A program made the position numbers and the translations under genes. Of a DNA stretch of 64,000 bases, positions 1 through 64,000 are shown one piece after another (position 1 is the first letter of the stretch; every line of letters starts with the position of its first letter). A model generated the notes under the pieces. That model was not told the origin of the DNA and ran no database searches. It saw only the letters and a list, made by a program, of their open reading frames with translations. Source of the DNA: Selaginella moellendorffii (taxonomy: Eukaryota > Plantae > Lycopodiophyta); NCBI RefSeq assembly GCF_000143415.4, contig NW_003314271.1, positions 1,842,806 to 1,906,805 on the forward strand. The letters are read 5' to 3'.

Positions 1-584
1 CAGGTGGCCACCGGTCCTTCGTTGGCCTCCGTTGTTCTCCACCAAGACTTGGCATTATCTGCCAAGTATGGTTTTGCACATGGGACCTTCTCCGAGCTCG
101 GTAACCGTAACGCTCGGAAGTAGTCCTCCATATCGTAAAACCAATCCTCCACAACCTTATAGTCGTTCACTCCCTTGAACACCGGTGGGGGCTTTGGTTT
201 GTACTTGGGAACTGCCTGAGGGACTGATTCCACTTCGGTCTGTTCGACCTTGTCTGGTTTTGCCTCAGTCCCTGCCGAAGGGTCCGCACCTTCTGCGCTG
301 CCAGCATCCGCAGTCTTTCGCCTTTTCTTCCGTTTCTCGTCACGCTTTAGCTTGCGTACGAGAGTCTCCAGCAGGGCATTGGTCTGCGCCAATTGACCTT
401 CTAGAACGTCCAATCGAGCCTTGGACGACCGAACCTCGCCACCGGACTCCTGTTTGGAAGTTTCCTCACTAGAGTCCTCCTCATGCAAGGATTCCTCATC
501 CATAGCCTCTTGTTCGACCGGAGGCTCCAGCTCTGGCGGAGGTTCTGTCTCCGCCTGGGTTCGCTTACGCCCTGCCCTTGCCAT
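1..584 (-). mobile_element. gag: Ty3/gypsy gag ORF, 5' part; runs off the left edge of the window
   Basis: ATG at 584 just after the PBS; open frame MARAGRKRTQ...PPPVFKGVNDYKVVEDWFYDMEDYF...AKPYLADNAKSWW, a retrotransposon capsid motif. Confidence 0.9.
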
Positions 585-627
585 CTCCCAGCAATCCGCC
601 TCTATCCTTCGCTAGAACTGAGGAGAA

Positions 628-640
628 GGCTCCGATACCA
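628..640 (-). promoter_or_regulatory. Primer-binding site (tRNA-iMet)
   Basis: Minus strand reads TGGTATCGGAGCC, 3 nt after the LTR end ...CTTACA. Confidence 0.9.
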
Positions 641-643
641 AAT

Positions 644-1791
644 TGTAAGCCACAAATTTTTCCTTTCCAATTTGCCAGCTTACCTCGCCTATCCGACCAA
701 CTCCGCCTTGGCTTGTGCTAAGTTCCCTCGCCAAGGTTCTCGCCTATGGTGCCAGCTCCTACTTGGTTTCAACTACTTACTGCACGAGCAACGGAGTGTT
801 AGCCATCCATCTACGGATTCCCAAATCTCTCCCAATCCCCCTCCCCGGGTTAGACTGGACTTAAGGTTCGGCTACACTCCCCGCAGGCACAAGCAGCCAA
901 GCACACCAAGCCTCCAGATTCCTAACACCCCAAGGTATCACAAGGCTTGATCATGGGACCCTCTAAATCCCAAGCCTTGGGTGCAGCACTTGCTTCGGGA
1001 CGTCGGGGCGAAACACCGTGGCCTAACGGCCCGGTATGGGTACCTCTACCCCCCCTCTTCCATCCCGAAGGAAAGGCCCAAGCCCCCGGAAGGGCGAGGA
1101 CCAATGAGCCACAAGGTACTCAAGTGGGGCACCACTCCACCTGAGCCGGGAGCACCGCAATCGGTTTCCCTTTCGGGAGTGGGAGCTGCTCTTGAGCACT
1201 TCCTTGGATGGCCCCTCCGGCACCAGCCAAGTCCATGCTCACTCCCACCCAAGGCCCCTCGGTCCCAGTCCCAACCTCAAGTCGGTTTGGAAGCCCAACT
1301 GGAGAGTCCCTTCTAAACTGGTTCCTGGACCTCACTATCCCTACTATACTTTTGGAACCCCCTGCAGCCCCCCCCCCCCTGGGAGACGCACGCTTTGGGC
1401 TTTCACCCCTTGACCCGTATTAGTATTTGGACTTAGTCTCTGGCTCGATCTCGGACCCGATTTCGGATCCGACTTCGGATTCGGGTTCGGACTCGATCAC
1501 GGACTTGATCTCGGACCCGATCTCGGACCCGACCTCGGACTCGACCTCGGACTCGGTCTCGGACCCGATTTCGGATCCGGACTCCGTCTCGAACTCGGTC
1601 TCGAACTCGGACTCGAACTCGGTCCCCGAGTCGGTCTCGGATTCGATTCCGGACTCTACCTCGAACTCGGTCCTAGAGTCGGTCTTGGACTCGATCCTCG
1701 ACTTGGTCCCATCCGATGAACTCTTTGTCACTTCGGTCAAGCTTTTGGGGATCCTTTAGCCTACGACATCTCGGGGAGTCGGTTCCTTACA
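644..1791 (-). mobile_element. 5' LTR (1148 bp) of the gypsy element
   Basis: Termini TGTAAG...CTTACA on the minus strand, next to the PBS; sharp GC-to-AT switch at 1792; candidate TSD AGTAT at 1792-1796. Confidence 0.85.
1430..1705. repeat. Degenerate 6/12-bp tandem array inside the LTR (TCGGACCCGATC / TCGAACTCGGTC-like)
   Basis: Periodicity is directly visible. Confidence 0.9.
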
Positions 1792-1796
1792 AGTAT

Positions 1797-2620
1797 ATGG
1801 ACTTTCAACATTTAGATTAGGATGGTTATTTGCCTTTTCTTCGGTATATGTATGTCACAAGGGTGTAAAGTTTTGTTAATGCTTCACCATATAAACTCCT
1901 ATATGGTTATAATTCAATATTACTAATGGAATTAAGTTTACCTTTGCAATTGCCACAAGCTACCGATGCTAAATCTTAGAATTAATATTTGACAAGCATT
2001 CTTTCACTTGTTTGAGCAGAGTCTACCAAACACCTAGGCCACATACAAATGGGACAACAATAGTGTTATAACTCCTATCATTATCCATTTATAGAATATA
2101 AAGTAAATGACTTGGTATTAATCTATTTTTCTAATCTTACGGTATATGGTTTATCTAAAGGGTTTTTTGCTTAGTGGAAGGGATTATATTGGGTGTTGCG
2201 ACAAGTTGAACCTCAAGTTTATGAGGTTTGGCATGATATCCAACAAGTTGACCTTTCAGAAATTATGCATCAACAGCAAAAATGCTTCTTACAAAGGAAT
2301 CAAGAACAATTAATACCACTTATAAACCCATTGGTGCCTCTTGATGTTCTTCCAAATTTTGGCCTATCCATTATAAAACCCTAACTGTTTTCTATCATTC
2401 AGAAAGGAGGGAATGATATAAGGTCCAAATGTACAACTATAGTGCCATATATTAATATTAGTGTAGTGGATTTTTGATAGCTATTAGATTGGTTTCAATT
2501 TAAATTGTATATAAACTAGATTTTTTGGGCTAATTGATATATACATTTCTATATTCCAAAATTAGAAGTAAGTTAAGTAGTTTTCAATATAAAATACATA
2601 ATGTGAGAGTGTATAAATAA
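1797..2620 (+). mobile_element. Older decayed gypsy: integrase C-terminus, PPT and start of the 3' LTR
   Basis: YMDFQHLD*DGYLPFLRY...SPYKLLYG (end of integrase core); YKVNDLVLIY...WKGLYWVLRQVEPQVYEV (GPY/F-like); PPT AGAAAGGAGGG at 2401-2411; TG start at 2414. Right boundary is approximate. Confidence 0.7.
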
Positions 2621-2795
2621 TAACAACTCAGTCTCTGTTAAAATTAATATTTTAAAAACAATATAAATTTTAAATTGTAATTAGGTAATTTGATCCATGG
2701 CATTACTTCTACAGAAACAGATGATCAACTAATCTTTTCCTCATGATTTCCTTGACTCACGGCCAATGAGATCCCTGCTAGTATGGGTTGGTTTG

Positions 2796-3502
2796 TCACA
2801 GAACTTTCATCGTCATGCCCATGTCCCCAAGTGGACACTTGACCCATACAAAGTGCCGGTAAGTCTCTATAAAGTCAGTACATTTCTTGCGCAATGTTAG
2901 AGACCCCCTACCTCCTGGTTGGATCTTGGATTGGGCCTGTGAGGCGATCACAATCCATTCGATCCCAGCCTCGAGGCTGATGTCGTACACGTCTGGAACC
3001 GTGCTGATCAAAAGGTCCATGGAACTGGAGCTTTGCTTGAACAGGAAATACCCAAAACCCTTGAAAGCATCGCACTTGTGGAAAACCGGGAAGATGCCGA
3101 TTGCTCCTCTTGGAAATCCCCGATCTCTTCCACTCTACCGCAGGAACTCGACATGACACAGCGAAACTCGCTCGCGTTTGCCACCACCACACTGTCCGGA
3201 AACACCAGGCAAACCAGTGCCGTACAGCCACCTTGAGATGATCATCGTCAACCCAAGTCTCTTTGACCCAAGAGATCGTGATCTTCTCGACCCAGCCGAG
3301 TTAATTCCCTTTGTCCCTTTCGAGTTTTCATCAATCTCAAACGCATCACGCAAGTCCTTGCGGTCGCCCAGGGATTCGTAAAGCTTTCGCAGCTCGCCAT
3401 GGAAGTATCTCGTGCAAAACCGTAAGCCTTTTCTCCTTCATACAAAGCCAAGAAGCCGCACACCAATTTCGAATGACGATCGAATCTTGATCCAGTAGCC
3501 AT
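2796..3502 (-). pseudogene. Intronless, frameshifted PP2C-like pseudogene
   Basis: Across frameshifts: CGFLALYEG; LRDAFEIDE; GCTALVCLVFPDSVVVANASEFRCVMS (cf. GSTA...VANAGDSRCVL); ISTVPDVYDISLEAGIEWIVIAS. Confidence 0.7.
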
Positions 3503-3693
3503 TATCAGAGCTAACTGAAAGCTTTATATTCAAACAGAAACCCTAAGCGCCACCTTTCCTTTAACGTAAAATTTACAGTTTTCGCTAGCTTTTGTCTTTC
3601 TCTGCATGAAGATCATAGCGTCACCTGAGGCTATCTCCATGGAGGCAGCTGTGAGCAAAGAAACAAAAAAAAACAGAAAAGCGTGCCTGTGTG

Positions 3694-6490
3694 TTAATAG
3701 TAGAAGTTTGGACGTGGTTGGCGATTTCGTTTCCGTTTGCGTTTTTTTTCATACGGGCTTCTTGATTTTTTTCGTCGTTTAGAACTTACTCCTTTGTCTC
3801 CCCAGATCGGGCTCCTTCTGGAATTTGGCGGCGAGCGCGACCGTCTCTCCAAGTATGGCGATGGCGATCGGCTTATAAACGACGTAAGCTGGCTTCGCAT
3901 CTGGTAATCCTCCTCGCTGGTTAGTGGAAGAGGACCAGTGCTTGTGGATCTCAACCTGTGTAAGACCTCCACAAAAAAGTTTTAGAATGTGGAGGAAACA
4001 TCCTCGATCAAGTACCTGTTCCATGGAGGCACGAAGTATCTCTTGGACAAAGGATTGTGGAGAACCAGATCGCGGAGAGTGAGCGCCGAGATCACGGGCG
4101 AGTCTGTAATAGATACACACAAACCAGTCGATATCGTGTTTGTAATCGGAATTGGATTACCTGGATACTCTTCTACGAAGCTCAAGCTGGCTCGTGTCTT
4201 GAGACTATACCTGCGGGGGGTTAAGGGAACAAGCCAGTTGTTGCGTCTTGCGCAAGAAAGTTTTCTTACTTGGATGCTCTTCGTCCTACAAGCGCTCGGA
4301 TGAAAGTGTTCTCGCCAAGTTCTAGCATCTTGTGCCTCATGAGAGCGTTCTGCTTTCTCAAACGAGCAATCTCAACGTCCTTCTTCTGGCCACCTGCAGG
4401 CATGTAACTTAGAATCCATCCAAAAAAGAGCGTTTACTGCGTTTACTTCTCTTCCTTGCTTTAAGTTATCGTGAGACTCTGATGTGGTGGACGATGACAA
4501 TACCGGCCCTCAAGGTATTTTGATAGGCACGAGCTTTCATGGGATCAACACGTAAAATTAAGTAAAACTGCTGCACAGAACCTGCCTGCACGAAAAATCG
4601 AGAAGATGGTCTCTTTATGACACCGTCGAGAAAAAAGAGAAGAAAATCAACACTTACAGATTTAGTCTCGCCGTCTACTCGCATTAGTGTCCAAAACAGC
4701 CCAGTCTCGGGCCATTTCAAATTACAATCCCCGAGAACTATTTCGATCATACTTACTATCCTCCTCCTGCGAGAAAATCGACAAAAAAAAATATATCAAT
4801 GTCCCTGGCTAAAGAGAAGCTTACACTTGTGAAGGAAACAAACAACAACATATCGTCGAAAGACAGTTAGCAAAGGCGCTTCCAGACCAGCTGCACAAGA
4901 AAGAAGTTCTTACCATAAAAACAAAAACACTTTCACGTACCTGGAAAGAATCTGATTCACCATTTTGATTGTATCTAGATACTCCTCGTCGCTAACATAC
5001 TCTTCAAGCCTCGACGTCTTATACAAATCTGCCGGATCAAACGCTCCGTTGGTGCCAGAGCAGCAGGCTGCAGGATAAATTCCATAGTCAGATACGAACG
5101 AAATAAAAGGAAAAAAGTATGCAACTTACTACCACCAGCAGCGACGAACTGGCACGCAATAACAATGGGGTCCTGTTCCTCATAATAGCTTGACGCTTGC
5201 AACAGGTCGGCTGTAAGCTTCTTAGGACCGTCCTTGGAACCGAACTTTTCCACCAGTTCTCGCAACACATAGGAAGGATGGACGTACTCGATCTCCGACA
5301 TGCACACCGGACACCTGAAAAAAAAAAAAGTTTTGACGTTTAAGAAGCATGAGAAAGACATGACAACAAAAACGAAACACTTACAGCTTCGAGCGGCTCA
5401 TCTTTCTCCGTAGGCAGGAGTGACAAAACGCATGCCCGCAGTCGATTTCCACGGCGTACTTGAGCAGCTTGTGGCAGATTGAGCAGTCCAGGAAACTTAT
5501 GGGCTTCTCCTGACGCTTTTGAAGCTCCAGCTTCTCTTTCTGCTCCCTCGTCAACTTTCCTCTCCTTGCCTTCTCCTTTTGCTTCTTCTTATCTTCATGT
5601 TCCAGCTCTTCCTTGGCCTTCTTTGCTTCTTCCTTGGCCTCCCTCTGCTGGAACCATTGCTCCCTGTGCCTCTCGACAGCCTTATTCAACTCGTTCTTCC
5701 TTTCCTCGGAGAGTCCCCGCTTCTTCTTGCTTTTCTTCCCTGCTGGATGCTTGCGAGAAAATAAAGGAAAGCAAAGCCATCCGCCGGACTTAGCTTTCTT
5801 CTGCTTCGGAACTTTTTTCTTCACGGGCTTCTCGGGCTTCTTAACTTCCAGCTTAACTTCAGGCTTTTTCTCGGGCTTCTTCTCGGGCTTCTTCTCGGGC
5901 TTCTCAGGCTTCTTCTCGGGCATTTCAGGTTTCTTTTGCTTCTTGACCTGCACACTCTCCACACTCGACGCCTCGGACCTCGCAGGACTTGGAGTGGTCG
6001 GTCTACTCGTTGGTCGACTTGGAGGCCGGCTACTCGCTCTACTACTCCCTCTACTACTCGCCTTGCTACTTCCTTTGCTGCTATCACTTTCTACAGGCTT
6101 CTGGATCTTCACTTCCGGAGGCTTTTGCTTTTGCTTTTGCTTCCGCGGCTTCTTGGAGGACGAGAAGAAAGGCCAACACAAGCGTGGCTTTCCCGGTGGC
6201 CTTGGAGCCTTCGGGGCCTTCGGGGCCTTTGGAGCCTTTGGAGCCTTGACTTTCTGAGGCTTTGGAGACGATGGTGGTGACTTGGGCCTGTCTCGCTTTG
6301 GTGACTTTTCTCTTTTCTTCTTGCCTGCTTTTGGAGACGACGGACCCGAGCCAAAGCCACACAATCCCAGACCAGATGAGCGAACGTCCGCCGGCTCGGA
6401 CCGAGAAGGGGCTGCTGGCATGTTGTGCTTACCCTGGTACAAAGGATTGTCCTTGATCTCAAACCTCCGAAATAGCGGATTCCGAATCAT
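3694..6490 (-). CDS. Multi-exon RING-HC protein with K/P/S-rich N-terminus, Erf4/GOLGA7-like middle and basic SR-like tail
   Basis: CSIC...CGHAFCHSC|CPVC is a C3HC4 RING; about 9 GT-AG exons. ATG 6490 and stop 3694 are best guesses. Confidence 0.75.
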
Positions 6491-7127
6491 ACAGGAACGC
6501 CCTACGCTGTTGAAGACTGCCCGGATCCAAAGGTAGAAACCAGCTGCTCCTTTCAAGTCAGCCCGACCATCGAGTGTTTTCCCTGAAAGAAAAAACCCCA
6601 AGAACACATAAGTTTCAGCAAGAAAAACTATGATCGTTCTAATGTCTAATGGAGAAAACGAGCTCGAGAGCTCGAGAAAAGAGGAAATCCTAAATGTAGC
6701 CCACCGTCTAGTTGTGCCCGTCGAGTTACAAGATCCGGCGCATGGCTACACTCGCATTCGCAGCGTACGAGATGCAACATAGGGCCCTACGCATCATCGT
6801 ACCTCGCGCCTCAGCCGGATTGAAGAATGCGGGAACGAGATCGCGCTCTCTACGCCATCGCCGCACTGCCACTGCCGCTGCCGCCTACGCCATCGCCGCC
6901 GGGCGCCCAGCATTGGGACGAAGCGTCACTTCCGCCCTCACGCTTCAGCTGAAAGAACTTTTAGGGCTCCTAAGGTCACTTCCTTTCCCGTTTACATGTC
7001 ATAGTAAGCAAATAACACGTCAGCTTGTTTACCTTTACATGTTAGCACATGTCAGACAGAACATCCAATCACAAGTTGACACGTCACTTTTATGTTCATC
7101 ACAATGTCATAACCGCGTTTTCCACTT

Positions 7128-7680
7128 CTACTTGGATTGTTCCTCCGGAGAGGAGGAACTGGGCCTCTCCTTCTTCTTGTAAGCGTCTCCCAGCCTCGCC
7201 GCTAGCCTCTCCCGCCGCGCGTCGCGCTTCTCCTGGAGCAATTGCCGCTTCTTCTTGTCCGCCTCGTTCATCGCCGCGACAACCTTGGCGGCCTCGTCCT
7301 TGGACATGAGCTGCGGCCGCGGCGGCGCTGGGAAAATCCCCACTTTCCACAGCAAATGCTGGACGATCTCGGTGGGCTGCGCTCCAACCGAGATCCAATA
7401 CCTGGAAACCAAACAGCGATCGAGCCCTGGAGAAATCTAGCGCCATTCTTACTTGATCCTATCGATTTTCATCCCAATGCGCTTGAGCCCATCTTGCCCT
7501 GGAGAAGATCATCGCTGGAGACACTCACAGAGACGGAAATCCAGTACCTGGCAAGGGATTGTAGTAGCCCAGGACCTCGACATGCCTCCCGTTGCGCGGG
7601 GAGCGCGCATCGGCGGCGTAGATGCGGTAGAATGGGAGATTGCGGCCCCCAAATCTCGCGAGCCTCAGCCTCACCACCAT
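7128..7680 (-). CDS. RPS16: Nuclear-encoded organellar ribosomal protein S16, 3 exons
   Basis: [44 protein letters not shown]|[16 protein letters not shown]|[17 protein letters not shown]. Confidence 0.95.
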
Positions 7681-7701
7681 TGCCCTAGCTCCAAGGGTTT
7701 T

Positions 7702-7709
7702 TAGGGTTT
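7702..7709 (-). promoter_or_regulatory. Telo-box in the RPS16/TRIPP spacer
   Basis: TAGGGTTT (AAACCCTA on minus) plus a partial second copy; typical of plant r-protein genes. Confidence 0.55.
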
Positions 7710-7734
7710 TTAGAGGGGGAGAGATGCGAGCGCC

Positions 7735-10554
7735 ATGAGCTTCTTGCTGCGGAGCTCCTTCCAGGCATCGCAGGAGCAGCCTGCGGTAGATGCCAAGCAG
7801 GAATTTCGCGGCGGCGTCACGAATCTTGGCCTCGAGCAGCAGATCCAGGCTCCGGGTGATCTCAAGGAGGCAATGCAAGCGAGGCCGAGGACGCGGATCC
7901 CAGTCCAGGGCCACGCGGATGTATCGAGCAACGAGGGATCCGTGCTTGTTCCTGGAAGTAAGCTGTTCATGGTCATGGATTATCCTCGCTCACTTTTCTT
8001 TGCAGAGGAGCTTCCGAATGAATGGAGCGCGGCACCAGATTTGACGCATCTCAGCCATTTGGATCGTGGATTCGTTTTTCCTGGTGAGTGTTTCTTGATT
8101 TCCTTCGCTAGAGCTTGAGAAATTCTTTGCTTTGCAGGTGAACAAATCAAAGTCTTTGTCACGGTCTCCTCTCGCGACCTCACAGTTCCCGAGATTATCA
8201 CTCCCTTCAAGGTTGCTGCGGTGATCAACAAGAACGCTTTGCTCAAAGCCAATCCCGTCGCCGGCGAAGTTCTCGAATCGAATGCCGGCGAATCACTTCG
8301 CGAGGAATGGCACAAGAAGAAGAGCGCGCAGCTCCTCGAAAGCTTCCAAAGGTCCCATTTTTACGTGAGCGTTATCAACGAGAACAAGGTGGACGAGTCC
8401 GACCAGCACGACGAAGCTGAGAGTGTGGTTCCAGTAGTGGTGGAAAGAGATGGATTCGACCCTGTTGCAGCTGGAGGAATCGCGAGACGAGCCATCACCT
8501 CTTGCGCTCTTGCGAACGGAGACATTGTGGTATGCACCGAACTTTCGACTCAATTCTTTTCGAAATTGCTCATTGATAAGATGGCAGGGTACAGGTTATG
8601 CTGGAAGTGACAGTGGTGGTTCCACGCTCGATCACGCACGAGGCGGTCCTCGAGGTCCTACAGTACGAGCAACACAGCTCTCCCATGTCGGCTTCCAAGA
8701 CGATTCCCAAGGACTTGGATCCAGCGCAGGATCTTTTGCACTGGCTGCTGCCTCTGGATAGGAACGCGTTCACGACGCAGCAATCGTCCGCTGTCCCGGC
8801 AGCAAACGCTGCCACTGGTACGCAGAGGCTTTCATTCGGAGCTGCCAACTCAACGCTTTTCTCGTTCGGTCACTTGAGATCGTCTTCGGCTGGTTCTTTG
8901 CCTCCAGTTGCTCCGGCCGCAGCTCCTGCGGCAGTTCCACCGTATCCACCATCTGCACTAAACACTGCTCCAGGGGAATGGAACAAGCTGTATCCGGAGA
9001 AAGATCTTGGCTCCGAAGAAGTTGGAAGCGAAGGATTGCTCTCTTTCCGGGGTGTACCGCTGGAACCTCAGCGCTTTTCCGCTCACTGTGGATTGGAAGG
9101 CCTTTACGTACCTGGAAAACGATGGTGCAAGAAGATATCCGTCGTACAACCTTTACGGATCAATTCATACTCCGCAGATTGCAACGCCGAAGATCTCATT
9201 TGCGTCCTTATTGAGGTTCGTTTTTAGTTTGAACTTTCGTTCTCATTTGCCTCCCTTTTTTTCCTGCAGAACGTTCTTCCTTCTGACATGTCCGATGTCT
9301 GTATTTATATTGATTCAATTAGTATCATATGCCAAGCGACTAGCCCCGGTGCAGTTTCACAGCCAATTCCTGTTTCATGCGTGGAAACTGGCGAAGATGA
9401 CAAACTCCCAAATCTATGTCTCAGGTTTGAATGTTTTACTTGTTTAGTCTCTCTCATGGAAATACTCCTTTTTGCAGAACCGGAGAACAACATTCATTTA
9501 TTTTGAGACCCACGAGTTCGCTACTGAAGGTAGAAAGTTCTGGCAAACAGAGTTATTCTACTCCTCGACAAGCAAAAGAAGCATCTGATGGCGGGAGTTA
9601 TGCAGTTCTAGTGGCCTGTCATTGTAGTCACACTCGTAAGTTCTAGTTATGGCGTTCGATCTTAGCATTAACTTGTTATCTGATACCAGACTCGAGATTT
9701 TATTTGAAACACTCGCTGAAGTGGAAACCACGACCCGCGAGGGACCTTCTTGTTTCAGTCTCGCTGGAGAGCAGCACGCCAACTGGAGTTCCAAGTGAAG
9801 CTCTCCCCCAGCTCAAGTCACAGGTAGACAGTTTCAAGTTATTTGCCTTCACTGGAACTTTTCTCCAGGTCGTGACAGTCCAAGCCACAAACCTTACATC
9901 CAGAGAACTTGACTTGACACTTTTAGCTCCAAGCACTTTGGCATGCGCACCAGTATCAGTGACTCCAGTAACAACAAACGCAGCTAAGAAATCACCCGTA
10001 GGGAACTCGCACAGCTTCCGTGAAGAACAAGAGAAAGCTCGGAAGAATTTTAGATCCATGTCAATGCCTCCTGGACGAGAAAAACCGAAGGTCAAAGAAG
10101 CAGAACAAGCGAAAGAAGCCGAAGAGTCGTCAAAGAGAACGAGAGAGAGAAGAGTTTCCGCTGCTGAGATAGTAGCGGAGAACAGCCCTGCAAGGACTCA
10201 TTTGTGGCTGCAAAGTACTGTTCCACTCGGGTAAGTTTCTCTCGATGGTCTTTCAAGCTTATCTCGTGTTTCTCTTTGGATTCTTTGTCTCACGAGAGTG
10301 AGCTTTTGATACAGGCGACTTCCTGCGCATTCAACCACGGTTGTGAAGTGCGATTTGCTCCCGCTCGCCGATGGGATCATCACTCTGGACACTCTTCATT
10401 TGGCCTCAAAGGATCGCGGTAAGCTTCCAAGTTTTCTTTTTGCTTCGTGCGTGGAGGGAGTTCTTAGACTCTTGTTCTTTCTTTTTTTCCAGAGACATTG
10501 TTTGTTCCTATCAATCCTCTCCAGATACATTCATCGTCGGGAATTTCCAAGTAA
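7735..10554 (+). CDS. TRIPP: TRAPP-interacting plant protein (At3g17900-like), multi-exon
   Basis: MSFLLRS; [12 protein letters not shown]; EIITPFKVA; [11 protein letters not shown]; [18 protein letters not shown]; [12 protein letters not shown]; [14 protein letters not shown]; last exon [20 protein letters not shown]. Confidence 0.85.
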
Positions 10555-10658
10555 CCAAAAATTCTACTAGTTCATGTTTAAACTAATAAAGGAACCCGGT
10601 TCGTTGTGCCCAACGGTTGCGATTGTGCCACGTTGTATCCTACGGTTGGGATTAATAT

Positions 10659-12833
10659 ATGGAAGCGCCTCTCTCGAATACAAAGAACGCACAGGAGCTT
10701 CAAGGGACTTCTAGGGCTTCTCTCGCGGCGCTTCTTCGCAGGTATGGCGATGCCGGGAGCCTCTCGCGTGTCCGGCGGCTCCACTCACGCATCCGCGACG
10801 ACGTATTCCTCTGCAATCTCCTCGTCCAGGCGTATGGCAAGTGCCGATCAATCGACGACGCCCGGCGCTGCTTCGACGCCATCGCTGCCAAGAACGTCGT
10901 CTCGTGGACCCTGATGATCGCGGCGTATGGCCAGAATGGGGATTACAGGACAGCGCTGCGATTGTTTTGGGAGATGAATTTGCAGGGCGTGAGGCCGGAC
11001 AGGGTCGTGTTTGTGGAGATTTTGAGCGTTTGCGCCAAGACTGGGGATCTAGCCACGGGAATTTCGATCCATCTCCAGATTTTGGGATCGGGGATCTTGC
11101 ACTGCGACGTAGTCCTGCGCACAGCGATCGTCACCATGTATGGGAAGTGTGGAGATGTGGAAGCTGCCAAGGCCGCGTTTGACGAGATCGAGCAGCCGAA
11201 TAACTACTCGTGGAATTCTCTCATCGCAGCGTATGGCCAGAAGGGGCATTGCAAGGAAGCGTTGGAAACTTTCCAGCGGATGGATAGGCCGGATAAGTTT
11301 ACGTTCTTGAGCGTTCTTGGTGCTTGCTGCCATGCCGAAGAAGCTCAAGAAATCCACGCCCGGGTGGTCTCCTGCGGGCTAGAAATGGACGTGATGGTGG
11401 CGACTCAGCTCATCAGCGTTTATGGGAAGTGTGGAAGAGTTGCAGAGGCCCGTCGTGTGTTTGAGAAAGTTTGCTGGGAAGACGCTGTTGGCTGGAACTC
11501 CATGCTCGCTGCTTATGCCCAGAACGGGCTTCCAGATCAAGCGCTGGCTCTCTACTGGGCTCTGAATCAGGCTGGAGTTTCTCCCGATGAAGCGACCTTT
11601 GTGAGCCTTTTGGACGCCGCCGCTGCTTTGTGCGCGCTCAAGGTGGTGTTGGAGATCCATGCACAGGTTTCTTCGCGGAGGATTCAGTCTCACATCGTCG
11701 ACACGGCTCTCGTTTTTGCTTATGGAAAATGCGGCCGCCCAATGGATTCGAGAAAGGTGTTTGACAGCACCAACGGAGCAGTAGTGACACATTGGAATGC
11801 TATGATCGAGGCCTACTCACAAAACGACATGGAACGCGAAGCCATCCAACTTTTCAAGTATATGGACCTGAAAGGAATCAAGCAAGATGAAGTCAGCTTT
11901 ATAAACGTCATCGGTGCCTGTTCTACTCTCGAGGATCTAGCGGAAGGTGAAAGGCTGCACCAGAGGATTGTCGACATCTATCACAAACAAGATCGAGTAC
12001 TGGGAACCGCACTGATCAACCTTCACGGCAAGTGCGGGAACTTGGCTCAGGCTCGGTCGCTCCTAGACTCGATGCCATCCAAAGACGTTGTGTCCTGGAA
12101 CACGATGATAACGTCCTACGCCAGGTACGGCCACTCGAAAGCAGCACTTGAACTGTTCGAGACAATGGTGTCATCCACAACGTCGAGCTTGCGGCCGAGC
12201 TCGGTTACTTACGTTGCGGTGCTCGGTGCGTGCTCGGATTCGGGTGCCTTGACCGCTGGGAGGAGAATCCACGAACACATTCTAGCGAGCAAGGCAGAGT
12301 GGGAGCTTCCAGTCGGGAACGCTCTCATTAGCATGTACGGGAAGTGTGGAAGCGTGGAGGATGCAAGGCTGGTATTCACGGCGATGAGAGAAAAGAGCCT
12401 GTTCTCGTGGAACAGCATGCTGGCCGCGTACACCCAGAACCATCAAGGCAGCGCAGCGGAAGCGTTTGATCTCGGGAGGGAGATGGTCCTCCACGGCATC
12501 AAGCCCAACGAAGCGACTTTCGTCAGCATTCTCTACGCTTGCAGCCATGCAGGCCGGTTTGACGAAGCTTACGTCCAGTTCGTCGCCATGGAAAGCGACC
12601 ACGGTGTGAGGCCGGTTGCCGAGCACTATGGCTGCATGGTGGATCTGTTTGGGAGGCTGGGATGGCTGGCGGAGGCCGAGCATGCCGCCAAGAATGCGCC
12701 GAAGGGTGGCGATATCGTCTCGTGGATGAGTGTTTTGGGAGCTTGTAAGATCCATAGCGACGATGCTCGAGCCAAGCAAGTGGCAGAGAAAGTTTTCCAG
12801 GTTTCCAGAAGTAGTCTTTCTATAAACAACTAG
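10659..12833 (+). CDS. PLS-class PPR protein with truncated E domain and no DYW
   Basis: 724-aa intronless ORF with repeated MYGKCG / SWNxMIxAY; HYGCMVDLFGRLG...LGACKIH. Confidence 0.93.
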   Translation: MEAPLSNTKNAQELQGTSRASLAALLRRYGDAGSLSRVRRLHSRIRDDVFLCNLLVQAYGKCRSIDDARRCFDAIAAKNVVSWTLMIAAYGQNGDYRTALRLFWEMNLQGVRPDRVVFVEILSVCAKTGDLATGISIHLQILGSGILHCDVVLRTAIVTMYGKCGDVEAAKAAFDEIEQPNNYSWNSLIAAYGQKGHCKEALETFQRMDRPDKFTFLSVLGACCHAEEAQEIHARVVSCGLEMDVMVATQLISVYGKCGRVAEARRVFEKVCWEDAVGWNSMLAAYAQNGLPDQALALYWALNQAGVSPDEATFVSLLDAAAALCALKVVLEIHAQVSSRRIQSHIVDTALVFAYGKCGRPMDSRKVFDSTNGAVVTHWNAMIEAYSQNDMEREAIQLFKYMDLKGIKQDEVSFINVIGACSTLEDLAEGERLHQRIVDIYHKQDRVLGTALINLHGKCGNLAQARSLLDSMPSKDVVSWNTMITSYARYGHSKAALELFETMVSSTTSSLRPSSVTYVAVLGACSDSGALTAGRRIHEHILASKAEWELPVGNALISMYGKCGSVEDARLVFTAMREKSLFSWNSMLAAYTQNHQGSAAEAFDLGREMVLHGIKPNEATFVSILYACSHAGRFDEAYVQFVAMESDHGVRPVAEHYGCMVDLFGRLGWLAEAEHAAKNAPKGGDIVSWMSVLGACKIHSDDARAKQVAEKVFQVSRSSLSINN

Positions 12834-12962
12834 CTCCGGAAGGTAAGGTTTTTAACTGTACTTTTTAACTCGTGCTGACACGAAACTCTTGTTTTTCAGG
12901 GAAGAAGAACAAACGCAGCCGCCTCTTCTCTCTCTCTCTCTCTCTCTCGCTCTCGCTCCGGA

Positions 12963-14761
12963 ATGGGTACCAAAGGGGATGCGCTTGCTTCTTCGAAGCT
13001 CAAGATTGAAGTTGGCAAACAACTATGGCTGGCGGTCCCGATGATCGGTGTGAACCTGGTGCAGTTCAGCCGGACTATAGTGTCCGTAATGTTCGTGGGT
13101 CATTTAGGGGAGCTCGAGCTTTCCAGCGCTTCCATCGCCTCTTCCTTCTGCGTCGTCACTGGCTACAGTCTCCTGGTAAGCTTGTTTCCATCTTTTCCCC
13201 CCAACCAAGCCGAAGTGTTTTGGGCTCTTTTTATTCAGATGGGACTTGGAAGCGCTCTGGAAACACTGTGTGGACAGGCTTATGGTGCCAAGCAGTACCA
13301 CTTGCTGGGAGTGTACATGCAGAGAGCAATGATCCTCCTCAACATCGTTTGCTTGCCAATCGCGGTGATGTGGTATAACATGGAGCACGTACTAGTCTTC
13401 TTCAAGCAGGACCCTGATATATCCATGAAAGCTGGGATATATGCTCGGTACATGATCCCTGGTTTGTTCGCACTGGCTTTTCTTCAGCCGCTGGTGAAGT
13501 TTTTGCAGTCGCAGAGCAAAGTCCTTCCCATGTTTCTGTGCTCGGCGGCGGCATCCATCGTCCACGCGCTGCTCTGCTGGCTCTTCATCTTCAAGTTGGG
13601 AATGGGAAACACCGGAGCAGCAGTGACCGTAAGCTTCTCTTACTGGCTTAATGCTGTTCTCCTGGTGGCTGTTGTTGTAATGACGCCTTCGGCCAGAGAG
13701 TGCTGGCATGGATTCTCCGCGCAGGCTTTCGAGGGCTTCATCGAGTTTCTCAAGCTCGCCATCCCGTCGGCAGTCATGGTCTGGTAAGTCTACTTTTTTC
13801 AAATGACCCGGACTGATATTTCTTTTGTTGTGCTGTAGCTTTGAGTGGTGGTCATTTGAAGCTCTGGTCCTCCTGTCCGGGCTACTGCCAAATCCGCAGC
13901 TGGACGCATCCGTGTTTTCAATCATGTGAGTGATGTCTCTTTCTTTCCTTCTTGTTTATTATGTGGCTTTTTGACAGCCTGAACACGATCGCGACATGCT
14001 ATATGATTCCCAGTGGCATAGGTGCTGCGACAAGGTACTTGTAAACAAAGCCCCTCGTTTATATTCTAAGGAGAACATTCATATCGTCTGCAGCACAAGA
14101 GTTGCCAACGAACTCGGGGCTGGGCGTGCTGCTCCAGCTCGCTTTGCATTTCTCGTATCCATGGGACTTGCAGTGATGGATGCAGTTATTATCTCGCTAA
14201 TAATCGTCTCGTTGCGCAACGTTCTCGGGAAAGCCTACAGTAACGAAGCAGAGGTGGTGGCAGAGGTTGCCGAAATGGTTCCTCTGCTTGCTGCTGTTAT
14301 CGTCATGGACGCATTGCAAGGCGTCACCTCAGGTACCTTTGAAGCATTTCAATTTTTCGAAGTTTTCTTGGGGCCTTCTATGTTCTTCAGGAGTAGCAAG
14401 GGGATGTGGCTGGCAAGCACTCGCTGCATTTGTAAACCTGGGGGCCTATTACGCGGTTGGACTGCCATTGGGATGCACTCTGGCATTCCACTTTGGACTC
14501 CTGGGAAAGGTAAACTTATTGGGCTGATCAAGCGTATATAATTGTGTGGACGTTTATCTTTGGTACAGGGGTTTTTGATTGGTCTCCTGTGTGGAGTCAC
14601 CCTTCAGGCGGCATTTCTCTTGTTTATTTCTGTTTTGACAAACTGGACACAGATGGTATTACTTGTTTTTTTCTTTTTTCTGTTACTAATGTGTTGCAAT
14701 CCAGGCGGAAGCAGCCATCAAAAGAGTGGAAGCTCAAGAAATTATAAGGTTGTTAGAATAA
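12963..14761 (+). CDS. MATE/DTX transporter, 8 exons
   Basis: [16 protein letters not shown]; [17 protein letters not shown]; [10 protein letters not shown]|FEWWSFE; [10 protein letters not shown]; GVARGCGWQ. Confidence 0.95.
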
Positions 14762-14967
14762 CTCTACTTTATTGTTTTAGAATTTGTGTATACAAGAAAA
14801 TCTAGAAGTTGTCTTCCAGATTAAAACTATTAAAATTATTTTAAAATTAAAGTTAAATATAGTTAATTTTCTTAACTCTGGTTTAATATTAGTTTTGAAT
14901 CAACTAAAATAATAGGAAAAATTATTTATATGAATATTTGTTAATAATACTATTAGTATGTTGTAAC

Positions 14968-14969
<2 letters not shown>

Positions 14970-15035
<66 letters not shown>
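14970..15035. repeat. (TA)n microsatellite
   Basis: Pure TA run at the left border of the TE region. Confidence 0.95.
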
Positions 15036-15038
<3 letters not shown>

Positions 15039-16899
15039 TAGCAAGGAATGGATTAATAAAAATTAGGATTCAAAGATGTTTTAATTAAAAATAATATTAT
15101 AAGTATTCGTAAATTCTTTCATGTGATGAAGTGAAAGACTTGTTAAAAACATGCTAGTAATTTTTAAAGATTGTCAATCAAGTTTATCTATACTATTTAT
15201 AATTTGTTTATGGTGAATAATAAGATTGTGTATAAAGATTTTGCAAGTTTGTTTCTAGTCTTCTTGCTCCCTCCGTCTTTGACATGCATTTAATGTGACA
15301 TTCTTGAACTTGAGACAATTTTAAAAACAAATTAAATATAATACTGACATTACTAATCATGTCCAATTAGAGCACTACTGATACAGTAGATAAATAAAAT
15401 TAAAAACAAGCTCACCCAAAAAAAAGGAGAGTTCTTGTCTTGAATTACATACTATTGCATTAATAAATAAGGGCTCTATAACTCTAACTTATAATACTAC
15501 ATCACAATATGTATATAAAGATGTCTTTTGACTTGGAAGAATTTCTTGGTTGATCATTGTAGTCTATCAATAAGTGCCTAAAAGAGCAAGGAAGAAAAAA
15601 ATATAACACCTTTTAGAAATGTATAAAATATAAGAATTTTTCAAAGAAGCTATAGAAGGACCACAATTAAAATTGTTGTGCACATGCTAAGGAGCAAGAA
15701 GACACACAAAACAATGCTATAACTATGAGCTTATGTAAAGGATTGTTGACAAAGGGTTTTATTTTCTAAAACAAATATAATCAAGTAACCAATGTTATCA
15801 CAACTTTCTATAACTTAAAAAAATATTTGGAAAATTTAGAGCAATTTAGCTCCTTTTCCATACTCCTCTCCTAGAAGAACTTTCCAGCCCCTTGACAAAT
15901 GTTAATTTCTCTTCACAATACCAAACACATCTTTGTTCAGCATCAATGACTTCATATATTATATCTTTGCAAGTTTGTTCCTCATGATTTATGCCCCTAG
16001 AATCCATCCTTACAAAAATTTAGCACTACATTAACAACCTATGCAGAAACTAAAGAGCTTTTTCCAATGTCTTTGAAACTTGAGTCATTTAATGTTTAAG
16101 ATTTGTCCTCTTTTCATCTTTAACTCAAGAGTCAAGACAATAGCTTCAAGAATTGATGGTAAAGAGGTAGTAGAAACTACACATAGAAATACACATTAGT
16201 TCCTATTAGATTTTAAAGATCTTGAAGTTAGGAATAAAAAACAAACTAAAAAGCTTTGGCGGACTGTCAAAAGTTTTATTAGGAGGACGCAAAACGGGGG
16301 GTTTTTAGCACCTCAAAGGCTAGCCTCTGGCAACTCCTACCCGTTACTCCATGCAGTTTATGTTGGCTGGCATTATCCTGCACTGGATACCACATTGCAA
16401 CTTACTTTCTGAAATTTATTCAAGTTTGCAATTATTATTGTTAGCTTATAACTCATCGAGAGCATGATTTTTGTTCTAAACAGGAAATTTCTTGTCACCA
16501 CCACAATAATTTTACACTATATATCTATGCTGTAAAGAATGTTCTTTATTTGAATTTTATAAAAACACATTTGCACTCCTAGGAAAAACTTGTTCTAAGC
16601 ACTATAATACTTTAGAAACTCCACTTACAAAAAGACAAGTTTACTAGATTTCTTTTATAAAAGATTAATGGTAATTTGTTTTGTAAGTTCTTTTGCATTT
16701 CTAGAAAGATTAACTAATAGTTTCATGTTACTATTGATGAGCGCTTTACTTACAGCATCAAAGATCTTTATTTATATACTAAGTCCAAGTGATGAGAGCT
16801 AGTTCTTGAATGACAGCTTTAGTAAGTTTTCTTATACGAAAAAATCAGATATGATCATATCAACATTAAAAATTAAAGCTTCATACTTAAATAATAGCC

Positions 16900-18800
16900 A
16901 ATATTTATAAAAACAGAGTGATTAGAAAAGAATAGTTTGTAGAATTCTTTCACCTTATTATCAAGTTTGTTTCTCAAGATGTCAAGTGACTACAAACTTT
17001 TCCATTTATAATGAAAAAAATCAATGAGATTAAAGTAGTTGAAGTTTGGGATTTATATCTTTTAGTTAGGTAAAGACCCAATTTACTTTTTTAAAATTCT
17101 GAAGATTAGCAAATATTGTAAGACAACAAACCCAGGAAGAAAAATTCCTTTACCTCCAGAATCTAGGTTTCTTTCATGAAAGGCATAACTAAATCTTCAA
17201 AATAATAATTTAAGATAGCCAAGACATAGCTTATATAATGCTTTTTATTGTCAATGAGAGGTTTAGCAACTTGGAGAGACTGCTAAAAGTCATACTCTTA
17301 GCAAAATAAAAGGAATTTCTACCTAGATTGAAAATGAAATAAAATCTCATTAGTGCTTTAGCCTTTCTTTATATATCCCACATCCTAATAAATTAAAAAT
17401 GTTGTGGATTGTTAGTGAAATAGAGTTGTTGTCATGAGATTATAACTTTGATGGATATGTGTTGTATTGTTTGTCACCATTCTAGAACTTGTTCAGCTGT
17501 TTAACTCATTGTTCTACAAGTCGATAAAACACTTGGTGTTACTCATTATAGCAATGGTCATAAAAGTTAATCTTGCAATTAATTTATTCCAAAGTTCCAT
17601 TCCATGGTTATCCTATTATAAATTATCATAGAGTAAAAAGTGAAAATTACATGTGCTACAAAGATTCTCAAACCCATCACAAAACTTTTAAATCCATGGT
17701 TTAACCTTTTGAACTTCACAAACCTCATCTAGAGAAGATAAATCTAGTTTCACACTTTACAAAAACTGAATATTAAGTATAATAACTATCAACAGTATGA
17801 AAAAGAAAGAATGTTAGGATCAATTATAAAACTCCTTAGACAATGAACACTCTTGAAGTTATATATTTAAAGCTTCAAAGCCCATTAAATAATATAATCA
17901 TTAAATTCTTTTATTTGGACAATGAAGTGACAATAATATAATTGCTCTCCAACAATGTAAAAAAAAACAATATAAATATGCATAAAACTTTTCAAAACCC
18001 CAAATTTTTACTAAACACTTCGAGTAGTTCACTTGTTAATTACAATATATGGCTATTATATATAATGAGATAATGCTAACTAAATACATTTATACTCTTG
18101 TGTCAACACACTTCTAAAACTAATTTCAAAAATATCCATATATAAAATAAAGAGTCAAGCATAGTTAGAATATTTAAAAAACTAAAGGAGTTGTTAACAC
18201 TTTTTTGAGATTTGTCAATATCCACTTACAATTTTAAATAAAAGATGATGTTGATGACTTCAATAATTCTTGCAATAGTGTAATATATTAGAAAAATAAT
18301 TAATAAAATATATGAAATATTGCATGTTACTAAGGAAGTGCTACAAATCATTCATACACTTCAATATAAGGAATTTCAAACCAACCTTAAATTTGTTAAA
18401 ATAAATTTGCAAACCATTGCAAGAAATATGATACTTAAGATAAACTATGTCTTTAGACCCAAATATGCATTTATACTGCTTTAACTTCAAATCAAATTCC
18501 CATAACCAATTTAACAACTTATGGATATTATGAACATACTCCTCCCACATCCTCAATATATCATTGATGAAATTAATAGTCACCTTTGATATATTGAGAG
18601 AACCTCATCCATTATCCACTCAAAAGTTAATAGACAACTAAATAGGCAAACTAACAACTTTGCTCTAAATGATCCAAAAGATTGATAGTGTGAGGAAGAG
18701 GGTGTACATTTGGGATAGTCACAGTTTAACAAATGTTAATTGATGTAAAATTGAATACTTACATCAAGCTTTGTTAAAAGATAAATTTCACATGCCTAAA
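16900..18800 (-). mobile_element. Heavily decayed Ty3/gypsy pol remnant (RT through integrase)
   Basis: 18341-18583 reads FINDILRMWEEYVHNIHKLLNWLWEFDLKLKQYKCIFGSKDIVYLKYHIS (RT C-terminal half); integrase-end-like traces near 17.05-17.2 kb; boundaries approximate. Confidence 0.7.
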
Positions 18801-19144
18801 GACTCTAAAACTTTTATATAACCCTTTTTCTCAATATTTTTTTGATTAAGATCTTGATCTCCTTTAGTGATTAATGCCAAATAAGAATCTAAATCAAATA
18901 AGCATCCTTAGTTGAAATAAATCTTGGCCCTAAAAGACATGTCAAAGTCAAAATGACCAACATACTCTTATTGCACAAAAATCTTCTAAGGGATCTAAAA
19001 AGGGAATAAAAAAGCAAAACAAAAAGATAGTAGGTAATAATGGAAAGGTAAAATTGATGAAGCAAAAGTAAAAATAGATTAACAAAATAAAATAAAAGTG
19101 AAAGGAATAAAAGAGATATAAAAATTGTTACACGTTGCATGTAG

Positions 19145-19269
19145 TAATGTTTGGTTTGCTTAATAGTAGTTTTATTATTACTTATTAATCCAATTGATCA
19201 AATAAAGTTTATAATTATAAGCATGTTTGTAATTTATAAACACAACATTAATCTTATTTCATATCAACC
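19145..19269 (+). repeat. Left half (A) of a dispersed AT-rich repeat
   Basis: Aligns to the reverse complement of 46682-46787 (TTTGGTTTGCTTAAT...TAATCCAATTGATCAA...). Confidence 0.75.
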
Positions 19270-19292
19270 TTCTTAATGTGTGTGCAGTGCAG

Positions 19293-19604
19293 AGCTATGT
19301 AATTTTTTGTGCCAAGTAGCGCACAGCATGCAGTACTCACCGGGGCCTGAGTCCTTGGAATGCGCTCTCATCAAAATGGATGAGATTCTGTTTGATAAGA
19401 TTGCCTTCTCAACCATAAGCATGGCTCTCAAGCTGGTAAGCTCTTGGAAAGTTTTCGTTCTCACTTTCTTGGTTATTTGGTTTACGTATCCCTTGGCATC
19501 AGTACATCCAGGATTACAAAGCAGGACGGTTTAGAGTTCACTCAGGGGTGATCGATAAGAGGCCTGGTGCCAATCCATTTGATCCTCAAGGCTTCATTCT
19601 CTGA
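19293..19604 (+). pseudogene. NUDT23: 3' fragment of a Nudix hydrolase 23-like gene (2 exons, disabled)
   Basis: SYVIFCAK* then frameshift, SMQYSPGPESLECAL...KIAFSTISMALKL|YIQDYKAGRFRVHSGVIDKRPGANPFDP; 5' exons are missing. Confidence 0.8.
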
Positions 19605-19902
19605 GACTACCTTTCAGGAGAGTTTTGTTTCAAAAACAGCAGGAAAAATTACCAAGGCTATTTGATCTTTTTGTTTTGTTTATTCTCTTGGATTATCACT
19701 CATTATTCCACTGTTCCCAGGAAGAACAAAGGTTCTTGGGGTTGTTTGGTTTTATGGCATTTTTTGATAGATTTAAATATTTCTTCCTTTTGCCTTATTT
19801 GTTTAAATTTTCCAAAACCCGAAAACCTTTTGGGTTAAACTCTGCCGCGTGGCATTTTGGACGGTGTAGATTAAGGGCCATGTCTTTAAATCAGGGTAAA
19901 GG

Positions 19903-20928
19903 ATGATGGCGAGCACTTTTGTCGAGATGCACGGCGGTATGCCAGTCATCAAGGAGCTGATAGTTGACAATGACGAGCTTATGGAGGCTTTGGCCGAAGC
20001 TGGCGAGGCAAGCAAGAAAAGAGAGCGAAAGGAGGAAGACAAAGATGGGCAACCCCTCAAGAAGGTAAGGAAAGAGGAACCCTGCAAGGATCAAGGGCAA
20101 ACAATGGCAAGTACTCTTGTGGAGATGCATGGCGGTATGCCCGTCATCAAGGAGCTGCTAGTTGACAACGACGAGCTCATGGAGGCTTTGGCCGAAGCTG
20201 GCAAGGCAAGTAAGAAAAGGCAGCGCGAGGAGGACTGCAAAGATGGCCAACCCCTCAAGATGGTAAAGAGAGATGATGCCCGAGAGGAACCCTGCAAGGA
20301 TCAAGGCAGGTCCAGGGGCCCTATAATCATGAGGATCAAGCTGCACAAGAAGGGAGATGCAGTCGTCAAAGAACCCTGCAATGATCACTGCAAAGATCAA
20401 GTCGCGAGGATCAAGCTCCACAAAGAAAACAAGGAAAGCAGTAGCGCTCTTGTAGAGGAGATGTCGAAACCCATCATCGCAAACGAGGGCAAGAAGAATA
20501 TTCCAAACAAGACAAAACCTCCAATTGCCAGGAGCGAGACAAAGCCTCCAATTGCTAAAAGCGAGATAAAAGCGCCAATCGCTAGCAGCGAGACAAATAT
20601 CGCTAGGAGTGAGACAAAGCCGCCAATCGCTAGGAGCGCGACAAAGACAATGGCAAGGGCAATCAAGCCTTGCAACATGGCAAAAAAGGCGTCACAGCAG
20701 CAGAGGAGTCATAAGGAGCTTGAGACGAGCGCTAGCATGAAAATCGAGTGTGCGCCAGTGAAGAAGGTGCTCAATGTTAGGTGCTTGAACGTGCCATTGG
20801 GTGATGCTGTGAAGAGACGAGATGCCCCCGTTCACTATCTCGATTTTGGTGTTGGTGACGGCTGCGCTGCTCGTTCCACAGCTCCAAAGATCAAGTGGAA
20901 CCCCATGCGCTCCTCCACTCACGCATGA
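19903..20928 (+). CDS. Unknown 341-aa protein built from internal repeats
   Basis: Long open frame with host-like GC; duplicated ~66-aa N-terminal unit; PPIA[RK]SE[TI]K repeats. Confidence 0.6.
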   Translation: MMASTFVEMHGGMPVIKELIVDNDELMEALAEAGEASKKRERKEEDKDGQPLKKVRKEEPCKDQGQTMASTLVEMHGGMPVIKELLVDNDELMEALAEAGKASKKRQREEDCKDGQPLKMVKRDDAREEPCKDQGRSRGPIIMRIKLHKKGDAVVKEPCNDHCKDQVARIKLHKENKESSSALVEEMSKPIIANEGKKNIPNKTKPPIARSETKPPIAKSEIKAPIASSETNIARSETKPPIARSATKTMARAIKPCNMAKKASQQQRSHKELETSASMKIECAPVKKVLNVRCLNVPLGDAVKRRDAPVHYLDFGVGDGCAARSTAPKIKWNPMRSSTHA

Positions 20929-21383
20929 TTTGCAACAACTTCGTTAAGATTAAGATAAGAACAGAATTTTTTTAGTAGAACAAATTTGTCTTGATTAATT
21001 TGTGCAAATCAAAGAATATAGTTTTTTTTTCCTCCCATGATAATATTACCTGGACGCTGCAAAGAACACCGACAACATAAAGCTAGCCTCTTCAAACAAG
21101 ACCGAGTGTGTTAGTGCTGCATTCTGGCTGAAGAAAAACTTCCAAAACAAAAGCTAAACCATCACTCCTCTTCAAAAAAAATAAAAATAAATATAGTGTC
21201 CCCCCCTCAGTACCAATGAAAAACAAAAAAAGAAAAAAGAAAAACGAGGAAAACCAAAAGACAAAAGAAAAAAAGAAAAGAGTAAAACGCTTTGCTCTCT
21301 TACGTTACCTCCATGGAACGCTGGATGGAATGCTGCTAGAAGTGTCACTGTGATCCTCTATTCTAAGCCGCCGGAGGAAAGAG

Positions 21384-22003
21384 CTAGCTACTGTGATCAG
21401 CTATGGAAGGATATGGCCTAAAGCGAGCGTCTGGATTCCCTCCTCTCTGGGATTGTCTATTGCCTGCTCCATAGTTCGCACCATAGCCTCCTCCATTCCC
21501 TGTTCCATCACCTGTTACTCCACTGTTTCCCATCCTTCCGCCATAATTCAATCCAACACCGCCACCACCACCGCCACCATTGCCACCGCTTCCACCACCA
21601 CCGCTGCCACTCCCACCAACGCCGCTATATCCATCTACACTCCCAGCTCTCCAGGTGTTGCCCAGATAACTAGAGTATGCATCTGCATAACTCGAGCCAT
21701 AGCTACCTGCATTACCACCACTGCCACCACTGTATCCTCTACTGTTATTCCCATATCCTTGCCCACCAAAGCCAGCAGCAGCACTGCATACCCCGTGTCG
21801 CTACTATAACCATAGCCACTCCCGCTATACCCCGGACTCATCACAGCATTCCCCTGTCCGCCACCTCCGGAGCCACCCCATCCAGCATTCCCATATCTGC
21901 TCATATTACTCCCACTGCCTCCATATCCACTGGAACCAGCAGCTCCACCATATCCCAGAGCACTGCCACCACCCCAAGCGTTCCATCCACCTCCGCGGCC
22001 AAT
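21384..22003 (-). pseudogene. 3' glycine-rich tail fragment of an hnRNP A/B (Musashi-like) RNA-binding protein gene
   Basis: GRGGGWNAWGGG...GYGANYGAGNRQSQRGGNPDARFRPYPSIADHSS* (PY-NLS-like); internal frameshift; no RRMs; 3'UTR intron at about 21057-21308. Confidence 0.7.
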
Positions 22004-22007
22004 GATA

Positions 22008-22160
22008 GAATCAAAAAGAATATATTAAAAATGGTTTAAGAAAGTTTATAAATTATAAACATGTTTATAAAGTATAAATACAAGATTAATATAAATGAAT
22101 AACAACCATTAGATAGTAGAATATCCTAGAATATTCAAGCATATTCTAGGTATATCCATT
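22008..22160 (+). repeat. Right half (B) of the dispersed AT-rich repeat
   Basis: Aligns to the reverse complement of 46548-46680 and to 25590-25700. Confidence 0.8.
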
Positions 22161-22569
22161 ACTATCTGCAAACCAAAAAATATAAAATAAAGGGGATAAT
22201 AATTAAAATTATATTTGACATAATTGCTGCAATCAATCTATACTAAAGATGAGGTTAAAAACTCCATTTGTAATGATTGAAGTTTAAGTTCAAAATCACT
22301 TACTATCATGAATGTGATTGCAAGTATCAAAAATTACCTATCAGTTAATCCTTTTGGATATTCTTTCTTTAATGCTACAATGGCAGAAGGTTGGTATTAT
22401 TGGTTCTTTTTTTAGCCCCTCTTGTTCAAGTGTTAATAAATTGGGCTTAGCATTTATACTTAGCCAAATGAACATAAGGTAGGAACTCTTATGTGTTTCT
22501 TGCTAAAGATACTTGGCCTAGCTTTTAATTCTCTTTTGCTTTGTTTTACACTGGTTTAACAAGTATCTG

Positions 22570-36557: not shown

Positions 36558-37192
36558 ATACGCAAGATGAAGTATCTTGTATCATCTCTATCGATCGATC
36601 GCTATCGCAGCACAGTAAAAGGTGGCAGTATAGAAAAGAAAAACAAAGTCTAGCTTATAGTAAACGATCCAGGGTCCGTGAACTGGGAGCTCGCCAGGCA
36701 GCACTCATTTCAACAGCGACAGTTAGCAACGACCCCACAAAAACACCATCACTGTGGAGTGGGGTACTTTCTCTCGGATTTTAGGGCTATGTCAGCGTCG
36801 TACGGGCGCCCCCAGACAATCCGTACGCGACTATGTGTGCATGCACGCACGAACACCACGAAACGCATTCATCTCTGTGCGTTGTTTTTGTGTGCTTTTC
36901 TCGTTTCTACATTTATTTTGTGAACATTTCTGGATCCGTGTTGAATGAATCCATCCATTCCGCCGCTGCTGGCCGCGCTTCCGTCCGCTTTGTCTTTTAA
37001 TTCACAGATTTCTGGAGCTGGATGAAGAGTAGGGAAGAGAGGAAGCATCTTTTTTTGTGGCCTGGAGGAGCAATCGCTTTCCGGAACCTTGAATGTGTTC
37101 TTGGCTGATCGGGTGTCGTATGGATGGTCTACACTTAGCTACGCTCTACGAATTCTTACACACACAAGTATAGCAGCAGTGCTATGCCAACT

Positions 37193-37226
<34 letters not shown>

Positions 37227-38626
37227 GAAGAAGGCCCGGCTACAGGACATCTTATGAGTCGTATAATGGTACTCTCTCTGATAGGAAAAAGGAAAAAGAA
37301 ATAAATGAATTTATTATTAAGTTTTGTAACCATCCATTCATTCATTTGTTTGTGGGAAGAAGTTATCTAGAACAAGTTCTACTTGTTGGAATCCACGATT
37401 TGTCCAATCCAATAGTGTAGCTCGATTCTTTACTACTGGCGATTCCTAGTGTCCAACACTTTTTTTCCCTTATATTTTTTTATCGCGGGCGAACATCAAA
37501 GATCCGTCTTTCTTGTCTTGTCTCCTGGAGGCTGGAGCTGCGAGGACCTTTATCGGAAAAGAAAAGGACAGCCTTTTGTAAGTATATAGACAATTCTTGT
37601 GTCTTTAGAAGTAGTGCACACAGCTTTGGGTTGGACATTTCAACCAAAGCTTCACAGCTGTTGCGGTTTGATATCTTAGTAGTATTTTAGAATCCATTCA
37701 AAGCCTGCCAGATCGTTGTGAAGCTATACATGCTGGATAGAAAGGTGTGTTGCAGCAACTTGGAATTTGACACCTCCATGAAACCACAGCTCGTTTCCAT
37801 CCAATCCCTTGAAACTTCATGACGTTACTTATTCTAGTACATATATAAATATATATGTTCTGTTCTTGGTAGCTTCTTGTAAATTCACTGCTACTTTCTT
37901 GCATTTTATATATAGGTGTTTCTATCGAGAAATTTCTTGCTAGCAGATCAATGACCCATTCGATCTCCCCAACCAACAACAAAACAAAGCTAAAAAAGAG
38001 AGGAAAACTGAGGAGTCTGTACCTTCCAAGCTTGAGGACATTTGTGTTAGATCTTAAAGAAGTAGCACAGAAGAAGGGAAAGAAGAGTTGCCCGACTTTT
38101 TGGAAAGTTTCATGTCTCGCCGGTTGTCATATATTAATGACACTTCACAACACTTTGTTGGCTAGAAATGTTTTTTTTCCCATTGGATTGTTTGTTCATG
38201 CGAAGTGGACCCTGACTCTAGTTGGCTGCTAGCTAAGACGAAAGTATCATCATCACTGCTGGTCGAGAAGAAAATCTTTGGGAAATCGCCTACATAGTTC
38301 CTCATGGGCCCAAATATATTTCCTAGTTCTGCTTTCAAGCGAAACTCTTTATATATCTTCCAGCAATGAATTCTATGGGACATAAAATTAGCAGCTTGCC
38401 TTTCTATCTTGTTTTGAGACACGTAGCCGCACGAAAGAAAAGACGAGAGATTTCCAGCTGGATGAGATTGTCCACGCAAACTTTGTTCAAGCTGTATGGC
38501 TGCTAATTAGAGAGCATATCACAAGCTCTTGGCAAATGCAGCACGAAGAAAGAGCCTTCTTTCAGCTAGAATTTGTAATATAGCATTTTCTAAAGAGAAA
38601 GAATAAAGTCTCCACCACATTCCATA

Positions 38627-38650
38627 TTTTCAGGCATGCATGCCTGAAAA
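38627..38650. promoter_or_regulatory. Perfect 24-bp palindrome centred on an RY element
   Basis: TTTTCAGGCATGCATGCCTGAAAA. Confidence 0.45.
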
Positions 38651-41600
38651 ACTTTTGGAAAATAGAGAGGATCTAGCAGCAAGAGGAATACTCACGGCAA
38701 TAAAGAAGATCCAGCAGCAAAAGAGAGAATGAATATGAGATGAGAGAGAAAGGTAGATTAGAGTGTCATGCTTTTTAGTTGTGCACATGGATAAAAGCCT
38801 GTAATTGAAATATGAACCTTTGTAGCATTGTTATATGTCCTTGATCACCTTCCCTTCCCTCAAATATTAAATCTAGAAATTAAAATGGCAACCTGTACAA
38901 AATAGGTTGGCTGTTAGGGCTCTGGTTTTTACGCTTTTTTAACGGTTTAGATTCCAATTTTGGATGGTATTTGGAACATATAGAGTGGATCGAATCAAAA
39001 GCTCGAGGGGAAGGCATCTAGTCCCCTAGTTTGTGGCCTCCCGGCTAGTTTGATTACTTCCAAAACAGTGAACTCTATATCTTTCACATGATTTTGCCTA
39101 TTTTTTGCAAACCATATGTTAGCAACATTCCTAAACTACGTTAACCTCCAATGCATTCCATTTTCCCAAGAGCAACTTGGAGGCCAACTTGGCTTTGCTC
39201 CAGGCTTTTTCAATCTTAAGCTCTCTAATCCTGCTCTAGAGTGATGGCAATCAGTGAAAGGAGAATGCCAAGGGGAATCGTCAAGAGCATTGAAAACGTA
39301 GATGAGTTCTAAGAAATATTTTCATTTTCATTGATTTCCTTAAAATTGAAGGACTATAAACAATTCTAGGATTGCATGGCAATCTCATATAACTAGACTT
39401 TGCCATTATAAATGCTTAATAGTGAATATTTTTATTCTAGGAATTTTCTAGAATTTTAGTAATAAGAATACTATTCATCTTTAAATTTCAGTTTAAATTT
39501 CATTAAACACCTCTAATGAATTTAAAATATTTTAAGTTTAAATTCATATTACCATCAGAGAGGCTAGAAATTATAAGCTCAAATATATAGCGGTATGAGC
39601 TCAACACACGGCTAGTGTGCTTTAATGATACCAGGCATGATATGGATGATCTGTTGCGGGAGCCACTGTGTACTCACTAGTATGACTTTGTGTGGTCTTC
39701 GACAATAGTTTATATACCAGGGATAAGCTTGTCACCGTTCTACTTGTCCAATGCGAATGGGTATGAAGATGATTTTTCAAGATTTCTCATGAAAGTCTGA
39801 ATGTGTTGTTGCAGCAGACTTTGTTGATCAACACAAGTTTCCAAGGAGGAGGCTTCTGCATGAATAAGGCAATGTGTGATTGGAACCAATCTAGTTGCAA
39901 GCTTGGGGATTAGAAGCATGGACACATTCTGTTTTCTTTCCCTTAGGGAAAGAAAATTACCTGGTTCTCCAAGAGGCCAACGAGATCGAATTGCAGACAT
40001 AGCATGTGGAAAGCCAAGGCATCTTCCACCTGGCCAGCGTTGCATAAGAGGCAAAGTCGTAGATACATGGGAAGTCTTAGGCATTTCCCCATTGAACGGA
40101 GATAAGGGAGCTTCAATTTCAAGGAAAATGAGGAAAGAGTAGGTAAGCAATGCATCCTCTATTTCCCAAGTGGTCTTATGCTTCCAGATGTATTATTATA
40201 CCCCCCCAAATACATGTTAGACTGTTGACATGAAGGATGGTTGTGTAGTTGGAACTAGTGGTGGCTGTTCATAAGTACATCTCGTATTAATAATTTTACT
40301 TTGATCTAGCATTGCAAAACCTGATGCTATACTTCAAGGGTGAGGTATAGAGCTATATGCCTACACTGCAATGTATCAATCTCTTAATTCAGTGAAGAAT
40401 TTTCCGGATGGCTGGTACAGGCATATTTAAAGTGTGTATAAGAGGTATGTTATTTGGTTTTATTGAGTGTTACTTATATCCTTTGATTTTTTAGAGACTT
40501 AACTTTCCTCTAGCTTGTATGGGATGCAATTATTTTATCAATTGTTGATTCATGTATTAATTGGTGATAAAGTGTTGCAACACCACAAGACATAGTTACT
40601 GCTGTTCAAATACGGTAAAAAGAAACGGGTGAAGAAGTTGATGACTTTGAAGGTGGATATATCTAATGCCCCACATAACCTATTCTATTCTTGGTCTCAG
40701 CCTTGCTTGCACACACTCTTGCTTAATGTGGTCTTGGCCTTAAACTGCTACACTTCCACATCCTCTACTAACTGGCACTTAATCTCTCTTCCTAACTGAA
40801 AAGTCTTGCAAAGAATTGTATGCAATGTTTAGAGTTTTGACATAATTCTAAATCTAGGCTGTTGAAATCTCTCAATCTTTATTTTTTGCTTCTTGTTGCT
40901 TGTTAGTGCTTTTGCACAGTTTGCTACCTTGATCTAACGCCTCAAGCACCCAACACATTCAACACCTCAACTATCCCAAGTATTGCAATAGAGATTGCAA
41001 TCAGAAGGCTCATCCTCCTTCTCATCACTGGCCTCCTAGCTAGCAAATGCCATATGCAGGATCAAGAGGGATTTGATACCATGAAAGTGGAGAGATGTGG
41101 ACACAAATGAGGAGGAAAGAACTCTATATCACTATATATGAATGGGTATATATATATAGAACTACTGCCATGTGGGCATAACCACTACTATATCATCTCT
41201 CTACTATCTAACAATACCATTCATGATTGTTGTTTTGCCAAACTAAGGTGCTGGTGTCCACTCAAATTCAAATTACTTAAAACTCTGCAGAAAGCTATGT
41301 TTTCTTCTTCCAATCAATATGACAATATCCAAGACCATTCGTTTAAGTTCGGAGGTGCTCCAGTAAGCTTATTTGATCTAAGCACCTTCTTGATTAGTAG
41401 CTAGACCACCTTGGCTTCTACCATACATTTTTATTCTTTGAAATCCTTAGGAGTTTGAGACTTCACCAAGGCACTTCATTGTTAGCAATAACAAGAAAAA
41501 AGATTTGTGTTCAAAACTATAGCCTTCACAAATGAGGTGTACAGTACTTACGGCTGCTAACTTGTTCAGGAATCTCAACTATGGGATCTGGCAAACTTGA

Positions 41601-42682
41601 ACATCACATTCTAAGGGCGTTGTGGGCCAAAGTTTGACAGCTTTCGAATAAATCTTTTTGTACTAAACCTTTAAAACATGAGTTGGTGGCTATTTCTTCC
41701 AGTGAAATATTTTGATGATGTTTGCTGCATGGCCAGGTCGAGTATCATCTGCCACCTCCCTCATCTGCAAGAATCCAGTCCGCGGTCACTCCTGGATTCT
41801 ATGGCATTCCACAGCGATCATACAATTGGGGAAACAAGGGGGGGACTGGATTATGCAAAAGCCCATGGCTCTATGGACATCCCAAGTTTCCAGGGATTCT
41901 TCAAGGTTGTTTGACTCATGCTCCGTATCGATCTGGAATCCTATATTTCCTAGAGGTACCATGCCACGATCGATGCTTGGTGTTGTAAGGGATCGCAGCT
42001 GGATGTGAAGAGATGGCAGTGGAATCGTTCAACAGCTGCGTCGATCCGACGCTTCCCTGGGTGCGAGTGATAGTATGTGGATAAAAAAATTATAAAATAA
42101 ATTTAGAAAAATGAGATCGAGTTTTTAATTTAATTAGATTAACTGATCCATGGTGGTTAATGGTCCATTAATTGTTAATTATTACTGTTAGATGGTTATA
42201 GAATCTACCGAAATATTGGGATAAATAACATCAATATATTCCTATTTGGTCTGTATATAGAATAGCCAAGAAAAGAATTGCTTCAAGCCGCATTTGCTAG
42301 CACATTAATATAGCTATAAGATCAGGCATGGCCTTTCTTCTCTTTAACTTGTTTCCATGACTGGATGATCTGGTCTGGCTCAAACCAAGAAAATAGGCTC
42401 ACAACCATTGCTTTTCTATAGTATGTATGGTTCTTGTGATCTTTTTGTGTCTCTTATTCCCGCATTGAATTTTATGGTGGGACTTTAAATTTCAAGGGAG
42501 GCAATGAGTTCCAACTCCCTCTACGAGTGTTGATGGCTAATTTCACTTGTAAATGTCACGCAACTTTCCTCCTTTGGCACTACAAACCCATTCTCTGGCC
42601 TAGGAACCACTATCTCATCAGAGATAATCATTAAAATTAACTAATTGTGCTACCGAGCCCTAACCCTCCCGAGCTGGGAGGT

Positions 42683-44116
42683 ATGGCGCGCTCGAAGGCG
42701 CCCAGGGCATTTGTCCTGCGCAGGCATTTGCTGTGCGCAGCTGCGGCGATGGCGCTTCTCGTCGTGTGGGCAATGTGGATGAGCAAGGAAAATGAGGGGG
42801 CCGGGAGCGGCCACACGAGGTATCTGTACTGGGGATCCAGAATTGATTGCCCTGGTAAGATGTGTGAGGTCTGTGGAGGTCTGGGACACCAAGAATCCAG
42901 CCTACGCTGCGCTCTGGAGGAGGCGATTCATCTAAACAGGTAAGAATCCTCTCCCCTTCTAGATTTTCTAGATTTCTTAGTCCTTTGTGTGGATTTGCTC
43001 GCCAGGACATTTGTGCTTCCTTCGACGATCTGCATTGTTGGAAAGCACAACGATCGAATGCTTCCTGGGACGTCCTCCAGGTGAAGCTACGTTTTCAGTT
43101 TCTTGGAATTTCTATAAGCTGGACGTCTGCTTGATCCAGTTGGGACTCGAGAGAGTGTGCTGTGGAGGCTTTGTACGATTTGGATCTCATGTCCTCTACT
43201 GGAATTCGTGTCATCACGGACAGCTCCAGAGAATGGATCTCTTCACTACGAGCAGCGCGTAGCGTCGAGCATGCTCTGGTGAACGTTCATGGATTAACTC
43301 GTCAAGAGATCTCTCAAAGTCCACTACACTCGCATGCATTGATCATTAATCGGACAGCCAACTCGCTTGCATGGTAAGCTTTCTCCTGTTCTTAACCCTT
43401 CTTACAAGTTTTTTTTTTCCAGGTTTGTGGAATGCAAGGATAGGAAAAACCGCTCCGCCGTGATGCTCCCATACGCCTATCTTCCAACAATGGCCGCAAA
43501 GCAACTTCGTGAGGCTGCCGAAAAGGTCTTTACGTTTTGTTTTATATTTCTCTCTCGGAAAACTTAAGATAGATGGACTAAGTTTGCTTGCTTGTGGCGC
43601 ATCCAGATACAGCAACGTCTTGGGGACTATGATGCGATGCATGTCCGGAGAGGAGACGTGCTGAAGGTTAGAAAAGACGGGCAGGGGGAGAAAAAGACCA
43701 AGTTTCCACACCTAGACAGAGATACACAGCCAGAAGCAATTCTCCGGCGGATATCCGCCTGGGTATCACGGGGACGGACACTCTACGTTGCGTCCAACGA
43801 GAGAAAACCGGGCTACTTTGATCCATTGGGATCCAGGTACTTCGATTGGATTTTTGCTGAACTGTGGTCGTGATCTTTTCTTTCATTGCCCCCTCTTTTC
43901 TTTTGCAGATATAAGATTGCATCTTCATCTAATTTCAGTGACATCCTGGGCCCTGTTATTCATAACAATTACCAGCTTTTTATTGTAGATCGGCTGGTTC
44001 TCTCCGGCGCAAAAACGGTCATACAGACATTTAAAGAGAACCCCGGGGACCTTAGCCTGACAGACGACGAGAAGAAAGTCCTCAGGTGGCAAAAACCTGT
44101 CTATACGTTTGATTGA
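42683..44116 (+). CDS. Type II membrane putative fucosyltransferase-fold protein (At3g56750/At2g41150-like)
   Basis: N-terminal TM; YLYWGSRIDCPGK; GLGHQESSLRCALEEA; YDAMHVRRGD; LYVASNER; NNYQLFIVDRL. Confidence 0.85.
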
Positions 44117-44477
44117 GAAACGGCACGCAGCACAAGCAGAAGCTTTGTGCTTCCCAAAACCAGGTAGCGTATTGTTACGTCTTAATGCACTATAGTACCC
44201 GTACACATCTTTCCAGGTTTTAAAAGCATTGAACGGGGAACTTTAGCTCATGTTGCGGTAAGCATACTAACTTTTCGTGGTCCCAACTCCAGAGCTGAAA
44301 CGGCTTATTGGATGTATGTATGCATTGCGTGCATGGGATGTTAGTGCATACATGCCCATCGATGTGATGCATTAAAGCTTCGCCATCGTGCTTCTCGTGG
44401 TATGGACTATAAAGTCGCTGCTGTTTTGCTCGCGGCCTTTAAAAATCATTTTAAATTGATAAAACTTGTGTATATTT

Positions 44478-46343
44478 CTATACTTGATCTTCCAGGAGTG
44501 GTGCCGATAAACCCAGTCGATCTCTTGCTTGGAGCGCCTGCAACAGCAGGTAATCAGTTTAGGACAACTTTTTCTTCACTCACTCTTTTTTCCCAGTTTG
44601 TGCTGAAGGCAGCGACGAAAAACACGAGAGCTTGTACGAGAAATCCAAACAACGATCCGGAGAGCAGTCCCTGTGCACACAAGATGAAAAAGCTCCAAGC
44701 GTGAACAACTCATCGAACCTCTACTCGAAGATGAAAGACAAATCCCAGCACATACGATAAAGGCAACCCCACAACGTAATACGCTCCAATGTTTCCAAGT
44801 GCTGCTATGGATTGCCATCCACATCCGGAAGCGACTCCTGCAACAACAGGAAAGGAACTGAGTTTCGCCGTTATCCCACTGGGCATATGATACGAACCAT
44901 AACCAACGCTGTGGAGGGCTGAAAGGATGACGAAACCGCTCGCAAACGGTATCATCCTTCCAACGTAGGACACAACTTGGCTGTCGCTGCTAAAGGCGTG
45001 TCCCACGACGTTCCTGGAGAGCAGCAAAACCAGCATTGCCAAGGTTGCGTAGACTAAACAAATGAGCACTGCTACTCTGAAAGCAAAACGTGCTACGAGT
45101 GGGTTCCCAGCTCCGAGCTCGTTGGAAGTTCTCACGCTACATCGCAACAAAGGTTTAGAGGAAAAGACGTAAAACACTCAGACTTAAACTTGCCTCGTAG
45201 CAGCGCTTATCCCATACGAGGGGATCATCCAGAGGTTGATAATTCCCATCCTGTGACGTGAAACTCATGAAGTGAGAGCAAAACATCTGCGGAGACACTT
45301 ACACAATAGAGAGCACTGACGTCTGGAGCGCCGGATTCGGAAGAACACCGGAGAACAGAATGAGAACTTCGAAAGCCCACCACTCCAAGCTGCGGCCAAC
45401 ATTCCACATTGAGGCCAAGAAAGAATGGAGTTATCAAAAGAGCGAGACACTCACCAGACCATGAGAGCCGATGGAATTGCGAGCTTCAAGAACTGGGAGA
45501 TGCCATGGAAGGCCTCCGTGGTGAAACCATGCCAGTAATTGGCAAACGTTGGAGAAGCCGCAGCGGCAGTGACAAGAAAGAAGACAAGCAGCCAGTACGT
45601 GATACTGAGAGACACCGCGGCCCCGGCGTTTCCCATGCCGAGTTTATATGTGAAGATCCAACACAGGAGGATATGACAGAGTAGCGCCAAGATGGACGAC
45701 CAAAAGAGAGGAAGAACCCTGCTCTGCGTCTGGAAGAACTTCACCATGGGCTCAAAGACGGTGTAGGCAAACAGGCCTGGAACAAGACGTCTGGCATACC
45801 TCTGAGCTCCGGCGGAAATCTCCGGATCCTGGCGGCACCAGAGAAGCAAAGGCTCCAAGTTGATCCAGAGCAGCGACACTGGGATACAGATGAGAGCGAG
45901 AACGAGCACCGCTTGCTGGATGAAGACGCCGACCTTGTGATACTGCTTGGCTCCATGGGCTTGGCCGCACAGAGTGTCGAGAGCAAAGGCGAGGCCGATC
46001 TTTTCACATCAGGGAGAGAATTTTGTCAACGAACATGTGTAAGTTTTCTGTCCTTTTTTTTTTTTTCTTTTTTCAGATCTGAGCTTACCACGAGGCTGAA
46101 ACCCGAGACGTTGCAGAGAGAAGTGGCGATGGCGGCGCTGGAGAGCTCCAGAGTTCCGAGGTGACCGACGAACATGATGGAGACGAGCTGGACGGCGATG
46201 AGCACGACGTTGAATCCCGCCAGAGGGAAGATTATCCATGCCTGCTTGGCCGCCTCGCTTCGCACTCGATCCAAGGTGAAGTTATTGGCCTCCTTGGTCT
46301 CCTTTTGCTGCGCTTGGCGATCCTCGCCGCCCTTGGCGTCCAT
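44478..46343 (-). CDS. MATE/DTX transporter, 8 exons, one GC-AG intron
   Basis: [16 protein letters not shown]; [14 protein letters not shown]; LEWWAFE; [10 protein letters not shown]; GVASGCGWQ; last exon [19 protein letters not shown]. Confidence 0.93.
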
Positions 46344-46544
46344 CTAATCCCTCTGTCCTTCTGTGTGTGTGCTGTGAACTAGAAGACCGCAAGTGTATTG
46401 ATCGAGAGCGTCATGGCCATGCATTAATGGGTGTTAGCATGCCCATTCAAAAAGTAGTATTCATGCAATGCCTGGTCAAGATAGTTTAGGTGTTTTGTTA
46501 ACATAACAGTTCTCTACTCTATAATCCCAAGTGTTGAAACTTTA

Positions 46545-46790
46545 TATTTTATGATATTCTAGAATATTTTACCATTTAATGGTTGTTATTAATTTATATT
46601 AATCATGTATTTATAATTTATAAACATGTTTATAATTTAAAAACTTTCCTAAACATTTCCCAGTATATTCTTTTTATTCATGGCTAATTATGCAATAAAG
46701 TTAATCTTGATTTATAACTTATAAACTGTTTATAATTATTGATCAATTGGATTATTCAAAAATACTAATTAAGCAAACCAAAATTATTTT
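46545..46790 (-). repeat. Contiguous A+B ('empty') copy of the AT-rich repeat
   Basis: Reverse complement shows A joined directly to B at ...CATAATTAGCC|ATGAATAAAAAGAATAT. Confidence 0.75.
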
Positions 46791-47898
46791 AGGTTACTCA
46801 AAAAAGAATATAATACAATAGATGCAAATTCAATCACTCTTGGTCCCTCTAGTCTTCAGTCAGGAATTGGAATGGAATCTGATAGTGACGCAAATGTACA
46901 TAAATTCTCTAAATAACATTCCACTTGTATCCAGCTGGGGAGCATACGATTTTATTTTACTTTACTTCTCTCTATCTGCTTGTTTCCACTTCAATCTTCC
47001 TAGTTCCCTGTATTTCTTGTATTTGAATCCACCATTCTCATGCTTCTTAGACCATGTAAATAATATATAAATGAATGAATTTATTTAGAGACTCAGAGTG
47101 TATATTCAACCAAGGCGACCTTTGCCAACTTTCTACTGGTTTGGATGGTCAAACGCAGCTAAACGCATTTATCTAATCAATGCGACAGCACTACGTCGCA
47201 CGAACTGTTCGTCCTGGTGATCGTGTCGTCGAAGATCTCTCGAGCTCGAGCTGGACATCCACACTTGGCGAGAGCGAGTTTATGTTTTCTTACCAGTAAC
47301 CTGCGTACATCACTCCATCTGCATCATAGAAGCACGAACTCGAGGATTTTGAGCAGTGGAGATCCTCTAGTTATTGGGAAGAATAGAATCACCATGCAAA
47401 ACAGTCCCGCTTGTCCCGGCAGTCCTGCTATCTTCATCTTCCTGTGTGACATGGGAAATATGATTGAATTCAATCAAGGGTCTTACGATTGTGTTATACT
47501 TACATAAAGATTAGCTCTGTAAACTTTTTTCACTGTGTTTAGGCAATGCCACCAAAATAAAGTAGTTGATGCAAAGTGGATATGTTGCAGGATTCCTTTG
47601 GAAACGCTTGTTCACACATGAAGCAAACTTTAAATACTAAAACCTAGGATTTTTCTGGATGTTTTTGTGCTAGATGCGCACCAAAAATTTCTGCATTTGC
47701 TAGAGTTGCATGAGCCATTACTTGCCACCACCAAACAGGAAGCTTACAGAATTAAGTGCTATGCTTTCTTATTTTCAGTTCCTATTTACATTGGTAGTTA
47801 TGGTTTGACTTTGTATCCTGGCATATGCATCTCTTGCTATTGGAATGGAGAGGTTTCTAGTCCGGTGAGATTCCTGTTGACCAATCGCATTTTCAAGC

Positions 47899-50448
47899 CT
47901 ACAAGTCGAAATTCAGCGAATGATAATTGTAGGTCGCGTTCTCAGCAGTTTTTCTATACTCCTGGCATAACGCTGCAACGCCTTCCTGCATGCTCATGGG
48001 GCCGCAAGCAAACACTCCCACATTCATGTTAATGGTGCTCTTGGCAAGACCAGCAAATACACCTGGTAACAAAGAAAATAGATTAGATAAAAGCATGACG
48101 AAAACTTACTCGCAAAATCTGGACGATGTCCATAGTGAACGCTGACAGGCTTGAGGCTTTCTTCCGGAGATCCCACATTGGTCATTGTTGTGGGCGATGG
48201 CGTCCATTGCCTCTTCCTCCTGACGGAGTTTGCAACGTACGCAATGGCTGCTCCAGCAATTATAACACCAAAGAGTGACTCGAGAAAAGCTAGGAGTGCT
48301 CCAAGAGATCGATCAAAGTCCTTGTCCTTGGAAGTATAGTGACTGTAAATCCAGAAGCGGCCAATGATCCCGGCCAGGAACATAAACCCGAAGAAGGACG
48401 CGAAGATGACGGCCGCTTCGACGACGCCACTCCCAGCCAAAGGTGGAGAAATTGCTCGCAGCTGCTGAGCAGCATACCTTGTCACGGACTTTGGAGATGG
48501 CTCGGCGTGGATCAGCACTGGGCCGCCTTTTCTTATGCTCGGAGCTTTGAGCAGCTGGATCTCTTTCGGGCCGGCGTTGTTTTGCTCCAAGTCTGCTGCT
48601 TGCTCGCGGGTGACATACGCTTGGACTTCGATGTTGAGAGCGTGCGCAAACTCTGGGCAGATCAGAGCTGGAGTGATCGAGTTGAGGATATGGAGCTCGT
48701 CCGACGTCTTGACTGTGTAGACGAGGATGATATCTTTGGGTGGCGTGAGAGACTTTGCTTGGATGCTGTAGAGGATATCTTTGAGCATGGACAAGAATGG
48801 AGAGATGCCACTTCCTCCAGCAATGAAAACTAGTACCTGGTATCTGGAAGGATCAAGGCCAGCTTTTTTGTCAAAGTACTAAAACCATGAGAACTATTAC
48901 CTTGATATGTAGTCCAAGTTGTGGCCATAAGGACCTTCTATTCCAGCCTCAAGTTGCAGCGATCCTCCATTATCTTGGATCATGCTAATGATCTTTGAGG
49001 TCCAGTCTCCATTCTTTTTTATCAGTAGTGTAAGACGGTCGGTCTCGACGTTGGAGCTGGAAATAACCGTGAAAGGATGCCAGTCGAGTTTGGAGATGGC
49101 TGGCAAGTTGAGAAAAACGAAGCTAGCTGCGCTGTAATGTAGCTCTGCTCAAAATCATGACAGATTTTCTAGTTGGAATTCACATGACGAAAAGTTTAAA
49201 ACTATGAACTTACCTGGTTCCTTTGCAAACACGAGCTCAATGGTCTCAGAGCTCAGCACTCTTACTCCCATGACATCAACCTTTTGTCGAGATTGCACAA
49301 ATCTCAAGAGTCGATTTACGGCGAATAACATGACGCCACCCAGAACCATAGCGTAGAATCGATCTCCAAGGTGCAAGCCAAAAAAGAGGATGAACAGTAT
49401 GTATAGATGATGGGTGTAATAGAAAAGCTCAAAATTTGCCTTGCGAACCCAGCCGATAGAAGTCGCCCACATTACTAGTCCAATTATCAACGCAATGAGT
49501 CCAGACAAGCCACTTATCTCGTCGCTGTGCCAGGCCCAGAGCTGCGAAGAACACTAGTGAAAAAAGCTCTTTTTTCCGGAACACATACCTCGTGGATCTT
49601 TTTCTCGATTATCCAGTAGATTATGTACAACAGCCCATGAACAGTCCAAGCCACCAGCATGGTGATTCCAATCCAAATGTGGTATTTGACTGCGTGCTCA
49701 AAAGGAATGTTGAGAAGTCGGAGAAGTGTAGAGCCTCTAGTCACTGGGAAGAACAGGATTGCCATGCAAAAGAGACCAGCTAGACCCGCTTCCACTGCTG
49801 CTATCTCTAGCTTCTTGTGCCACCTGAGGTAAGCAAACATTACATCTTTGAGGAGAACAAAGAACCGTGGTCATGGTTACTTACAAGGGCTCACGAAGCT
49901 TGGCTCGATTTATTGAGTTCACCGATCGTATGTAGTAAGCCGTGAAGGTGTAGACGGTAAAGAGCACCAAAGCGCATAAGAAAAGGAAGTCCGCCGCTGA
50001 AACAATCGAAAGTGGTCCCCTGATGAATAGTGGGTATGTTTCTGGATTGCTCCTGAAGGCTCGTAAGCTGCTGTTCCTGCTCAGAACAGGCAAAAGTTCC
50101 TAAGAATTTGGAGGGAGAATATCTCGCGGATACAACTCACTTGATCTTGAAGGCCTGCTTTCTCTTGTGGTGATAAGCCAGAGCCGTTGCGATCCCCGCG
50201 AAAATGATCGGAGCGCAATATACCACGATCTGCGGTCCTGCAAGGGTCGTTAATGGTACCCATAGAAACTTTAGAAGCTGCTTACCATTGTAATATGCTT
50301 TGGTCCTTGTTTGAGCCTGCGCGGGGGTCCAAAACTTCTGATACGCGTCCAATGGTCTCATAAACCACAAGAACGTCCACAAAACCAGGACGACTATCGC
50401 AGAGAACTTGAGCACTGCTTTTGTTCCACCGTGCCTCGCGCTCTCCAT
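47899..50448 (-). CDS. FRO: Ferric reduction oxidase, copy A
   Basis: FFPVTRGS; FEHAVKYHIW; FELFYYTHHLY; WHPFT (FAD); EGPYG; GGSGISPF; VGVFACGP; HSLNFDL*. Confidence 0.95.
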
Positions 50449-51015
50449 GGCTGCTAGATGTAATTCCAAACTAGCGAGCGAGCCTTAAAGCTACCTGATA
50501 GAAGCGGGATTATATACAAGCGAGGACGTTGCCTACTGTGTTGTTCTTGTCGCGCAGCGTTTTGACTTCGTAATATATAACTCAACTTTACCACAGCTTG
50601 CATTACATGTTCTGCATATCCCGCTAACAACTGGGTGGGAAAACTGCCTCCCGGGCCGCCTGGATTCCAGTGCTGACTTTTGGTTTAATCCAAATGAGCC
50701 TCGTAAGTCGCGAACGGATTGAGCGAGAACAACTAGCTTACAAGCGCGCATGTTTCTAGCGTGGCACCACGCGCGAGCCCGTGTGAGCAAACTTAAACGT
50801 AAACTTCTCTTTCGCTGGAAGGTCAGTACGCAATGCAAAGTCGTTTAAAACACAAAAACTAGAAAAAAAAAAAAAAGAATTATCATACTTAACGCTTCCA
50901 CTATCGGCCTCGATAAAGGCAAGGCTCAATAGACCGTTTTCTGTAACTTTGAGACACTGCAAAAGGGGTCTCAAAGATTCCCTGTAATGTAAGTGTAAAA
51001 AATATGGTACCTGTA

Positions 51016-53569
51016 TTACAGGTCGTAGTTTAATGGATGATAACTAAATCTCGGTGCCTGGCACTGCGAAGCCACCGTGCGTTGCATCTCTACAGGTCCA
51101 CACGCAAAAACTCCAACTTTGGATCCCTGCAGTCGCTTCGCATACGCATGGAACACATCTGATCAGCCAGAGTAAGTACTAGGAACGAGTAACTTTAGAC
51201 TCTAACCTGGAAGATGTGGACGACTCCCATAGTGGACCTGCGAAGGATGAGTCGGTTGGCTAGATATTGTTGAAAGCATCCTCTCGGGCTTCTTGTTCAC
51301 GCCTTTGTCGCTTCTTGCCAGCCGATTCCAAAGGGCCAGAGTTCCTCCACCAAAGACAACGACGCCAATCACGGTTGCTATGTATCCAAAAAGACCACCC
51401 AGCGAGCGAGAAAACACGTCCGAGGTGTTGTGGTCGACCGGATACACGACGAATCTCTCGAGGATGCCAATGACGAACAGGAAGCCTGCCGAAGATGCCA
51501 ACACCAGCGCTGCGTGGAGCATCCCATTTTGGATCCCCTCGGACCCAGATATGCTCCTCGGTTGAGACTTTCGGGTGCTGAAAATGATGGTGCTTGCTGT
51601 CGTCTGAGGCTTCTCCAACTCGGGGCCATCCTCTCGGGTGACATAAACTTGGACGTCGATCTTCAACCGGCTAGCAAAGTCTGGTGTTATGAGCTGTAGG
51701 ACAGAGAGGTCGTCGGACTTTTTCACGGCCCAGAGAAGAATGATCTCCTCAGGTGCCAAAACTTTCTGGTTTTCAATATCATAGAGGAGCTCCTTTATAA
51801 TGGAAATAAATGGTGAAATTCCACTGCCCCCGGCGACAAAAATCAGAACGTCATAGCTGAAAAAAGTTGAGTCAGATTTATGCTTCCCAACTGAAAGCCT
51901 TACCGAGCGACGTAGCTCATGTCGTGGCCGTATGGCCCTTCAACAGCAGCCTCTACTATATGCGATGTGTCGGCGTTCTTTAAGTACTCCTTGAGTGTCA
52001 GCGTCCAGCCTCCGTAACACTTTATCAAAAGCGAAAGATGCTCCGTGTCTACTTTGGACGAAGATACGATGGTAAAGGGATGCCATTGCAGTGGAGACAC
52101 GACAGGGAAGTTCACCATAATGAAACTTGCCGGATTATATGCGAGACCTGACATAAAAATGCGTTCGTAAAAGATGGTCCAGAGAGAACAAACAAGCAGA
52201 AAGCTACTTACTCGGATGCTTTGCAATAGTAAGTTCCATCGTTTCCGAAGACATCATTCGAGCTGATAAGACGTCTACGATTCTGCGTGACTGTATGAAC
52301 CTCAGAAACCGATTCAGCAGAAACAGCAAGATGCCACCCACAACCGCACAGAATAACCTGTCTCCAACGTGTAATGCAAAGGTCAAAATGAATACAATAT
52401 AGAGCTGATGTGTGTAGTAGAAAAGCTCAAATTTCTTCTTTCGAACTGGGCCAAGAGATGTCATCCACATAATCACGCCGATAATGTATACAAACAATCC
52501 AGAAAGGCCGCTTATTTCTGTTTTCTTCCACTGAACAAGCTGAGAGTTTGACGAGAATGTAAGAACGAAGATTAAAGCAAACTGCTTACCTCTGTCATCT
52601 TGCCAGTGACAGCCCAGAAGATCACAAAAACCAGTCCGTGGACTGTCCAAATCACCATCATAATGTGTCCAATCCATTTGTGATACTTAATCGCGTGCTC
52701 AAAGGGTACATTTAACAAACGAAGAAACACCGAGCCTCGAGCAACTGGAAAGAACAAGAATGCAAGGCAGACAATGCCGACGAGTCCCAAATTCGTTCCA
52801 ACCATCTCCAATTTTCTTTCCCATCTGAAAAGGAAACACGTTATGTATGAAGCACTCAAAACAGAATAACTCCTCACAGTTTTAACTGGTGCTTGTGCAG
52901 ATAAGCAGGAGTGATTTTAGCAAACTTTGTGCTCAAGTACTCCGATAGTGTCCACACGAGAAGAGCCACGAAGAGAACGAGGCATGTAAGCTCCGCCGCA
53001 GAGGCAACTGCAAGTGGTCCTCGAACTACAGCAGGGAAAGAAAATGGATTTACTCGCACTCCATCCCTCCTGGATTAAAACTTTAGTTTAAGCGTGAATT
53101 CAAAAAGAGGATCTACCTCCTAGTGCTGTCGTCTTTGGAAAGCTGAAGATAAATCGCACCAACCACAGCCAAGATGACGACGGGAGCCGAATAAAAAAGT
53201 GTGAAGGACCCTGCCAGGACCTGTGTCAGCCGACTCTTGTGACCTCACAAGCAAGATATATTCGTTCTTGTTCTACCAGCAGCAATGCAAAGAGAATGAA
53301 AGAGCACCAGGACTTCTATACTCAATAATTGCAAGCATGAGAGTTTCCTCGGCTAGAACCTCAAGACGAGCCACAATGCGATCGATCACACACAAGAAGC
53401 ACTCAACATGTTTACCTGCGACTCCATAAGCTTTCGTTGTGGTATCCTTCGTGAACGACTGCCAGAACTTGGAGTAGGCGGAGGTTGGTCGCATCACCCA
53501 CATCAAAATCCATCCTCCGAACAGCAGCAGCATCAGCAGCCGCCACACGACCCTCGAGAGAGCAGCCAT
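51016..53569 (-). CDS. FRO: Ferric reduction oxidase, copy B
   Basis: FFPVARGS; FEHAIKYHKW; FELFYYTHQLY; QWHPFT; EGPYG; AGGSGISPF; VGVFACGP; HPLNYDL*. Confidence 0.95.
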
Positions 53570-54306
53570 GCCACCGATGAATTGGGAGGAACGGATGAAT
53601 CCCTTCAAAAAGTACACTGCAAAACAAGGAAGGGGAAAAGCAAACGAGTGAGGGAGGAGAGCGAGCAGTAATCTGAGAACTCACGGCGCGAGTGTGTTGC
53701 CTAGCGACGAGCATCATGCCACTGTAGAAAACATTGCACACGGATCCAAGTATATAAACAAAACCAGAGATCATAACCGTGCGCTGCTTTCCATGGTTTT
53801 GATTGGCGATTTTAGTGTGTACCATATAAGGACCACCACCACCATCGGTACCATCGATATGATTGAAAAGAATGAGCAAACATTGCGTCCGTCAACGTTA
53901 GCCAGCCGAATCGAAAAAACCATCTCCGGACCCGGGCCCATGCACCAACAACAAAAACACCGTGCCTTACGTGTGCTATGCTGCGCTAAGCGTGTGCTTG
54001 AGCCGTGATTTGCATGCATGCACTCACAGACTAAGCAGTCAAGCGCCAGTCAGGCAATAGAAACAAAAAGAAAGGCGACAAGACCAGAGATGCATGCTTA
54101 AGTTCCAAGGAAGTAACAGCAACAGCAACAACATCACAATACCAGTCGTTTTCTCTCGAGTGTGTTGTGGTAGGCTGGCAGCAAACGCACTGAGTAGAGC
54201 TTGGACCGCCACTATCGGAGGTCCGCACCTGGATGATGTGGTGTTACTCACAAATCAAGTGGAAGCGCACCACTAACCAGAATAAATGTGGCCATCGTTT
54301 TCGTTG

Positions 54307-57033
54307 TCAAATTAAAAGATCTAGTGATGTGAACTGGACGGCCTGGCGGAGAATCCTTGCTCTGTTCGCATACGACACGTCGGTGCTGCGTAGATCCAAC
54401 GTAAATCTCTTGTGCTCTGATGCAAGCAGCGCGTTCCCTCGACACGAAGCAGCGTGAAGGACCTGCAGTCGGGCGTAAGAGACAGAATTGTAAAGCGTTT
54501 GCGTAGGACCTCTGGAAGATTTTCTTCACCGTATGAGTAGTTGCCCATCAACGAGAACTGAAACACGACAGCGTGACGTCAAGATGTTGCGCGATATCAA
54601 ACACATATACCCGTTGTAAAGAAGAGTGGTTTTGCATAACCGCGCAGAGCACTCTGGAACACGAGTCCTGGACGTTGTTGTTAGCAAAAGACAACTCCAG
54701 CAAAGACGTGTTTTCCTGAAAATCGGTATGCATTTCTTTTGCAGAGCATCAGACACGCCACAAACCTGAAGCCACAAAAGAATTGCACAAGCCCCTGCCG
54801 CAGTGATCTTGTTGTCGCTTAAATCAAGTGCCTGCAGTTATCACAAAAGCGCTTAGAGCGATGTTGTTCAAACTTTTACCTGAATATGAGCATGTTTTCT
54901 CAGTCCCTCTGCCAAGAAAAATGCATGTTCGTCTAAGAGACAGCACTGCTGCAACCGCAGAGTCTTCAACTGTGTCGGTACAGCATCAAGTATTGGTTTC
55001 GCTACTCTGTATAAACGTAGATAAGAACCAAGACATAGAAGGAAGATCTACTTAACAAGCGCTCTTCTTGAATAGCATCCGTGTTACAGTTTCCTGTAGA
55101 TGTACGAAAAAGAAACTTCGACCAATGTTCAAAAATCAATACCGTTAAAAAGAAGCTCCTTCAGTCGACTGTACTTTAAAGCTGCAAGTGCTTCCTCAGG
55201 TATGAATTTTCCAATACCATTTTCCCGTACATCCAATACTTTCAGAGATCTACAGTAAAATGCAAGTTTTTTCCAAAAGAAAAATCACAGTATACTGCGT
55301 ACCTTGCAAACTCAAGGGCCCGAGCGATAGCTGTGAATCCTTCTGTCAGGATGCAGTTGTAAGCGAGGCGAAGTACCTGGAGCCTTACAACGTGAAAAAA
55401 TAAGAAAACGAGCTGTTTCACATAGAGAATAGCTACCTGCTATGTTTCCGAAGAGAAAGGCTCAAATTTACTGCCGCTTCCTTTGTAAAGCCTGTCTCAC
55501 TATGCATTGAGAAACTTTTAGCAAAAGGCTATAAAGGTGACAAGCTACCTGATATCTAGCAGTTGGAGAAGCTGCATTTCTGCTAATATTTTGCCAACAT
55601 AAAGACCATTATCTCCTAGCTGAACCTTTGCAAGGCCTGCAACAGTTACTGTAAATACCCGCTCGGAACGTAACGCTATGCTCACAAAGGGAGAATAGAG
55701 CTGGAAATTGAGCCATATATACGTCGAACGACAAGCTGCCCTCTCCTGTCATTATCCACTCCCAGAATGCGGACCGTATCTGACAACGAGCAAAACAGTA
55801 TTGCACTTTGATAAACCCAAACTTACTGTATGCGTGTACACCCACTTTCCCTTGTGCGATACTTCAGCAATGAAGCTATCGTTTGTGCCTAGAACTTCTT
55901 TTCAAGAAAAGCCACAAAGAAAAAATTTCATGCGTACCTCCGTCCTGTCGATCAGCTAACTGTTGGAGATAAATTGACATATATAGTGATTTCCATGAAG
56001 TTGGAGGTGGCCTGTCTGAGGTGATCCATTCGTCGTACGCTGGATAGTGCTCCAACGAACAAATTGACATTGTTGCATCGTCATGCATCATTTTCTTGCA
56101 GTTTTCCTCCCAAAGACTTCTCGTATCTGTTAAATGCCGAATTAATTAGCAAGCAAGAAGCGTTTCCTTTGTAGGCATACCAAGACCCAGAGATAAAAAA
56201 TCATCCCTTTCTTCAGCGTAAAATAAGTCTTGCGCGGAAAACTGCTCCGCAACACACCATGCTAAGTCTGGTGGCATTGACGAGACATCCGGTACATCTG
56301 TCCAAGTGCCACGAATTGATCAAACAGGAAAATCCTCCTAGCACAGACCTTTTAGATTGTGAGCAATCATCGCCGCAGCAACCTTTAGAAGATTTTTTAT
56401 GCCAAAAAAATGAGCAGCATGAACAATTTCCATCACTTGGCTTGGTTCTACCTTTTAAAAAAGAAATGAATGATAAAAGCGAAGAACTGAGCTTACTTTA
56501 CCTCGAACTGAAACGTTACTCGCGGGGCGTTTTGTCCCCAATATTTCTCTGCCTTAAGACTGTCAATGTACTCTATAAAAACGAACCGCATTACAGCTTC
56601 CAACACCTTGAAGTTGATCAGAAAAATCTCGCTATGAGAGAGAGAAAAAAAAAGAACTACCTCGTAGCGAAAATCTGGGAATCGGATCACATTCTCCAAT
56701 CTTTCTCTAAACTGCACTGGAAAGAAAGACACAAAACCACCAATGAGAACGAAAATCCAAAGAGAAAAGTGACGAACCTTCTCCGCGAAGAATAACATCG
56801 ACGCATTTTAGCTGCTCCACTATCTTCCTAGGAACAAAGAACTCCACCTCCTCCTGGCAGACGATCCGGAGGTAGCCATTCCCGTCCGCCGGAGTGATCT
56901 CGAGCGAGATCGGGGCTGGAACCGTCGGCTTCCCCTCGAAAATCTCAATGCTGTCCGCTGCCGGCGCCAGCGCCTTCCTGTGCTTACGCTTCCAAGGCTT
57001 TGGCGACAATGCGCGCACATCCCTGGCCGCCAT
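54307..57033 (-). CDS. Multi-exon Elongin C-like + Elongin A-like + RNI-type LRR protein
   Basis: About 18 hand-spliced GT-AG exons. LRRs: LQLLDIS, LQVLRLAYNCI, LKVLDVRENGI, LKTLRLQQCCL, ALDLSDNKI, LLELSFANNNV. N-terminal domains are described in findings. Confidence 0.75.
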
Positions 57034-57218
57034 AGCTGTGCAGATGCTAGAACTCGATACAAAACCCACTGCGTCGCTCGACAAAGCCCTAAATTATAGA
57101 GAACTACATGAGTCCCTACCGCTAATGCAACGTCACCTTTTATACAAACCATATCTATTCACATAAATACGATATATTCTTCCTTTCCAGTCTACTAAAT
57201 CTTCTTAGCTCGCGAACT

Positions 57219-59062
57219 TCAAGAATCTACGATGTTCTTCATGCCGCGCTTTGATCGCAGTAGCTCCTGGCGCCGCGCGCTCGTCAGCTTCACGAAATCG
57301 GCCTCGGATTTGCGGTGGGACTTGCCTTTGATCGGCGTCTTGAACTGCTCTCGGTGCTTCTGCTGGATGCGAGCAGCCTTGCTCGAGATCACTCCTCCTC
57401 TTGGAGCTTCCGGAGCTGGATCATCGTCACTCGGGCTATCGTGATCGTCTCCACTGCTCTTGTGACCCACCTCGAATCTCCGCTGCTCCAGGCACTCTGC
57501 TCGCTTCTTCCTGGCTCTCTCCAGCACCTTCTCCATGGTTGATCTCTTGTGAAGGAACACCGGGCCCTTCTTGTACTGGTTCCGCGACTTTGATCGCTCC
57601 ATTGCTCTTCTCAGCATCGCTTTGAGGTGCTCGGATCCAAGTTCCTCGTCGGTGGCTTGCGTGAGTTCCTCGATCATCTGGACAGCGCTCTCCTCTGGAA
57701 GATCAAGCGTTGGAGCGGGAGTATCCGTTTGAACTTCGAGTTCCTGGACAATCATAGCTACGGCTTGGTTCTCGGAGGCCTCAAGAGTTTGATCAACTCT
57801 GCCTTCCACAATGAAGCCTTTCGACTCGCTGAGCTCGGAGGTAATTACTGCGTCTGGAGTTGGAAGTGAGAGTTCCTTGATATCAGTAGCTGCTGGAGAT
57901 AGATCATCTTCACTTTTCCCCAGTGCTGCTTCTTCAGCTGCGAATTTGGGCACTGATTCGTAGACATGGTGCTTCTTTTTCGCTTCTTGTCGAGCGACAC
58001 CCACTGCTTCGTCGAGAAGGGCCTTCGTTTCAATGACAACTCCTTGTTTGGCAACAGCCACCACTGCTGCGTCGGAAAGGACCTTCGTTTCACTGACAAC
58101 TTCCTGTTTAGCGACAGCCGTCACTGCTTCGACGAGGACCTTCTCTTTGGTGACAACTGCGATCTGATTCTGATCACGAGAAACCTCCACAGCTGGAACT
58201 TTCTCGTCCTGTTGCTCGTGAGAAGCCTTAATCACAGCAGGCAAAGTTTGTCGTGCCTCCACTACTTCCGAGACTTCGCCACCTTTCTCGGTTGTCTTAA
58301 TCTCCACTCGAGCAGCGGACGGAGTTTCTTGCGCCCCCATTTCTAACGCTTTGCCACCCTGTGCTTGATCGTGAGAAGCCTCTGCCAAGGCAGCAAACGT
58401 TGGAACCTCGACATCTTTCTCATCTTGTCGATCCACCTCCGCGACTGCTTTCTCAGGATGATCTTCGTCGTCTAGCTCAATTGCTTCCGGCGATCTCTCT
58501 AGCTTTGCGCATCTGTCACACAAACACAAACACACGCATTCAGGCTCTTTGCAAACTTGAGAAAACTTACCTTCCATCACCATGATCCAAGTTCTCTCGA
58601 GCATCCATCGACGTCTTCACCTTGTCCGGTTCCTCGGCAACGCTGTGCGCGTCGTCAAACTCACCCTTGTCATCACTCGCAGTACAAAAGCTATGCTTGT
58701 CATGCTCGCCATCGTCACGCTTCTCATCGTCGCGGCTTTTCACCGGCGAGATCGCATTTTCCTCCGTGGTACACTGGCTCGACTGAGAATCACCCACAGC
58801 GCTTCCAGTTCTCCCAGCGGCTGGAGGAGCCACATCCTTGTCCTTGCCACTCTCGCGGCTCGCTGGAGCCTGCCCAGATCAAAGCAAAACTCGATCGATC
58901 TGGATCCAAAGTATGAGGTGGGCTTACCTTGAAGAGCGCCGCGAGCGCGTCCGCCATGAAGAGATTGGTCTTGTTGGCCGGAATTCCATTCTTCTTGCAC
59001 AGCTGCTGCAAGCGCCGCCTAGGGAGCTTGTGGTAATCCAGGGCCGCCTTGTCGCGTGCCAT
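57219..59062 (-). CDS. Unknown protein with N-terminal SAP/HeH-like motif, acidic middle and basic C-terminus (3 exons)
   Basis: LDYHKLPRRRLQQLCKKNGIPANKTNLFMADALAAL; introns at about 58928-58872 and 58570-58514. Confidence 0.8.
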
Positions 59063-59597
59063 CGCCGCTCGGGATTTCTAGGGCTCGCGCTCCTCCATCT
59101 CCTTTTAACCAGCTGGGAAATGAGCCGTTGTGGCATATTCTGGCAGCCACTGTCTGAAATTCCGAGCGATCTCTTGTACGAATGGACTGGAAGATCATCC
59201 CGTACAGCTCCAGTGATCTAGCTCCTGGAAACTTTCTTTTTCCATGCGTACCAGGAAATGACGTCAGGCTCACATATGGAAGACATAGATCACGTACCAA
59301 AGTTTTATTTTCTTGTCAGCTTCTTCCTTGCAGCCATTGGTAGTTAGAACTATAAGCTTGGAAGTGCAGAATCGTAAAAACGACCTGTACAAAACTCATG
59401 GTTATAGTTGTATCAAAGATTTATATGTGAGGCACCTTCTCATACTGCAGGGATGGCTCAAAGATGGAATCCAGCGCTGGCAAAACTGAGGGATAAAGTT
59501 CTCCTGGATCATCTGTACAAAGAAGATATCATAATGTTGTCTAGAACACGAAGAAGTGAAGAAGAAGAAAAACGTACCGGAGTTCGTCTCGTGATCT

Positions 59598-62363
59598 TCA
59601 AACCGAGTTTAACTCGGAGGAAGAATAGATGTTGGACATCATCACGTAGGCGGAGGCATTCCCTCGATCCAGCTCCAGCACCGACTCAAAGGCAAGCTTC
59701 CCCACTTCCAAGTTCCTCCACTTGTAGCAAGCACTTAACAGTGCCATCCAGCTCTCGGCGCTCGCATCCACCGGCATTTCTTTCAAGAGCTCGGCTGCTT
59801 CGTCCAGCCGGTTTGCTCGTCCCAGGAGGTCCACCATGCAAGCGTAGTGCTCGGCCCCCCGCGGAAGTCCGCGCTTCCTCCACATCTCTTCGAAGACTTC
59901 CTTTCCTCTCTCCACGAGACCTTTGTGGCTGCAAGCCGTGAGAACCGAGAGATAAGTCACTCCGTCCGGCTGTAGATCCTTCTCCTGGAGCTTCATCTTC
60001 TCGAAAAGCTCGAAAACCCGATCAGTGTCTCCCTGGCAGCTATATCCCGAGATGAGAGCACTCCATGTCACCATGGTCTTCCTGGAGATCTTCCGGAAAA
60101 CTTCCTCGGCTTCTGCCATGCTTCCACACTTCCCGTAAAAATCCACCAGCGAGTTTGCCACCATTGTGTCCGTCTCCAATCCAGCACTGCAAATCTCGGC
60201 ATGGAATCGTCTACCTCTTTCCAGCGCTCCCAGAGCAGCGCACGCCTTGAGAGCTGCGACATAAGTCACCGAGTTGAGCTCGCGGCTGCCTCGTTCTTCT
60301 CTCATGCGTTCCACAGTCTCGAGCGCGGCCTCACTTTCACCGTTCCCCAGGAATCCCAAAACGATGCAGTTCCAGGAGACCACGTCGGGTTGCCGAATCC
60401 TTTCGAAGACGTGAAGAGCATCCACCGTGCTCTGGCTCTTCGCGTAAGAATCCAGCAGCGTATTTGCCAGCATGGTGTCAAGTTCCACGTCGAAAAACCT
60501 CACTGCTCGAGCGTGGATGTCTTTGAGAAACTGTAAGCTGTGAGAATGCTCCTTCTCGGCAAAGCAAGCACAGGCTTTGAGCGCTGCGAGGAGAGTGACA
60601 CGATCCGGTGAAGGGCCTCGGCCTTGGATCATTTGCGAATAAAGCTCGAGTGCCTTCTGGGCTTCACCACTTTCAGTGTATCCCAGCACCATGCAGTTCC
60701 ACAGAGCAACGTCGTCTCGCAGATCATTTCTCAAGCTTTCGAAAATCTTTCGAGCTTCCGCAGTAAATCCACATTTAGCGTAGAGGTCGACCAGGCTTGT
60801 GGCGACAGGTAATTCCAGAGCCTTCGCTTGTTTAGCCGCTGTAGCATGAATTTCCCTGCCTCTCTTCACTGTGTTGATCTTCCCGTACCTCCCTTCGACG
60901 AGCTTGCCATCTTCTTTGCTCGCGAGACTGGACAGAGATTTAAGAATAGCAACCAACACAGCCGTGCTCGGTTCGCCACCTTCGTCTTGCATGAATTGAT
61001 AGAGCTCGAGAGCTGATTCTTCGTCTCCATTCTGTGCATGAGATGAGATGATAGCAGTCCAAGCCATCCTTCTATGCTGGCGAGAGCTTTGAAAGACCAG
61101 CACAGAATCCGCTAATCTCCCACATCTTCCATAAAAGTCCACCAGGCTCGTCTCGAAAACCATCTCCATCTCGTCTCGGTACCTCACAGCGTGTGAGTGG
61201 ATAACTCTGCCTCTTTGCAGTGCCTCTCGCTTGCCTTGTTCGTTGGAAGCCATGGAAACGCATGCCTTGAGAGCACCAAGAAGTGTCAGGCAGTCCGGTA
61301 AGCAGCTTTCGTCGCGCATTCGCGAATAAAGCGTCAAGGCCACCTCGGCTTGTCCACTCTGTGCGTATCCCAAGATGATAGAGTTCCACAAAACGACGTC
61401 CCGGTGCTGGACATTTTCGAAAACTCGACGAGCATCAACCATGCTGCCGCATTTCGACAACATATCCACCAAAGTTGTCGCCACAACGATGTCCTTGGAC
61501 AGATCCAAGCTCCTGGCTTTCTGAAACTCGCAGAAGATAGCCCTCCCTTTCTCCAGGAACTTGTAGCTCCCAGCAAGAGATTCCTTCTCGGCAGCGCTCG
61601 CGCAAGACTTAAGAGCAGCAAGAAGCGTGACGCGATCCGGTTCGTGTCCCTCGGCCTTCATCCGCGAGAAAAACTCCAGTGCCGAATCGGCGTCACCACT
61701 TTGAGCGTAGCCGAGTATCAGCCCCGTCCACAAGACAACACTAAGTTCCTGGAGGCTCTCGAAAATTCTTGCAGCATCCACCATCCGTCCACACTTTGCG
61801 TACATATCCACCAGGCTGCTCGCAGCAAAAGTGTCCAACTCCACACCGATTCGAGCAGCCCGAGCATGAACTTCCTTTCCTTTTCTCAAACTCTCGACCT
61901 TCTCTGCTCGGTCTCCACTAACTTCGTTCTCGGCTATGGCAGAGCAAGCCTTGAGCGCGGCAAGAACCGTGACACGGTCAGGTGGGCAACCGTGTTCCTC
62001 CATCCTCGAGTAAAAATCCAAAGCTTGATCGCCATAGCCATGCTTGGCGAGGCCGAGAATGATGCTAGTCCAAGAAATTACGTCCTTCTCTTCCATCCTG
62101 TCAAAGAGCTCGCGAGCTTCTGATATACAGCCACATTTCACGTACATGTCGAGGAGGCTGTTGGCGACAACGAGGTTGGAGACATCTCCGCTGTGAATCA
62201 CATCGCCGTGGATCTTCTTCCCTGTTACCAAATCCCTGGAGAGCTTGCACGCCTTGAGAGCAAAGATAATGGCTGCTAAGCTCGGCCTACAACCCCGTTC
62301 TTGGAGCTCGAAATATTTCCTCACTGGAATGGTTGCATCAGTGTTTGTGGGAGCGCGTACCAT
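59598..62363 (-). CDS. PLS-class PPR protein with E domain and no DYW (921 aa)
   Basis: Repeated SLVDMYAKCG / WxxxILGYAQ; HYACMVDLLGRA...AYVMMSNIY. Confidence 0.95.
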   Translation of the reverse strand: MVRAPTNTDATIPVRKYFELQERGCRPSLAAIIFALKACKLSRDLVTGKKIHGDVIHSGDVSNLVVANSLLDMYVKCGCISEARELFDRMEEKDVISWTSIILGLAKHGYGDQALDFYSRMEEHGCPPDRVTVLAALKACSAIAENEVSGDRAEKVESLRKGKEVHARAARIGVELDTFAASSLVDMYAKCGRMVDAARIFESLQELSVVLWTGLILGYAQSGDADSALEFFSRMKAEGHEPDRVTLLAALKSCASAAEKESLAGSYKFLEKGRAIFCEFQKARSLDLSKDIVVATTLVDMLSKCGSMVDARRVFENVQHRDVVLWNSIILGYAQSGQAEVALTLYSRMRDESCLPDCLTLLGALKACVSMASNEQGKREALQRGRVIHSHAVRYRDEMEMVFETSLVDFYGRCGRLADSVLVFQSSRQHRRMAWTAIISSHAQNGDEESALELYQFMQDEGGEPSTAVLVAILKSLSSLASKEDGKLVEGRYGKINTVKRGREIHATAAKQAKALELPVATSLVDLYAKCGFTAEARKIFESLRNDLRDDVALWNCMVLGYTESGEAQKALELYSQMIQGRGPSPDRVTLLAALKACACFAEKEHSHSLQFLKDIHARAVRFFDVELDTMLANTLLDSYAKSQSTVDALHVFERIRQPDVVSWNCIVLGFLGNGESEAALETVERMREERGSRELNSVTYVAALKACAALGALERGRRFHAEICSAGLETDTMVANSLVDFYGKCGSMAEAEEVFRKISRKTMVTWSALISGYSCQGDTDRVFELFEKMKLQEKDLQPDGVTYLSVLTACSHKGLVERGKEVFEEMWRKRGLPRGAEHYACMVDLLGRANRLDEAAELLKEMPVDASAESWMALLSACYKWRNLEVGKLAFESVLELDRGNASAYVMMSNIYSSSELNSV

Positions 62364-62516
62364 GGGACGCCCTACATTGTGCCCAAGAGCCCTAAGTTTC
62401 CTGCTTTATTTTGTAAACAATTAAGCGAATTATACTTACACAATGACTCTACAAGAATATGAATTTCGTATAATGTGTGAATGTTTATAGAAATATATAT
62501 TTTATTTTTTTAAGAG

Positions 62517-63482
62517 TTAAAATATAGACCATAATTTTTTACCATTATTTGCATTGTAAATTATAACATTACCTTCATTTCTTACAAGTAATACTGTATC
62601 TAATATACATGGCTCTTTTAAGCAATATCTTGTTGCCCAAACTATATTATTATTACTTTTAATAATAAAGTTTCCATTTTCTTGTAAAACTGCAACACAA
62701 TTATAATTAATGGCATTTATTCCAAAATTTCCCATACTTTTCCACATAATATTGTTGGTAGAAACTTTGTGAAATTTAAGTTTACAATTATCTTTTAAAG
62801 TAAATCTAAACAAACCATTTGGTGATACTAAACTGTTATTTTCTTCTATATATGATCCAATCTCATTTTGAAATCCACTTATTAATGAAGATCTATAAAG
62901 TGCTTCACAATTCCAATTTGAAATATATATTTCCGAATTTAAAATTTTGATATTTAAATTGGTGTTACCTTTACCTGTTGATCTTAATTTGTATTTTAAT
63001 GAGAAATTTAAATAAGCCACATGTATGTAACCATAAAATGAGTTTGGGCTTGATAATGCTTGATATTCTAAATTATCTAAAATATATGTAAAAACTTTTA
63101 ACAAAACATCATCTCGATATTTTTCAAGTTCAGTTGGATCCAATAAACAAAATGAAAAAGATGGGAGAACCTTATCTCTTACAATTTCAATTGGTTTCAA
63201 TATGGTTAATTTAATACTAATACCTGCATTTTGTAAAATGAATGCTGGAATTTTAATTTCTCCTACAGAAAAAGTTTCACCATTTTAAAAATAATCTTTA
63301 ATATAATCAAAGATATAGTTTATTAAATTATAAAAATCTTCAATATTTAATTTATTTGGACTTTCAGCACTTATAACAGCTGGATAAAGTGGCTGATCAT
63401 TATCATTTCCTATATTAAAGGAGACATAGTAACATAAAATTATAAAAATCAAAATTTTGATTCTAGAAAGCAATAAATTCAT
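62517..63482 (-). pseudogene. Secreted bulb-type (B-) lectin protein gene with one in-frame stop
   Basis: ORFs 63285-63482 and 62517-63200 are in the same frame, separated by a TAA at 63285-63287; signal-like N-terminus; LVSPNGLF...W.S...LQENGNF...VWAT...RNEGNVIIY...LWS. Confidence 0.75.
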
Positions 63483-64000
63483 AATATAGATTAATATTGC
63501 AAGTATTTATAAAATTGGAATATTTTTTTAATGTGATTTAAATATATTTATCACTTATCTATATAAAGAAACTAGAAATTGCATTGGTGGTGAATACCTA
63601 TGATTTTTTTTGAGTATTATTTTAATCATTTTATTCTAAATTTAACCCTGTTTTTAACTGATTTAAAGGGTTTTAATATTCTAGTTTGTTACCAAGTGGC
63701 ATTGCACAAATAAAACATCTTATTTTAATGATCAGAGAAAAATTTAAAATTGAGTTAGATTTTAATGCATGAAAGACTAGATCCAAAGTTTGCGTATACT
63801 CCAAAATTCACCAATATGCAGACAAGAAGGTGCTTCTTGATCAAGAGGATGAAATGAGACAATGGTCTGCCTAATTCCCACTGTGAGGCTGCTGCTGCCA
63901 AATATCTACTACAGCAATCTCATCCAGCAAGTGATCTAAACTCCCATCATAACTACTATTAATGATTTTTATTGACAATTCCCAAGTTTTGCATAACAGC

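Follow-up and report, generated by a model that had tools for sequence, protein, structure and literature searches.

An Elongin C-like BTB domain, an F-box/Elongin A-like box and leucine-rich repeats in a single land-plant protein from Selaginella moellendorffii: a probable cullin-RING substrate receptor

The LOC9650312 gene and its transcript

The window analysed here is a stretch of 64,000 nucleotides from Selaginella moellendorffii (contig NW_003314271.1). On its minus strand lies a gene with its ATG at position 57033 and the end of its stop codon at 54307 (Table 1). The coding sequence is divided over 18 exons of 37-256 nt, separated by 17 introns of 47-61 nt that all have GT..AG borders. 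The spliced product of 619 amino acids is identical, without one differing residue, to RefSeq entry XP_024528872.1, annotated as "uncharacterized protein LOC9650312" of S. moellendorffii. The coordinates and peptide strings given for this gene by an earlier interpretation of the letters alone (the sequence-only reading) all proved correct.

Spliced RNA contigs from four runs in four studies contain 15 of the 17 splice joints, 11 of them in every run. The other two introns are consistent with the ends of contig pieces in the same runs. Two spliced contigs each cover exon 1 to exon 14, while another begins at exon 3 and reaches the 3' end. Because these overlapping contigs join the Elongin C-like exons to those of the leucine-rich repeats (LRRs), both belong to one transcript; the proposed exon joins and the single transcript are thereby borne out. 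Upstream of the ATG, the contigs end at 57069-57087 in the four runs. The intron in the 3' untranslated region has its GT at 54277 and an AG ending at 54229. It is supported by contig pieces that end at 54276 and 54278 and by the return of depth in the 54150-54250 bin. LOC9650312 is a genuine and expressed Selaginella gene that was previously unstudied.

Table 1. Features of the LOC9650312 locus (window positions; residue numbers refer to the 619-residue protein)
Feature	Position	Strand	Description	Basis
Coding region	54307..57033	-	18 exons, 619 aa; S. moellendorffii LOC9650312 isoform X1	Gene model, spliced contigs, identity to XP_024528872.1
5' untranslated region	57034..57087	-	Extent is the reach of the transcript contigs	Contig ends in four runs
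Basic motif K-P-W-K-x-K, residues 12-17	56983..57000	-	Invariant K12, P13, W14, K15 and K17 in an otherwise disordered tail (pLDDT <50)	Family alignments
Elongin C-like BTB core, residues 53-156	56401..56877	-	Exons 1-4	PDB profile search, Foldseek, VIA-align
Helix segment, residues 157-172	56353..56400	-	BC-box spacing L-x3-A-x3-I, BTB A5 position	Sequence, both AF2 models, VIA-align
F-box/Elongin A-like box, residues 176-228	56080..56292	-	Exons 5-6; (L/M)-P-x-D-L-A-W-C... then L-W-x3-C	Sub-threshold Pfam, PDB, VIA-align
P-P-x-T-S-W-K-S-L motif and two linker helices, residues 252-290	55845..56010	-	Leads to the LRR cap	Invariant columns, AF2
About 11 ribonuclease-inhibitor-type LRRs, residues 291-619	54310..55844	-	Exons 7-18	Pfam LRR_6, AF2, PDB matches
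3' UTR intron	54229..54277	-	49 nt, GT..AG, begins 29 nt past the stop codon	Contig pieces and GT/AG

Domains of the protein

The protein starts with an otherwise disordered tail, whose basic K-P-W-K-x-K motif could, judging by its sequence, serve in nuclear localisation or docking. The tail is followed by a BTB core of three strands plus helices with the invariant loop Y-W-G..P-R..F-Q-F-E-V.P. When a profile of this first domain (eight orthologs) was compared to the PDB at E<=10, all 20 matches were Elongin C (E 2e-4 to 0.04), and the best of them covered residues 3-101 of the 103 in the Elongin C chain. The single fern ortholog sequence matched Elongin C in the PDB at E 0.01. The same can be observed at the level of structure. 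Only Elongin C chains made up the top 12 in a Foldseek search with the AF2 model (TM 0.64-0.80), and VIA-align superposed the model on Elongin C with a Z of 10.1 and an rmsd of 1.8 Å over 87 of 88 residues, at a sequence identity of just ~20%. The sequence-only reading, which had called this block Elongin C-like, was right on this point.

Pfam is less specific. Skp1_POZ (PF03931) was matched by one of eight members, under the curated cut-off (E 0.038). The BTB family (PF00651) matched all eight at E<=1 (best E 0.0013); against its cut-off of 20.5 bits, the fern domain alone scores 21.2 and the Selaginella protein 13-16 bits. The BTB domains of Skp1, SPOP, BTBD6, BCL6, NPR1 and KLHL proteins were superposed by VIA-align on model residues ~24-150 (Z 9-11.8), and alignment to such full BTB domains reveals a complete BTB fold in the AF2 model (B1-B3, A1-A5). 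For the dimerisation strand and helix of long-form BTB domains, nothing structured was found before the strand at 54-58, residues 1-48 having a pLDDT <50 in AF2. As modelled, residues 53-172 represent a short-form BTB domain that resembles the monomeric Skp1/Elongin C type and is closest in sequence to Elongin C.

The final helix of this fold deserves a closer look. Helix 158-170 starts two residues past the last Elongin C-like helix (142-155) in both AF2 models. The junction lies inside exon 4, which encodes both helices without a linker. L160, L161, A164, M167, A169 and L172 are invariant in the family alignment. The sequence L-L-K-V-A-A-A-M-I has the BC-box spacing L-x3-(C/A)-x3-(V/I/L), with M-P-P-D-L following 21 residues later. 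Elongin C itself is devoid of the BTB helix A5 (PMC1257465). Both models, however, do not end after helix 4 in the Elongin C manner but continue into helix 158-170, and the BTB domains of BTBD6, BCL6 and ZBTB8A as well as Skp1 align through model residue ~150, i.e. through this helix. In the model, which was built from 9-11 sequences and is of moderate confidence (pLDDT 69 and 76, pTM 0.62-0.63), helix 158-170 is the A5 helix that closes a complete BTB fold; its packing in cis, like that of the box, is deduced from the ranges of the structural alignments and not from coordinates. The helix had earlier been designated a BC box. Its spacing and its place directly after the first domain agree with that name, but in the model it is the protein's own A5. 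As the helix occupies the A5 position, the protein can equally be read as BTB, 3-box and LRR. A true Elongin C fused to a BC box of the trans type was rejected as the sole reading, given the linker-free junction in exon 4 and the helix at A5.

The box behind this helix resembles both F-boxes and Elongin A, with all scores below the Pfam cut-offs. Elongin_A (PF06881, cut-off 29.8 bits) was matched by six of the eight members at E 0.0025-0.041, with 18.7 bits for Ginkgo as the best score and 15.9 bits for the Selaginella protein. F-box-like (PF12937) appeared in three of eight (best E 0.04; 14.2 bits vs a cut-off of 24.3) and F-box (PF00646) reached 12.7 bits at best, its cut-off being 20.5. In the PDB, the Ginkgo segment matched the FBXW7 F-box (E 0.22) and Elongin A and nothing else, and HMMER aligns it co-linearly to Elongin A. 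The assignment of this second block to the BC-box/cullin-box region of Elongin A therefore holds as far as co-linearity with the BC-box/F-box-like region of that protein and with the FBXW7 F-box is concerned, but not as far as significant scores are. Membership of the Elongin A family was rejected on the Pfam score and on the N-terminal TFIIS-like domain of Elongin A, for which a Pfam search of the full protein (E<=1) gave no match. As a further lead, the box is also matched by DUF4660 (PF15559) in five of nine members (four of the eight aligned ones and Calypogeia), with 27.2 bits for Ginkgo vs a cut-off of 27. Pfam searches with single exons gave no useful matches, the pieces being too short, and ESM Atlas feature searches with pieces of the protein gave either nothing or weak BTB/BACK leads at 0.79.

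A structural view of the box was obtained by superposition. VIA-align extended the SPOP BTB/3-box to model residue 180 (Z 10.5, rmsd 3.1, 127 residues), KEAP1 BTB plus 3-box to residue 186, KLHL3 to 234 and ASK1 to 211 (Z 11.8). In the model, which is of moderate confidence and in which the box was folded only as part of the N-terminal module, the box helices occupy the place of the 3-box of CUL3 adaptors. The 3-box has been described as functionally analogous to the F-box and the SOCS box (PMC4668279).

Two AF2 helices (257-272 and 278-289), with invariant columns at P252-L260 and Q267-Q273, connect the box to the LRR domain. Here the assignment is firm: LRR_6 (PF13516), with a cut-off of 23.4 bits, scores 39.2-44.3, and ribonuclease inhibitor (RI; E 4e-13), NOD2, NLRPs, DRC5 and LRRC34 were found as PDB matches. 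The model shows about 11-12 beta-strand/helix units of 27-29 residues, mostly at a pLDDT of 85-94, which together make up a curved solenoid; this is in keeping with the at least six RI-type repeats of the sequence-only reading.

Distribution among land plants

The family was reached by an exhaustive search with exon 6: it found an ortholog in a fern, and this in turn pointed back to the Selaginella protein. Full-length orthologs occur in at least eight other species at 46-52% identity, so that the protein is far beyond a chance observation. The family members found, all single-copy, come from Selaginella, from a liverwort and mosses, and from ferns and Ginkgo; their gene tree matches the species tree. 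From liverwort to Ginkgo, the mean column identity of the N-terminal module is 73-75%, compared to 60% for the whole protein.

Among the matches of the homologue search, there were no angiosperm orthologs, and Marchantia was absent as well. The sequence-only reading did not recognise the architecture from seed plants. This agrees with the angiosperms as far as these matches go, but Ginkgo carries the gene. All taxa with an ortholog are land plants with flagellated (swimming) sperm, and it is this distribution alone that suggests a role in sperm. The supplements of a spermatogenesis screen (10.1101/2021.07.25.453666) do not contain this gene, and literature searches for plant BTB-LRR proteins, for the LOC9650312 gene identifiers and for links between the antheridium and BTB proteins found nothing.

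A probable one-chain receptor and its alternatives

Elongin C (ELOC, Elc1) is a BTB-fold adaptor that serves CUL2 and CUL5 ligases, and CUL3 in yeast. It shares with the Selaginella protein the core fold and the closest sequence, including the loop and helix ahead of the last helix (F-P-I-A-P-E in Elongin C, F-E-V-E-P-S in Selaginella). It is, however, a stand-alone subunit of ~100 residues without A5 that takes its BC-box helix from another chain (PMC1257465). The Selaginella protein is not a small subunit of this kind: its domain is part of a multi-domain chain of 619 residues that carries the BC-box-spaced helix in cis. With Elongin A and F-box proteins it shares a co-linear order of BC-box-spaced helix, ~20 residues, (V/M)-P...helix and L-W-x3-C. 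In comparison to these proteins, its scores stay below the cut-offs, it has no TFIIS-like domain, and the segment is covalently tied to the presumed partner domain.

The adaptors SPOP, KEAP1/KLHL and plant BPM/NPH3 of CUL3 likewise contain a BTB domain, then a helical box, and a substrate-binding repeat domain in one chain. The Selaginella BTB domain differs in being short-form, without N-terminal dimerisation elements and nearer to Elongin C in sequence; the box is F-box/Elongin A-like, and RI-type LRRs take the place of MATH, kelch or NPH3. An identical order of adaptor fold, box helices and LRR receptor is found in SKP1 with FBXL proteins and in Elongin BC with LRR1/LRRC41, which are likened here by architecture only; the adaptor is a separate polypeptide there. 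The repeats of FBXL proteins are usually of a shorter, cysteine-containing type, whereas those of the Selaginella protein are of the 27-29-residue RI type. [quoted passage not shown]

On balance, this three-part land-plant protein (BTB, box, LRR) probably serves a cullin-RING ubiquitin ligase as its substrate receptor, all in one chain. Its BTB-plus-box module would bind to the N-terminal domain of the cullin, while the surface of the LRRs would hold the substrate. CUL3 is the cullin of BTB proteins in plants and is also used by yeast Elongin C/Elongin A. By analogy, it would be the likeliest partner, since it takes plant BTB proteins and serves the yeast pair. Homology and fold of the domains, the strong conservation of the N-terminal module, splicing and expression are established directly; for the LOC9650312 family we infer cullin binding, the choice of cullin, substrates and the link to spermatogenesis. 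Several points speak against the receptor, besides the moderate confidence of the models. Taken by itself, the Selaginella protein stays under the Pfam gathering cut-offs for BTB, Elongin_A and F-box, BTB proteins often have roles other than that of a ligase adaptor (PMC1257465), and the most similar RI-type LRRs include the axonemal DRC5 and LRRC34. The sequence-only reading had presented the protein as a possible self-contained adaptor and receptor. All parts are indeed present in one chain, but the principle is an accepted design, standard for BTB-type CUL3 receptors (PMC1257465, PMC4668279). The concept is not new; the protein family is undescribed.

The last two of these points lend some weight to a non-degradative scaffold, in which LRR and BTB would link proteins to one another within a sperm/cilium-related or cytoskeletal assembly without a cullin. 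The nearest solved LRR relatives include proteins of the axonemal 96-nm repeat (DRC5/TCTE1, LRRC34, radial spoke protein 15 and trypanosome LRRPs), and the plants in which the family was seen all belong to lineages whose sperm are flagellated. However, RI-type LRRs are generic, with RI, NOD2 and NLRPs scoring about equally, and Marchantia is missing from the matches. The strongest constraint, moreover, lies on the BTB-plus-box module, the cullin-binding part in related proteins. Such a scaffold is considered somewhat unlikely. It is more doubtful still that the protein is a preserved intermediate between two-chain receptors (Elongin C plus a BC-box protein, Skp1 plus an F-box protein) and one-chain BTB-3-box receptors. 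Such an intermediate would be an Elongin C-type domain that obtained its A5 from an attached BC-box/F-box-LRR receptor. It would have originated in the ancestor of land plants with a role in the making or running of flagellated sperm, and would have been lost with such sperm in conifers and angiosperms.

It is improbable that the protein is an F-box-LRR receptor of the conventional kind, which would bind SKP1 in trans (SCF/CUL1) and have the BTB domain as an extra, for instance for a second partner or for regulation. LRRs behind an F-box are a classic arrangement, and the (L/M)-P-x-D-L-A-W-C...L-W-x3-C motif aligns with FBXW7 and Pfam F-box-like; all F-box scores are nevertheless below the cut-offs, and Elongin_A scores higher. 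The model places the first F-box-like helices beside the protein's own BTB A4/A5 in the 3-box position, so that the face of the F-box that looks towards SKP1 would be occupied. Least probable is a nuclear protein that corresponds to the Elongin complex in fused form (Elongin C together with the C-terminal region of Elongin A) and acts on RNA polymerase II/chromatin, either in elongation or as the ligase of stalled polymerase. In sequence, Elongin C and Elongin A do match best, and the invariant K-P-W-K-x-K-(R/K)-K near the N-terminus could be a nuclear-localisation signal. But Pfam shows no N-terminal domain of the TFIIS-like type, Elongin A has nothing equivalent to the LRR domain, and the similarity to Elongin A is weak and limited to the box.

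Should none of these readings be true, LOC9650312 is one more lineage-restricted BTB protein. If the N-terminal module of the one-chain receptor does bind a cullin, the family would add a new class, with an LRR substrate domain, to the cullin-RING substrate receptors of plants; in the literature searched, such a domain has not been described for any plant BTB family. Its sequence still shows the kinship of BC box/SOCS box, F-box and 3-box, which are usually held to be merely functionally analogous. By its distribution, the gene is a candidate member of the small group that is linked to motile sperm in land plants, and this link can be tested directly in Physcomitrium, which has a single copy and in which genes are routinely knocked out.

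Gene model and transcripts

Assembled contigs from four sequencing runs, each from a different study, contain 15 listed joints between 54150 and 57150, 11 of which occur in all four runs. Every joint skips 47-61 nt and reads CT..AC on the plus strand, corresponding to GT..AG in a minus-strand gene. The type of these runs had only been guessed beforehand; they are RNA, since intron-less contigs come only from RNA. Ambiguous cuts were moved to GT..AG and two unlisted introns were added from the ends of contig pieces, giving a model of 18 coding exons and a protein of 619 aa. Its coordinates agree exactly with those of the sequence-only reading, and every peptide string quoted there is present in the spliced translation. 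The same reading had proposed that Elongin C-like and LRR exons share a single transcript. This is borne out: contigs of runs X1 (record 2) and X2 (record 4) span exons 1 to 14 and one of run X3 (record 5) extends from exon 3 to the 3' end, thereby joining both sets of exons.

The translation is identical to P0012, RefSeq XP_024528872.1, "uncharacterized protein LOC9650312 isoform X1" of Selaginella moellendorffii, while an older model of the locus (P0024, SELMODRAFT_440378) carries the automatic UniProt name "BTB domain-containing protein". LOC9650312 is an annotated but uncharacterised gene. A second locus on another scaffold, LOC9645850, differs by two residues and is probably the other haplotype.

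RefSeq isoform X2 (P0022, 539 aa) has its start codon within intron 1 (M-L-F-F-A-E-K); lacking the first 87 residues, it would miss the first two BTB strands and a conserved basic motif. Three small introns are kept in the X1 contigs and spliced out in the other runs, so that partly spliced transcripts are present. Downstream of an intron in the 3' UTR, the X1 and X2 contigs extend a further ~2.7 kb, either as a long UTR or through assembly merging with a neighbouring, possibly convergent, transcript. At the other end, the contigs begin ~130 nt after the stop of an upstream ORF. Two intronless PLS-class pentatricopeptide-repeat (PPR) genes also lie in the window; they are typical members of Selaginella's large PPR family and consistent with a lycophyte genome.

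Features of LOC9650312 and its neighbourhood in the window
Feature	Position	Strand	Remarks
LOC9650312, coding region	54307-57033	minus	ATG at 57033, stop ending 54307
3' UTR intron	54229-54277	minus	49 nt, GT..AG; begins 29 nt past the stop codon
Intron kept in X1 contigs	54716-54765		
Intron kept in X1 contigs	55007-55056		
Intron kept in X1 contigs	55094-55142		
RefSeq isoform X2, start	56493-56798	minus	
ORF, 461 aa	57219-58604	minus	no Pfam match; internal V-A-K-Q-x-V-V-x-E-T-K-like repeats; ends 186 nt upstream of the ATG of LOC9650312
Intronless PLS-class PPR gene	59598-62363	minus	921 aa with E motif
Intronless PLS-class PPR gene	10659-12833	plus	724 aa
Sharp drop in G+C	62500-64000		23-29%, against 42-55% over 50000-62500 (rest of the stretch profiled)

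BTB fold, box and solenoid

The first block (residues 53-156) had been read as Elongin C-like, and three approaches support this. When all PDB sequences were searched with a profile built from eight orthologs, 20 matches appeared at E<=10, all of them Elongin C (best E 2e-4; best alignment over residues 3-101 of a 103-residue chain) and none of them Skp1 or another BTB chain. An AF2 model of the N-module, the N-terminal part with BTB fold and box, was built from 11 sequences (pLDDT 68.9, pTM 0.62). Its top Foldseek matches are Elongin C chains (TM by target 0.64-0.80), and VIA-align superposes it on Elongin C of 1VCB with an rmsd of 1.8 Å over 87 of 88 residues (Z 10.1). The Pfam BTB profile matches all eight members weakly, with one fern domain above and the Selaginella protein below the cut-off. 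After the third BTB strand, at residues 95-100 of P0012 (exon 2), an F-P pair is invariant and a D nearly so; at this position Skp1 carries its CUL1-contacting P-x-P-N motif (PMC1257465), and by this analogy the residues may hint at the face that meets a cullin.

The following helix (residues 157-172) starts two residues past the last Elongin C-like helix and is encoded by the same exon. It had been taken for a BC-box fused to Elongin C. The spacing L-x3-A-x3-I is indeed that of a BC-box, with Ala at the Cys position; in the AF2 model, however, where residues 158-170 are helical, it is structurally helix A5 of a complete BTB domain. The BTB domains of BTBD6, BCL6, ZBTB8A and KLHL26, as well as Skp1, align through it to model residue ~150 (~172 of the protein). 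Both readings would be compatible if, as we infer, the BC box is an A5 helix supplied in trans.

For the box (residues 176-290), an Elongin A-like identity had been suggested. Six of eight members match Pfam Elongin_A in co-linear order (profile positions 1-84 of 105), but the best match (E 0.0025) scores 18.7 bits, below the cut-off of 29.8. Three members match Pfam F-box-like. When the Ginkgo segment was searched against the PDB by phmmer, only five chains appeared at E<=10, namely three of the FBXW7 F-box (E 0.22-0.25) and two of Elongin A (E 0.34-0.5); these alignments are convincing by eye, with L-P-x-(E/D)-L-A and L-W-x3-C paired. In structure, the BTB/3-box of SPOP aligns through the first two box helices (Z 10.5, rmsd 3.1, 127 residues), and BTB plus 3-box of KEAP1 does likewise. 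Together these matches and alignments, consistent though all below curated thresholds, suggest a box with an F-box/Elongin A-like sequence in a 3-box-like position. Pfam DUF4660 (PF15559) also falls on the box, at residues 198-269 of the Ginkgo ortholog P0011 (27.2 bits, cut-off 27) and more weakly in P0007, P0013, P0014 and P0018; the match may be due to chance or mark a distant relative of the box.

The LRR part of the earlier reading is confirmed by Pfam LRR_6 (39-44 bits, cut-off 23.4). In the full-length model (pLDDT 75.7 overall), residues 291-619 reach ~90 and are built from 11-12 strand/helix repeats, each 27-29 residues long. Among solved structures, those most closely related are ribonuclease inhibitor (RI), NOD2, NLRPs and axonemal LRR proteins, DRC5 and LRRC34 for example. 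The domain is a generic RI-type solenoid, and its solved relatives give no functional reading.

Family and distribution

Pfam searches of single exons gave nothing useful, the pieces being too short. Exon 6 (62 residues), searched exhaustively by phmmer against 1.84 billion representatives, returned six matches: two full-length-sized plant proteins, two fragments and two spurious tandem-repeat proteins (P0001 and P0004), rejected because they match only via a repeated P-P-P-S-W-Y-S-T-L-like unit. Used as query, the fern ortholog P0006 brought out the family, with the protein encoded in the window among its members. Three word-indexed searches (full-length fern query, family profile, N-module only) agree on one small set of taxa: the liverwort Calypogeia, the mosses Physcomitrium and Ceratodon, the lycophyte Selaginella, the ferns Psilotum, Pteridium and two Adiantum species, two fern-like transcripts, and Ginkgo. 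The N-module search scored every one of its 960 candidates; 12 proteins passed, all of them from this set. The next-best matches (NLRC3, NLRP3-like, RanGAP) have LRRs alone in common with the family.

The gene is single-copy, and the gene tree agrees with that of the species. Conservation is highest in the N-module (73-75% mean column identity), where the A3/A4 loop, the A5 helix, the box and a P-P-x-T-S-W-K-S-L motif contain extended stretches of invariant residues. The Adiantum nelumboides ortholog consists of two adjacent gene models (P0005 and P0016) on one 855-kb contig, the first running on into zinc-knuckle (gag-like) sequence, suggestive of an inserted retroelement or of chimeric annotation.

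No angiosperm ortholog appeared in the three word-indexed searches, in which the index requires shared 5-residue words; the exhaustive search covered 62 residues only. The NCBI and UniRef sources of the collection are assumed to cover angiosperm proteomes well, and the lack of the gene in this group is probably real. For conifers, cycads, Marchantia, hornworts and algae, a lack of matches in searches of this reach may reflect sampling as well as true absence. A restriction to lineages with flagellated sperm had been anticipated, and every taxon found, Ginkgo included, has such sperm; the link is a lead rather than a result.

A candidate cullin-RING receptor

The order of parts (BTB fold, helical box, repeat domain) is that of BTB-type CUL3 receptors, which unite them in one chain as analogues of the Skp1/F-box and Elongin C/SOCS-box pairs (PMC1257465; PMC4668279). 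From this shared design, the LOC9650312 protein would most likely, if with moderate confidence, serve as a cullin-RING substrate receptor in a single chain, CUL3 being its likeliest partner. The main rival, a non-degradative scaffold, appears rather unlikely. That the protein, with its F-box-like matches, acts as a SKP1-dependent F-box protein is improbable. It is very doubtful that the protein works in the nucleus as a fused counterpart of the Elongin complex.

The union of adaptor and receptor in one chain, as proposed from sequence alone, is a principle already known (PMC1257465; PMC4668279). Literature searches on BTB-LRR and on the gene identifiers, and a search within a spermatogenesis screen, gave no description of the family, the only BTB-LRR proteins mentioned being bacterial (PMC1257465). 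What is new, besides a family for which no published description was found, is the combination of a short-form BTB closest to Elongin C, an Elongin A/F-box-looking box and an RI-type LRR domain, and the restriction of this combination to a few plant lineages.
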